This document shows positions 1 through 64,000 of a stretch of DNA of 64,000 bases, one piece after another. The stretch spans positions 44,767 to 108,766 of the forward strand of contig CAVSHT010000006.1 in assembly GCA_963727895.1 (NCBI GenBank), read 5' to 3'. Made by a program: the position numbers and the translations under genes. Each line of letters begins with the position of its first letter. The stretch's first letter is position 1. The DNA is from an uncultured Methanosarcinaceae archaeon. Its GTDB lineage: Archaea; Halobacteriota; Methanosarcinia; Methanosarcinales; Methanosarcinaceae. The notes beneath the pieces were generated by a model. That model did no database searches and was not told the DNA's origin. It saw only the letters and a program-made list of their open reading frames with translations.

Positions 1-33
1 TGGTAGAACGGTCTATGGTAGAACGGTCTATGG
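1..33. repeat. 15-bp tandem repeat TGGTAGAACGGTCTA x2 (may extend beyond window edge)
   Basis: Exact copies at 1-15 and 16-30 followed by TGG. Confidence 0.8.
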
Positions 34-130
34 ATTCTTCTGGAGAGCTCAATATCTAAATTTTGTTATCTTTTGAACTAACTCCTTTTACATAAGAATA
101 TGAACTTTTTATCCTATTTTTCGAAAAGTT

Positions 131-308
131 TATCCGTATTGTTTATTAAGAAGAGGAAGTATAGGATTTTTTGATCAAGCTTTTTTTAAAAATGTTTGCT
201 TCACTTTGAGCCTTTGGTCGAGCTTTCCTATGAAAAGGTTGTGATTAAGCTTTTTTAAAAAAGGTTGTTTTGCTATCCGTGTTATTTATTAAGAAGAGGG
301 AGCATAGG
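131..308. repeat. 35-bp direct repeat (131-165, 274-308) enclosing three AAGCTTTTT-N-AAAAGGTT-type hairpin units
   Basis: TATCCGT(A/G)TT(G/A)TTTATTAAGAAGAGG(A/G)AG(T/C)ATAGG twice with 4 mismatches; imperfect palindromes at ~175-198, 218-241, 245-267. Confidence 0.7.
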
Positions 309-416
309 GTAAATGTTTACCTGTTCCAGATCCTGCACAGGTTTTACTCAAAAGAGAGGAAAATACTGCAGGCTAAAAAGATCGCTTCAAGCTCAAGGGA
401 GAATTTGTCTGTGAAA

Positions 417-1273
417 ATGAGAACGAAAACTGTGTTTATACTCCTTGCTCTGCTGGTGGTCTTAGTATCGGGCTGCATGGAACAAAAAAAGGAAATTGTT
501 GTGGATAAACCTGGTAATATCTCTAATTATGAATTAGAGGTTTTTTCAAATGAATCAGGTAATCAGACGCTTGAAAATACCACCACGTACTATTTGCTGG
601 AAAATGATACAAAAGTACAGGTTGTAAACATGGTAGTAAATACCAGTAAGCTTGAGATTTATCCACCTGATTCTCTGGAAGGCAGTTCCGAGAACAATCC
701 TATTCAAAATTTTGTATTACTTGTGGACCCAGCAAATGAGACTATAGCAAACTCGCAAACTTTTCAAGAGCTTTCCAGTATAAATAATACTTCAGTTGTT
801 AATTATACTCTGACTCAAGAAGCTATTCAGGGCATGAAAGTTGTAAACCTTGAGTTCAAAGAATCTGTGACAGGTTTTATTGCTTATACATTAGATAATC
901 CGGGAACTCAGAGTTTTTCATTTCTTAAACCTGACTCCGAATTTATCCGTGTCGTACTCCCCAAGGGATATGTAACCGGCAACAGGATGTTCGGAATAGC
1001 GAGGCCGGAGCCTTCTAATATAATATTGATGAAAAAGGAAGACAAACTCTTCTTTGGATCTCTTCAAAGATGAAAGATAGTGACCAAGTTATCCAGGTAA
1101 AGTACTATACGCAATCGGCACCGGTGCTATTTTCCGCCGCAATTATAGCTCTTCTCTGTGGAGTCGGTCTTGTGCTTTTGCGTTATGCCAGAAGTAAAAA
1201 GGAACTCGAAGCTGTTAAAGGAATTCTTGATATAGAAAAAGAATATGAAAAGAAACAGCGAAAACGGAAATAA
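417..1273 (+). pseudogene. Frameshifted membrane-anchored lipoprotein (DUF5803-like)
   Basis: ATG 417, lipobox LVSGC. ORF 270..1073 shifts near 1017-1025 into frame IDEKGRQTLLWISSKMKDSDQVIQVKYY, which continues to a C-terminal TM helix and basic tail (1070..1273). Confidence 0.65.
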
Positions 1274-1368
1274 TTTTGCGAGGTTATTTTCCTCCATTTT
1301 TATTTCCCAATATACTTTTTTTACAATTCGTAAATTATTTATGGCAGTCGTGTCATATTTTCTTCTCG

Positions 1369-2052
1369 ATGAAATCTTGGGGGAAAATTTGGTATAAACA
1401 TCTATTTTCTTCAGAACCAGACTCAAAAGCCGTTAATCCTGTTGTTGGTACTATCCTTATGCTAATTATTTTGGTTTTACTGGTAGGTTCAGTTGCTGTC
1501 ACTTCTTTTAATATTGTTGGAGAAGGTACAAACTCTCTTTTGGTGGCACATATTTCACTGGAATCCTGCGAGGGAGGGCTTTTTAATAATGGACCTCTAG
1601 ATGAGAAAGCTTCGCTTAAGAATAACACAATTGTGCTTATTCATAAAGGAGGTAGTCCTCTTCCCCTTGATACTATTTCCATAACGATTTCAGGATATGG
1701 GAACTCTTACCATGGTATTGCTGATGGAAACGGGGCAAAGATTGTAGGAGACACAGAAGTTATTTACCAGAATTTAAGCCCAACAGGAAAAAATCCAAGA
1801 TATGAGTCTAAAAACAAAGAAATCCTTAAAGATAATTTATGGAGCGCTGGAGAGAAGTTAACACTACATGGAGACGACAGTGCTATAGGTTCTATTGTTT
1901 CCAGCGTAAAAGTTAGTGTCAATGGGGACGGTAATACTTCTGACAATTACGGCTTCAAGGCAGGTTCTGAGATCACTGTAAAAGTTATTGACACTAAAAG
2001 CAGAAACGTCATTGCTGAACAGAAAGCTATTGTAAAACATTGTGAGGGATAA
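1369..2052 (+). CDS. Archaeal type IV pilin-like protein (DUF1628-type class III signal peptide)
   Basis: DSKA/VNPVVGTILMLIILVLLVGSV motif; typical C-terminal LIHKGG..L, W..GE and ITVKVID..S motifs; start placed at ATG 1369. Confidence 0.75.
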   Translation: MKSWGKIWYKHLFSSEPDSKAVNPVVGTILMLIILVLLVGSVAVTSFNIVGEGTNSLLVAHISLESCEGGLFNNGPLDEKASLKNNTIVLIHKGGSPLPLDTISITISGYGNSYHGIADGNGAKIVGDTEVIYQNLSPTGKNPRYESKNKEILKDNLWSAGEKLTLHGDDSAIGSIVSSVKVSVNGDGNTSDNYGFKAGSEITVKVIDTKSRNVIAEQKAIVKHCEG

Positions 2053-2650
2053 AATTGAAAGAGATAAAGTCTCTTGTTTAGGGGATATCTTTTTAATTTC
2101 ACTTAATTTCTTTTCTCGAATTATTTTACTCTGTATATCTAATATTAAAGTTAAGTCTTATTTTTTCTGCCTTAATTAAAATTGTAAATTTGATGACATC
2201 ATGGAAAAATATCTTAACGATATAACACATTAAATCAAAAGCTAAAGGCTCAAAATATAATTCTTTCACGTGAAGGAGAATATTCAATGATCTAAAAATT
2301 ATTTTATTTCGGATCATAACTGCTGATAGTAAGCGTTGTAATGGTCACAACTTTAAATTTCTTGGTCAATATATCTCTCGTTTTTACACTCAAAAGTTGT
2401 CTCTTAATATTCTCTATTTTTTCTGTTTTTTTAACTATTGTGGTTTTTAAGGATTTATATCAGGATTAATCCCTTTATTTAAGGGTATATGCGAAATTAT
2501 ATGGTCTATAAAGCTTCTTTTTTAAATTTAAATTGCCTGTGTTCTTAAAACCTGTAAGTATTTTTATATTATTGTCAGTCTATTTCAGACATGTCAACCG
2601 ATGATGGTTGGCAAGGCAATTAAAAGACAAAAATTCGGAGACAATAAGAC

Positions 2651-2762
2651 CATAGGACTTATGCTTTGAACTGAGAAAATAGTAGCAAAATATCAATCAT
2701 TTAAAGCAATTATGGCAGATTCTTCGTGCTTTATTTTGAACCTCATATGCATAAGTCCTATG
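2651..2762 (+). mobile_element. MITE-like element, family A (TAGGACTTAYGC termini)
   Basis: Perfect 14-bp terminal inverted repeat CATAGGACTTATGC / GCATAAGTCCTATG; internal sequence shared with 3429..3548. Confidence 0.7.
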
Positions 2763-2831
2763 CAGATACAGAACTAAAATTGTATCTTTATATTGAGTAC
2801 TAAATTAAAAACAAAAATTAGGACTAGTAAT

Positions 2832-3230
2832 ATGGGAAAACAAACATTTGACGGAATAAAAAAGATTATGTGTATGTTTACACTGGTCTTTTTTGTAGTA
2901 TCATTGACTGTTGCATCAGCAAGTGCAGGGTCAAATAACACGTATAAAATAGAGAAAGCAAAGTTGGATACAGAGAAATCTACATTAGAAAAAGAAAAAA
3001 TAGCAATATTAAATGAAAAGGCTACATTAGAAAAAGAAAAACAAAAGTTAGAACTACAGAAAAATAAATTGAGCACCAAAAATAGTAAAGAGTATCAAAA
3101 TTGGCTCAATAATTATAATAAATTTTTAACAAAATATAATAAATGTTTAAGCAAATATAAGGCATGGGAAACCAAATACAATAACTGTTTGAACAAATAC
3201 ACTCTCCTAAAACAAAAATATAAAATTTAA
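2832..3230 (+). CDS. Secreted, Lys-rich coiled-coil protein of unknown function
   Basis: Signal peptide ending VASASA; EK heptads followed by Tyr heptads. Confidence 0.65.
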   Translation: MGKQTFDGIKKIMCMFTLVFFVVSLTVASASAGSNNTYKIEKAKLDTEKSTLEKEKIAILNEKATLEKEKQKLELQKNKLSTKNSKEYQNWLNNYNKFLTKYNKCLSKYKAWETKYNNCLNKYTLLKQKYKI

Positions 3231-3285
3231 AAGAAATAAATACTGAAATTATAACTATATTATAAAAAAGTGGCTATACACAGAA

Positions 3286-3415
3286 GACAGTGCGCCGATT
3301 TTCTGTAAACTATATATTTCTAGAGCTATGAATAGAACATTCGATATACCAGATCAATTTCATCCATAGCGTACAAAAATCTAACTTGAATTTACAGCAA
3401 ATTTGCGACGCTGCC
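3286..3415. mobile_element. MITE-like element, family B (130 bp)
   Basis: Left GACAGTGCGCCGATTTTCTGTAAA vs reverse complement of right end GGCAGCGTCGCAAATTTGCTGTAAA; non-coding interior. Confidence 0.5.
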
Positions 3416-3428
3416 AAGTGATTTTCTT

Positions 3429-3548
3429 ATCGGTTTACGCGCTTGAGGAACAAATAAAGCACGAATAAATCTGTCACGGATTTCATTAATCCAACATTTT
3501 AATGCTTTATGCTATTGATATTCTCAGTTCAAGTGCGTAAATTCCGAT
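3429..3548 (-). mobile_element. MITE-like element, family A, inverted relative to 2651..2762
   Basis: Ends ATCGGTTTACGC / GCGTAAATTCCGAT; contains reverse complements of TTGAACTGAGAA (3521-3532) and TTCGTGCTTTATTT (3452-3465) found in the 2651 copy. Confidence 0.65.
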
Positions 3549-3736
3549 TAAATCTAATCTCTTCTATTATAAATATATTCACATTTCCCTACTTCTGTTC
3601 TTAATTACGTACATATTATTGAACTTCTATTCCTTGTGTTCCTATGTGTTTTGAATTCGGAGGAATTAAACTCCTTTATATAAAGCTTATTTTCATTATT
3701 TCTTTCTCTGCCTTTTATATCCTCAAAAACGTCGAG

Positions 3737-3976
3737 TTACAGCCCAGTTCTTTCAATCAGTAGGTCTGCCACATGTTTTGCATTCTTAAAAGGGAAATCC
3801 TTTTCAGTAACCAGGCTCTGCACTTCTCTTACATTAACTTCTACATCACCTACTCTGCATGTAGTGCCCAGCCCTTCTGGCAAGGCAGCAATCATTTCTT
3901 CCATAGAGTTTATGGGAAATTTTATATCTTTAAGTATTGCAAGGATCTGCTCGTAGACTTCTTCTTTTACGTTCAT
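3737..3976 (-). CDS. MTH865 family protein
   Basis: 79 aa with FPINS.EE...ALPEG..TTC and DFPFKNA motifs. Confidence 0.8.
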   Translation of the reverse strand: MNVKEEVYEQILAILKDIKFPINSMEEMIAALPEGLGTTCRVGDVEVNVREVQSLVTEKDFPFKNAKHVADLLIERTGL

Positions 3977-4285
3977 TTTTCCCTCTGATACTATTCTTTT
4001 TATTTAGCGTCTTAACTCGGATGAATTAAGTATAAGCTTTAAATATGAACCTCATGCTCCGAATCCGAAAATATCGATCCAATTCACTTCCGCCAAAATA
4101 ACATGTCCTCCATATAGCGAAATTGTGTTTCGTATATTTCTATCGTATACTTTCAAAATTATTCTAATAAAAAAAGTTTTTTATGGATTATTTTGCATTA
4201 TGAACAAAGTTCTGTAAAATAAGTAATACCCCATTAAAATATCTGGGGTAACTCTCAATTCAATGAAAAACGTAAAATAAAGCAA

Positions 4286-4495
4286 TTAATCTATGGCTAT
4301 CATAACATTTGAAGCCTTGACTACAGCGTATACCTCGCTTCCTTCTTTTAATTTCAGATTTTCAGCTGATTCCTTTGTGATGATGGAAGTAACTTCCACT
4401 CCACCTGGCATTTCTATTACAATTTCAGCGTTTACCATACCAGTGACAATTTTTTTAACCTTTCCTTTCATCACATTGCGTGCACTCAGTTTCAT
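4286..4495 (-). CDS. mop: Molybdate-binding TOBE-domain protein (molbindin/Mop)
   Basis: MKLSARN..KGKV, SIITKES...L.L..G..VYAVVKASNV; GGAGG RBS before ATG 4495. Confidence 0.9.
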   Translation of the reverse strand: MKLSARNVMKGKVKKIVTGMVNAEIVIEMPGGVEVTSIITKESAENLKLKEGSEVYAVVKASNVMIAID

Positions 4496-4668
4496 TATTT
4501 GCTCCTCCACTCTATTTTTTTAGTTACTATTAGCCATTATTACACATATCTATACATATATGAGTCTTACGAACTTGAGATCCGTTTTATGGTTCCTATC
4601 TGGAGATTGATATCGGTTCAGCTCAAAACCGTGAAGAATTAAATCGTTTTTAATCAAAATATTTTTTT

Positions 4669-5869
4669 TTAAAAGCTTCCAAAAATTACTGAGGTCAAAG
4701 CTCCTATTAGAACTACCCATCGGATTTCAACTTTGTAAAATAATGCGATAAATGCAGCGATGGTCATCAGAATATGGAATATATCTAATGGCATGATTAA
4801 GGCAAAGCGGAAGGCAACCGAGGCAAGCAGCCCTACAAAAGAACAAAATATTCCATTGACAGCTCTGTTGAACCATGGAGAACTGCTGAATATGTCATAA
4901 TAAGGAACAGTCCCTATTATCATAAGAAATGAAGGCAAGAGAATGCTTACCGTAGCTATCACAGATCCTACCATGCCGTAAAGTATGTACCCTATAAACG
5001 TTGCCGTTATAACGATTGGCTCTGGTGTAATCTGCCCCAATGCAATCCCATTCATGAGTGTAGAGCTATCCATAAAGGATTGTACTTCTACGAACTCATG
5101 AAACATCAAAGGAACAGAGGCAAATCCTCCCCCAAAAGCAAAAAGATCTATCCTGATCATCATCACTGCCATATCAAAGAGGTTTGGCTGTATAATTAAT
5201 CGCAAAATAAGTCCTGCTGCAGCTGTAAATAATATGAAAATAAGTGACCTGATATTTTTTGGTGTCTCTACTAAGGATTCCGTTTTTGGTTGGAAATCTT
5301 GATTTCTGTAGGCTAAGAGTCCTAAAAGAGCAGCTAGTAATATTACCATAATTGGATTTATTTTAAGGATGAACATGCCGGCTGCAAAGGCAGCAATCAT
5401 TAAATCTTTCTTGACCTTTAGATAATTTATACCAAAGGATACAGTGGCATTAGTAATTATGGCAACTATAATCGCCTGGAGTCCGCTGAACAGCAAGACT
5501 ACAATAGGCAGATTATGCGTCTTTACATATAGAGCAGAAAGTGACACCATTATCAAAAATGCTGGTAAGCTAAAACCGACGTAGGTTGCAGCGGCTCCAG
5601 TCACTCCGCGTGTTCTCAAACCTACGTAGGCTGCAATCTGCATGGCAGTTGCTCCAGGTATTGCCTGACATAGAGCTACACCAGCAAGAAATGTTGGATC
5701 ATCGATCCATTTCTTCTGTTCTACAGCCATTCTATGGATATAAACAGTCATAGCAGGTCCTCCAAAAGAGGTCATGCCCAATCCAAAAAAAGATGTGAAT
5801 AGCAAAGCTAGAGACGGATGCTTAAAAGAATTTGCGACGATTTCATTAGGGTGATTCTTGATATTTCAT
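4669..5869 (-). pseudogene. chrA: Chromate efflux transporter (ChrA/CHR family), frameshifted right after the start codon
   Basis: SFGGP, PGA and FGGG motifs in two homologous halves. RBS GGTGAGG + ATG 5869 is out of frame by one extra A (ATGAAATATC); in-frame TTG 5805 could still give a truncated protein. Confidence 0.7.
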
Positions 5870-5957
5870 TCCTCACCGGAAATCATTGTATTTCTAACGA
5901 ATTTTGGAACTATTTAATATTTTTACACGCATTGAAATTTTAACATATTTACAGATG

Positions 5958-7322
5958 TTATTTATTGATCACTATAGACTTTATATTCACAAATTCCTTG
6001 AGCCCATAATGTGAAAGTTCTCTCCCTATTCCGGACTTTTTGACTCCTCCGAAAGGTAATCTCGGGTCAGACCTGACCGTTCCATTTACTGCTACAAATC
6101 CTGATTTTATTCTTTTTGCCAGCTTTTCAGCTCTTTCTAAGTTTCCAGACCACACTTCGGCTCCAAGTCCAAAATCTGTGGAGTTTGCAATTTTTACTGC
6201 TTCATCATCATTCTTTACAGTGATCAACGGTGCAATAGGGCCAAAAACCTCCACACTACAGGCTTTCATATCAAGATTGGCTGTGGGGATTATTGTCGGC
6301 CTAAAGAAAAAACCTTTTTCACATTCTTTTCCACAAATAAGTGGTTCTGATCCTTTCATTTTTGCGTCTTGCAGTATTTTCTCGAGATCTTCAACAAATT
6401 CCTTCTTTGCAACGGGTCCTATATCGGTATCTTCATTCATAGGGTCTCCGATTTTCAGTTTATTTACCTCGAGTTCAAATGCCTTCATAAAATTCTCAAT
6501 AGCATTGTCTAGAACAATAAATCGCTTGGCAGCAATACATCCCTGTCCTGTATTGAGAAAACGGGACTTTGCTGCAGCCTGCGCAGCTTTTTCAATATCG
6601 GCATCATCCAACACTATAAAAGGGTCTGACCCTCCCAGCTCCAGTACAAAAGGCTTGATAGTTTTCCCGGCAAGTTCTCCTATTTCAGAGCCTGCAGTTA
6701 TGCTGCCAGTAAGTGAGACCCCATCAACCATCTCCTCTTCAAGTATTCTCATGGCAGTTTTTGAGTCAATTAACAGGGTTTTAAAAACATGTTCCGGAAA
6801 TCCAGCTTCCAAAAAAACTTTCTCAACCTCAAGTGCTGATCTTGGCACATTTGAGGCATGTTTAAGCACACAGACATTTCCTGCACATATTGTAGGTATT
6901 GCAAACTTGAATACCTGCCAGAAAGGAAAGTTCCAGGGCATAATCCCAAGAACAATTCCTAGAGGCTCAAAAGTTACGTAACTTTTCTCACCCCCAGTGT
7001 CAACAAATTCGTCTTTCAGAAACTCAGCCGCATTTTTGACATAATAATCACATATAAAAGCGCATTTCTGAACTTCAGCTCTCGATTGCTTAATAGGTTT
7101 GCCCATTTCTTTTGTGATAATCTCTGCATAGATATCGGTATTCGTTCGAAGTACTTCTGCAAGCCTTGCAAGATACTTTGTCCTTTCGTCAACAGGCAAA
7201 GAGTTCCATGTGGAAAAAGCAGCCCTTGATTTTTCAATATATGCCTCACATTCCTCAAAAGAAAAAGAATCATATGTCCAGTTTACTTCTTCAGTATATG
7301 GATTAATTGATTTCAATTTCAT
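5958..7322 (-). CDS. NAD(P)-dependent aldehyde dehydrogenase (succinate-semialdehyde dehydrogenase-like)
   Basis: IMPWNFP, LTGS, LELGGSDP, GQGC, EVFGP, PFGGVKKSG motifs. Confidence 0.92.
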   Translation of the reverse strand: MKLKSINPYTEEVNWTYDSFSFEECEAYIEKSRAAFSTWNSLPVDERTKYLARLAEVLRTNTDIYAEIITKEMGKPIKQSRAEVQKCAFICDYYVKNAAEFLKDEFVDTGGEKSYVTFEPLGIVLGIMPWNFPFWQVFKFAIPTICAGNVCVLKHASNVPRSALEVEKVFLEAGFPEHVFKTLLIDSKTAMRILEEEMVDGVSLTGSITAGSEIGELAGKTIKPFVLELGGSDPFIVLDDADIEKAAQAAAKSRFLNTGQGCIAAKRFIVLDNAIENFMKAFELEVNKLKIGDPMNEDTDIGPVAKKEFVEDLEKILQDAKMKGSEPLICGKECEKGFFFRPTIIPTANLDMKACSVEVFGPIAPLITVKNDDEAVKIANSTDFGLGAEVWSGNLERAEKLAKRIKSGFVAVNGTVRSDPRLPFGGVKKSGIGRELSHYGLKEFVNIKSIVINK

Positions 7323-7567
7323 ACTTTCACCTCGAACACATCAAGTTTTGTTTATTGAGTATGAAGTCTGATTGAGTTGAGACTCATGACTTTACTCCCC
7401 TGTAAAGCCATTTAATAATAGTAATTTCTGTATAATAAACTTTGATGAGATTAATTGGATATAAAATAAAGATGCTGGGTTTTATGCCTGTTCATAAAAC
7501 CCAAAAAGAAACATATCTTATTCAATGGTTTTAGCTTCAATAATCTTATTTTGTATTCTCAATTTTC

Positions 7568-7677
7568 CCGAAATTACGCATCAGATTGAAAACTCAATAA
7601 TTTTTCAATTACCTGATGACTAATACTATCAAAACTTTTAATGTAATTGATTTAGAGTCTCAATTGCATAATTCCTA
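7568..7677. mobile_element. Degenerate MITE-like element (family A-like termini)
   Basis: CCGAAATTACGCA ... TGCATAATTCCTA imperfect inverted termini about 110 bp apart. Confidence 0.4.
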
Positions 7678-7695
7678 TACTAAGTTCTATTTTTA

Positions 7696-8502
7696 TCACG
7701 ATTGGACAACAAAGCCATATTTTTTCAATATTTCCTGTCCTTCTTTCCCTGTTACAAAATCGATGAATTTTTGGGCATTTTCTTTATTTTTGGAAGAATA
7801 AATCGCAGCTATCGGATATGTAACAGGTGTACTAACAGATACGTTTGTAACTATTTTGAGAGTTCCAGGAGCTGCAATTTTTGCATCGGTTGTATATACA
7901 AATCCTGCATCCACTTCTCCTCTTCCCACATATGTGAGTACTTGTTTAACATCTCCAACAGGCACCATTTTGTTTTCAAGCTGACTCCATAATCCTGCTT
8001 CGGTAAGTGCGATACGTGCATATTTCCCTACAGGTACTGTTTCAGGGTCTCCAATGCTGATTCTCTTAACTTCGGTATTTGTCAGGTCTTTCACACCAGT
8101 GATATTAAGAGTACTGCTTTCTGGAACAATAAGCACAAGTGAATTGTGAGCAAAATTTTTTCTTGAACTATTTACGATAAGTGATTTATTGGCAAGTGTA
8201 TTCATCTGGCTCTCGTCCGCAGAGGCAAAGACATCAACAGGAGCTCCTCCTTCAATTTGCATACGCAAATTACCTGAGCTTCCAAAATTCAGGCTTATGT
8301 CCGTTCCAGGACTTTCCTTTTCAAACTGGGAAGCAATATCTTTAACAGCATCAGTAAGGCTAGCAGCCGCAGAAACTGTTATAACTTCAGTCGTTGCATT
8401 TGGAGTTACCGCTACATTTGGAGCTTCATTTTTATTACCAGCACATCCTATTGCAAGGAATACGCTTAACAGTATTAACAGAACTATTATTTTTCTTCTT
8501 AT
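7696..8502 (-). CDS. modA: Molybdate ABC transporter substrate-binding lipoprotein ModA (expected start codon reads ATA)
   Basis: SAAASL, FGSSG.L..QIE.GAP.DVFASA, VPVGKYA, DAGFVY.TDA motifs; lipobox LAIGC. No ATG/GTG at the signal-peptide start; nearest alternative is TTG 8562. Confidence 0.8.
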   Translation of the reverse strand: MRRKIIVLLILLSVFLAIGCAGNKNEAPNVAVTPNATTEVITVSAAASLTDAVKDIASQFEKESPGTDISLNFGSSGNLRMQIEGGAPVDVFASADESQMNTLANKSLIVNSSRKNFAHNSLVLIVPESSTLNITGVKDLTNTEVKRISIGDPETVPVGKYARIALTEAGLWSQLENKMVPVGDVKQVLTYVGRGEVDAGFVYTTDAKIAAPGTLKIVTNVSVSTPVTYPIAAIYSSKNKENAQKFIDFVTGKEGQEILKKYGFVVQS

Positions 8503-9058
8503 TATTTCCCCCCATATGATGGCCGAATGACAGAAATACAAGCTTGATTCCCCATGATACAAGCCTGTGACTAATAATGACTTATTTTGGATATAGAAAT
8601 CTTCTGTGGTTGAATGATATCTCTACAGCAATAAACCTTCAACTGTCATTAAACAGGTATTCAAAAGAGCAATAGGTGTCTTCTGAACTCAATTTACAGA
8701 AATTTGTCTATTGAATTTCAGTAAACATGGCTATTGATGTTATTTTCTCTAGGCTGGATAGTTACTATTTTTTTGTTCGTTTTGCTTAAGAAAAAGTATT
8801 CCCTATCGATAATTTTATAAAATATCTGTTTATATAATTATAAATGCAATATATTCCTTATTTATATGTTAAACTTTACATATCTTGAAATGGTAGAGTT
8901 CTGGCTAGTGTTGTTTTCTATATCTGGTCAATTATAAGGGGGTTCTATCCACCATATTAAAATTTTATCCCTTACCATATTAAAAATCAATAAGTCCCTG
9001 TAACAAAAGTTACCTATAAATGCAGTATCCTTCTGCATTATGTTGGTCTTTAATTAAT

Positions 9059-9176
9059 TAGGACTTATATACTGAGGCACACGACTAAACACAATAAAAG
9101 TTGTAGTTCAATATGCATCTTAGACAATCAAATATATGACGGTATTGATCTCACGTTTCAGCCGTGTAAATCCTGA
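9059..9176 (-). mobile_element. Degenerate MITE-like element, family A
   Basis: TAGGACTTATA ... GTGTAAATCCTGA termini; interior resembles 3429..3548 (TGAGG.ACA...AAA.CAC.ATAAA; TATTGAT...TTCAG..GTGTAA). Confidence 0.5.
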
Positions 9177-9240
9177 GTATATAATTCACCTAATAACCGG
9201 ACTGTATTAAATTAATTCAGTATATACTCAGTATATTTAG

Positions 9241-9264
9241 CGTTGTGTTTATTTAAACATAACG
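9241..9264. promoter_or_regulatory. ModE-type operator upstream of fmdE
   Basis: Palindrome CGTTGTGTTT-ATTT-AAACATAACG resembling the ModE consensus CGTTATAT-Nx-ATATAACG, directly before a Mo-enzyme operon. Confidence 0.65.
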
Positions 9265-9288
9265 GTGAAACCCACGGTGGTGTACACA

Positions 9289-9891
9289 TTGCAAAAAAAT
9301 TCAGTTGAAGAAAAACACCAGATGGAAACGATTCTGAAGCAGGTAAAGGATCCCGAGCTGCTTTCACAGATCGAAAAAGTAGTTTCATTTCATGGCTTCC
9401 TAACCTCTGGGGCATTAATAGGTATTCAGATGCTCAATATTGCACGTAGAGAGCTCGATGTCAAGGATGGGGAGCGTATATATGTTACATGTGAAACGAA
9501 AAGCTGTATGCCTGACCCATTCCAGATACTTGCCGGAGCTACCATTGGAAACAGTGGGTTGAAAATACTGGATCTGGGGAAAATGGCGGTCACGGTAAAC
9601 AAACAGGCACCTGAAGGAGCTAAAAACCTAAAAGGGATCCGAATTCTTCTCGACCCTGATAAGACGAAGGATTACCCGAAACTCCATGCCTGGTTCCTGA
9701 ACACTGAAAAACTTCCTCATGTAGAGATTGTACCAATTCTTTTGGATGCAGGAGATAAAGTGTATTCTTGGAAATTTGTGGACCTTGAGGTTCCGGTTCG
9801 ACAGAATAAGAGAATACAGTGCTGTAAAAAATGTGGTGAAATGTTTGTCCAACATGATAATGAGCTGCTGTGCGGCAGTTGTACAGAATAA
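9289..9891 (+). CDS. fmdE: Formylmethanofuran dehydrogenase subunit E
   Basis: FHG.L..G..IG, CETKSC.PD, G.T.GN motifs and C-terminal CxxC...CxxC finger. Start chosen at TTG 9289 after GGTGGTG (alternatives 9265, 9322). Confidence 0.88.
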   Translation: MQKNSVEEKHQMETILKQVKDPELLSQIEKVVSFHGFLTSGALIGIQMLNIARRELDVKDGERIYVTCETKSCMPDPFQILAGATIGNSGLKILDLGKMAVTVNKQAPEGAKNLKGIRILLDPDKTKDYPKLHAWFLNTEKLPHVEIVPILLDAGDKVYSWKFVDLEVPVRQNKRIQCCKKCGEMFVQHDNELLCGSCTE

Positions 9892-9909
9892 CGTTGAGAG
9901 GTAAGCAAA

Positions 9910-10950
9910 ATGCAAGAAGATATGCGATTATTTGTCTTTTCCGAAAAAAAAGACAAGCAGCTGATCTATTCTCCTGAAAAATGCATTGGCTGTGGCACCT
10001 GCGTCCAGGCATGCCCTAAAGGCATCTTGGCAGTTGGAGCTGTTGGAGCTATAACAAGAGGTTTGCTAGATGCGGATTTCTTGGAAATGAAGAAAAGTGA
10101 ATCCTGCCTTGTCTGTGGAATTTGTGCGAAAGTTTGTCCCACAGGCGCTCTTGAATTGAGGCAGGAAGGAAAATCCATCACTGACATGTCCTATCTTTTT
10201 GGGGCTATGAAGCCAACGTCAGTAAATGAAAGTTGCGTCCACTGCGGTCTATGTGAAGATATCTGTCCTAGAGGGTGCATTGAAGTAACCCGTGAAATCT
10301 CAGCGGATGGGCACCTCAAGCTGGTTGGAAAGACAAATATTGATACCGAATGTTGTATCCACTGCGGCTGGTGTGCTGCAGTTTGTCCAGTGAATGCTAT
10401 TTCTGTAGAAAAACCTTTCGAGGGGCGCTGGACCAGAGATGAAAATGTCTGCCAGACCTGCCATACCTGTGTAGAAGTCTGTCCTGCAAACGCTATTTTT
10501 AATAAAAAAGCTAAACCTGGAGAAAGAGTCGAAAAGATAAGTCACCGCCCAGATGCCTGCATTTACTGTGGAGCCTGTGCAGTTGCTTGTCCAGTTAATG
10601 CTATTGATGTCAGAAAAACTGCAATTCTTCCTAATGTGGAGAAAAAGGGCATTCTTGAAAAAAAGTTACTTGAAGCCCCTGTTCCGGAAGCTAAGCTCCG
10701 TACATGCCTGGAAACCGATGAAGCTGAATGTCTGGGCTGCGGAAACTGTGTAATTGTCTGTCCGGTGAATGCCTTTTCTGACATTGAACTTGCAGCTGGA
10801 CACCTGAACAACATGGACGAAAAAGCTCTTATTGGAGTTAAAAACGGGAGAATTTCAGTCATAGATCAGGACCTCTGTGGAGCAGATGGGGCCTGCGCCA
10901 TGATCTGTCCGGTTGATGCTATCAGGCTTGTAAAAAGAGAGGTGGAATAA
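9910..10950 (+). CDS. fmdF: Formylmethanofuran dehydrogenase polyferredoxin subunit F
   Basis: Eight CxxCxxCxxxCP-type 4Fe-4S motifs; operon position. Confidence 0.93.
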   Translation: MQEDMRLFVFSEKKDKQLIYSPEKCIGCGTCVQACPKGILAVGAVGAITRGLLDADFLEMKKSESCLVCGICAKVCPTGALELRQEGKSITDMSYLFGAMKPTSVNESCVHCGLCEDICPRGCIEVTREISADGHLKLVGKTNIDTECCIHCGWCAAVCPVNAISVEKPFEGRWTRDENVCQTCHTCVEVCPANAIFNKKAKPGERVEKISHRPDACIYCGACAVACPVNAIDVRKTAILPNVEKKGILEKKLLEAPVPEAKLRTCLETDEAECLGCGNCVIVCPVNAFSDIELAAGHLNNMDEKALIGVKNGRISVIDQDLCGADGACAMICPVDAIRLVKREVE

Positions 10951-12704
10951 TGGCAGGAACAATTGCAATTAAGAATGGATACGTCTTTGATCCCCTAAAT
11001 GAGATAAATGGGGAAATTCTGGATATCTTCATCAAAGATGGAAAAGTTGTAAGGGAGCTTTCTGCAGCCGAACTAAAAGAAGCAAAGGTCATTGACGTCT
11101 CTGGTATGACGGTAATGCCTGGAGGAGTTGACTCTCACTCTCATGTTGCAGGAGCAAAGGTTAATGCCGGTAGGTCGATGCGTCCAGAAGACCATTATAA
11201 AGCAAATCTTCAAAAGACTTCACTTACTCATTCAGGCTCAGGTTACACCGTTCCTTCAGTCTACAAACAGGGATACGATTATGCAACTATGGGTTACACA
11301 ACTGTCTTTGAAGCTGCAATTCCGCCTCTTGAAGCTCGCCACACTCATGAAGAAATGCGAGCAACTCCGCTTCTTGACATGGGCGGGTATCTGATACTTG
11401 GAAACAACTTCTTTTTGATGCGTTACCTCCACAATGGAGACATAGAAAAAGCTGCGGCTTATGTAGCCTGGATGATGAAAACTCACAAAGCTTATGGAAT
11501 TAAATGTGTCAATCCTGCAGGAGTCGAGAACTGGGGTTGGGGTAAAAACATCCACTCTCTTGATGAAGCCAACATCCATTTCGAAGTTACTCCGCGAGAA
11601 ATAATAAAAGGGCTTAGTGAGATCAATGAAAGTCTCGGCATGCCTATACCTCTTCACCTGCATGCAAATAACCTTGGACATCCTGGTTGCTGTGGAATTA
11701 CTAAAGATTCTCTCCAAATCCTCGACGGTATAAAGCCCAAGCAGAAAATGGGTGTTGAATGGGCTGAAACCAAAGTGGATCCTTTAAGGGAACGTTCTGT
11801 ATACCTTGCCCACCTGATGTTCAATAGTTTTGCGGGCACTACCTGGGGAGACTGTGAATCCGGAGTAAAAGGTATTGCAGAATACATTAACAACAAAGAC
11901 CATGTGGTAATCGACAGTGGATGCACGCCTTTCGGAGAAGCCACAGTTATGACAGGAGATGGACCTGCCATTCAGGATATGTACAAGCTTACCGGAAACA
12001 AATGGTCGAATACCGATGTTGAAATGGAAGGTGGGTCAGGAGTCATTCCTTTTACTTATCTCAAGTCTAACCCTGTACACAGTTTGCAGTGGGCAATGGG
12101 ACTTGAATGTCTTCTACTTATTAATGATCCATGGAAGACAATTCTGACTACGGACAGTCCTAATGGTGGGCCATTTACTAAATATCCAGAGGTTATGACC
12201 TGGGTTATGTCCGAAGCTTTCAGGAAACAGACATTCAGTGAATGTCATAAGTGGGCAAACGACAGGAGTGAACTCGGATGTCTAAACCGGGAGCTTTCTC
12301 TATATGACCTGGCGATCCTAACCAGAGCCAACCCTACCAAAACAATTGGTATGGCTCACAGGAAAGGTTCTCTTGGTGTGGGTGCAGACGGAGATGTTAC
12401 AGTCTATAATCTAAATCCACAGCAGCTTGACACAAACAACTATGAGGCCCTACTTCAGGCTTTCAGAAAGGCAGAATACACCGTAAAGGGTGGAGAAATC
12501 GTGTCCGTTCAAGGAGAAATCGTTTCCTTACCTGGAAAGCGGACTTACTATTCCGAAGTACATGTAGAAAACGAGCGGGAAAAGGAAATGCTGGCTGATG
12601 TGAAAGAGTGGTTCAGGTACTATACCCTGGGCTTTGCCAACTATCCAACTCCAGAAAAGTATCTGGAAAATCCGACTCCCATACAGGTTAATGTTGAGAG
12701 GTGA
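10950..12704 (+). CDS. fmdA: Formylmethanofuran dehydrogenase subunit A (amidohydrolase)
   Basis: DSHSHVAG, GIKCVNPAG, HLHANNLG, TDSPNGGPF motifs. Confidence 0.96.
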   Translation: MAGTIAIKNGYVFDPLNEINGEILDIFIKDGKVVRELSAAELKEAKVIDVSGMTVMPGGVDSHSHVAGAKVNAGRSMRPEDHYKANLQKTSLTHSGSGYTVPSVYKQGYDYATMGYTTVFEAAIPPLEARHTHEEMRATPLLDMGGYLILGNNFFLMRYLHNGDIEKAAAYVAWMMKTHKAYGIKCVNPAGVENWGWGKNIHSLDEANIHFEVTPREIIKGLSEINESLGMPIPLHLHANNLGHPGCCGITKDSLQILDGIKPKQKMGVEWAETKVDPLRERSVYLAHLMFNSFAGTTWGDCESGVKGIAEYINNKDHVVIDSGCTPFGEATVMTGDGPAIQDMYKLTGNKWSNTDVEMEGGSGVIPFTYLKSNPVHSLQWAMGLECLLLINDPWKTILTTDSPNGGPFTKYPEVMTWVMSEAFRKQTFSECHKWANDRSELGCLNRELSLYDLAILTRANPTKTIGMAHRKGSLGVGADGDVTVYNLNPQQLDTNNYEALLQAFRKAEYTVKGGEIVSVQGEIVSLPGKRTYYSEVHVENEREKEMLADVKEWFRYYTLGFANYPTPEKYLENPTPIQVNVER

Positions 12705-12708
12705 GATA

Positions 12709-13614
12709 ATGACAGAGGGAGTTCTTATTGATAAAAACAAAAACGACAGCAAGCTCGAAGCAGTTATAAAACCTGAATCATTCACTGGAAAAGTTTCTGG
12801 TGAAATGGCAGAAGTAATGCTTATTCCTAAAAAAGAGATTGACATTAAACTGGAAGCAGACGTTATAACTCCTGATTCTTTTGCAGGTAAAAGTGCAGAG
12901 GAAATAGGAAATCTGTCCATCTGGCAGGGACCAAAGACCTATCCAATTTCTGACTTTTTTGAAGTAATAGGTAATGGAGGTAGCACTGCAGCTGAAACCT
13001 TAATCCGCATAAAAGGTGATTCAACGAGGATTAAAAGGATCGGTGAAGGCATGAGCGCGGGAAAGATTGAAATTGAAGGTTCTGCTGGCATGCACGTAGG
13101 TACCGGTATGAAGGGAGGAGATCTCGTCGTTTATGGAGATGCAGATTCATGGGCTGGTATGGAAATGATTGGAGGTCTTCTTCACATTAAAGGTAATGCT
13201 GGAGATCACGTGGGCTGCGCTTACAGAGGTAAATGGCACGGCATGAAAGGTGGACGCATTGTTGTCGAAGGTTCGGCACGTCACCAGCTTGGAGGCGGCA
13301 TGGACGGTGGTGAAATTCTTGTAGAAGGCAATGTTGAAAGCTTCTGTGGAATTCGCCAGAACGGTGGGCTCATCTTCGTAAAAGGCAATGCTCTTCGTGG
13401 AGTCGGTGCTGAAATGGCTGGAGGCACCATAGTTGTTGGGGGTAAAATAGAGCGCTTCTCCCCAGGTTTTGAGTTCGTGTCTATGGAAAATAGTGTCAAA
13501 TCTGGTGAAGTTGAATTTATAGGCGAATTCAAGAAATTCACAGGGGATTATGCGATCAGCAAGCGAGCAAAAGGAGCGCTTTACGTGGTTGCAGATACAA
13601 ACCCGGAACTCTGA
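12709..13614 (+). CDS. fmdC: Formylmethanofuran dehydrogenase subunit C
   Basis: Gly-rich GXGXG beta-helix repeats (G..M.GG.I.V.G); ATG 12709. Confidence 0.95.
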   Translation: MTEGVLIDKNKNDSKLEAVIKPESFTGKVSGEMAEVMLIPKKEIDIKLEADVITPDSFAGKSAEEIGNLSIWQGPKTYPISDFFEVIGNGGSTAAETLIRIKGDSTRIKRIGEGMSAGKIEIEGSAGMHVGTGMKGGDLVVYGDADSWAGMEMIGGLLHIKGNAGDHVGCAYRGKWHGMKGGRIVVEGSARHQLGGGMDGGEILVEGNVESFCGIRQNGGLIFVKGNALRGVGAEMAGGTIVVGGKIERFSPGFEFVSMENSVKSGEVEFIGEFKKFTGDYAISKRAKGALYVVADTNPEL

Positions 13615-13624
13615 GGTGAGAAGT

Positions 13625-14014
13625 ATGGAAGTAGTACTCATTAGTGGAAGTACAATTGATGAAGGCAGGCTTGCTAAAGGAGGGGATAAATTTACAGACG
13701 ATTACACTATGGAGTGTGCATCGTGCTGGATTTCTCCTGTAGATTTTGCATCACTTTGTTCTCCTGCTAAAGTAAAAGTAACAAGCCGGAATGGAAAACA
13801 TTCAATCGTAGTTTATACAAAATGTACTGATGCAGTCCAACCAGGGCAGGTGTTTATGCCAAGGGCTATCTGGTCAAATGTTATTGTTGATCCTGATACC
13901 CTTTCTACGGGTTCTCCCCTCTATAAAGGCGCTCCAGTAACAATTGAACCCAGTGAAGGAGAGGTTCTTAGCGCCGAAGATGTAGTATTGAAAATTTATA
14001 TCGGAGGGCAGTGA
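13625..14014 (+). CDS. fmdD: Formylmethanofuran dehydrogenase subunit D
   Basis: Molybdopterin dinucleotide-binding domain; GQVFMP.AIW.N and T.STGSPLYKG motifs. Confidence 0.94.
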   Translation: MEVVLISGSTIDEGRLAKGGDKFTDDYTMECASCWISPVDFASLCSPAKVKVTSRNGKHSIVVYTKCTDAVQPGQVFMPRAIWSNVIVDPDTLSTGSPLYKGAPVTIEPSEGEVLSAEDVVLKIYIGGQ

Positions 14015-15318
14015 GTATGATTTACAAAAACATAGTTTGTCCGGTCTGTGGGGCAGCTTGTGATGACATCCAGGTTGAATTCGGAGATGGGAAGATTGAA
14101 GCCAAAAACGCGTGCAAGATGGGGAATGCAAAATTTAAGGAAGTTGTAAGTTCCCATAGGCTCAGGCAGCCTCTTATTAAGAGCGAAGGAAAACTGGCCC
14201 CTGCAGACTGGGATGAAGCTCTTGAAAGAACAGCCGATATACTTGTTTCAGCAAAACGTCCCCTGCTTTTTATGGGCAGCGAAACCTCCTGTGAAGCACA
14301 TGAAATAGGGCTTAAGATCGGGGAATATCTGGGAGCAATTGTTGACTCTAATGCTACTATCTGCCACGGACCAACCGCTATGGGAATCCAGGAATCTGGA
14401 AAAGTCGGTGCAACTGAAGGGCAGAAGAAAAACAGAGCCGATCTTTTAATTTATTGGGGTACCAATCCTCTTGAATCCATGCCGAGACAGATGTCAAGAT
14501 ACGCTGTTTTCCCGAGAGGTTACTGGACAAAGCGCGGACGTTTCGACAGGACAGTTATAACTGTAGACCCGCGAAAAACTCCAACTGCTGCAGCTTCTGA
14601 CCTGCACGTACAGCTCAAGCCAGGCTCGGATTATGAACTGATAAGTGCACTTATGACTCTGCTCCATGGGAAAACTCCTCATCCATCTGTAGAGGAGATC
14701 ACAGGAGTTCCAATTCCTGTTATGGAGGAGATGCTCAATATGATGAAGAACTGTACATTTGGAGCTATCTCAGTGGGGCTTGGACTTTCCTCATCTATAG
14801 GGAAACACAGGAATGCTGAAATTGCCATGAATTTCGTAAAGGAAATGAACAATTACTCCAAGTTCACCCTTGGAGCGCTCCGTGGTCACTGTAATGTGGC
14901 AGGTTTTAACCAGGTCGCTTCCTATATGTACGGTTACCCCTTTGGGCTTGACTTCACACGCGGGCATCCGCGTTATAATCCTGGAGAATTTACAACTGTT
15001 GATGTACTGCGAGAAAAGGATGTGGATGCAGCTTTTGTAATGTGTGCTGACCTTGTATGCCATATCCCTGCAGATTGCGCCTCTTACCTTGCTGAAATTC
15101 CGATGGCCTGCCTGGACATTGCTCCATGCCCGACAACAGCAGCTTCAGATATTGTACTTCCTGGAGTAATTGACGCCATGGAATGCGACGGAACCTTCTA
15201 CAGGCTCGATGACGTGGCTGTACACTTTGAACCGTTTACGAATTCTCCTTTCGAGTTCACAAAGAGCAACGAAGATACTCTGAAGCAGCTTTTTGAGAAA
15301 ATAAAAGCAAGGAAATAA
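14011..15318 (+). CDS. fmdB: Formylmethanofuran dehydrogenase catalytic subunit B
   Basis: CPVCGAACDD 4Fe-4S motif; ATICHGP (Cys ligand); RGHCNVAG. Confidence 0.96.
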   Translation: MSMIYKNIVCPVCGAACDDIQVEFGDGKIEAKNACKMGNAKFKEVVSSHRLRQPLIKSEGKLAPADWDEALERTADILVSAKRPLLFMGSETSCEAHEIGLKIGEYLGAIVDSNATICHGPTAMGIQESGKVGATEGQKKNRADLLIYWGTNPLESMPRQMSRYAVFPRGYWTKRGRFDRTVITVDPRKTPTAAASDLHVQLKPGSDYELISALMTLLHGKTPHPSVEEITGVPIPVMEEMLNMMKNCTFGAISVGLGLSSSIGKHRNAEIAMNFVKEMNNYSKFTLGALRGHCNVAGFNQVASYMYGYPFGLDFTRGHPRYNPGEFTTVDVLREKDVDAAFVMCADLVCHIPADCASYLAEIPMACLDIAPCPTTAASDIVLPGVIDAMECDGTFYRLDDVAVHFEPFTNSPFEFTKSNEDTLKQLFEKIKARK

Positions 15319-15467
15319 ATCTTTCAGGTTTTTTTCCTTTATACACTACGATGAAAAACAATATTCAAAAGAGAGAATAATTTCTCTCTAACTCTTTTTC
15401 TCAAAAATTGACGGTGGCAACTTTTAATATTTTGATTTTTTAATACTTTTCTTAGCTCCTGCACTCT

Positions 15468-16196
15468 TTAAGTCTGAGCTATTATTACATGATACTTGTA
15501 TTCGTAATACATTGACTGCACAAAAGTAGTTTCAAAGCCGTATTTAGCTGCTATATTCCTAATTTTATTCGGATTGTGGGCAAACCCAAGAATATCTCTT
15601 GGACGATTATTCAAGCTGGCAGCTGCTATAACTTTACACTCAAAACCGATTTTTTGTATAATTTTCCAGAAATTTGCATCTTGTGAGAACAGTCCTATTT
15701 TCCATAATGGATATAGTCGGGGATCCAGTATGTCAAACAATACTATTCTCCCTTTGTTATTCAGATACTTTGATGCATTAAATATAAAATTGTCAATTTC
15801 TTGCAATGTCAAATACTGCATCACTCCAGCTGCAGTTATTCGATCATAGGAAGATTCCAGCTTGTTCCAGATAGTTTTGTCATCAGCCTGGATTAACAAT
15901 ATATTCTCATATTTTTTTTCCCTGATTTTTTTGCTTGCTTCGTCAAGCATGGATGCGGAAAAATCAACTCCTATAAGCTGTTCATATTCTGGAGCATAGT
16001 AAGTAAGGAGTTCGCCGGCACCGCATCCAAAGTCAAGCAGTGTTTTGCCGCCGTCTAGATGGAATAGCTTTTCCCTAGCTTCCATGGAAATAAATTCCTC
16101 AGATGAAGATCTGTGACCACCGTCTCTCCTACCTGTGAAAAACTCTATCCAGAAATCCTTTTTATCAGATAGCTTTTTCTCTTTATCCCCCAACAT
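15468..16196 (-). CDS. Class I SAM-dependent methyltransferase
   Basis: LLDFGCGAG motif I; GVDFS..ML; YD.I...GVMQYL. Confidence 0.85.
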   Translation of the reverse strand: MLGDKEKKLSDKKDFWIEFFTGRRDGGHRSSSEEFISMEAREKLFHLDGGKTLLDFGCGAGELLTYYAPEYEQLIGVDFSASMLDEASKKIREKKYENILLIQADDKTIWNKLESSYDRITAAGVMQYLTLQEIDNFIFNASKYLNNKGRIVLFDILDPRLYPLWKIGLFSQDANFWKIIQKIGFECKVIAAASLNNRPRDILGFAHNPNKIRNIAAKYGFETTFVQSMYYEYKYHVIIAQT

Positions 16197-16414
16197 ATTG
16201 TTTATACTCCCAGATATTCCTTTTTATAAATCTCTTATTATAATATCCCCCAAATGATTTATAATTTATAGGCTTATAAAGATTATTCTATAGCTTGAAT
16301 AAAATCTTATTTTTCTTCCCAAAAACAGTATTTTAATTGTTATTTTGCTATTTTAACAGTTTATGAACATTAATTCTTATTTTTATGACTTCTATTCCTA
16401 TTATATATTTATTT

Positions 16415-17154
16415 GGCATTGTTATCTAAACATAGTTAACTCTTTATTTCTTTATTTCATCAATATAATAACCGAGTACTTTAGCATTTCAAGACTTTTT
16501 GTATAACACTTTGTCTTTCTTCTCAATCTTGCCAGGAAATGCCTCAATATGCTGTTATATCCCTCAACTGTAAATGTTTCTGCTTTGGATTGAGTATGGA
16601 TCTTTTCTGGAATAAACTCTGCATATGCCCTCCAGTGATCTGTCATCACTTCTCCAATCTCTTTTTTCTTCAATTTTTCCCAGAGTAGTTTTCCAGTTTC
16701 TGTTCCTCTGCTACCAAAAGAGCAGTTGATAAACTTTTTCCCAACTCTATCAACAGCAATCCAGATCCAGCAATATTTTTTTTGTTACCGATGTAAGTGT
16801 GCATCTCATCCATTTCAACAATAGATATCTCACTTTCACTTTTTAGGTCCTCTAACTCCTGACCAAATTTCTTTATCCATCTTTGGATAGAAACATGACT
16901 CACCCCTAAAACTCTTCCTATTGAACGAAAGCCCAATACTTCAAGGTAAAGTTGTAAAGCCTGTCTTTTTACAGAGGCGGAAAAAGCAGTTGATTTTAGC
17001 TCTACTGTATAGTTATATCCACAATCATGGCATTTGTAGCGTTGACGCCCGCCAACTATACCGTTCTTTTTGTGACTGGAACTATTGCATCTGGGGCAGT
17101 TCATGAAGAAATATACTTTCTAATAGTATATAACTATGTTTAAGTATCAATGCC
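16415..17154 (-). mobile_element. IS1-family insertion sequence, copy 1 (InsA/InsB joined by an A8 frameshift site)
   Basis: 24-bp terminal IRs GGCATTG(T/A)TA(TC/CT)TAAACATAGTTA; InsA 17104..16670 with CPRC...C..C zinc ribbon and HTH; InsB frame DEM/TDHW..Y/VEGYN; premature TAA 9 codons before the end seen in copy 3. Confidence 0.93.
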
Positions 17155-17324
17155 ATTTGCATTTATATCTTCATTAACCGGTTAAATATTAATTTAACCA
17201 GAAAATAGGCTGTATTCTTTTGAATGTCCTTTATTTATCTTAATTTATTAAAAAAAGAGAAATAAACTTTAATTTGATAGTGTGTTTAAAAGAACTTAGT
17301 TAAACTTATTTTTAAAATGTTATT

Positions 17325-17775
17325 TCATTTTTTCAAAGTTCCTACCACAGGATAACCTTTTAATATTCTATCCCCGTGAGGTGCTTTGTCCATTTTTTCC
17401 AGTGAGATCGGTTCCAGCATTACACCCGTTATGACTACCATTTTTCCACATATCACTATCTGAAACATTATAGATCTGATCTTGATAGGCAACATATGCT
17501 GTCCCATTTTTACCATTATATTTTGCAAATTCTTCAAGGGTATATTCTTTTATTTTCGATTTTTCGGTCACATTCTGTGTTGCAGTTGTATTCTGTCTTT
17601 CAGTTATGTTCTGTATTGCAGTTGCTTTTTCTCCAGCTGGAGTAACTACCTCAGTCGGAGTTACAGCTTGTTCCGAAGTTCCTGTTTCATTTGGAGTTAC
17701 CTGTTTATTTCCCGCGCATCCTATTGCGAGAAATAAACCTAACAACACTATTAATATAATCAGTGCTTTTCTCAC
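17325..17775 (-). pseudogene. Lipoprotein with cytochrome b5-like heme/steroid-binding domain, frameshifted near the C-terminus
   Basis: Lipobox LAIGC; YTLEE.AKYNG..G.AYVA....IYNVS...W..G.H....AGTDLT. Extra A at ~17393-17398 separates the tail MDKAPHG...L..YPVVG.L. Confidence 0.75.
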
Positions 17776-18066
17776 GGTTTCACTCCCCAGCCTACAATAT
17801 AGTTATTGTATCCAGAAATGATTTCACAGATTCAAAACCAGTTGAAAGTTCAATGAACTATAAAAAGCAGGTGATTCAAGAATAAAAGTTGAATAATTTC
17901 CAATCGCTTTTTTGCATTATAGATTGTTATGTAAAATGGAATAAATTCAAAGTTGAAGTAAATGTCAGGCAGTGTCTCAAAAAAAATCTTCTCAATAAGG
18001 AAAACGAGATTGGAAACTTACTTAGTTGCTACGCTTATGAATTAAATTTCTTTGTTTTTTTGTTTC

Positions 18067-18582
18067 TTATTCACTTATTTCTCCCCACATTTCACGTTCT
18101 TTTTCATTTTCATATACTTTTTCTATCCACTTCTCACGAAGCATACTAATCCAGTCCGGATGTTCAACGCCGTCATATTCGAATCCCAAAAACTTGTCTT
18201 TGCCAAAATGACTAAACGAAAGTGAAGCTACCTGTTCAAGTGATAGGTCATTAAGAGGCATTAATCCAAAAATGCCATATGTTGGACGTGTAGCCGGAAC
18301 AACACCAATTACCGTTTCCTCATCCCCTATGTGAGTATCCACACCGTAAATACCAATACCTGAGCCATCTTGATAAACTGGATTTGATTTAACAAACGTT
18401 TTCGTTAATTCTTTGTTTTCTAATTCTTTTTCTTTTACTGTATACTGGACAACTGCATATCCAATTAAAATGCGCTTTGTAACATACTCAGAAATTCCAT
18501 CTATGTTCTCAAAGCCAGTCTTCATCGGAATAGCATTAACGGCTCCCCTGACTTCCTTATATAATTGCTCATTATCTACCAT
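18067..18582 (-). CDS. Hypothetical protein (171 aa)
   Basis: Clean ORF with GGGGAG RBS and protein-like composition; no family recognised. Confidence 0.6.
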   Translation of the reverse strand: MVDNEQLYKEVRGAVNAIPMKTGFENIDGISEYVTKRILIGYAVVQYTVKEKELENKELTKTFVKSNPVYQDGSGIGIYGVDTHIGDEETVIGVVPATRPTYGIFGLMPLNDLSLEQVASLSFSHFGKDKFLGFEYDGVEHPDWISMLREKWIEKVYENEKEREMWGEISE

Positions 18583-19201
18583 GCTAATAACTCCCCTAGA
18601 TAAGCGTTAATATTGGCTCTAATTATTATAAGATCTTTTTTATTCATAATTGTGAGTACATATCAGTATATTCTCTCATAGAGTTAGCTTTTATGAAATC
18701 AGCTCTAATGCGAACTATCTTACTTTAGGATAAATAGATCTAGCGAAGTTTCAATAGTTACAGTTTCTTTGTTGATAAAAAATTAGTAATTTAGATCTGT
18801 ATAATAACTTTTTGATTTTGTGAGCTGCAAATGAGAGATGTCTGCAGCCTTTTTGGAGATTTGTTCAGAGGCTCCAGCATTTCGATTCGAAGAAAGGTAT
18901 TTTTTCGAGATGAAACTTTTTTGCGGAAAATGAGAATTAGTCCCCGGCTTGAGAGTTGTGTGGATCTGGAAATGTTTTTGGAATCGAATCACTGGAAGCC
19001 TCTAATTTCTAAATAAAAATAAGTTTATTATATATCTATTGGATATATTCTATATATTCAATCTTAGAATACTTAGTTTTCTGAGTAATATTAATTCAGA
19101 GTAATCTTAATATCAGCTTATTTTTCATCATGCTATTAATTAATCATTTTGTTTTAGGCGATCATTTTTTATATATTCATAAAGAATTCCTTCATGTTAC
19201 C

Positions 19202-19864
19202 ATGCTGCTCTTTGGACATATTGGTATTACACTTGGGATATTTTTCGTATTCTCATATATTAAACCAAGATTGAAGACTATCATAGACCTGAGGTTTCTT
19301 GCTATTGGAGCCCTTTTACCTGACTTGATAGATAAACCATTAGGAATGATTATCTTTGCATCAACCATTTCAAATGGACGTATGATAAGTCATACATTAT
19401 TATTTTCTTTTACTCTCTTCCTAATAGGTTTATATTTCTATGATAAAAAAAGCGATATCGCAATTATTTCCCTTGCTTCAGGTTCTTTCTTTCATCTTAT
19501 GGAAGATCAGATGTGGAATACTCCTAAAACCTTACTTTGGCCTCTACTTGGGTGGAGTTTTCCAAAAGATAACATTACTGACGGAATTGCATTTTTATTA
19601 ATGTTATTCAAAAAATCTTTTATACCTAGTTTCTCACAAGGTTTTATTCCTGATAAAACTTTTATTCCTGAAATAATGGGAATGATGGTAATATTTATTT
19701 TGACTTTAAATTGGTTAAAAAACAAGTTGATCAAAACGAGTTTTAAAAATGAGAAAATACTAACAGAGACTGCTAAAAAACCGGATATAGAAACAACCGT
19801 ATTTTACATCATAGGTTTCCTAGTATTTGGACTACTTTCCGTAAGCGCCATTATATCACTTTAA
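19202..19864 (+). CDS. Membrane-bound metal-dependent hydrolase (YdjM-like)
   Basis: MLLFGHIG, GALLPDLIDKP, GR..SHTL, HL.ED.MW motifs. Confidence 0.82.
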   Translation: MLLFGHIGITLGIFFVFSYIKPRLKTIIDLRFLAIGALLPDLIDKPLGMIIFASTISNGRMISHTLLFSFTLFLIGLYFYDKKSDIAIISLASGSFFHLMEDQMWNTPKTLLWPLLGWSFPKDNITDGIAFLLMLFKKSFIPSFSQGFIPDKTFIPEIMGMMVIFILTLNWLKNKLIKTSFKNEKILTETAKKPDIETTVFYIIGFLVFGLLSVSAIISL

Positions 19865-20077
19865 GATTTTAACTGAGACTTGTGGAATACATGAGATCTA
19901 AAACTTTAAGGCTTTTTTCATCATCGTGAGTACATACTTGTAAATTACTCGATCGCTTTACAATTATTCAATTACTTACAAAATGAGATCATGCGAAACA
20001 ATTCTGTATTTTAGGGTCTAATTATTAATATTATCTAAGTATAGATCATAGATATAGATATTAAAGGGGTGTCAAGT

Positions 20078-20578
20078 ATGAAAAGTACTATTTTCAGGAA
20101 GATTATGGTTGCGACCGACGGTTCAGAACTCGTAAAAAGAGCAGTCGATTCAGCAATTGAAATTGCAAAATTAAGCGAAGCAAAGCTGTATGCTGTACAT
20201 GTGATCGAATTAGGTGGCGATCTGCTAATTCCTTCAAGAGAAGAGGGGTGGAAAAGAACAATCGAAGAACAACTTTCTATAGAGGGTAAGAAAGCAACAG
20301 ACTATGTGGAAAATATCGCAAGAGCTGCAAACGTTGAGGTTGAATCCATAATTCTTGAAGGAAAACCTGTGAATGAGATCCTTGATTTTGCAGAAAAAAA
20401 CGAAGTTGACCTTATTGTTATGGGCACACATGGAAAAACTGGAATTCAGAGATTTTTTGTCGGAAGCGTGTCTGAAAATGTAGTTAGACATTCTAAAATA
20501 CCTGTAATTGTTGTAAAAGGAGAGTCTTCCGATTTATTATATAAGGCTCTGCTTAAAAGTGAGGAACAGACACAATAA
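20078..20578 (+). CDS. Universal stress protein
   Basis: KIMVATDGS, DLIVMGTHG..G, GSVSE.VVR....PV.VV. Confidence 0.92.
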   Translation: MKSTIFRKIMVATDGSELVKRAVDSAIEIAKLSEAKLYAVHVIELGGDLLIPSREEGWKRTIEEQLSIEGKKATDYVENIARAANVEVESIILEGKPVNEILDFAEKNEVDLIVMGTHGKTGIQRFFVGSVSENVVRHSKIPVIVVKGESSDLLYKALLKSEEQTQ

Positions 20579-20809
20579 TGCAATTGATTTAATATCAGCA
20601 TTTATACTTCACTCTTTTCAATATTTAATTCTAGTTTCAATGATGTTACCTTGAAAGTATATTGAAAGTTATGCAAAATCAGTAGCATAAAAGTTCTGTC
20701 TCTTTATTTATTTTTCACTTTTCACAAACTCGAAACTACTTGATTCTAAAATTCATTTAAGAAATGATAAAGTTCAAATTATTAAATAGCTGATAAGGTC
20801 TGATTTTAA

Positions 20810-21812
20810 ATGCTCAAAAGAAGGAATATTTGCAAATGGCTGCTACTTATCTTTCTTATCTGTTTTTTACCCTCTAGTACTGCAAGCGCAGATAATAGTG
20901 AATTGAATGATTTCAAATCTAATCTCAGATTCTTCAATAACGGAGTTTGCAAATGATTCTTCTTTCATAGCATACAGAGGAACCTTACCAGAAACAATTG
21001 ATCAGAAATGGGAAAATTCAATTGTAGATTGCTGGTTAAATTTTACTCGCATGGGACCTTCATATTCCGAATTTGACAAGTCTATAAAAAGTATTGCTTC
21101 TAATAACGAAATGCTAATAATTGAAATAAGGTTTGCCTATAAAGGAGAAGTAAATAACTCTAGAATTGATACGATCTATCAAAAAATTGAGGATTATTGT
21201 GAGAAACAAGAAGGTATAAGTGACGTTCCTGTAGTCTTTATGTGGGCACATGATGAAGAGGATCTCCCATTACCGGATTATGGTTCTCAGATCTTTGAGT
21301 ACGTTAAAAATGAATCTGGTTTTATAACTAATCGAGGAACAATGCCAGTTATTACAGACGCTAATGAAATCGTGGAATGGGTAAATTTACTTATTGAATA
21401 TAGTCGATCAAGTTCTTTCCTTGAGGGAATCAACCCTTATTTGGCTGTATCCGGCGGTCCTGTTAATGGTTTTGGAGCTGATATTAATGGATACTTATTA
21501 GTCAGTTTCGAACCATCAACTCCATAAAAAGTAAATGAATCAGTAATTGATACAATATATAAAGTAATAAATGAACACTTTAAACAGAAAGGCATAGATG
21601 ATGTACCAGTCGTTTTTGAATGGAGAGAAGTGGTGAACGACACACTAGCACCAGCTGATGGACTAGATGCTAACGAAAGTAATAATATTAACGTACCCGA
21701 TCATGAAGAGGAAACCGTTAGTAATAAGACAACCAATCAAATTTCTGGTTTTACTTTAATAATGGGTGTTCTAGGAATTTTATCGTTGCTGATTATCAAG
21801 CGTTCAGTATAA
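20810..21812 (+). pseudogene. Cell-surface protein with two tandem domains and a PGF-CTERM-like anchor; frameshift plus nonsense codon
   Basis: Signal peptide MLKRRNICKWLLLIFLICFLPSSTASA from ATG 20810 is out of frame with 20907..21527. TAA 21525-21527 is followed by an in-frame continuation KVNESVIDTIY...DVPVVFEW to SGF-TM-KR end. Confidence 0.75.
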
Positions 21813-22032
21813 ATTAGCAACTTCAATGGTTATCGATTCATAGGTATACATCTGAATCTCAGAACAGTATCCGAAAAATTGTTGAATATTGAATTATGTC
21901 AAAAAAGTGCAGCTTTTTAAGGCTACAAAAATAATTTTTTATTCCGGCGTTACTTCAAACCTGTCACAGGAGTTCACTGATCTCTATTCGAGTGCAGGTT
22001 TTGCCCCCATATTCGCATTCAAGCAGACTTAT

Positions 22033-22974
<942 letters not shown>

Positions 22975-23014
22975 GCTGTCACCTTTTTACCTTTTTATCT
23001 CTTTTAATCTCTTT

Positions 23015-23805
23015 TTAAATTCTTTCGATTTTCGTGGTGAAGTCAAGTGGATTTGCGTCATAGGGAGCGCTTATAACGATAATATCTACAAAAGGAGCGT
23101 ATTCAGGAATCATGGGCCCTTTGATTCCTCCCACTGCAAGTTCAAGCTTTGGATTTAGTTTCTTAAGTTCAGGCCCGAGCTCTCGAAGTTCTTCTGGAGA
23201 ATAGTGGTCAAGGAGCATAATATCCGACATTCCGGCATATTTGAACGCTTCTTCTCTCGTTCTGGGTTCGATTTCTATTTTTTTAATCGCCTTAAGTTTT
23301 CCCAGTTCGCCTGCAACTTCCAGGTGGTTCTGACTAAACTGAATGGAATCGCTGAGGGAGTTCCTGTGGATATCTCCTCCGCCTGCTCTAACGGCTTTAA
23401 TCTCAAATATCCGTGATCCGGGGTGAGTCTTCCGGCTTGTTGCAATAATAATGTCAGGGTTTGCCTTTCTGCCTGCACTAACGAGAGAAGCCGTCTTCGT
23501 GGCAATTGCACACATGATGGTAAGGAAAGTCTGGGAAACTCTCCAGAATCTGAACAGGAGTTTTAAGTCTCCTTCTGCTTCAAAAATCATATCTCCAGAC
23601 TTGAAAGTCTCCCCATCTCTGAGGTAGTGAAGGATTTTCAGGTTTTTTCTTTCATAATATTCTGCCAGGTCGCTTGCGCAGGCACAGGTCCCGTTTTCTC
23701 TCGAAAAATCCTCATTTTTCCCCTGCCTTCAAGGTTGAGCAATTCTGCACTTTCATCCTGATAGGGGCAATCTTCGTAAAAGTAAAGTTCAAACAGATCT
23801 ATCAT
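23015..23805 (-). pseudogene. modD: ModD-like (quinolinate phosphoribosyltransferase-fold) protein, frameshifted
   Basis: ATG 23805 MIDLFELYFYEDCPYQDE; one base missing at ~23704-23708; TSRKT.PG, AV.AGGG..HR..LSD, IEIE, MLLDH motifs. Confidence 0.78.
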
Positions 23806-23993
23806 GATTTGCCTCAAAAATTTTCTTCATAAATTTCTACTTTTTATGTTTTTATTTCCCTTGCTTCCTGTTTTTCGGATCTATTTCTGTACTCCCACCA
23901 TATGTTAACTTTACTTCTATCGGTAAACCTTACTCCCAGTTTTTATTAGTTTATTCAGGCTTCAAATTTTCCTTATGAATTTTTCCTGTGAAT

Positions 23994-25055
23994 TCACCTT
24001 ATTATCCTGGCATTTGAAGCTTTGAACACAGCATATATTTCACTGCCTGGTTCGAGTTCGAGCATTTCACATGAAGTCGGCGTAACTACGGCTTTAATTT
24101 CTGCATGTCCAATCTCTATCTCGACAACTACAAGATGTTCCTTTTTGAATATTCCTGAAACTTTTCCTTTCAATATATTTCGGGCCGAACTTTCCATAAT
24201 CCCTCTGGCAAGAATAACTTCTTCCGAGCGAATAGAGATAGCTACATCTTCTCCGAGCTCAGCAGGGTCTGATGAATAGATTTCCAGTCCTTCGGCTTGA
24301 ATTACTGTGATTTTTTTTTTCAAGGGCTTTTACCTTTCCCTTAAGCACATTGGTGCCCAGAAACTCGGCTACAAAATCAGGAAAAGGTCGCTTGAAAACC
24401 GATTCAGGGTCTCCTGCCTGCATAACTTTTCCTTTCTTTAATACAACCACGCGGTTCGCCAGAGCCCAGACATCTTCGAAATCGTGGGTCACATGCAAAA
24501 CAGTGGTACTGTACTCACTGATCGCTTTTTTCAGCATCTTCCTGAGCTTTTTTTGTTCTTACGTCAAGGGCGCTAAAAGGTTCGTCTAGAAGGAGCAGCT
24601 TTGGTCTTACTACAAGGCTCCTTGCAATGGCTGTCCTCTGTTTCTCTCCTCCGATCAGGGTAGCTGGTTTTCTGTATAGCAACTCCCCTATTCCAAGGAC
24701 TCCGGCAATCTGCTTTACTTCGGCTTCGATCTGTTTTTTTGTCCCTGATCTTTTTTCTAATCGCATATGCTATGTTTTCAAAAACATTCATGTGGGGAAA
24801 AAGCATGTGATCCTGACACACTATACTTATCTGCCTCATATTGGGGGGAAGATCGGTAATATCTTTTCCTTCCAGAATAATCCTGCCTTTTTTAGGACTG
24901 TAAAATCCTATTATCGTTTCAAGAAAAAGGGACTTTCCACTGCCAGTAGGACCTATAAGCGTTAAGTAATCTCCTTCTTCGGCTTTGAGCTTTATTCTGT
25001 CGAGTTCAAAACCTCCAACATCAAGGCAGAGATCCCTGACTTCAAGAAAACTCAC
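23994..25055 (-). pseudogene. modC: Molybdate/tungstate ABC transporter ATPase with TOBE domain, three frameshifts
   Basis: Walker A GPTGSGKS, degenerate signature [25 protein letters not shown]-terminal SARN TOBE. Shifts at T7 24734-40, T7 24548-54 and T10 24311-20. Confidence 0.85.
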
Positions 25056-25858
25056 AGCTTCCCTCCTTCAAATCTTTCAAAGCTGAGAATTGCAAGAAAA
25101 GCAATTCCCATAAGTAAAATTCCACTTGTAATTGCCATTTCCAGATTTCCATAGGAAATGTTCAGGTAGAGGATTACAGGCAGAACTTCGGTATACATAT
25201 ATGATCCCCCTGCTAGCACCAGCACTGCTCCAAAAGCCCCTATACAGCGGGCAAAGGTGATCACTCCTGAAGCAAAAAGTCCACTCCTTGCCATTGGAAG
25301 AGTCACGTGCCTGAAAGTTTCAAATTCCCCGTACCAAAAACTCCTTGAGACCAGTTCGTATCTTGGGTTGATGTCTTCAAAGGTGGAGTAGATTATCCTT
25401 ACAGCATAGGGGAAAGCGACGAAAAACTGGGCAATTATTATCCCGAGCTTGCTGAAGGTTACTTTTATCCCCACAGCTTCAAGCGCAGGTCCGAGAAAGC
25501 TCTGCTCGAAAAGAAGCAGGAGGGCTAGACCCATTACCAGTTCCGGAAATGCCATTGGAAGCCCGAGTACGGTTTTTATAATGCTTTTTCCTGGAAAGGA
25601 AAAACGTGAAAGGGCGTAAGCTGTCGGAATTGAACAGCACATTACCGAAAATGTTGAGACTGAAGAGGTCAGCGTGGAAAGTTTCATTGAATAAAGCATT
25701 TCTTCCGAAAGCGGGGCTGAAAAAATTTCTGATGGACTAAGGACGAAGAGCAAGGTTCCTATGAACAAAAAAAGCAAAAAGGTGAAGAAGAGGGCAATGC
25801 CCACTGTGAATTTCTTGAACCAGGAATATTTCATACTCGAGTATTTTAAGAACTGCAT
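25052..25858 (-). CDS. modB: Molybdate/tungstate ABC transporter permease (ORF intact, operon decayed)
   Basis: TM profile; P.AY.LSR..FPGK, LP...PE.V.G.ALL, EAA-like loop, FAR.IG.FGA. Confidence 0.8.
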   Translation of the reverse strand: MQFLKYSSMKYSWFKKFTVGIALFFTFLLFLFIGTLLFVLSPSEIFSAPLSEEMLYSMKLSTLTSSVSTFSVMCCSIPTAYALSRFSFPGKSIIKTVLGLPMAFPELVMGLALLLLFEQSFLGPALEAVGIKVTFSKLGIIIAQFFVAFPYAVRIIYSTFEDINPRYELVSRSFWYGEFETFRHVTLPMARSGLFASGVITFARCIGAFGAVLVLAGGSYMYTEVLPVILYLNISYGNLEMAITSGILLMGIAFLAILSFERFEGGKL

Positions 25859-26665
25859 GGCTTAAAGCCCCATTTCTCCCAGGTAGCCTTTGCTTCATCT
25901 CCTGCGATGTAGGTGTTAAATGCTTTTGCCAGTTCAGGATCTTTTGTATATATGGAAACTGCCGTGGGTATGGTCTGTATTTTATTCTGTTTTTTAGGGA
26001 TAGGGATTATTTTGATTTTTCCACTGGCTTCATTCCAGTTTGCCATATCTTCCCATATTATTGCTGCGTCCGCGTCTTTGGATGTGAGGTAAATAAGAAG
26101 CTGGTTTACTGTTGCAGTCTTGACAATTGTGTTATTTTTTACTTCAGGAAGGATTCCTGCCTTTGTACAGATCTTTTCCGATACCTTGCCTATTGCAGGT
26201 CCATTAGGGTCTCCAAGAGCCAGTTTTATTCCAGGGTTTGCCAGGTCTTCGAGTTTGCTTATATTTGCAGGATTTTCTGCAGGTACTGCGATGACCGGGA
26301 TATGCTGGGTCAGGTTTTCTACGCTATCATTGTAAACATAATTCTTTTCTATAGCCTGTTCAGTGTATTGATAGTCTCCGGGAATGAAAACGTCGCACTC
26401 CTTAGATGTCAGATATCCAAAGATTTCAGCACTTCCTTCATAACGAACCTCGATATCTGCCCCAGTCTCATTTTCAAAATTTCCAATCAAGTTCATTCAT
26501 GGGCTTTATAAGTCCTGCTCCGGAACAAACAGTGATCTGCTGCCCCTTAAATTCATTTGCCGAATTATTAGAAGCAGGAGTCGGAGACATTTTTTCAGTA
26601 CATCCGGAGCTAGCCATAGCCATAGCCAGCAACATGATAATTAAGAATGCTTAGACCTTTTTCAT
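25846..26665 (-). pseudogene. modA: Second ModA-type substrate-binding lipoprotein, nonsense codon plus frameshift
   Basis: ATG 26665 MKKV then TAA (26651-53); lipobox ASSGC, CSGAGLIKPMNEL; shift near 26490 into 26496..25846 (GDP..PAIG, TVNQL, ADAAI.W). Confidence 0.8.
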
Positions 26666-27128
26666 TCAAAAACCCTCATATGGAATTTAGACGATATGCC
26701 TAAATATGCATAAAGATTGATAAAACTTATTATAAACATATATTCAAAAAATATAATCTGAGAGTTATAAAATATTTGATTGCTCTCCAATCCAATTTTT
26801 AAAAAGTAAATGTTACCAGATTAAACCCAAATCCCGGAGTCAGAACACGATCTATCCAGTCTTTCATTATAGCTGGTATAAAAATGAAATAAATAGGGAA
26901 CTGAAAAATTAGAAGGTCAGCTCATTTTATTTTTTCCATCTCTTTTTTAATATCTGGAGCAAAAGTTCCTGTTTTTGAAGCCTGAAATATTTATAAAACA
27001 CATTTCCCTAGAAAAAGTAAGTTTACTTAATTTTAAGGCGACAGAATTAGAATATGCTAAATCTACAGGATTCTCTTGAGCGCAATTGTTGTGCCGTTTG
27101 ATCACGCTGTTACTTAGAGGTTTTCGAT

Positions 27129-27179
27129 AAAACCTTTTCCCAAAGGGTTTTTCGCTCAAGCCTTTTTTGAAAAGGCTTG
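27129..27179. repeat. Two tandem hairpin units downstream of hisB (possible terminator/REP-like)
   Basis: AAAACCTTTTCCCAAAGGGTTTTT and CAAGCCTTTT-TTG-AAAAGGCTTG; same motif class as 175-267. Confidence 0.6.
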
Positions 27180-27182
27180 CGT

Positions 27183-27758
27183 TTAGAGAACTCCTTTAGT
27201 ACTTTTTATCTCTTTACCTTCAATTTTTACAGCTCGTTTCATAGCATAAGCAAAAGCTTTGAAAAGCGCTTCGATCTTGTGATGGTCGTTATCGCCATAA
27301 ACGTTTGCATGGATAGTAATCTTTGCATTTGAAGCCAGTGTTTCAAAGAAGTGTTTCACAAGCTGGGTACTGAATTGTCCAACCTGAGGAGATGAAAATT
27401 CAGCTATCAGGACAAGGTAGCTACGTCCGCCTATATCCAGAGCAACCTCGGCAAGAGCTTCGTCCATTGGAATTCTTGCTTCCCCAAAACGAGCAATTCC
27501 TGACATATTTCCAAGCGCCTCTGCAAGAACTTTTCCAAGAACTATTCCTGTATCTTCTACAAGGTGATGCTCGTCCACGTACAAGTCACCATCTGCACTT
27601 ATCTTAAGATCAAATTCTGCATGTCTTGCAAAAGAAGTAAGCATATGGTCAAAAAACCCTATCCCTGTATTGATATCAACAATTCCTGTGCCATCAAGGT
27701 TTAGCTCCAGTTGGATATCAGTTTCTTTTGTCTTGCGGAACATTTTGCCTGTTCTCAT
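27183..27758 (-). CDS. hisB: Imidazoleglycerol-phosphate dehydratase
   Basis: [34 protein letters not shown]. Confidence 0.97.
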
Positions 27759-27895
27759 AGAGCATCACATTCTCTTTAAATTTATAAATACTTTCTATCT
27801 GAATTCTTACTAATTTCTTCCTTATTTTCAGAAATGTTGAAGAAATAGATTCTGTCGAAGATTTCTGTCAGGAAATAAATACAAGTTCAAAATCA

Positions 27896-28630
27896 TTAAT
27901 GCTGGATTGTTTCAATCGCAGCTTCAAGTGTGAACTTACCTGTGTAGAGAGCACTACCTACTACTACTCCTGCAGCTCCTGTATTCTTCAGAATCTTCAG
28001 GTCTTGAAGAGAACTTACTCCTCCTGATGCAATTACAGGAATGTTGACAGATTCTACAAGTTTTTTTGTAGGAACAGGATTTACTCCCTGCATAAGGCCT
28101 TCAGTATCTATGTTTGTGAATAAAATGCTTCCTGTACCAAGTTCTTCAAATTTCCTGCCCATTTCTACAGGAGTTTGTGCACATTCTTCAGTCCAGCCTT
28201 TGATCGAGATTCTTCCATTTTTTGCATCAAGGGCAACGGTAACATGTTCGTTTCCAAAAGTACTGGAAAGCCTTTTTACAAGTTCCGGATTCTGAAGCGC
28301 AGCAGTTCCAAGAATCACTCTCGAAACTCCAAGTTCAAGCAGAAAAGCTGCATCTTCAAAACTTCGAATGCCTCCTCCTACCTGAATCTGTACTTCTTTT
28401 TCTCGGCATTCGCTGACTATTTTTTCGATAATAGGAGCGTTTTTACGTTCTCCTTCTATTGCTCCATCTAAGTCTACCAGATGAAGGGTCTTTGCTCCCT
28501 TTCTTACCCAGTCAAGAGCAACTTCAACAGGATCATCAAGGGACACAATTTCACTGCCCGGAATTCCCTGAACAAGCTGAACGCACTTTCCACCCCTCAT
28601 ATCTACTGCGGGAATCACTTCAAAAACCAA
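27896..28630 (-). CDS. hisA: ProFAR isomerase
   Basis: VIPAVD..GGKCV.L.QG, HLVDLDGA, QVGGGIR, IASGGV. Confidence 0.96.
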   Translation of the reverse strand: MVFEVIPAVDMRGGKCVQLVQGIPGSEIVSLDDPVEVALDWVRKGAKTLHLVDLDGAIEGERKNAPIIEKIVSECREKEVQIQVGGGIRSFEDAAFLLELGVSRVILGTAALQNPELVKRLSSTFGNEHVTVALDAKNGRISIKGWTEECAQTPVEMGRKFEELGTGSILFTNIDTEGLMQGVNPVPTKKLVESVNIPVIASGGVSSLQDLKILKNTGAAGVVVGSALYTGKFTLEAAIETIQH

Positions 28631-28703
28631 AGTTACATCTCCTACGCGCCTTTTAGATCTCTCTCTGTTTATTTTATTTGATCTGTCATTAGGAGCTTTT
28701 TTT

Positions 28704-29573
28704 TCAGGGCATTATTCTTTCTATAGGTACAACAAGAACGTCCCGTGCGCCAACGTTTCTCAGCTTATTTACAATGGTGAAAATAAGATCTGCATCCACA
28801 ACCGCATGAACTGCAAGGATGGATTCTCCAGACAATTTGCTGGACTCGACCTTCATTACAGTTGGACCTGCCATTCCTGGCAGGACTTTTTTCACTGCCT
28901 GGAGGGAAGATTCGGGAACGTTCATCATAAGATAACGCTTCTGCTTTGCATTGAGCACGCTTTCCAATGCAGTTTTTATGTCTAATATTTTTTCTTTTTT
29001 ATTGAGGCTTTCTTTATTTGCGATCAGATATACTGTGGATGTAAAAACGTTTTCAATTGGCTTTAAATGGTTCATCATCAAAGTGGTTCCGGAGCTTGAT
29101 ATATCCACGATTGCATCTGCGATCCCCACATGTGGAGTCATTTCACAGGCTCCACTGACCTTTATAACCTCAACTTTTACTCCAAGTTTTTTGAAGTACT
29201 GACTCGTAATTTCTGGAAACTCTGTTGCAATCTTTTTTCCTTCCAGATCTTGGGCTTTTTGGAACTTTGAATCTTCAGGGACGGCCAGAACAAGGTTGGC
29301 TTTTCCGAATTTCAGATCCAGAAGAGTTTCAACCTTTGCTCCTCTTTCCGTAATCAAATCTATGCCTGTAATACCGACGTCTGCAGCTCCGTCTTGTACG
29401 TACTCAGGAATATCAGCAGCTCTGGCAAAGAGAATCTGAATCTCAGGGTCTGTAGTTTTTGCAAAAAGTTTTCTACTCTCGGCTCCCCCACTTATAGGGA
29501 GTCCTGCATCTTTGAAAAGAGAAATTGTGGGTTCGTAAAGGCGCCCTTTATTGGGTATTGCAATGCGAATCAT
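28704..29573 (-). CDS. hisG: ATP phosphoribosyltransferase (long form)
   Basis: IAIPNKGRL, DIPEYV..G.AD.GITG.D, GACE..P..G.ADAIVD..SSGTTL, C-terminal regulatory domain. Confidence 0.97.
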   Translation of the reverse strand: MIRIAIPNKGRLYEPTISLFKDAGLPISGGAESRKLFAKTTDPEIQILFARAADIPEYVQDGAADVGITGIDLITERGAKVETLLDLKFGKANLVLAVPEDSKFQKAQDLEGKKIATEFPEITSQYFKKLGVKVEVIKVSGACEMTPHVGIADAIVDISSSGTTLMMNHLKPIENVFTSTVYLIANKESLNKKEKILDIKTALESVLNAKQKRYLMMNVPESSLQAVKKVLPGMAGPTVMKVESSKLSGESILAVHAVVDADLIFTIVNKLRNVGARDVLVVPIERIMP

Positions 29574-30055
29574 CTGTTATGTCCTCTATAAATAATCCAC
29601 CGAGATATATTTCATCGGCTAAATTCATCTAATTAAATACATTAAGGTAAAATGTTTATTCAAAACACTCTTGTATAATATAGACCTCACGATAAAGTCT
29701 CATTGAACTCTTCTTTCAAGAGGGCAATTCTATAGATAAAAAGATCGCTCATCATGAACTCATTTCGAGGGAGAGTTAATGATTTTTTTATGTTGAAGGC
29801 GATTAAAATTTATTTCAATATATTATTACCTCAAGTAATAATAATGTGGGAAAAATTATATATTCTGATAATTTCATAGATTATGACTCTCACGTCACAT
29901 ATATAATATTATTTCTGTCATAAGAATACAGGAGTTAATCCTAACGGAATGCTAAGAATAGCAGACTGATGATGCAACTGACCGAAAAATAGTAAACCAA
30001 TAATATCAACATTTAATTACAAAACTATTAATGATTTTAAAAAAAGAGGATCCAA

Positions 30056-31252
30056 ATGGCCCGAAATATCAAAGTGGAAGAGCTCTTCCAGACCCCTATT
30101 GAGAAGCAGCAGATAGAGCTTGTAGAACGAAAAGGGATAGGGCATCCTGACAGCATATCGGACGGATTGGCCGAAGCTGTAAGTCGCGCACTATGCAGGG
30201 AATATATAAGCAAATGTGGAGCTGTACTCCATCATAATACCGATGAAACTCAGATTGTAGCCGGAAGATCCAGCCCTCAGTTTGGGAGTGGAGAAGTTTT
30301 GCAGCCCATATATATTCTACTAGTAGGTAGGGCAACAAAGGAGTTTGACGGAGTAGAACTTGCTACTGAGTCTGTGGCCCTTCAAGCTGCCAGAAAATAC
30401 CTTAAAAATACCCTTGTAAATATGGATCTCGAAAGAGATGTTATCATGGATTGTAAACTCGGGACAGGGTCCTCAGACCTGAGGGATGTCTTCAACAGAG
30501 ACAGGATTCCGGTTGCAAACGATACATCATTTGGGGTTGGACATGCTCCTTTTTCCGAGCTTGAAAATCTTGTATATAATACAGAAAGACAACTGCTAAC
30601 AGATCTTAAGTCACGCATGCCTGCGATAGGAGAAGACATGAAGGTTATGGGTCTAAGAGATGGAGAAGACATAACCCTTACAATATGCAGCGGCATGATT
30701 GGGAGATACATAGACGATCTGGATAGTTATATAAATATGACTCAGGAAATGCAGACATATGTTGAAGAACTTGCAATTAAGTATACTGAACGCAATGTGA
30801 ATGTATACATCAACACTGCAGATAACCTGAAAACCAGCTGTGTTTTCCTTACAGTTACGGGCACTTCAGCTGAAATGGGAGATGACGGTTCTGTAGGACG
30901 TGGAAACCGCTGTAATGGACTGATCACACCAAACAGGCCTATGAGCATGGAGGCAACAAGTGGAAAGAACCCGATTAACCACATAGGTAAAATCTATAAC
31001 CTCCTCTCTACTCAGATGGCCCGTGATATTGTAAAGCAGGTTCCAGAAGTCCAGGATGTTTATATCAGGCTTCTTTCCCAGATCGGAAAACCAATTGACC
31101 AGCCACTTGTAGCAAGTGCGCAGATTATCCCGAAAGAAGGAAATTCTTTTGCGAAGGTCAAAGCTGAAGCTGAAGTTGTCATGGATGACTGGTTTTCTAA
31201 TGTGACAAAGATTACCGAAATGGTGATTAAAGGGGAATTAAACACTTTCTAA
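30056..31252 (+). CDS. mat: Archaeal S-adenosylmethionine synthetase
   Basis: [49 protein letters not shown]. Confidence 0.96.
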
Positions 31253-31517
31253 ACAAAGTGCAGATTTTGCTGAGAAGAACTTTCCAGTTCTTTTCACAAC
31301 TTCTTTACGTGAATGTTTTTGATCTTATTTTGAACAAGAAATTGTTTACTTCTGGTAAAAATCAATTTTTAGATTCAACTGTTATGATGTTAGCTTACAT
31401 TTATATAAATCTTGTAAAAATGTCCCTGTATTATGTATCCAGCGAAACATATATATATAATTGCCATATATGAGATGGTACATTCAAGCAGTGTAACAAT
31501 GGATTAACATACATCAT

Positions 31518-31633
31518 CCCGCCTTAACTCAGTGGTAGAGTGCGCGGCTGTAGTTCGGCTCGTGCGGGGAAACTTCCCCGTTCATTTCTGCGCAGGCACC
31601 GCGATGTCCCCGGTTCGAGTCTGGGAGGCGGGA
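31518..31633 (+). tRNA. tRNA-Tyr(GTA) with 44-nt intron at canonical position 37/38 (31554..31597)
   Basis: Acceptor CCCGCCT/AGGCGGG+A, anticodon stem CGCGG/CCGCG, GTA at 31550-52, T-loop TTCGAGT, BHB central helix CTGT/GCAG; TATA-like element at ~31449-31460. Confidence 0.93.
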
Positions 31634-31745
31634 CCTTATAACAAACTCCATAATCGAAACAATTCTACGGGAACATTTATATATTTAAAATGCATTTATG
31701 GTTTGCTCACGACGCGGGCTAAATCAGCAGCAAATAATACTTAGT

Positions 31746-31818
31746 GTCCGGATAGTGTAGAGGCCTATCATGGAGCCCTGTCGAGGCTCCGACTCGGGTT
31801 CGAATCCCGGTCCGGGCG
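31746..31818 (+). tRNA. tRNA-Asp(GTC)
   Basis: Acceptor GTCCGGA/TCCGGGC+G, anticodon arm GAGCC-CTGTCGA-GGCTC, T arm CGGG-TTCGAAT-CCCG; TTTATATA box upstream. Confidence 0.95.
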
Positions 31819-32130
31819 TTATCTTAATTAAAGCTCGATTTTCATTAATCGAATATATTTTTTTTATGTGTTTTTTAAGAATAATGATTATCTATTCTTT
31901 TAGTTCTATTTTTTATCGTATGTCTCTTTATGGTCTCTTTATATCTACAACCAGCGTATACTTTTTTCTTCATGCAGGATTATTACAGAATAGCAGTATA
32001 GACAGTTTAACAAAAAGAATCAAAGGAAAAGTTTATAGGGGTTTTTGTACTCCTTTTTACTGAATTTATTGTAAGTGTTTAGCTCTTTACTTCTAAATTG
32101 GTTCAATACTCTTTCAATTTGTTGTATTTA

Positions 32131-32328
32131 TCATCTGCGTTTTTTCTGTCCTTCTCCCATCATCCATTTAATGCTTTCTTCATACAATCTGTGATATTCG
32201 TCATCCGTAGACGTTCCATTTTTCTTCATACCTAGTCGAATTATACTTAATATAATCTCAAGTATTAATCTCCATATTAAAATAAAGAAAATTATATTCC
32301 CTATATAATATATGTCTTCTATCATTTC
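32131..32328 (-). CDS. Small hypothetical membrane protein
   Basis: Single hydrophobic stretch followed by a charged tail; start uncertain. Confidence 0.35.
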   Translation of the reverse strand, partial: EMIEDIYYIGNIIFFILIWRLILEIILSIIRLGMKKNGTSTDDEYHRLYEESIKWMMGEGQKKRR

Positions 32329-32785
32329 CTTAATGCTTCCCTCTTGCTTTTTACATATTTTGTATCTTATTCGCAAACAGGATACATATACTAAAGTACA
32401 GGTCTCTTATCTTCTAACCATAGAGTTTCTTTGGTTTCTTTGTTGAGAGTTCTATTTTATTTTAGCAGACTACTATACTCTTATTTATGCATATAAAATA
32501 TATAGTTCTCGTAATCTACAAACAGTGATATAAAGTAAACGTATTAAATACAAAAATAGTGCCAGCAGTTCCTGTATAATAAGATATTATATGCATCACT
32601 GAAAATATACTTGATACGTGTAATATTTATGGAATTTAAGTGTAAATACACTTATTTTTTTATTTTCAGAAATACATCTTATAGAAAGTTTTACTTTGTA
32701 TTTAGTTATTGTAGGTTAACTAAGAGTCACAACTTCTATTGAAATGTACAAACTATTAAAAGAAAGTAACTTGGAAGAATAAAAG

Positions 32786-33412
32786 ATGGAAATTGAAGCT
32801 GTCGTTTCTGATGTTTCCAGGGAAGATCTCAACAGTATACAGGGAATACTGAAAACTACCCGCAAAAAAATGGAGATTGAAACGCTTGCTTTTATTGAAG
32901 CTACAAAAATTTTCACCTCTACATGGATTCAAAGAGAAGTTGAAATGGCTGTAAATTCTCAGGAAAATGAATCTTTTCCTGAAACTTTAAGGTCTGACCT
33001 CCAAAAATCTAGTGAATTAAACTTAGACATAAATGAGTTCTCCATGAATATTTCAGATATTGTAGAAACTCATCTCAACCTTGATGATCACTGGATTCAC
33101 AGAAATGCACTATTTCAGCCTGATATTTCCAAAGATTACTTTGAGTTTCAAAAAGGAAAAATTCGAAGTGAATTGACCTCAAGCATTCGAATAATCCTTG
33201 GCTGTGCCACCGAGATTTTCTGGAACCTGGATGAAGGAGAATCTAAGAATAAATCATGGGTAAAAGAGATGGGAAGGAGAAAATACGTTTGTTTTCTTCG
33301 GTTCTCGGATGAAATGACAGCTTCTCTTAACCATTATTTTGAGTTGCTTGAGACACTTTTGGTTTTGAATCATAAATTGAAAGAAGAAATGTTAAAGATC
33401 GATGAAAAATAA
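32786..33412 (+). CDS. Hypothetical protein (208 aa)
   Basis: Long clean ORF overlapping the start of the downstream peptidase. Confidence 0.7.
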   Translation: MEIEAVVSDVSREDLNSIQGILKTTRKKMEIETLAFIEATKIFTSTWIQREVEMAVNSQENESFPETLRSDLQKSSELNLDINEFSMNISDIVETHLNLDDHWIHRNALFQPDISKDYFEFQKGKIRSELTSSIRIILGCATEIFWNLDEGESKNKSWVKEMGRRKYVCFLRFSDEMTASLNHYFELLETLLVLNHKLKEEMLKIDEK

Positions 33413-34625
33413 GCCTGACAATAAGACCTATATGTACAAAACCAGATTACCTTGCATGAATGAACCAGAATTTAGTATAAAACAGGCTCTTAAGGAAGCA
33501 GGAACTGATGCGTACCTTATGACAGGAAATCTTCATAATTCAGATATTTATTACGTGACTCATTTCCTCGCTTCCGATGATTTTGCATACTTACAAACGG
33601 ATGAAGGTAAAGAGGTACTTTTTATTTCGGATATGGAAAAGGGAAGGGCTCAAATTGAGTCAAGGGTTCCCACGATAAAAACATTGCAGGATCTGGGTTA
33701 CAGGGAGAAGTTGAAGGAAAAGAAAGATCCATCTATTGCTTATGCAGCCTGCATATCTGAGTTACTTGCAGAAAATGAAATAAAAAAAGTTGCAGTACCT
33801 TATGATTTTCCGGTGTTTGAATCAAATTGCCTCAAAGAAGCAGGTTTCTCCATAATACCCATAAAAAGTCCATTTAGAAAAATCCGGAGCTTAAAAAGTC
33901 CAGACGAAATTGAAGCCATAAAATACGCCCAGATGGCTGGAGAAAAATCTATGGAAGCCGCAATAGCTTTGATAAAAGAAGCAGAAGTAAAAGAAGGCTT
34001 TCTATACCATGCAGGGGAGGTATTGACAGGCGCTAAAGTGCTTTCGGTCATAGATCATACTCTTCTTGACTATGGTTGTGAAGCTGAAGAGACTATTGTT
34101 TCATGTGGACAGGATACTGCAAATCCTCATGGAACTACAGATGGTCCTCTAAGTGCAAATGCTCCAATTATCCTGGATATTTTCCCAAAAAGCAAAAAGA
34201 AACGTTATTTTGCAGATATGACCCGCACGGTTCTGCACGGAGAGGCTTCGGAAGAGCTCAAAAAGATGTACGAAACTGTACTTGCAGCCCAGAAAAAGGG
34301 ATTTGAGATGATTAAGCCAGGAGTGAAAGCTTCAGATGTTCATAATGCCGTCTGCGATTACTTTGAATCAAATGGTTATGATACTTACAGAACTGGGTCA
34401 AAAGTTGGGTTTATCCACTCGACAGGACATGGAGTTGGACTTGATATCCATGAATTGCCGAGTGTTGGAGAAAATGGAACTCTGCTTGAGGCAGGTAATG
34501 TGATCACTGTCGAACCTGGTCTGTACTATCCTGGGATTGGTGGCATACGAATCGAGGATATGGTCCTGGTCACTGAAAATGGATTTAAGAATTTTACAGG
34601 ATTAGAAAAGAGATTTGTATTATAA
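33402..34625 (+). CDS. Xaa-Pro aminopeptidase/dipeptidase (M24B)
   Basis: PHG, LDIFP, YFADMTRT, HSTGHGVGLDIHE.P, TVEPGLY...GGIRIED. Confidence 0.92.
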   Translation: MKNKPDNKTYMYKTRLPCMNEPEFSIKQALKEAGTDAYLMTGNLHNSDIYYVTHFLASDDFAYLQTDEGKEVLFISDMEKGRAQIESRVPTIKTLQDLGYREKLKEKKDPSIAYAACISELLAENEIKKVAVPYDFPVFESNCLKEAGFSIIPIKSPFRKIRSLKSPDEIEAIKYAQMAGEKSMEAAIALIKEAEVKEGFLYHAGEVLTGAKVLSVIDHTLLDYGCEAEETIVSCGQDTANPHGTTDGPLSANAPIILDIFPKSKKKRYFADMTRTVLHGEASEELKKMYETVLAAQKKGFEMIKPGVKASDVHNAVCDYFESNGYDTYRTGSKVGFIHSTGHGVGLDIHELPSVGENGTLLEAGNVITVEPGLYYPGIGGIRIEDMVLVTENGFKNFTGLEKRFVL

Positions 34626-34997
34626 CAGATTTATAACAGATTTACAATTTAAACTATTTGTTTTATTCTCGTATACGCATTTAACAATATCTAATCTGGT
34701 TATCTAGAAGATAATTTATTTAAATCAAAAGTTTATGGCTTAATATTAAACGCCGTTGTTAACACATTCAGGAACTACTATTAATCCAATAATTAGAATA
34801 TATTCCAATACATAACTTTAGATTACAATAAAGCAATTCGATGAGATCTCAGTATATTTCCACTTATATTTTAATAGTTTAGATGTTTAATTGAGATCTT
34901 AGTATAATTAATAATTCCAGTATGTTTCAATAAGATTTCAATAGATTATCCAAAGTTTACAATAAATGTCTAACAAAATTATCTAAAAGGGGTTAAC

Positions 34998-35888
34998 ATG
35001 ACTGATAATGTGCATAACAAACAAGAAATTCTTGAGAAATACAGGGAAGCAGGCAGGATCTTGAAAATTGTCAGAGATGAAGCCGTGGAAATGGTTCGGG
35101 TAGGAAATACTCTGCTTCAAGTTGCGGAATTTGTAGAAAATAAGACTATAGAGCTTGGAGGCAGACCTGCTTTTCCCTGTAATCTTTCTAGAAATCAAGA
35201 GGCTGCACATGCAACCCCGAAGATCGGAGATACTGATGTATTTGATAAAGATATGGTTAAGCTGGATCTTGGAGTCCACGTAGATGGATATGTTGCAGAT
35301 TCGGCTGTAACTGTTGATTTATCCGAAAATTCTGATATCTTAAAAGCTGCTGAGGGAGCTCTTGCTGCTGCTATTGAGTTTGCAAAACCGGGAGTTACTA
35401 CAGGGGAAATTGGTGCTGTAATTGAGAATAGCATTCGTAGTTACGGTCTGAACCCGATAATTAACCTGACAGGACATGGGCTTTCTCAGTACGAAGCTCA
35501 TGATGACCCTGCTGTTCCTAACCGACATGTGGAAGGAGGAGCTATTTTAAAGGAAGGAGATGTGCTTGCAATAGAGCCTTTTGCAACGAATGGAGCAGGT
35601 CTTGTTCATGACGGAAGTTGGGCTGAGATTTACAGCCTTGTAAGAAAAAAACCGGTTCGCATGCCTGCGGTCAGAAATGTCCTGAAACAGGTCGAAGAAT
35701 ACAGGGAACTTCCTTTTGCAAAGCGCTGGCTTGAATCTGACAGGCTGGATTTCTCTTTGATCCAGCTTGAAAAGGCAGGAATTATCCACTCTTATCCAGT
35801 ACTTCTTGAAAGCACAGGCGGGCTTGTAGCTCAGGCTGAACACACTATCATCATAACTGAAGATGGCTGCGAGGTCACAACAAAATAA
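34998..35888 (+). CDS. map: Methionine aminopeptidase type II
   Basis: PAFPCN.S.N..AAH.TP, KLDLGVHVDGY.AD, NLTGH, AIEPFAT, VAQ.EHT. Confidence 0.96.
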   Translation: MTDNVHNKQEILEKYREAGRILKIVRDEAVEMVRVGNTLLQVAEFVENKTIELGGRPAFPCNLSRNQEAAHATPKIGDTDVFDKDMVKLDLGVHVDGYVADSAVTVDLSENSDILKAAEGALAAAIEFAKPGVTTGEIGAVIENSIRSYGLNPIINLTGHGLSQYEAHDDPAVPNRHVEGGAILKEGDVLAIEPFATNGAGLVHDGSWAEIYSLVRKKPVRMPAVRNVLKQVEEYRELPFAKRWLESDRLDFSLIQLEKAGIIHSYPVLLESTGGLVAQAEHTIIITEDGCEVTTK

Positions 35889-35922
35889 AATCTAAGAAAT
35901 AAGAGAGTAAAACTTGAAAAAC

Positions 35923-36007
35923 AAAGAAAAAGTAAAAAAGAAAAAGTAAAAAAGAAAAAGTAAAAAAGAAAAAGTAAAAAAGAAAAAGTAAAAAAGAAAA
36001 AGTAAAA
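35923..36007. repeat. 14-bp tandem repeat GTAAAAAAGAAAAA, about 6 copies
   Basis: GT recurs at 35932, 35946, 35960, 35974, 35988, 36002. Confidence 0.9.
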
Positions 36008-36050
36008 CCGGATACAAAAAGGAGAATATAAGGTAGTCATAGAGTAAAAA

Positions 36051-36117
36051 ATAATTCAAAAATAATTCAAAAATAATTCAAAAATAATTCAAAAATAATT
36101 CAAAAAATGATTCAAAA
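36051..36117. repeat. 11-bp tandem repeat ATAATTCAAAA x5 plus a variant copy (ATGATTCAAAA) carrying the start codon
   Basis: Perfect units at 36051, 36062, 36073, 36084, 36095; variant at 36107. Confidence 0.9.
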
Positions 36118-36937
36118 AAGATTCGAGTTGAGCGCCTTGAAAACACATAACCTTTTTTTAACCGGTTTTCTGTTAATTTCTTTTTTTATACCTATCTTTT
36201 TGACAGAACCCTGTTCTGCTTCTTTTGTAACCACTAATAATATCACACTGGAAAAGAGCGGAATGACCTGGGATTATCAAGAAAAAATTACAGGTAATGA
36301 CTCCGTTGTTTTCAGAGCTTTGATAGATCTGGAGGAAGGGAACCGTGATAATTTTGTCAATGCATGGGAAATCTTTAAAGCGGAAACTTCTCTTCGAGAT
36401 AAAATGATTGAAGATCTAAAAGCAAAACCTGACGTGAAATTCAATGGAACTTCAGAACCTGTTAAAGTAACAGACGTTGACTTTAGTCTTTCAGATGGAG
36501 CTCTGGGCAGGACTTTTAAAAACTCCTCAATTACTAATTCTGCAAGTGTAAGTTATATTTTCGAGAAGGAGATTGGTCAGGGGACCAGTATATGGATTCA
36601 GGGTACTCCAAATTCAAATGTTACAATCAATTTGCCTTCAAACCTCAGTGTATCAAGAACAGAAGGGCTGAATAATAAGATTCAGGATTCTGATGGTAAT
36701 TTTACAGTTCTTAAAGGCACTTTTGACCCGAAAGAGAATGTTACTATCTGGGTTTCAGAAAATAAAAGCTCTAAACCTGAGTTAAAAAAGAATAACGAAA
36801 CTATTGCACAGAATGTAACAAATGAGAGTACAAAAAAGGAAAATAAGTCCATAGCTATTGGAGATTACGTAGAAATACGAAGCTTTTTAGGGCATTTGAC
36901 AGATAATATCTTTAAAGGTGTTTTTCATATTTTTTAA
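36107..36937 (+). CDS. Secreted/cell-surface hypothetical glycoprotein
   Basis: Signal peptide ending PCSA; many N-x-S/T sequons; D...GN.D.FVNAWE motif. Confidence 0.7.
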   Translation: MIQKRFELSALKTHNLFLTGFLLISFFIPIFLTEPCSASFVTTNNITLEKSGMTWDYQEKITGNDSVVFRALIDLEEGNRDNFVNAWEIFKAETSLRDKMIEDLKAKPDVKFNGTSEPVKVTDVDFSLSDGALGRTFKNSSITNSASVSYIFEKEIGQGTSIWIQGTPNSNVTINLPSNLSVSRTEGLNNKIQDSDGNFTVLKGTFDPKENVTIWVSENKSSKPELKKNNETIAQNVTNESTKKENKSIAIGDYVEIRSFLGHLTDNIFKGVFHIF

Positions 36938-36978
36938 GCCCAAAAAATTAATCTGTCTTGAAGCTTATTCTGAAAAAT

Positions 36979-37266
36979 ATGCTTATTGAACAAATTCAAC
37001 TTGAAAATGGATGTGCTCTTGGTCTTCGCTTTGAAATGCAGAAATATCCTCTTCTGGTTATAAGGGCAGAGAAAGGCTTTCTTATGTGTGGATACCTGAA
37101 TGTAAGTGCTGCAGAGTCACTTGGAGATGCAGCAGCAAAGGTAAAAGGCGTACAGAGCTTTGAAGATATGCTCAAAGCTCAGGTTGTTGAAGTTACCCAG
37201 CAAGCCAGAGAACTCGGAATCGAATCTGGAATTACTGGCAAAGAAGCTCTAGAAAAAATGTTTTGA
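36979..37266 (+). CDS. YunC/DUF1805 family protein
   Basis: PLLVI.AEKGFLMCGYL....AE.LGD.AA.V.GV..FEDML. Confidence 0.88.
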   Translation: MLIEQIQLENGCALGLRFEMQKYPLLVIRAEKGFLMCGYLNVSAAESLGDAAAKVKGVQSFEDMLKAQVVEVTQQARELGIESGITGKEALEKMF

Positions 37267-37670
37267 GGAAAGAGACTGCGTTTTATTGATACACAATAAG
37301 GCAGAATTTACGGATTTTGTATCTTGAATCGATATTGAAATTTATGTTTGCACTTTTATACTTATTTATTTCAGTTGCATATGCTTTTTTCTAGATGTCT
37401 ATATCCCTATATTTTGTGCGAATTGTAGGATTCGAATCCAAGTTTCAAAATCGACCGATTACTGACTAACAATTTGCCTAGATAAGTCCTCATTGAAAGA
37501 TGTATGAATACTTTCATACTGCATTTAACATTTATATATAAAGTTTGTAATAATCTTACCTAACAAAATTGAAAATTTCAACTGATCTTAAACTGTGTTT
37601 TTGTCTGCTTGGGTATTAACTATTTTTGTCCAGTTGTAGTACAGTATATCAAAATCAGTAGTTGGTGTTT

Positions 37671-38544
37671 ATGCCTAGAAAAGGGAAAGATGTTGAGGAA
37701 ATTGTTGAAAAGCTTAATAAATTAATTTTAGGTCCAGAATGGGAAATTAAATCTCCTGATTATATAATAGATAAAATTACTGGACAGTTACGTGAAGTTG
37801 ATGTCTCGATAAGACGTAAAGCAGATTACCTACCGATATTAATGATAGTAGAATGTAGAGACCGTGATATAGAAGACGTTAGATGGATAGAACAACTAGT
37901 AACAAAATGTAATAATCTTGGAGCTGATAAGCTTATCGCTGTCTCATCAACTGGATTTACCGAGCCTGCCAAAAAATCTGCTAAGCATTATGGCATTGTC
38001 ACTCAAGTCTTAAGCAAGATAACTCCAGATGATATAAACTCATGGCTATACGGGAATTCTATAAGTGCTTGCCGTGGTTTTTCACGCCTTATTAATATTA
38101 AATTTGATGTACTGGGCTCTGTAAACTCCTTATAAGCTCCATGAAAAGGATAAGGTGTTCTTATTTGAAAATGAGAAATATAGCATAATTGACATTTTCC
38201 GCATAGAAGTGTTAGATAAACAACCGGATCTTTCCAATGATGTTGATATAGATGGATCTAAAAAAATCAAAACAATCAACTTATCAATTCCATATAAATA
38301 TTGCATCCAGTCAGAAACTTTAGAAATATACAATATAGTTAGCTTTGTTTTTGAGGTAGAGTTATGGTATGAGCAACAAAAAATACCATTTTCGAAAATT
38401 TTCCGTTTTGTTGATGAAGATAAGCCAATTATTGAGTGGGCAGAAACTAAACCAGTTAATGAAGGCAATAGACCAGTCAAGTTTTCATTATCGAAAAGAA
38501 AGAATAGTGATGTTATGAATTTAGGCATTGATTTTTTGGACTAA
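37671..38544 (+). pseudogene. Mrr-like PD-(D/E)XK restriction endonuclease domain protein, frameshifted
   Basis: REVDV...IVECRD (ECK-like), ADK.I.VSSTGFT..A...A...GI motifs; 38155..38544 is in a different frame, shift near 38120-38130. Confidence 0.65.
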
Positions 38545-38663
38545 TATAGGTTCTTGCCGTGAAACCAGAAAATTGTACGCTAAGTATTTACCAATGCTTG
38601 AAAAATATCACATCCAAACACATTTTTTAATATTGTTGAGTTACTCATTTAATATTTATTTTT

Positions 38664-39397
38664 GGTATTGTTAACTAAATATAGTTAACTCTTTATTTCT
38701 TTATTTCATCAATAGAATAACCGAGTACTTTAGCATTTCAAGACTTTTTTATAACACTTTGTCTTTCTTCTCAATCTTGCTAGAAAATGCTCCAATATGC
38801 TGTTATATCCTTCAACAGTATACGTTTCTGCTTTTGATTGAGTATGGATCTTTTCTGGAAGAAACTCTGCATATGCTCTCCAGTGATCTGTCATCACTTC
38901 TCCAATGTCTTTTTTCTTCACTTTTTCCCAGAGTAGTTTTCCAGTTTCTGTTCCTCTGCTGCCAAAAGAGCAGTTGATGAACTTTTTCCCAACTCTATCA
39001 ACAGCAATCCAGATCCAGCAATATTTTTTTTGTTGCCGATGTAAGTGTGCATCTCATCCATTTCAACAATAGATATCTCATTTTCACTTTTTAGGTCCTC
39101 TAAATCCTGACCAAATTTCTTTATCCATCTTTGGACAGAAACATGACTCACCCCTAAAACTCTTCCTATTGAACGAAAGCCCAATCCTTCAAGGTAAAGT
39201 TGTAAAGCCTGTCTTTTTACAGAAGCGGAAAAAGCAGTTGATTTTAGCTCTACTGTATAGTTATATCCACAATCAGAGCATTTGTACCGTTGACGCCCGC
39301 CAACTATACCATTCTTTTTGTAATTAGAACTATTGCATCTGGGGCAGTTAATGAAGAAATATACTTTCTTATATAACTATGTTTAAGTATCAATGAC
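38664..39397 (-). mobile_element. IS1-family insertion sequence, copy 2 (inactivated)
   Basis: Near-identical to 16415..17154; InsA start ATG>ATT, 1-bp deletion in late InsB, short deletion and mismatch near the upstream IR. Confidence 0.92.
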
Positions 39398-39490
39398 AAA
39401 AATACATATTAAAAATCGTAAAAATAATACTAACGAGAAAAATATAGTAAAAAATATAGTAAAAAGAATTATAAGGAAAGGAGAGCTAAA

Positions 39491-40618
39491 TTACTCTTCC
39501 TTTATTATCCTTACAATGTCGTCTCCGACATCTGAGGTTGTACTTTTACCACCCATGTCGTAGGTTTTTACTTTGCTTTCCAGGATGTTTTTCTGGATTG
39601 CATTAACGATAGTGTCTGCAGCTTCCTTTTCTCCAAGCTGTTCTATGAGCATTGCACCTGCCCAGATTGTGGCAATAGGGTTGACCTTGTTCTGTCCTTT
39701 GTACTTAGGAGCTGAACCGTGAATAGGCTCGAACATGCTTGTGCCTTTCGGGTTGATGTTTCCGCCGGGAGCAAGGCCGAGACCGCCCTGGATCATGGCT
39801 CCAAGATCAGTAATAATATCTCCGAACATATTTGGGGTTACGACCACATCGAACCATTCTGGGTTTTTCACAAACCACATTGTGATGGCATCAACAAAGT
39901 TAAAGTCAGTAGTAACATCGGGATGTTTTTCAGAAATTGCATTGAACTCTTCTCTCCAGAAGCCGTAGATATCGGAAAGCACATTTGCTTTGTCTACAGA
40001 CGAAACGTGCTTTTTCCGGTTTTTGGCAAGGTCAAAGGCATACTCGATAACCCTGTCTGTGCCTTCTTTGGAGATAAGACCGATCTGGTATCCTATTTCT
40101 TCGCTGTCGGTTTCGATATCAAGCCCTAATTTTGCAGAGTAGAGCGTTCTTTTTACTTCAAGGAGATCTTTGCTTGTTCCTTTTTTTGCCCTGCCGCCAA
40201 CACCTACGTAAAAGTCCTCAGTGTTTTCCCTGACAACAACAAAATCAATATCTTTTGAGGTTTTGTCTTTGAGAGGAGTCCAGACTCCATCAAGGAGTTT
40301 TATAGGACGAAGGTTTACGTACTCATCAAAGTAAAAGCGCGCAGTTAATAAGATTCCTTTCTCAAGAATACCAGGGACAATCCTTGGATCTCCGATGGAA
40401 CCAAGGTAAATAGCAGAATACCCTGACAATTCCTTTAAAGTATCCTCTGAAATCAGTTCTCCTGTCTCAAGGTAGTGATCTGCTCCATGAGGATATTCAA
40501 TCCATTCTACGTCAAAACCAAATCTTTCGCCGGCAGCATCTATAACTTTTCTGCCTTCAGCGATAATTTCTGGGCCTATCCCGTCACCCGGGAGGACCGG
40601 AGCCTTATACTGCGTCAT
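39491..40618 (-). CDS. leuB: 3-isopropylmalate dehydrogenase (isocitrate/isopropylmalate dehydrogenase family)
   Basis: [43 protein letters not shown]; adjacent to leuD. Confidence 0.82.
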
Positions 40619-40701
40619 TATTATACTCCTTTCAAATTTGCAGGCAAAATTGCCTTATTATTGCGAAATATCAAACGCTAACAGAGCTGTTTCTGATGTT
40701 T

Positions 40702-41190
40702 TTAGCGTTCAGCGACCAGCTTTCTAGCATATTCTATAAGCCCTCCTTCATCCACGATTTCACGCACGAAATCAGGAAGAGGAGTTGCCTGATAGGTCTC
40801 ACCTTTTGTCTTGTTTGTTATAACTCCTGTTGCAAGATCAACGTCGAGCTCGTCCCCGTCATCTATTCTATCGGTATCAGGGCATTCAAGAACAGGAACT
40901 CCGATATTAATAGAGTTCCTGAAAAAGATCCTTGCAAAAGATTTTGCAATTACGCAGGCTACCTTTGCTCCTTTGAGGGCAAGAGGCGCATGCTCGCGAG
41001 AGGAACCGCAACCGAAATTGTTTCCTGCAACCACGATGTCATTTTCGTGAACATTTTTTGCAAATTCGGGACGTACGCCTTCAAACGTGTACTTTGCAAG
41101 CTCTTCAGGGGTATTGTAAATAAGGTACCTTCCAGGAATTACTGCATCAGTATCCACGTCATTTCCGAATTTCCAGGCTCTTCCTTTCAT
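40702..41190 (-). CDS. leuD: 3-isopropylmalate dehydratase small subunit
   Basis: [17 protein letters not shown] (YLVY-type rather than YLRT), [23 protein letters not shown]. Confidence 0.88.
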
Positions 41191-41585
41191 AAAATCACCG
41201 ATCTTTTGCTGCAATTCACTACTGCTATTATTGAAATATTTACAGCTGTAAATTAGCTGCATTTACAGGGTTCAAGTATCACAGGTATTATTTAAATTAT
41301 TTTCTGGCATGATATAATAAATGGTTAACAATTCTCATCTTTTTACTTGAAAAATAAATTTGGAGGTTTTAAAATAATAAGAAATTGAGAAGTATTCATA
41401 ATTAGAATCTCATTGTTTACAACAAAATAGTGGCAAATAAGTCAAATAATATATAAAAACAGATTAAATATAAACTAACTGGTTTTTAAAAACACATATT
41501 CAGCAAAAATTATGAAGTTGAGAGCTGATCTCAACCTTGAATAGTAAAGTTATCATAAATTAAGACAATTATACAACATATTTGC

Positions 41586-42656
41586 TCAGGATATTATCTT
41601 ATCCAGCTGACCTGTCTGAGCAGCTATTTTGATTTCCCTTGCAATTCTCCTTCCGGTTGAGAGGTTTTCTTCCATCAGATCTGCATAAGGAGAGCCTGAG
41701 ATGTACAGGTTTGTCCCTGCAACAATTCTGGCAGAAATTTCAAAGACCTTGATTTCAAGTTCATCTGTAAAGACTGTTTCAAGACAGAAAGCTCCTATCA
41801 TCCCGCCAAAAAGACCCAGAGATTCTTCAACTACACGTTCTCCAAGAGAGAAGATAAGAGGCAGAAGAGACTCTCTAGCTACCAGAGGAACATTTCCTGT
41901 TACCACATATGTCGGGCGAATACCGGCTTCTACGAGTTCTTTGGGTGAACCGAGCCTGAAGATCTCATCGGCATTGGATTCTACCCTTCGATCCATGCTC
42001 AGGAGTTCAAGGCTGCCTGTACTTAGAGTATATCCTTTGTTTCGGATAGGAGAATAGAAGTAATGCAGATAATAGCGAGTTCCCGTGATAAACTCTTGAA
42101 TTGTATATTTCTGAGTCCGGTCTACGAGTTCATTGAATTCCTCATAAGTTTTTGCGACGAAGAAACCTTTTCCTCCCTGTGCTCCGTCATACTTAACCAT
42201 TACAGGTCCGTTTATATCATGAGGATCATCGATTTTGCCGGGCATGTGAATACCTGCTCCGAGCAGCCATTCCCGTTCCATATTCCTATCAGATTCCCAT
42301 TCGAGAACGGCACGATTCCCAAAAGTAGGTACAGCCATCTCTGCAAAATTTTCCGTGCCAAGGTAAGCAACAAATGAGCCATGAGGGATAATAACGACGT
42401 TTTTCTTTCTAAGCTCTTCAGCCTTATTCATTATATCATCATAGCTTTCGACAATAAGATATTCATCAGGTTTTGCTTTAGGAAATGCTTCATAAAATTT
42501 GGGAGGTTTGCCTAAGCAGATTCCCATAGTTTTGAAGCCTTCCTTTCGAGCTCCATCGAAGATCTGAAGGCTTGAGTGAGAACAAACTGTCGCAATTGTA
42601 ATATTTTTTAAATCGTACTCATTTAGATATTCAAGAACCTGCTGTTTTGTGATCAT
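41586..42656 (-). CDS. purP: Formate-AICAR ligase (ATP-grasp)
   Basis: SHSSLQI..GA..EGF, IPHGSFV.Y, GNR..L.WESDR, FEISARIVAGTN. Confidence 0.93.
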   Translation of the reverse strand: MITKQQVLEYLNEYDLKNITIATVCSHSSLQIFDGARKEGFKTMGICLGKPPKFYEAFPKAKPDEYLIVESYDDIMNKAEELRKKNVVIIPHGSFVAYLGTENFAEMAVPTFGNRAVLEWESDRNMEREWLLGAGIHMPGKIDDPHDINGPVMVKYDGAQGGKGFFVAKTYEEFNELVDRTQKYTIQEFITGTRYYLHYFYSPIRNKGYTLSTGSLELLSMDRRVESNADEIFRLGSPKELVEAGIRPTYVVTGNVPLVARESLLPLIFSLGERVVEESLGLFGGMIGAFCLETVFTDELEIKVFEISARIVAGTNLYISGSPYADLMEENLSTGRRIAREIKIAAQTGQLDKIIS

Positions 42657-43102
42657 GATAGTTACCAGCGGAAAATTTAGAATAGTATATACAATGTTGT
42701 ATTTAAGGTTAAGGTCTTATTTAGGAGAGAGAAATAGCGCTGGATGCATTCCTTCATGAAAATAAAACTTTATATTAAAACCCGTACAAATTAAAAGATA
42801 AACCAAATAATAAAGAGGCAGGTTTATAATCTAGAAAGTAAGCATGGAAGAATTTGAATATCAAGAACAAATATCCACACAAACAAATATTCATACAGGA
42901 AAATTTAGACTCTGTATTTGGACATCTGTATATGGGTATCTCTATCCCACCTAATAGAATGCCGATAAATTAACGAGTTTTAAACACACCTTCGATTCAC
43001 CCGGAAAATTCTAGTTCCTATTCTGTAAAGGTGTATTTTTATAGTATTCGTGCTGATTGTAAGAAAAGGTATATAATAAGAAAAAAGCTAAGTGAGGTTC
43101 TC

Positions 43103-43912
43103 ATGAGAGTCGCTTTAAAACTTGCATACGTAGGCACCCGATTTCACGGCTCCCAGATCCAACCCAATGTTGAGACCGTGGAGGGAGAACTCTTCAAGGC
43201 TCTTCGGAATCTCGGAATTATAGAAAGTCCTAAGTCTGCAAATTATACATGCGCTGGTAGAACCGATGCAGGAGTTCATGCCCTTGGACAGATCGTCGCT
43301 TTTGATACCGATAAACCAAACCTTACAATTCCAAGGATCATAAATTCCGAACTTCACCCAGGAATCTGGGTATGGGCCAACGCAGAAGTACCCCGAAGCT
43401 TTGATGCCAGGAGAGATGCGAGTTCCAGGTACTACCGATATATGATGAGCGGGAAAGAGTACGATATCTCCAAAATACGGGAAGCTTCAAAACTGCTACT
43501 TGGAACTCATGATTTTGAAAACTTTTCAAGGGCCTATGGAGAAAAAAGTACGATTAGAACCATAGAAAGAATCGATGCTCGCGTAGATGGAGACCTTATA
43601 AAAATAGATGTTGTTGGGCATAGTTTCCTATGGAATATGGTCAGAAAAATTGTAACCGCTCTTTCGATGATCGGAAAAGGGATACGTGATAATGACTGGA
43701 TGCTCCAGATGCTGGACCCAGACATTTATGAGGAAGGAATAGAACCTGCTCCTGCATATGGATTAACCCTTCTGAAAGTGAATTATGATGATCAAATCGA
43801 GTGGGTCGAAGATAATTACTCTATAAGAAGAGCGAGTGAACAAAACCATAAACATATCCTCAAACACAGGATTATGGCAGAAGTACTGGAAGAATTGAGT
43901 TATCACGAATAA
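43103..43912 (+). CDS. truA: tRNA pseudouridine(38-40) synthase
   Basis: Y.GT.FHGSQ.QP..TVEG, AGRTDAGVHA.GQ, GTHDF.NF, SFLWNMVR. Confidence 0.95.
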   Translation: MRVALKLAYVGTRFHGSQIQPNVETVEGELFKALRNLGIIESPKSANYTCAGRTDAGVHALGQIVAFDTDKPNLTIPRIINSELHPGIWVWANAEVPRSFDARRDASSRYYRYMMSGKEYDISKIREASKLLLGTHDFENFSRAYGEKSTIRTIERIDARVDGDLIKIDVVGHSFLWNMVRKIVTALSMIGKGIRDNDWMLQMLDPDIYEEGIEPAPAYGLTLLKVNYDDQIEWVEDNYSIRRASEQNHKHILKHRIMAEVLEELSYHE

Positions 43913-44065
43913 AAAATGTTTTTAAAGGAATTATTAATATTCCATATTTTATTTTGAGATTAATTTTCTGTGATTTGTTTCAATTATGGTTTTATTTTTG
44001 CTTTGATTTCTTATTTTCGTGTCCGATTTCATTATTTTCCAGTTTCATTCGTTTTCAGTTTCATC

Positions 44066-45109
44066 TTATAATTCTTTCTGAAAAATGGTTATCGTCCTGG
44101 TAAGGCTTCGATGTACTCTCTGAGCATAGATATTAAGTACCGTAAGACCCGCTTTTTCCCCATATTCCGATGAAGCTTTATCCGAAACCACAATTGCAAT
44201 GCCTCCTGGCTTAAGAATACGCTGGATTTCATTGAGAGAACAGGAATAAAGCTCTTCCAGAGATTCAGCAAGAATTGCTGCTGATCTTCCATAAGGAGGA
44301 TCAGTAACAACTGCGTCTATTGTAGCTTCTTTAAAAGGCATCCTGCAAGCGTCTCCTTCAATCAGGGCATAATCCAGCCGAAAAGCTTCAAGATTCATGA
44401 GAGCGCCTTTAACAAGCTTTTCCTGGGCATCATTTCCTATAACTCTTGCTCCGACAAGCCCGGCTTCAACAAGAATACCTGCAGTACCACAGAAGGGGTC
44501 CAGAATGAGTTCTCCCGGCTTTATTCCCGACAGATTTACGAGAGCGCGTGCAATTCTGGGCATAAGGACTCCAGGATGGAAAAAAGGCTTATTCTGGGGA
44601 TTTCTGGCTTCATATGCGCTTCTGTCAATGGAGGATAGGAGGGTTCCAAACACAGCTTTTTCACTTAAAATGACCCTGAATTCTATATCCGGACTTTTCA
44701 GGTTTGCCCTGAAACCTTTTCTGTAAATGCAGCCTCCGAGTTTCTGTTCCAGAGATTCACCCGGAAAATCTACGTGATGTTTGATGCGCTTTGCTCTGAC
44801 AACAAAACTCTGTCCTTCTCTGATGTAGCCTGAAGGATCAAAGGCTTCTGCAAGTTTCAGGATCGAATCAGGAGTATTTTCGGAAATTTCTACAACTTTC
44901 AGGATATGGTGGGTCATTGCCAGCTTGTCGGTTATCGGACCTTTAAGGATTTTTTCAATATCCTCTTCTTTGCCAGCGACTTCCACTACCAAACACTGGT
45001 CAATAACAATATAAGGCCGGAAATCAAGTCCCTCATTTTTGAGACAGGCAAAGACTTCAACAGCGGGCAGTTTTTCATGTTCTCCAGAGAGTTCAAAAGC
45101 GTATAACAT
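44066..45109 (-). CDS. tRNA (guanine(10)-N2)-methyltransferase, THUMP + MTase (TIGR01177-type)
   Basis: FELSGEH, THUMP region, PFFHPG...PR.ARALVN, LDPFCGT.G, TDPPYGRS, VHRSL.R. Confidence 0.88.
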   Translation of the reverse strand: MLYAFELSGEHEKLPAVEVFACLKNEGLDFRPYIVIDQCLVVEVAGKEEDIEKILKGPITDKLAMTHHILKVVEISENTPDSILKLAEAFDPSGYIREGQSFVVRAKRIKHHVDFPGESLEQKLGGCIYRKGFRANLKSPDIEFRVILSEKAVFGTLLSSIDRSAYEARNPQNKPFFHPGVLMPRIARALVNLSGIKPGELILDPFCGTAGILVEAGLVGARVIGNDAQEKLVKGALMNLEAFRLDYALIEGDACRMPFKEATIDAVVTDPPYGRSAAILAESLEELYSCSLNEIQRILKPGGIAIVVSDKASSEYGEKAGLTVLNIYAQRVHRSLTRTITIFQKEL

Positions 45110-45284
45110 TGGTGATCCAGAATAGGTTGATAAATATAATTTGGAATGAAGTTCGTACATACAGTGTTGGAATAAATATAAAATCCCTGCGTGAAATGTG
45201 AAAGTAGTTATTAAAAGTAACTGATAGGTTTGATAGTCGTTGTTATTTCATGAGATTCTAGAAAATAGGAGATTTAAAAAATAA

Positions 45285-46024
45285 TGCATTGGTATCTAAA
45301 AATAGTTATATACTATTAGAAAGTATATTTCTTCATGAACTGCCCAAAATGCAATAGTTCTAATTACAAAAAGAATGGTATAGTTGGCGGGCGTCAACGG
45401 TACAAATGCTCTGATTGTGGATATAACTATACAGTAGAGCTAAAATCAACTGCTTTTTCCGCTTCTGTAAAAAGACAGGCTTTACAACTTTACCTTGAAG
45501 GATTGGGCTTTCGTTCAATAGGAAGAGTTTTAGGGGTGAGTCATGTTTCTGTCCAAAGATGGATAAAGAAATTTGGTCAGGATTTAGAGGACCTAAAAAG
45601 TGAAAATGAGATATCTATTGTTGAAATGGATGAAATGCACACTTACATCGGTAACAAAAAAAATATTGCTGGATCTGGATTGCTGTTGATAGAGTTGGGA
45701 AAAAGTTCATCAACTGCTCTTTTGGCAGCAGAGGAACAGAAACTGGAAAACTACTCTGGGAAAAAGTGAAGAAAAAAGACATTGGAGAAGTGATGACAGA
45801 TCACTGGAGAGCATATGCAGAGTTTCTTCCAGAAAAGATCCATACTCAATCAAAAGCAGAAACATTTACTGTTGAAGGATCTAACAGCATATTGAGGCAT
45901 TTTCTAGCAAGATTGAGAAGAAAGACAAAGTGTTATACGAAGAGTCTTGAAATGCTAAAGTACTCGGTTATTCTATTGATGAAATACAGAAATAAAGAAC
46001 TAGATATATTTAGATAACAATACC
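45285..46024 (+). mobile_element. IS1-family insertion sequence, copy 3 (most complete reading frames)
   Basis: InsA 45335..45769, A8 shift site, InsB frame to 46017; IRs TGCATTGGTATCTAAA / TTTAGATAACAATACC. Confidence 0.93.
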
Positions 46025-46649
46025 CTAGCAATTAATGATCATTCATCTAAACTAAGTTATGAATTTCGTTATTTGAAAGGTGTATATTGCTACTATAATA
46101 GCAATAATCTCATAACTCACAAAAATAACTACAAAAAATAATCACAGAAAAAAGTAAGCTCTGATCTAAGATCCAGCTTCATTGCATAATTAATGGTAGT
46201 GTGTCAACTTAGATAGGCTTATGGGACCTATAAAATGATTCTTTAGTCCTATAAGCTCTATCTGAAGACTTTATCGTATACTCAGGTAAGATGTGTATCG
46301 AGGTTTTTGTGCTTCTGCAAATCAAGACAGGTTATATAGTCTCGTCTCTATTAATAGCATCGACGACTGATTTATTGACTATTTTGTGAATTGATCTGTG
46401 ATGACCTTAATGTACTGTTTAATGTCTGTTGTCATCTGCATATGCACTTACTGCTCCAGCTGTCAATGTCGCCACAGACATACTGCAAGTAGTAAAATTG
46501 CCAATACTTTTTTTATTTGTTTCTTTTATTTGTTTCTATCTTTTTTAACTCTTATACTTCGAAAAAACCTCCTTTTCTGCTGTTTTATCAATAATTTTTA
46601 AACAATTTTTTGAATCAAGGGATTTTCTAAATTTTTTTGTTGATCAATT

Positions 46650-46724
46650 TAGAACTATGCAGTTGAACTGAACGAGGAAGTACAGCCACCAATAACTTAT
46701 GTTAATTCAATTGCATAAATTCTA
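46650..46724. mobile_element. Short MITE-like element with family A-like termini (75 bp)
   Basis: TAGAACTATGCAGTTGAA ... TTCAATTGCATAAATTCTA inverted termini; shares TTGAACTGA with family A. Confidence 0.55.
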
Positions 46725-47105
46725 TTTTGACCAACTATTCGTATTGACTTTCTGTCAACAATCCCTAAATAAACTTTATAAAATATAACTATACTTGTAT
46801 CTGTAAAGCTTTATAGGAGTTTTCTTTTCTAAATAAGGTTTATTTGGTGTTTAATTTCTGAAAAATTTCGTAATTATGCATTTAATACTTATCAGAACTC
46901 TTTTATTCATTTTTTGTTAATAAACAGTTATATTTAACTCTAATATTCAAATTTATCCTTATTAGTTTAAATGTTATTTCTTTATTCGAATTATCAATCT
47001 TTATTCTATCTTTTATTCCTTTTTTTCAATTTATTAAAAAAATAACCCGGTATATTAAATTTATTAGAGAGTACGCTTCTAGTTATCTGTTCTTTTCTAT
47101 TTTGA

Positions 47106-47198
47106 GGAATTGCAGTTAGTTCGAAGGAAACAATAATATATGTGACGAACTGGGATAACAACACTGTATCCGTAATTAAAATACCAAACGTAATGTAA
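47106..47198 (+). pseudogene. Isolated YVTN beta-propeller repeat remnant
   Basis: Translates GIAVSSKETIIYVTNWDNNTVSVIKIPNVM*; no start codon or upstream ORF. Confidence 0.7.
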
Positions 47199-47293
47199 TT
47201 ATTGTTAGTTCCAGCGAGTGCTTTTAGAGAATTTTTCTAATCTTTTTTTCAGTCGCCTTTAAATCCAATAAATATCTACTATTCCTGATCGAT

Positions 47294-48334
47294 GTGGCAC
47301 GGAGAAAACAATTTGAGAAGCCCCTTAATGGGGACAAGGAATGTTTGCGCTTTGCGACCCCTGAGCCTATTGCCCGCTACAGAGCTCAGCATTTGAAATG
47401 TAAGGTTCTGGCTGATATCAGCTGTGGAATAGGGGGGCAGACTGTCTTTTTTGCACAGCAGTGCGAATTTGTATACGCAGTGGAAATCGACCCAAAAAAA
47501 ATCGAGTATGCAAAACAGAACTGTGCGATGTACAGTCTTGACAATGTGAAATTCATTTGTGGAGATGCTCTTGACCCGAAAGTCATTGAGCAGATTCCGG
47601 CAGTTGATGTAATATTTTCTGATCCTTTCCGTCCGGCCGAAGAAAACGAGAGAAAGGTCTCAAGCCTTGAACCTGGAATTCCGAGTGTTTTGGCTGCTTA
47701 TGGGGAAAAAACACAAAATTTTGCTTTTGAAGCTCCTCCTCAGATGCCTCCTGAAAGGATCCCTTTTAACTGCGAAAAAGAATACATTTCACTTGATGGG
47801 CAGCTCAACCGTCTTACCCTTTACTTTGGAGCATTAAAGCAGTATGACCGTATAGCTGTGGCTCTACCTGCAGGAGAAGGATTGGTTTCGCAACAGGGTT
47901 TACTCCCAAAGATTAGGGAAATTGAAAAAATGAAGCTCTGTGCTTATGAACCTGAACCTTCTGTAGTTGCAGCCGGGCTGCTGCCTGAACTTGTAGAATC
48001 CATGATGCAGATGGCAGGCCCTCTTATGGGAGGTTTTGAACTCTTCAGAATTGATAAAAAAAGGCTTTTATTGACTTCAGATTCTCTGATAAAGCAGTCC
48101 ATGATTAAAAATCATTATCTTGTACTGAAAATCTGCCCCTTCAAACCAAAAGAGATCAATAAATTCTTGAAAGGCCAGAATATTGGGAGTGTTGTGCTTA
48201 GAGCAGGTGTAAAGCCCGAAGAATACTGGAAAGTTCGAAATGAGATTGAAAAAGGTCTTGAAGGAAATAAAACAATTCACCTCTTTGTAAAAGGTGTGAC
48301 TGCAATCCTTTGTGAAGTTATATTTAATAATTAA
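47294..48334 (+). CDS. SAM-dependent (probable RNA) methyltransferase with C-terminal THUMP-like domain
   Basis: RFATPE..A.YRA, ADISCGIGG, AVEID, FSDP.RP, YEP.P.V..AGL. Confidence 0.82.
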   Translation: MARRKQFEKPLNGDKECLRFATPEPIARYRAQHLKCKVLADISCGIGGQTVFFAQQCEFVYAVEIDPKKIEYAKQNCAMYSLDNVKFICGDALDPKVIEQIPAVDVIFSDPFRPAEENERKVSSLEPGIPSVLAAYGEKTQNFAFEAPPQMPPERIPFNCEKEYISLDGQLNRLTLYFGALKQYDRIAVALPAGEGLVSQQGLLPKIREIEKMKLCAYEPEPSVVAAGLLPELVESMMQMAGPLMGGFELFRIDKKRLLLTSDSLIKQSMIKNHYLVLKICPFKPKEINKFLKGQNIGSVVLRAGVKPEEYWKVRNEIEKGLEGNKTIHLFVKGVTAILCEVIFNN

Positions 48335-48558
48335 AAAGAGTTTGATACTCACTAAAAAATTTTGAAAGATATTCAGGTCTAATGAAATTTTTGAAAACAG
48401 AACTACGTTTAGTGAAAATTTTGAAAGAAATCTAGATATGGTAAAAGGTTTAAAATGAAAATTAATAGGACAGATAAAAAAGGAAATTGCCGGGAATTAA
48501 ATGCCCGGTACCTGTAAATTTACTTTTTTCAGTCTTACTTACAAACTTACTTACAAAC

Positions 48559-51330
48559 TTACTTGCAGGCTTCTTTTACAAGTTCAAGCCCACGAGCAAG
48601 TGCATCCTGAATTCCTGAAGGGTCAGTTCCACCGCCCATAGCAAGGGCAGGCTTTCCGCCCCCGCCTCCACTTACAAGCTTTGACATCTCGCGGACAAGG
48701 TTGCCTGCATTGATTCCACAATTTAAGGCTTTTTGTCCGGCAGATACCACAAGTTTAACTCCTTCGGAATCGCTTACAAGAAGAGCCACCACATCTTCAT
48801 ATTTCAGGAGTTCAGTGGCGATCTTCTGAAGTTCTAGAGAATCAGCTTCGGGAATAAATTCGGCAATAACCTTGAGGTCTGAAACCTCAGAAGCTCCTCC
48901 CAATAGTTTGTAAACCTTGGCTTTGGCAAGTTCTTCCTTGAGTTTCTCGTTTTCTTTTTTGAGGTCTTTCCATTCCCCAAAGAAACGTTCCACACTTGCC
49001 GGAAGCTGTTCTGGAGGTACACTCAGGGTTTTTGCAGAATCAGCCAGAAGAGAGTCTATATTTTGCATAGCACGTACAGCTGCAACTCCTGCTGCAAACT
49101 CAACCCTTTCTACACCATCCTGAATTCTCTCGGTCTTCAGGATCTTGATAGGACCGATAACTCCTGTACTGACACAATGGGTACCAGCACAGGCTTCAAC
49201 ATCGTCTCCTACCTTTACAATCCTTATTTTTTCTCCTGGAGGTACTCCACCCTGATAGAGTCCAAAGCCGTATTCCTGTTCAGCTTCAGTTCTTGGCATC
49301 CATTCCGTAATCACACGCTTGTTTTGCATAACCGTGTGGTTTGCCAGGAGTTCTATCTGTTTCAGTTCCTCAGAAGATATATGTTTATAGTGAGAAAGGT
49401 CAAGTCTTGAATGATCCTCAAACTTCTGGGCTCCAGCCTGCCAAATGTGTTTCCCAAGTACTTTTCTTGCTGCATCATTTACTATATGAGTTGCAGTATG
49501 ATGCCTGGCAAGGGTCATTCTTCGCCCTTCGTCCACTTTACCATTGACAATATCACCCTTGCGGATATCAAGGGGTCCATCAGGATTCTCTACGGTGTGT
49601 ACTATTACGCCGTTGTAGATCTGAACGTCAACCACCTTATATACGGTATATCCGGTAGTGATTGTTCCCCTATCTGCAGGCTGTCCTCCGCCTTCAGCAT
49701 AGAAAAAGGTGTTATCCATAATTATATGGTTGTCAAATATATCCAATACAACAGCTTCAAATTCCATGCGTGTGGGTTCGTCATAGAAACTGCGTTTTGT
49801 CTTTGGCAGGTGTTTAAGTCGATCTGCAAATGGGACTACTTCTTCTTCCTTTTCTTCAGCCTTGTTATGCAACTCACCAATAATGGAATAGAAGTTGTCA
49901 GGGAATTCTACGTCCACTCCAATTTCGGATGCAACCTCTTTTGCCATTTCAGGTGGGATTCCGTGAGAATCATAGAGTTCAGTTAACTGAGATAGAGGAA
50001 TCTTTTCCCCACTTTTCTTGAAGTGAGTTGCTGATTTTTGAATGATCCTGCGGCCTCTTTCCATTGTATTACGGAACTTTTCTTCTTCAGACTCTATGAT
50101 ATCCTGTATGACCGAGAAGTTATCCCTGAACTCGGGATATTCTGGCATATTCTTTATATGCATATCCATAATTTCGGTAAGTGGAATCCGAATATCAAGA
50201 TCATTCATCATGCGTAAAGTACGTCTTAGAACAAGCCTGGCCAGATATCCTGCTTTGACATTCGAAGGGATAATCCCGTCCCCGAACATGAAAGTCAAAC
50301 AACGTGTGTGGTCAGTAATTGCATAAACCTTCTCTACGGGTTCCATTATAGCCGAGAGTTTATCCACTGTCATTCCGATACTCGATGCGACTTTTTTCCT
50401 GAGTTCCATTAGATTTGCCTGTTCGCTGACATCCATGAAACCTGCAAGTCTTGCGTTTTGAGCCAGAATGTTTGCATACTCTGAGTTATCCAGTTCATGT
50501 TCAAGCCCTGCAAGACCCATAAGTTCGTTAACTATGCCAGGGAAAAGCGCGTCATAAATGGTAGGGGAACCTTTTGAGGCCCATACAAACCGTTCAAGCC
50601 CGTATCCCGTATCAACAATGTAATTATCCATTGGAGAATATGTCTCACCTTTGATGAGAACATCGCCCTTTTTGTCGGATTGCAGGCCCATGAAAACAAG
50701 AGTGGCAAGTTCAAGTCCATGTACAAGAACCTCTACACACGGACCGGCATTTCCTCCACCAGCCCAGGGTTCTTCCTTGTAACTTACAGCAAAGGGATCA
50801 AGCTTAAGTGAACTAAGGAGTTCGTCACAGAGCTCCATTGTATGTTCTTTCCAATAAATCTCATTATCTCTTTTATTGAATGCATGGTGTGCCATCATCT
50901 CAAAGGTTGTAAGATGGCGCCCGCTCCTGCCTACTGAGTCCAGGTCGTTCAGGCGAATGCAGGGCTGAGAAACTGTTAGTGGATTTGCAGGTGGGGGAAC
51001 CTGTCCTGAGGTTACGAATGGCTGGAAATCTGCAATGGATGCGATGGTTAGATAAATGTCATCTCTCCAGCGAGCAACTACAGGATAACGCTCGATCCTT
51101 TTGTGTCCTCTTTCTTCAAAGAAGGAGAGGTAATACTCACGCATCTGTGATATATCAAATTCCTTGGAAAAGATCGGATTTCCTATAAAGGTATAAGGAT
51201 CGCAGGGAGCATCTCCGCATGTCTTTCTGTCAGGGTCACGCGTCCAGAAGAATTTGCCACATGACTGGCACTGCTTCCGGATAAACCCGTTATTTTTGAA
51301 AAATTCAAGTTGATATTCATCTTCAAGCAT
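48559..51330 (-). CDS. alaS: Alanine--tRNA ligase (archaeal type)
   Basis: N-terminal CxxC, QPCIR..D...VG.SGRH.T.FEM, DTGYGLER, HTATH, EACAGTH, GGGGGKP..A.GGG. Confidence 0.98.
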   Translation of the reverse strand: MLEDEYQLEFFKNNGFIRKQCQSCGKFFWTRDPDRKTCGDAPCDPYTFIGNPIFSKEFDISQMREYYLSFFEERGHKRIERYPVVARWRDDIYLTIASIADFQPFVTSGQVPPPANPLTVSQPCIRLNDLDSVGRSGRHLTTFEMMAHHAFNKRDNEIYWKEHTMELCDELLSSLKLDPFAVSYKEEPWAGGGNAGPCVEVLVHGLELATLVFMGLQSDKKGDVLIKGETYSPMDNYIVDTGYGLERFVWASKGSPTIYDALFPGIVNELMGLAGLEHELDNSEYANILAQNARLAGFMDVSEQANLMELRKKVASSIGMTVDKLSAIMEPVEKVYAITDHTRCLTFMFGDGIIPSNVKAGYLARLVLRRTLRMMNDLDIRIPLTEIMDMHIKNMPEYPEFRDNFSVIQDIIESEEEKFRNTMERGRRIIQKSATHFKKSGEKIPLSQLTELYDSHGIPPEMAKEVASEIGVDVEFPDNFYSIIGELHNKAEEKEEEVVPFADRLKHLPKTKRSFYDEPTRMEFEAVVLDIFDNHIIMDNTFFYAEGGGQPADRGTITTGYTVYKVVDVQIYNGVIVHTVENPDGPLDIRKGDIVNGKVDEGRRMTLARHHTATHIVNDAARKVLGKHIWQAGAQKFEDHSRLDLSHYKHISSEELKQIELLANHTVMQNKRVITEWMPRTEAEQEYGFGLYQGGVPPGEKIRIVKVGDDVEACAGTHCVSTGVIGPIKILKTERIQDGVERVEFAAGVAAVRAMQNIDSLLADSAKTLSVPPEQLPASVERFFGEWKDLKKENEKLKEELAKAKVYKLLGGASEVSDLKVIAEFIPEADSLELQKIATELLKYEDVVALLVSDSEGVKLVVSAGQKALNCGINAGNLVREMSKLVSGGGGGKPALAMGGGTDPSGIQDALARGLELVKEACK

Positions 51331-51786
51331 AACAATCTCTCCGGAGGGTTGGGTTTTGCTCTACCCTGGTATATCTGAAAACAAAAGGGGAAATACCCCA
51401 ACTCAGCCGTTTTAAGAAACTTCCGGTTTCTTTAGTGATTTTATGGAAATCTAAATTAATGAATGATAATTCAATTAATTCGTTCGATTCTTATACAATT
51501 CATGATTAATCGGAAATAATGAAACATTAATAAATTTACGCGATGATTTTTGTTACTCGAAGTTGCTTTTGCAGCATAAATAACTTACTAACATCACAAA
51601 ATATATAATAGTTTTATATTAAAACAACTACATAATTATAATCTTTAACCTATTACAGATATTCTACAGAAAAACCTTATTCTTCATTTTAAAAGGTAGT
51701 GAGCTCTTTTTATTGAAATAAAATGTACATTTTATATTCAAAAGAACCGCTAAAAATCTAAGTCTGGAAAAGGTGGTCTCTATAGT

Positions 51787-52047
51787 TTATCTGTATAGAA
51801 CTACCGTTCTCCCGCGTAACTCTATTATTGTGGATTTTGTAGTGGCAGCAATTTCTTCTGCAATAGTTTTTAAGTCCTTACCTTCTTCAGCACTTTTCAG
51901 TACTCTTACTTTCACAAGTCTGTTAGCCTTTATCTGCTTATTTAGTTCTTCTAGCAGAGTGTCTGTTATCCCATTTTTCCCTATATTAAGAATAGGGGTC
52001 AGCTGGTTTGCTTCGGCTTTCAACCGGTATAACTTTTCTTTCTCCAT
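51787..52047 (-). CDS. YhbY/CRM RNA-binding protein
   Basis: L.P.LNIGKNG.T, LVKVRVL, RGRT.VLYR. Confidence 0.9.
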   Translation of the reverse strand: MEKEKLYRLKAEANQLTPILNIGKNGITDTLLEELNKQIKANRLVKVRVLKSAEEGKDLKTIAEEIAATTKSTIIELRGRTVVLYR

Positions 52048-52586
52048 TGCCCTTCCTCTGTTGATAAATGTAATATCTATTTTGCCAATAAGAAACATTC
52101 ATTATATTATAATTTATTGTGAAAAAAATTAACAGTTCTAGATAATATCTTATTTGCTTCTGGAATTGTATGCTATTTGTTTATATCTGGATACTATTCA
52201 TCTGATTTTCTCTCTTTTCTTATCATCCTGTATATCAAAGTTTCCTAGCACCTTGAAAGGAATCAGTTAAGCTTTCGAATTTATTCTGATAATAAATTAA
52301 TTTCCCTTTTTTATTTGATAATTGTTTAATCTTTCAGACATATGGACAATTCAGTGAGTTTTATTGAGGTTCCATATTTATTTTTTCCACTCAGTTGTCA
52401 GTTTTGATTTGTTCTATACGGTAAATAAAATAGATAACATGAAAATAAAGGTTATATAAGGATTATTATCTGTAAACTCGCTAAATTATGATTATTTTCC
52501 CAATTTAATATGAAAAAGGATTATGTTTTAAGATAATTTCGACACATTTATTAGCAATTTATCACTCATAAAGAATTGATACATAT

Positions 52587-52635
52587 AGAATTCTCTGAAC
52601 GAAATTAGTTAAAGAATTCTCTAAACTAAATTAGT
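52587..52635. repeat. 23-bp direct repeat upstream of the transcription regulator
   Basis: AGAATTCTCT(G/A)AAC(G/T)AAATTAGT at 52587 and 52613. Confidence 0.65.
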
Positions 52636-52678
52636 GAATTTATTCCTTTTTCATAAATTCAGGACGGAGACTATAATA

Positions 52679-53488
52679 ATGAATCCCTGCTTGCTTGATC
52701 TTGTTCTGTTTTCAGAGAAGAGAAAAGATTTTTTCCTGCTCCTGAAAGAAGGTCCCAAGGGCATTGATGAAATACTTGAGAAACTTCAGGTGTCCAGGAC
52801 AGCTCTTCTCCCACAAATTAAAAAGTTGAAAGAAGATAATTTGGTAATACATGAAGAGGGAATGTACAGGCTCAGCGCCATAGGGGAAATTATTGTAGAA
52901 AAAGTGCAGCCTCTACTTGATACTCTGTCAATATTTGATAAAAATGAAGACTTTTGGGCTAATAGAAGACTTGCTCCCATTCCTCCCCATCTTATAAGAA
53001 GAATTAGTGAGCTTGGAGATTATCACCTTATAGAGCCGGATCTCAGTCATACTTTTGATTTAAACCAGGAATTTGTAAATAATCTTTCAAGTGCGAGCTA
53101 TGTTCATATGTTTTGTTCTTATTTCCATCCTCATTTCCCTTCTCTTTTTCTTAACCTTGCAAGAAAAGGAATTGAAGTTTCACTTATTTTGAATGAAGCT
53201 GTATACTCGCGGTTTGTAGAAGATTTCACAGAGGAAGGAACAGAACTTTTCAGTGCGGAAAACTCAAGTATTTACATTCTGAAAAAAGAAGGAGTGGAAA
53301 CTCCTGCGCTCGTTGCTGCTGCTAACAGGGTACTAAGTCTGGGATTATTTAATGAGAGTGGAAGATTTGATCGCCAATATGTGGTAAGTTTCGAATCACG
53401 AGCAGTAAAATGGGGAGAAGAACTCTTCAACTATTACAGGGATATAAGCAAGGAAATAACAATTGATCTTGTTTCAAAATTACAGTAA
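52679..53488 (+). CDS. Winged-HTH transcriptional regulator (ArsR-like HTH + DUF1724-type domain)
   Basis: SEKRK..LLL.EGP....EI...L.V....LLPQIKKL; FW....L..IP.HL; A.KWGEELF.YY. Confidence 0.82.
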   Translation: MNPCLLDLVLFSEKRKDFFLLLKEGPKGIDEILEKLQVSRTALLPQIKKLKEDNLVIHEEGMYRLSAIGEIIVEKVQPLLDTLSIFDKNEDFWANRRLAPIPPHLIRRISELGDYHLIEPDLSHTFDLNQEFVNNLSSASYVHMFCSYFHPHFPSLFLNLARKGIEVSLILNEAVYSRFVEDFTEEGTELFSAENSSIYILKKEGVETPALVAAANRVLSLGLFNESGRFDRQYVVSFESRAVKWGEELFNYYRDISKEITIDLVSKLQ

Positions 53489-53661
53489 AACGCAATTTTT
53501 CAACTCTTATGACCTTAATTCTTGGATTGTTTCTTTTTAAACGTAAATTAGGGTTTAAATTTAAATTAAAGGTTTAAATTTAAATCTTTTTTTATTTAAA
53601 CTTTTTTAAGAATCGAATTCTTGGATAATAAACGTGAGAGCTCTTTGCCGCGTTCAGTATG

Positions 53662-53715
53662 TTTATATATTAGGTATGCCTAAATACGAATAAATTCAAA
53701 ATTAGGTTCCCCTAA
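53662..53715 (+). promoter_or_regulatory. feoB promoter: TATA box followed by two DtxR/SirR-type operators
   Basis: TTTATATA 53662-69; TTAGGTATGCCTAA 53670-83; TTAGGTTCCCCTAA 53702-15. Confidence 0.75.
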
Positions 53716-53731
53716 AAATAAGAGCAAAAAC

Positions 53732-56002
53732 ATGAAATTGCCAGTTATTTGTCCTGAAAAAGAGTGTTGCTGTGGGAAAACAGACTGCATTCCTGGAAAA
53801 GGACTTCCAAAAATTGTACTTATAGGAAATCCTAACGTGGGAAAAAGCAGCCTATTCAATTCCCTTTCCGGAAGTTATACTCTGGTTTCCAACTATCCGG
53901 GAACCTCAGTTGAAATAAGTCATGGAAAAGCAAGTATCGGAGATACAGAATATGAACTCATTGATACGCCTGGAATGTATTCTCTGCTTCCTATAAGTGA
54001 GGAAGAGCGAGTCTCACAACTTTTGCTTTTTGAGGAGAAGCCTTTGGTTTACCTCCATGTAGTGGATGCCCGAAATCTCAGACGCATGCTTTCCTTTACT
54101 TTGCAGCTCCTTGAAGCTGAGATTCCTCTTATCCTTGTTTTGAACATGATGGACGAGGCTGAAGAAAGAGGAATTGAAATCGATATCTCTAAACTCAGTA
54201 GATTGCTCAAAATTCCTGTCGTTGGAACCATTTCAAGAGACGGAAAAGGAATAGAAGAACTTAAAGCTGCAATTCTGGAGTTTGTCCCTAAAAATGATAC
54301 GCAAAAATTCAACTATGGTACAGAAATTGAACCATCTATAGAAGCAGTTGAAGATTTGCTTGTTCCTGAAAACGAAGTTGGAATCTCAAAAAGAGTTATC
54401 TCACTTTTATTGCTCCAAAAAGACCTAAAAGCTCTTGAATTCCTTCAAAAAATGGAAAAATCTTCTGAATCTTGTGATGAAAATTGGAAAAAAAGTTCCG
54501 AAGAAATCCAAAAACTTACAGAAGCCGCTTCAAATCTCTTTGAAGTTCCTCTTTCCTATCTTTTCACTCTAAAACGCCAGGAGCATGTAAACGAAATTGT
54601 AGAACAGGTAATGAAGATACCTGAAAGAATAGAAAGAAAAAGTGGTGAGAATGCAGGAACATTTGGAATAAAGAATAGTAATGTAAACGGTGGAGCAGAG
54701 AGGATAAATAAAAACAATAGGGAAACTCGAGTAACAGAGTCGGAAAAGGGCAGTGAAATAAAAGAGGATCATGCCGAAATTTCACGGGAGAAAGACATAC
54801 TCGAATTAAACGCTAACTTAGCGAGAAAATACAAGAACGTAATAACGCAAAAAAGGAGTCTCGATTTTTCCGATAAAGTTGACAGTATTCTCATACATCC
54901 TGTGCTCGGGATACCTGTGTTGTTTTTAGTCCTGTATTTCGGGCTCTATCTATTCGTTGGTGTGTTTGCAGCAGGGACAGTTGTTGATTTCCTGGAAAAT
55001 ACGGTATTTGGAGGATATATAAATCCCTTTATTACTGCAAAGTTTATCTCGCTTGTACCTTATCCGATTTTGCAGGATCTTTTTGTTGGGGAATATGGAA
55101 TTTTTACCCAGGCTGTGACATATGCAATTGCTCTTATCCTTCCGATAGTGGGAGCCTTTTTCCTTGTGTTTTCCATTATAGAAGACACGGGTTATCTTCC
55201 AAGGCTTAGTCTGCTTCTGGATGGCATGTTCAAGAAAATAGGGCTCAGTGGAAGAGCTGTAATTCCAATGGTACTCGGGTTTGGTTGCTCTACAATGGCT
55301 ACTGTGGTTACCCGCACCCTTGAGACGAAGAGGGAACGGCTTATTGCAAATATCTTGCTGGCTCTTGCAATTCCTTGCTCAGCACAATTAGGCATTATTC
55401 TTTCAATTCTCTCAGGAAACCCTGATAGTTTGCTCATCTGGTCTATAGTAATAATACTGGAATTTGTCCTGATAGGTTTTCTGGCTTCCAGAATCCTGCC
55501 AGGAGAAGCTCCTACATTCATACTTGAAATTCCCCCTCTCAGAAAGCCTAAACTTTCAAACATACTGGTGAAAACCTACTCCAGAATGCAATGGTATTTC
55601 CTTGAAGTGCTTCCGTTATTTGTACTGGCAAGTGTTCTGATCTGGATCGGCAGACTAACAGGTCTTTTTGATCTTATCCTGAAAGTCATAAAATACCCAA
55701 CAGTCTGGATAGGTCTGCCCCCCAATGCAGCTGAGGTCTTTCTCTTTGGATTCTTCAGAAGAGATTTCGGGGCAGCGGGACTTTATAAACTGCATGATTC
55801 CGGATTACTTACAGGGGTTCAACTAGTAGTTGCAGCCATTACTCTCACTCTCTTTATGCCCTGTATAGCTCAGTTCATGATAACGATAAAAGAAAGAGGT
55901 TTAAAAACAGCTCTTGCAATCTCGGGTTTTATTTTCCCGTTTGCATTTCTTACAGGATTCATTGTAAATAACCTGTTGAAATTGATGGGGGTCACCCTAT
56001 GA
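53732..56002 (+). CDS. feoB: Ferrous iron transport protein B
   Basis: G1 GNPNVGKS, NYPGT.V, DTPG.YS, NMMD; EDTGYL.R, GFGC, IPCSAQL, PCIA membrane motifs. Confidence 0.96.
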   Translation: MKLPVICPEKECCCGKTDCIPGKGLPKIVLIGNPNVGKSSLFNSLSGSYTLVSNYPGTSVEISHGKASIGDTEYELIDTPGMYSLLPISEEERVSQLLLFEEKPLVYLHVVDARNLRRMLSFTLQLLEAEIPLILVLNMMDEAEERGIEIDISKLSRLLKIPVVGTISRDGKGIEELKAAILEFVPKNDTQKFNYGTEIEPSIEAVEDLLVPENEVGISKRVISLLLLQKDLKALEFLQKMEKSSESCDENWKKSSEEIQKLTEAASNLFEVPLSYLFTLKRQEHVNEIVEQVMKIPERIERKSGENAGTFGIKNSNVNGGAERINKNNRETRVTESEKGSEIKEDHAEISREKDILELNANLARKYKNVITQKRSLDFSDKVDSILIHPVLGIPVLFLVLYFGLYLFVGVFAAGTVVDFLENTVFGGYINPFITAKFISLVPYPILQDLFVGEYGIFTQAVTYAIALILPIVGAFFLVFSIIEDTGYLPRLSLLLDGMFKKIGLSGRAVIPMVLGFGCSTMATVVTRTLETKRERLIANILLALAIPCSAQLGIILSILSGNPDSLLIWSIVIILEFVLIGFLASRILPGEAPTFILEIPPLRKPKLSNILVKTYSRMQWYFLEVLPLFVLASVLIWIGRLTGLFDLILKVIKYPTVWIGLPPNAAEVFLFGFFRRDFGAAGLYKLHDSGLLTGVQLVVAAITLTLFMPCIAQFMITIKERGLKTALAISGFIFPFAFLTGFIVNNLLKLMGVTL

Positions 56003-56166
56003 AATGCGCATTATGTGGAAACGAGTTTGAGAAAGCGGACGAAACGAAGTGTACTGGCTGCGGAAAACTCCACAGCTGCAACAAGCAGTGCTGCCCAAAC
56101 TGTGGCTATGAACTTGTACAAGAAGCAAAGATTATTCAATCCATAAGGAAGTTTTTCAAATGGTAA
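55999..56166 (+). CDS. 55-aa Cys-rich small protein between feoB and feoA (absent from ORF track)
   Basis: MKCALCGNEFEKADETKCTGCGKLHSCNKQCCPNCGYELVQEAKIIQSIRKFFKW*; ATGA overlap with feoB stop, GGGGGT RBS, overlaps feoA start. Confidence 0.85.
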   Translation: MKCALCGNEFEKADETKCTGCGKLHSCNKQCCPNCGYELVQEAKIIQSIRKFFKW

Positions 56167-56411
56167 CCAAAAACTCACACTTTAACCTAAAGACTATAAC
56201 TCTCTGCGCAATGGAACCCAGAAAAACCGGAAAAATTGATCACCTTGAAACAAAGAACCCGGGTATTCTACAGAAGTTAATAGCTATGGGTGTCCTGCCT
56301 GGTATGCCCATTACTTTGCTCCGGCGTTCCCCTTCATATCTTTTTGAGGTTGACCAGACCAGATATGCTGTTGATAGGGAAATAGCAAACCATATTTATG
56401 TTAAATGTTAA
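56160..56411 (+). CDS. feoA: Ferrous iron transport protein A
   Basis: L.KL.AMGVLPG..I.LLR..P......V..TRYAV..EIA..I.V SH3-like pattern. Confidence 0.9.
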   Translation: MVTKNSHFNLKTITLCAMEPRKTGKIDHLETKNPGILQKLIAMGVLPGMPITLLRRSPSYLFEVDQTRYAVDREIANHIYVKC

Positions 56412-56499
56412 TTTTTCTGTCAATGAAGAAACAATGAAGGTTATGTAGGAGAGAAGGCCTGCCTGACTTTTTCCATTCATAAAAACTCTTCAATAGCCT

Positions 56500-57450
56500 T
56501 CATTTACGTTCTCCAAGGAAGATCATCATTCCTGCATGTGAAGCTTTTTTATAAATATCCTCCAGCATTTCAAGCAAATCCTCTTCTCCATGCCAGAAGG
56601 AAAATTTTCCAAGCCTTTTTGGAAGGACTGCTGGAGCTGGAGGGATATGGGCCTCAAGGGAAGAGTTTCTTTCCTTTTCATAATTTTCAGAAAGCTTGCC
56701 CCAGAAAGTTTCCGGATCAAGTGGTAGTGGCTCTGGAGAAAAAGGAGATGTTTCCATTTCTTTTTGGGCTCCGGTTTCGGTCCCGATCTCAACATTAGAA
56801 CCTTCGAGAAGATTTCTGGCTTCTGCAACAAGGTTCTGGTTTTCCGGGCATGAACCCTTTCCGAGAATGGACATAAAATCGTTCATATCTACTCCTCTTA
56901 GCTTAAAGATAAGGAAAGGGTCCCTGTCAAATTCTTCCCCGAGCAGGTAGTAGACGGCTGCAATATGCTTACAGGGGTTAGACCAATCCGGGCAGGAACA
57001 GTCGGTTTCAAGGTCGTCGAGCTTTTCAGGGAAAAGGGATAAGCCTATTTCCTTAAATGCAGAGTCAATATCTTCTGGCATCTCGTCTGCGAGGATCTTT
57101 GCTGCAAAAATGGGCTTCAAGGCGAGTCTTTCTGCAAGAAGTTCCCATTCGGAACCGTTCAGTGTACGGACTTTGATTGTTACCGAATAGGGCTTAGGAT
57201 TTGAACCCTGAACTTTAGCCCTTACAAGTCCTGTCTCTATTTTTATGGAAGTTACCTGGCCTTTACGGGCATAAGTTTTTCCGCGGGTTAACCTGGTTCC
57301 CAGGTTAAAGCTTTCAAGAGTTTTGATCCAGCGTTTTGCCCACCAGCTCTGGACAAAGCTCCCACGTTTGGATTTTGCTTTGATTCCACCTTTGACTTCA
57401 ATTGGCTTTGAGGGTTCATAATAACCATAGTCGTCCCAGTAAGCTGCCAT
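56500..57450 (-). CDS. SWIM zinc-finger protein (partner of SNF2 helicase)
   Basis: SWWAKRW, RL.RG.TYAR.GQV, A.VQGS...PY.V, CSCPDW..PCKHIAAV.Y, DPF..F..RG. Confidence 0.9.
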   Translation of the reverse strand: MAAYWDDYGYYEPSKPIEVKGGIKAKSKRGSFVQSWWAKRWIKTLESFNLGTRLTRGKTYARKGQVTSIKIETGLVRAKVQGSNPKPYSVTIKVRTLNGSEWELLAERLALKPIFAAKILADEMPEDIDSAFKEIGLSLFPEKLDDLETDCSCPDWSNPCKHIAAVYYLLGEEFDRDPFLIFKLRGVDMNDFMSILGKGSCPENQNLVAEARNLLEGSNVEIGTETGAQKEMETSPFSPEPLPLDPETFWGKLSENYEKERNSSLEAHIPPAPAVLPKRLGKFSFWHGEEDLLEMLEDIYKKASHAGMMIFLGERK

Positions 57451-57451
57451 T

Positions 57452-60400
57452 TTATTCACCTACCGCTTCTTCTCTAAGAGCAAAAATGTCCTTTAATTCA
57501 TTATTGGAAAGTTCTGTCAGCCAGGCTTCCCCTGTCCCGACAACATTCTCTGCGACCTGTACTTTACGTTCAATAATCTCATCTATTTTTTCTTCAAGCG
57601 TGCCCGCGCAGATGAACTTGTGAACCTCAACGTTCTTTGTCTGGCCTATACGGAATGTCCTGTCAGTTGCCTGGTTTTCAACAGCAGGGTTCCACCAGCG
57701 ATCGAAATGGAATACATGATTGGCTCCAGTAAGGTTAAGCTCCGTACCTCCGGCTTTAAGGGAGAGGACAAAAATCGGAAGGTACTCTTTTCCCTCCTGA
57801 AAACGCTCAAGCATCCGGTCCCGCTGCTTTCTGGGAACCCTGCCGTGAAGGAAAAGGACTTCACAGCCGAAGCTTGCCTGTAGTTGCTCTTTTAGCATTT
57901 TTCCCATCTCCGCAAACTGGGTGAAAACAAGGGCTTTTTCTCCGTTTTCCAGAACCACATCCAGCATTTCGGTAAGTCTTTCAAGTTTTCCTGACCGTCC
58001 GGAAATTTCAGAGTTGTCCTTCAAAAACTGTGCCGGATGGTTGCAGACCTGCTTGAGCCTGGAAAGGGCAGATAGGATTATTCCTTTTCTCTGAATGCCT
58101 TCCTCATCAGCTTCTTCCATTGCCTCTTCGATATCTTCGAGGACTGCAGCATAGAGTGAAGCCTGTTATTTTGTCAGCGTACAATAGGTCTTCATCTCCA
58201 TTTTTTCCGGTAGGTCAGATATAATTGAACTGTCAGTCTTCAGACGGCGCAGAATAAAGGGGGAAGTAATTTCTTTTAGCTTTCTTGCAGCTTCCTGATC
58301 TCTTTCAGCCTGAATAGGAATGAAGAAGTTCCGCCTGAAACCAGCCTGGCTTCCGAGGAAGCCTGGATTTAAAAACTCCATAATGGACCAGAGGTCTCCA
58401 ACGTTATTTTCAACTGGAGTTCCTGTTAGGGCTATACGGTAATCGGCTTCCAGAGCTCTGGCGGCTTTTGCCTGTTTAGTTTCAGGGTTTTTGATATTCT
58501 GGGCTTCGTCAAGTACAATTCCCGTTCAGGGAACCCTTTTTAAAAACTTAACATCCCGCTGCAAAAGTCCATAGCTTGAGATAACAATATTATAGTTCAT
58601 GGCTTCGTTTTTGAATTCCTCTTCTTTTTTCCGGCTTGTGCCGTGGTGTACCATTACCGAAAGTTCAGGAGTAAAGCGGGCAGCCTCTTTTTTCCAGTTA
58701 TTGATGACCGAAGTCGGACAGACCAGAAGAACCGGTCTTGTAGCTGCAGGTTTTAGGGCATTAGGAGCAATAGGAGCAATAAGAGCATTAGAATTGTTAG
58801 GGACGTTAATAGGATTTGCATATTCAAGTCCATCTGCCTCTTCTTCAACCTGCCCCAGATCATGCTGGATAAGAGCAAGTGTCTGTATGGTTTTTCCAAG
58901 CCCCATATCGTCTGCAAGGCAGGCTCCTATGCCTACTTGCCTCAAAAAAGCAAGCCAGGAGTAACCTCGAAACTGATAGGGACGAAGGGTTCCTGAAAAA
59001 CCATTGGGAGCTGGAAGTTCTTCAAATCCGGTTTTGTCCTTTAAGCGGCTGATTAATTCTCCAATCCATCCGGTTGCATTGATCCCTTCAAAGTCCATAC
59101 CTTCGGTTTTTTCTGAAGTGCCCAAAGCTAGCTTTAGAACCTCTCGAAGGCTTGCTTCTCCATGCGGGTTCTTCTTCCAGAACTCAAGAGAAGCCTTGAT
59201 TTCTGCATCGTTTACCTCTATCCACTGCCCGCGAACCTTAACAAGCGGAGCTTTGAGTTTTGCAAGAGTCCGCAACTCTTTGGCTGTTAAAACTCTGTCT
59301 CCAAGGGCGATTTCCCAGTCAAAGCTGATGATTTCGTCGAGTGTAAGCCCGTTTCCAGCCTGTAACTTTTTGCTTTTGACTTTTGCCTGGGCTTTTAAGT
59401 GGGTTTTTGTACCTTTCCGGGTCCACCAGCCAGGGAGAAGTAACCCAAATCCTGCCTGACTTAAGTTCACTGCACTTTCATTCAGAAAGCGGTAGGCGTC
59501 TTTCGTATCAAGGGAATATCCAGATGGGTTGGGAGCCTCAAGGCTGAAAGCGATTCCTGCGTTAATGCCGGCAGCCTGCCCAAGAGAAGATAACAGAAAC
59601 TGACGGATGTTTTTCGCATCATATTTTTTCAACGGACTGCCTTTTTTTGGCTTCCAGGCTTCTTTTACAGGAATCAGAAGGCTTGGGTCCTCGTAAGATT
59701 GAAGAAGGTAGCGGACGTACCACAGTCCTTTGGGAATTTCGATATCATCTATCTCTTCCCTGCTTCTTTTGTTTTCTTTGGTATCTTCTATTTCTTCTAT
59801 TTCTTCTATTTCTTCAGTTTTTTTGGCTTTTTCGGTTTCTTCGTCCTCAACTGGTTCTTCCAGCCGGAAACAGAACCTGAAAGGTGAAGTAGTAAGTATC
59901 GTAAGAGGACGCTGCCATTCACGAGCCCGAGCCTCAAGCTGAATAAGTTCAGTATCGTCTCCATAAATCAGCCCGTTCGGGCTTTTCAGAGCAGAAACCC
60001 AGGCATCATGAACGCTATCAAAGGATTTTCTTTTGCGCGTCTCTTTTGTGAACTCTTTTTCTCTTATCTCGGAGCGGACTATCCAATCAAGAGAAGATTC
60101 GAGAAACTGCCTTGTCACTAAAGCTGCGGATATTTCCGGCGGCCGGTCCAAAACTTCAGGAGCAAGAGCCCTTACAACAGGAGGCATTTGTTTTGCAAGT
60201 TTTGCCAGCTCTTCCGCATCTTCTCCGAAAAATACGGGTTCCCATAAAGCCTTGTATTCTCCACCCTCTTCCCTGACTCCAGGCAGGTATTTCTGGCCGG
60301 CGACAAGCGAACCTGCAAATTTCAGGGCATCGGTCCACCAGAGAAGCTCGTTTCCCTATATTATACCTGGGGCCAGAACCCGTTTTCCCATACAGGCACA

Positions 60401-60757
60401 GAGAAGAACAAGGGTTTCTTCAGCTTCAAGAGGATATGCATTAACAGTCCACGGAGCCAGTGAAAGTTCAGCTTTCTAATCAGGAATTTCAGCAATCAGA
60501 GAGCTGGAAAGAATCGGATTCCCGCCTATTGTCGGCACCCAGACGTTAATTTTGTCTTCCTCTTTCCGGCTAAGACTGCCCAGCAGCAACTCAAGGACAG
60601 AAGAAAGGTTTTCAAAACCAGAATCATACGGATAAGGCTTTGCCGACAGGATTTTAGGTTTTCTTCCTCGCCGAACAACCGGAATTTCCTTTTCAGTCGG
60701 GCTTTCCCCCCATAAGAGGAACTGTTTTCCAACCCTGCCTGCATGGAGAATTATCAT
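57452..60757 (-). pseudogene. SNF2-family helicase (DUF3670-type N-terminus) interrupted by four in-frame stop codons
   Basis: One frame of 1102 codons with TAG 60476-78, TAG 60356-58, TGA 58526-28, TAA 58166-68; [44 protein letters not shown] motifs. Confidence 0.92.
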
Positions 60758-61008
60758 ATGTTTGTATAAAGACGGAAGATATATTAAAAATGATATGGGA
60801 GAGGCTGTTTAAAGGCTATATTTCTTTTATAACGTAGACTCTAAAAAAGTTCTGGCTTATTATTGATGGGCTTTATTTGTAGGATTTTTGAAATTGAAAT
60901 ATTTCAGCAGTATAATATAGAACCAATTAAAAAATATAGAACCCATTGAAAATACCTCAACAGGTTGGAAACTTAAACTGATCAGGAACTGAGTTTAGGA
61001 GGAATTAT

Positions 61009-62881
61009 GTGTCAGTTTGTCCTACAAACTTTGATGAAAAAGTAGAATGTCCTTTTGTTGATAGGAAATAATTCATTGAAGCTTTTGAAAAAGCCATCCA
61101 GAACATAGACCAAAAAGATTACAGTATCCTGATCTATTATGGCGTCGCTGGAATTGGAAAAACCAGCCTTATAAAAGAACTTCCAACCTTGCTCAAAAAA
61201 CACAACGAATCGGACCGGCACCCTAGAATTATATGGACTTCAATAGACTTAGCCACCGAACAATACAGGCAGCCTTATAAGTTCTTTGAAGTTCTTTCCA
61301 GCCAGTTGCACCAGAAATACGGCATCAAATTCAACTCTTTTGATATTGCTCTTGCTACCTACTTGAAAAAAAATCAACCCCCACAGTCCCTTAGTAAAAG
61401 AAAATTACTCAGAAGACAGCATTGTTCGCGATGTTCTGGACATTTGCGACGAATTTGTTCCTGTAAACTTGATACCAAATGTGTATAGCCTTGCCACAAG
61501 TTTACCTGAACGTTATCAGAAATGGGTTCTAAAACGCAAAGAAGATATTTCCAGACTTCAGAATCTTGAACCAACAGAGATATACGAACAGTTGCCTGTT
61601 TACTTGGCCCATGACCTTGCTGATCACCTGCAGAACACTTCAGAATCCGCAGTCATTTTCATAGACACCTATGAAGCCCTCTGGGAAAAAGAAAGAGATA
61701 AAGGAAGTTTCAATCCCAGGGACAAATGGCTCAGAAAACTTATTGAAAATATACAAAAATCCTGTTTGTGGGTAATCTGTGGAAAAGAATCCCTTCGCTG
61801 GGAAGAAGTGGATGAGGACTGGAAAAATTACCTTGACCAACGTAAAATTGGGAAACTTCCCGAAAAAGATGCTCTTGATCTGTTAAAACGGTGCGGAATC
61901 ACTGAAGAGGATATCCAGAACGTACTCATTGAAAGCAGTGAAGGTGTGCCTTACTACCTTGAACTCTCCATCGATAGCTACAGAAAGATAAAGCAAAAAA
62001 AGCAGCCTACTCTGGAAAATTTTGCAAAGGTCCCAGAACGTATTTTCTGCAGGTTTGTCAAATACCTTGACAGGAACGAAAAAGAGACACTGAAAGTCTT
62101 ATCGGTTCCCATATACTGGAACCGTGAACTATTCAAAATCCTGGCCGAGAAATTTAATACCGGATATCCTTCAACCAGTTTTTCAGAGCTACATAGTTTC
62201 TCTTTTATGGACATTGACGATAAGGGAAAATGTTCCATGCATCAGCTTATGAGAAAAAGTTTGCAGGATTACCAGGATCTAGATTTGAAAAAAGAAGTTC
62301 ATAATTTCATGCTTTATTTCTACAGCAATCAGCTAAAAGATCTCGATATTAAAGCAATAAACCAAGAGAATGAAAATGCATTGACTGAAGCCTTCTATCA
62401 TGCAAAAGAAGTACTGGAAGCAGAGGAATTATGCGAATGGTTTGTTTCTGTATATGATCTCTTCGAAAGAGTCGCATTTTGGCAATTAATTACCCCTATG
62501 TATGAAGAAATACTGCGAATTCTTGAAGCAGAACTCGAACCTGAACACCCAGATGTTGCACAAACCCTAAACAATCTCGCATTACTCTATTATCAGATTG
62601 GAGATTACGATAAAGCACTTCCATTTTATCAAAGGTCACTTGACATTCGTGAGAAGGTTCTAGGACCTGAACACCCAGATGTTGCAACAACACTAAACGA
62701 TCTCGCAGGATTCTATAAAAACATAGGAGAATACGAAAAAGCATTCCCACTTTATCAAAGGGCAATGGAAATAGCCGAAAAAAATTTGGGACAAAATCAT
62801 CCCACTACAATGAAAATAAAAAACAATTATAATTTCCTTCTTTCAGATATGAGTGAAAAAATGAAGAAAAATGATTTTTGA
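61009..62881 (+). pseudogene. P-loop NTPase (STAND/AAA-like) with C-terminal TPR repeats; nonsense codon plus frameshift
   Basis: AGGAGG RBS, GTG 61009, FVDR, TAA 61069-71, Walker A GVAGIGKT, extra A in A8 61366-73, Walker B VIFIDTYE, G.PYYL, TPRs EHPDVA.TLN.LA. Confidence 0.82.
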
Positions 62882-62962
62882 AAGTACAATGTACAGTTTA
62901 GATCGCTACTTCTCTAAACTTATTTCTCTTATAAGAAGTCCATCTCCTAAAACTTATAAGGT

Positions 62963-63502
62963 TTATTCCCTTACATGCCTGACAATATGACCGGCTTCAG
63001 GAATTATAATCTCAGAAATTGCCAGTTTCACAGCATTTGGCGACCCTGGAAGGCAAAACACCGCTTTTCCTTTAATCACGCCTGCTACAGCTCTGGTAAG
63101 GATTACCGATGTTCCTATATCTTCAATACTTTTATACCTGAAAAGTTCTCCGAAGCCTGAGATTTCTTTTTCAAAAAGTGGGGTTACAGACTCGATTGTG
63201 ATATCTTTTGGTGCAAGCCCTGTGCCTCCGCTTGTAATAATAATATCTGCGGAGCTGTCAAGGGCAGTAAGGACTGCATCTGCGATTGATTTTTTGTCAT
63301 CGGAAACCAGCTTGTAGAAAGAAATTTTATGGCCAGCTGCTTCGAGAAGATCTTTCATATTTTTGCCTGAAATATCTTCAGCGTCCTCAGGTGAGATGGG
63401 ATTTCCGTATTTTTCATATCTTGAGCTAGAAATTGTGATTATGGCAAAAGAACAGAATTTTTTTGCTTCTTTTTTGTGAATTTCCGGTGTTGATTCTTTC
63501 AT
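62963..63502 (-). CDS. moaB: Molybdenum cofactor biosynthesis protein B (MogA/MoaB)
   Basis: IITIS.SR, D.SG, ITSGGTG..P.D.T.E, GFGE.FR, LPGSPNAV. Confidence 0.92.
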   Translation of the reverse strand: MKESTPEIHKKEAKKFCSFAIITISSSRYEKYGNPISPEDAEDISGKNMKDLLEAAGHKISFYKLVSDDKKSIADAVLTALDSSADIIITSGGTGLAPKDITIESVTPLFEKEISGFGELFRYKSIEDIGTSVILTRAVAGVIKGKAVFCLPGSPNAVKLAISEIIIPEAGHIVRHVRE

Positions 63503-63869
63503 GAAAATAACACTCTCTTTTTTTATTTAATACTCAGGGATCTTTAAAATTAATCAGAAATATTTGAAATCTCAGATCTTCAGAGTTTATAAGTTTTACT
63601 TCTACTTGCTTTCTGTTTTATCCTGAAATAATTTCACTTTGAATCCTTTTTCTTTCGTCCATTCTTTCAAAATCCAAACAGTATAATTTACATATAAAAC
63701 ACGAGATACATAACATGAGATATTTTTGAGATAAAACACTTCGTGTAGCTGGATACTTTGATAAAAAGTCAATGCAAAAAATAGGATTTATCTTTATTAA
63801 AACAGAAAGTTTAAACAAAAATTCAAACAGAAAATTAACAACTGATTTAATGAAAAATAATTGAAGAAT

Positions 63870-64000
63870 TTAGAGGATAATTTCTATATCCAATTCTTCT
63901 GCAAGTTCTTTGTATCTGTTTCGAATGGTAACTTCTGTAACCCCCGCCACATCTGCAACTTCTCTTTGAGTCCTTCGTTCACCACAGAGAATAGATGCAA
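63870..64000 (-). CDS. tfb: Transcription initiation factor IIB, C-terminal fragment (runs off window)
   Basis: [42 protein letters not shown]. Confidence 0.93.

Follow-up and report, generated by a model that had tools for sequence, protein, structure and literature searches.

A cysteine-rich microprotein gene between feoB and an apparent DtxR-like remnant: a candidate accessory subunit of one FeoB subfamily in archaea and bacteria

Introduction

Small cysteine-rich proteins accompany FeoB in several described iron uptake systems, and their role is presented as an open question (PMC8749426). FeoC (PF09012) of E. coli and K. pneumoniae is encoded by a small, cysteine-rich gene directly after feoB; it has a winged helix-turn-helix fold, the CX4CX2CX5C motif in its wing is reported to be needed for function (PMC8749426), and both proteins bind an O2-labile [4Fe-4S] cluster (bioRxiv 2022.02.26.482101). 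The PF12669 proteins are likewise encoded by a small cysteine-rich ORF after feoB, with translation and function described as unproven (PMC8749426).

Two further groups are of interest for comparison. C(P)XCG one-domain zinc-finger microproteins such as HVO_2753, double zinc ribbons (PF18912, PF12773) and rubredoxins (PF21349) share a length below 70 aa and a pair of C(P)xCG knuckles. A C(P)XCG microprotein may hold no metal or one other than zinc, and AlphaFold2 is reported as unreliable in telling these cases apart (PMC11241148). The second group is that of the DtxR/IdeR repressors with a C-terminal FeoA (SH3-like) domain; in Geobacter a fur-feoB1-R operon is described, with "feoB1 - R" listed under Fur control (PMC545781).

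Here, we describe a gene for a 55-aa microprotein, called X below, from a 64,000-nucleotide stretch of DNA of an uncultured Methanosarcinaceae archaeon (referred to as the window). Like the FeoC and PF12669 proteins, X is small, cysteine-rich and encoded directly after feoB; like the zinc-ribbon and rubredoxin-like proteins it is shorter than 70 residues and has two C(P)xCG knuckles; and the gene that follows it, in its full-length form in relatives, shares PF02742 and PF04023 with DtxR/IdeR repressors.

Results

The features of the locus are listed in Table 1. X starts at an ATG within an ATGA overlap with the feoB stop codon, and its own stop overlaps the ATG of the FeoA-domain ORF by 7 nt, as an earlier, sequence-only reading of this DNA had described. 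The arrangement was constant among relatives: the feoB/X overlap was 4 nt in all 30 family loci examined, and X overlapped the downstream gene by 4–10 nt in 29 of 30.

Table 1. Features of the feoB–X–feoA locus, in window coordinates
Feature	Position	Strand	Basis
IdeR/DtxR-type operator half-site 1, TTAGG-N4-CCTAA palindrome, predicted	53670..53683	.	exact consensus match
IdeR/DtxR-type operator half-site 2, predicted, 17 nt before feoB start	53702..53715	.	exact consensus match
feoB, 756 aa, X-linked FeoB subfamily	53732..56002	+	TIGR00437 424 bits, cut-off 316
Cys-rich N-terminal extension of FeoB, residues 7–19	53750..53788	+	sequence
X, 55-aa microprotein ORF	55999..56166	+	selection, cysteine alignment, helix moment, models
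FeoA (SH3-like) domain ORF, 83 aa, probable DtxR-like remnant	56160..56411	+	PF04023; full-length form elsewhere; FeoA tree

When X was compared with 29 relatives, dN/dS was 0.01–0.22 in the 16 unsaturated pairs, dS being saturated in the other 13. Across 52 columns, 32, 23 and 50 were variable at codon positions 1, 2 and 3, respectively, and both other forward frames across X were interrupted by stop codons in 30 of 30 loci. When the same genome was split into its 35,240 stop-to-stop frames (≥40 aa), only X and one CSH repeat fitted the seven-cysteine pattern. Since the pattern is rare, dN/dS is low and the other forward frames are closed, a chance ORF is very unlikely; judged by purifying selection, X is a real gene.

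Close homologues of X (91% identity), labeled as Methanosarcina, have been called as genes in NCBI and JGI, either as hypothetical proteins or with stray domain labels (4Fe-4S ferredoxin-type, amidophosphoribosyltransferase). In RNA libraries, sampled in small shares and as contigs only, two contigs span the feoB–X junction, where DNA carry-over is possible. The X motif was not found in the searched part of the M. mazei Ribo-seq supplements (PMC11456600), in which the two FeoB proteins belong to other subtypes. M. acetivorans MA3478 was considered as an X homologue and rejected, its 243 bp being the size of the neighboring feoA. A plasmid search gave no match.

To define the family, we used the best 150 of 229 phmmer matches from 1.84 billion representative sequences. 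Five long or unrelated repeat proteins, one degenerate match and seven fusions were left out, and the rest, together with the close homologues, made up an alignment of 141 rows. The homologues were spread over many archaeal and bacterial phyla, so the description of X as archaeal in the sequence-only reading proved too narrow. The family core reads CxxC-x10-12-Cx2-3C-x5-C-x4-CxxC, and a basic amphipathic helix comes after it; the conserved cysteines are C3, C6, C18, C21, C27, C32 and C35. That reading had also pointed to eight cysteines, a histidine and a basic tail. All are present in the window's copy with the spacing it gave, but the family as a whole keeps seven of the cysteines, which were intact in 136 of 141 members and in 63 of 63 sequences. 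Position 31 is a cysteine in 73 of 141 and an arginine or lysine in about half of the family, and H25 is a histidine in 9 of 141. The consensus knuckles are CPLCG and CPNCG, the window's copy having alanine for the first proline. The helix spans approximately residues 44–54 and has a net charge of about +3; its hydrophobic moment was 0.70 compared to 0.49 for shuffled sequences and was the higher of the two in 125 of 139 members.

The window's X passed no Pfam or NCBIfam curated cut-off, and no characterized family was matched at that level. DZR_2 came to 18.6 bits against a cut-off of 27. Across the family, many zinc-ribbon and rubredoxin-like models were matched weakly and none consistently (best 25 of 105 families); zinc-ribbon families dominated these weak matches, and rubredoxin-like ones appeared in 44 of 141 members. 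A profile search of the PDB returned 6ydh (E 0.007) and rubredoxins (E about 0.01), the C2H2 fingers and rubredoxins matching through cysteine spacing only. X had no similarity to FeoB profiles. An Atlas lookup with one X homologue (P0004) led to unnamed clusters, DVU_1557/DUF7479 being a lead (0.89) and nothing firmer. PF09012 was matched neither at the X locus (E up to 1) nor in the protein scan, and PF12669 neither at the locus nor by the window's X (E up to 1). From its sequence and setting, X is best described as a member of an unnamed, cross-domain family of putative Feo accessory proteins.

We then considered how tightly X is tied to feoB. Within the window's family, the X-linked FeoB subtype and a strong X match beside it were found in the same 43 genomes out of 121; two further weak, partial matches lie outside this count. 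GTDB genomes were also scanned more broadly, using an X alignment of 19 rows and no information on feoB; of the 60 loci obtained, one (L128) was not X. The taxa included Chloroflexota, Thermodesulfobacteriota, Gemmatimonadota, Verrucomicrobia and Clostridia, as well as Hydrothermarchaeota, Bathyarchaeota, Thermoproteota and others. In 57 of the 59 X loci, feoB lay upstream on the same strand, with the 4-nt overlap in 31. X was followed by a DtxR-like FeoA protein in 31 loci, was fused in frame to FeoA in 19, preceded a lone FeoA in seven and had neither in two. In a sample of 201 genomes from one bacterial phylum, X was found in 42; among the best 30 of 47 matches, feoB preceded X in all 30, and a DtxR-like gene came next in 27. 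The ORF and its cysteine pattern are thus conserved next to feoB in relatives, both in the window's family (30 of 30 loci) and in the broad set. These linkage counts are to be read with the understanding that operon linkage alone yields shared gain and loss, and that related genomes are not independent. Exceptions were seen: L067 and L068, two of the four out-of-family loci opened, have X-like ORFs with the seven-cysteine pattern and no feo gene within 1.5 kb, and the X–FeoA fusion at L113 has no feoB within 3.5 kb.

The window's FeoB has the G domain and the Gate and FeoB_C domains. In an unrooted tree of G domains, the X-linked proteins formed one side of a branch with 100/98 support (34 sequences versus 37 others); the tree omits 39 X-linked rows, 12 near-duplicate rows without X and two loci without X that the search pattern missed, and only two of its rows without X are bacterial. 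This distinct subfamily sits beside other FeoB proteins in the same genomes, and most other FeoB proteins sampled are without X. By this phylogeny and the genome counts above, X is a marker of one FeoB subfamily.

The cysteine-rich N-terminus of FeoB to which the sequence-only reading had drawn attention is indeed present, and 19 of 20 related loci retain it. In the wider X-linked subfamily, the motif is often CH or HxH. Counting CC, CH, HxH or CxC before the G1 box, we found such a motif in 60 of 73 X-linked FeoB proteins and in 10 of 40 others, although the scanned stretch may include untranslated residues. The second FeoB of the window's own genome, which has no X, also carries the motif. 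The N-terminal motif goes with X, yet is neither necessary nor exclusive.

In 8 of 30 family loci, the gene after X encodes a DtxR-like protein of ~215 aa with PF02742 and PF04023. The window's FeoA grouped with the C-terminal domains of such full-length forms with 96/87 support in an unrooted tree of 82 columns, and because of this grouping it is best read as a truncation: the downstream "feoA" would be the remnant of a DtxR-like protein that lost its N-terminal domains in the window's lineage. The sequence-only reading had proposed a distinct accessory of FeoB in the order feoB–X–feoA. A conserved cysteine-rich gene without a winged helix and tied to feoB was borne out, but the gene that follows is not an ordinary feoA. 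On the same tree, lone FeoA required three changes and the fusion two to three, so the trimming likely happened repeatedly while X stayed; X was kept while the DtxR part was lost in at least three places. Among longer X homologues, PF04023 was found in 117 of the best 120 (346 matches in all), with no other fusion partner among them. The fusions could be by-products of deletions joining neighboring genes.

The 31 full-length X-linked DtxR-like proteins all had the metal-binding dimerization domain PF02742 together with PF04023, with a nearly invariant A-C-x-F-E-H motif. In contrast to DtxR/IdeR repressors, none of the 31 matched the DNA-binding domain PF01325 (E up to 0.001), which was matched in 6 of 6 control DtxR proteins (five of these are encoded by separate DtxR genes at those loci); the window's version keeps the FeoA domain alone. 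The recognition-helix block was missing in 11 of 11 aligned X-linked proteins. We infer that the full-length protein does not bind DNA and is not an ordinary repressor.

Upstream of feoB, two TTAGG-N4-CCTAA boxes were found against 0.10 expected, a number reached in 1 of 100 shuffles. The box equals the 14-bp consensus of the iron-dependent IdeR/DtxR (PMC8464063). With one mismatch allowed, a box no more than 450 nt from the G1 box was present at 19 of the 22 X loci of the G series, at 13 of the 51 broad X loci and at 2 of the 40 other feoB loci, the last comparison being biased because some of these have a dtxR gene in between. Genome-wide, the box was not enriched: base composition predicts 4.2 exact copies, and there are five. 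Three of these stand before feo loci, including the intact dtxR–feoB pair on contig C9. A separate, intact DtxR of the same genome (C9:131536-132168) would likely repress feoB transcription in trans through the two boxes. In M. barkeri MS, a feoA (9.4 kDa) and a feoB (81.9 kDa) with consecutive tags were up ~1.5-fold and ~2-fold, respectively, on pyrite (PMC9124975). The window's FeoA and FeoB are 9.5 and 84.0 kDa, orthology to the M. barkeri pair being judged by size only.

Structure models of X had a pLDDT of 65 for the protein alone and 71–90 for the X part of an X–FeoA fusion. Both showed beta-bridges near both knuckles and a single, C-terminal helix at residues 44–54. The fusion model had a pTM of 0.55 and a low-confidence linker, so no fixed packing of X against FeoA was seen. 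Fold searches with the pLDDT-65 model gave no clear match, with a best E of 1.7 in Foldseek and a best Z of 2.3 in VIA, and the matches of the fusion model were all to its FeoA part. A predicted complex of FeoB, X and two zinc ions from our own alignments (score 0.02, mark 0.32) is evidence neither way.

Discussion

X resembles FeoC in its place after feoB, and its inner CxxC-x5-C is spaced in the same way as the last three cysteines of the E. coli motif (PMC8749426). This likeness is a short spacing match, not homology. X lacks the full four-cysteine motif, the cysteine before CxxC-x5-C sitting 10–12 residues away, and it differs further by its two extra CxxC knuckles, its amphipathic helix, its fusion to FeoA and its tie to one FeoB subfamily. 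The sequence-only reading had called X FeoC-like while seeing no winged helix in it. The latter observation stands, since PF09012 was unmatched and the models have only the C-terminal helix; for the same reasons the kinship with FeoC falls away. PF12669 proteins have a hydrophobic membrane segment before a Cx3-5Cx2-3Cx6-8C motif, whereas X starts with CxxC, has no hydrophobic run and has its seven cysteines in another order, the amphipathic helix being its only membrane-type element. What sets X apart from zinc-ribbon and rubredoxin proteins is the three-cysteine loop that separates its knuckles, together with its fixed setting among feo genes. X would act like the small cysteine-rich Feo partners but is a member of neither FeoC nor PF12669. 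We found no description of X in the literature, including the accessible parts of PMC8351635, PMC11619418, PMC11456600, PMC10846266, PMC2680965 and PMC545781, nor of a DtxR protein without DNA binding beside feoB; both searches covered mostly open-access text, and an earlier mention of either is possible.

That X is a working part of its Feo subtype seems to us highly likely, far more so than any mechanism. Its cysteine sites, its fusion to FeoA and its membrane-type helix together make a metal-loaded switch the most likely role: X would be a metal-binding accessory subunit that, with the FeoA domain, tunes import by FeoB after translation, a proposal to which we give an even chance of being right. 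The terminal knuckles, C3/C6 and C32/C35, would close one zinc-ribbon or rubredoxin-type outer site that holds the fold, and the inner loop (C18/C21/C27) would bind a labile Fe(II) or an Fe-S centre. The fourth ligand of the inner site could be C31 in about half of the family; in members without C31, it may be exchangeable or come from the Cys/His motif at the FeoB N-terminus. X would sit beside FeoB, anchored at the membrane surface by its basic amphipathic helix. Metal loading may then alter the contact of the FeoA domain with the FeoB GTPase, shutting import at high cytosolic iron.

The strongest competitor, which we rate at about half the probability of the switch, is that X binds only zinc and serves as a structural adaptor, linking FeoB and the FeoA domain at the membrane or shielding FeoB from proteolysis, with no sensing. 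The two C(P)xCG knuckles, the predominance of zinc-ribbon families among the weak matches and the X–FeoA fusions all fit such an adaptor; the eight cysteines in 73 of 141 members would fill two zinc sites, and a stabilizing role has been reported for Salmonella FeoC (PMC8749426). However, about half of the family has only seven cysteines with an arginine or lysine at position 31, leaving a three-ligand site. Three ligands are unusual for structural zinc.

It is rather unlikely that X is a metallochaperone or redox carrier, accepting Fe(II) from FeoB for delivery to Fe-S assembly or the DtxR-like partner, or keeping it reduced in the manner of a rubredoxin. An open three-cysteine site, a membrane-type helix, the rubredoxin-like matches in 44 members and the metal-binding domain retained in all 31 full-length neighbors would suit a carrier, but X persists at the 22 of 30 family loci and the 26 of 59 broad ones from which that domain has gone, and the only fusion partner among the best 120 of 346 longer homologues is FeoA, rather than an acceptor or reductase.

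We consider it improbable that the module handles Mn, Co or Ni, with X sensing or binding such a metal instead of iron. The X-linked FeoB proteins are a distinct subfamily beside other FeoB proteins in the same genomes, DtxR-family regulators include Mn sensors (a weak MntR match was listed), and Co or Ni is reported in some C(P)XCG proteins (PMC11241148); against this, the upstream boxes equal the iron-dependent consensus (PMC8464063), and the like-sized M. barkeri MS pair, whose orthology is judged by size only, was up about two-fold on pyrite (PMC9124975). Finally, the overlaps at both ends might suggest a mere translational-coupling spacer or a chance ORF, a notion that is hardly credible given the dN/dS of 0.01–0.22, the seven cysteines conserved across domains and the in-frame fusions to FeoA, all of which contradict it.

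Returning to the metal-loaded switch, a more elaborate version is conceivable, to which we give about the same weight as to the zinc-only adaptor: an unrecognized three-part Feo subtype of anaerobic bacteria and archaea that controls iron import at the level of the proteins, in which X and the Cys/His motif of the FeoB N-terminus share an Fe or Fe-S switch between subunits, and in which a DtxR repressor that had lost DNA binding became a metal-gated FeoA. This FeoA would later, on several occasions, have been cut down to a lone FeoA or joined to X.

X would be a third small cysteine-rich Feo protein; homology to FeoC or PF12669 was not detected. Because selection on it is strong and it is tied to a single FeoB subfamily in both prokaryotic domains, it offers a clean test of whether metal-sensing subunits arose repeatedly on FeoB. 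It occurs in methanogens that are open to genetic work and for which the sensing of iron during growth on pyrite is under debate (PMC9124975). The results also suggest that many genes annotated as "IdeR/DtxR" downstream of feoB do not encode repressors, and that the "feoA" of the window is what is left of a DtxR protein.

FeoB variants

The FeoB encoded in the window is 756 aa long, compared with about 660–690 aa in most relatives, because it carries a polar insertion of ~70–80 residues ahead of the membrane domain. The same genome has a second feoB of a different clade, without X, the 55-aa Cys-rich microprotein; its product has a CC motif at the N-terminus, and an intact DtxR–FeoA gene precedes it. 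X-linked feoB is divided into two ORFs, for the G-domain and the membrane domain, in records from Dehalococcoidia and Clostridia (loci L081, L083, L088, L100, L101, L102 and L122).

Features of the feo neighborhood, of the organism's own genome (G000) and of loci in other genomes
Feature	Location	Strand	Remark
wHTH regulator, FilR1 middle domain	window 52634–53488	+	directly upstream of feo operon
Predicted IdeR/DtxR-type box	window 53670–53683		motif match
Predicted IdeR/DtxR-type box	window 53702–53715		motif match
Polar insertion in FeoB	window 54630–54860
SWIM zinc-finger gene	window 56500–57459	-	downstream of fragmented SNF2 helicase gene
SNF2 helicase gene in four ORF pieces	window 57452–60757	-	PF12419, PF00176, PF00271; either a pseudogene or assembly errors
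Second feoB	G000 C9:131536–134220
Predicted IdeR/DtxR-type box	G000 C9:131471		5' of intact dtxR–feoB pair
Predicted IdeR/DtxR-type boxes	G000 C4:62285 and C14:41049		no evident iron gene among neighboring genes
Membrane-protein gene, REGLE motif	L077:2659–3504		between feoB and X
X-like 7-Cys ORFs	L067:1504–1752 and L068:1477–1653		no feo gene found within 1.5 kb
DtxR-like protein gene after X (example)	L112:3662–4312

The membrane protein encoded between feoB and X at L077 may be an FTR1-type iron permease.

X–FeoA fusions and the DtxR-like protein

In a set of X–FeoA fusions from Gemmatimonadota and Verrucomicrobia, which are kin to each other (L106, L116–L118, L120, L121 and L124), the inner loop of X contains a His (C-x-H-G-C), and the FeoBs at these loci have no N-terminal Cys/His motif. 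The loop His and the missing FeoB motif may reflect a ligand swap.

The DtxR-like protein encoded after X, which is not present in its full-length form in the window, gave no match to the DNA-binding domain PF01325 in any of 31 cases (31/31; loci L069–L127). The metal-binding domain, the FeoA domain and an invariant C-P-H-G...C-C linker are retained. This domain composition suggests that the protein is probably a pseudo-repressor that does not bind DNA.
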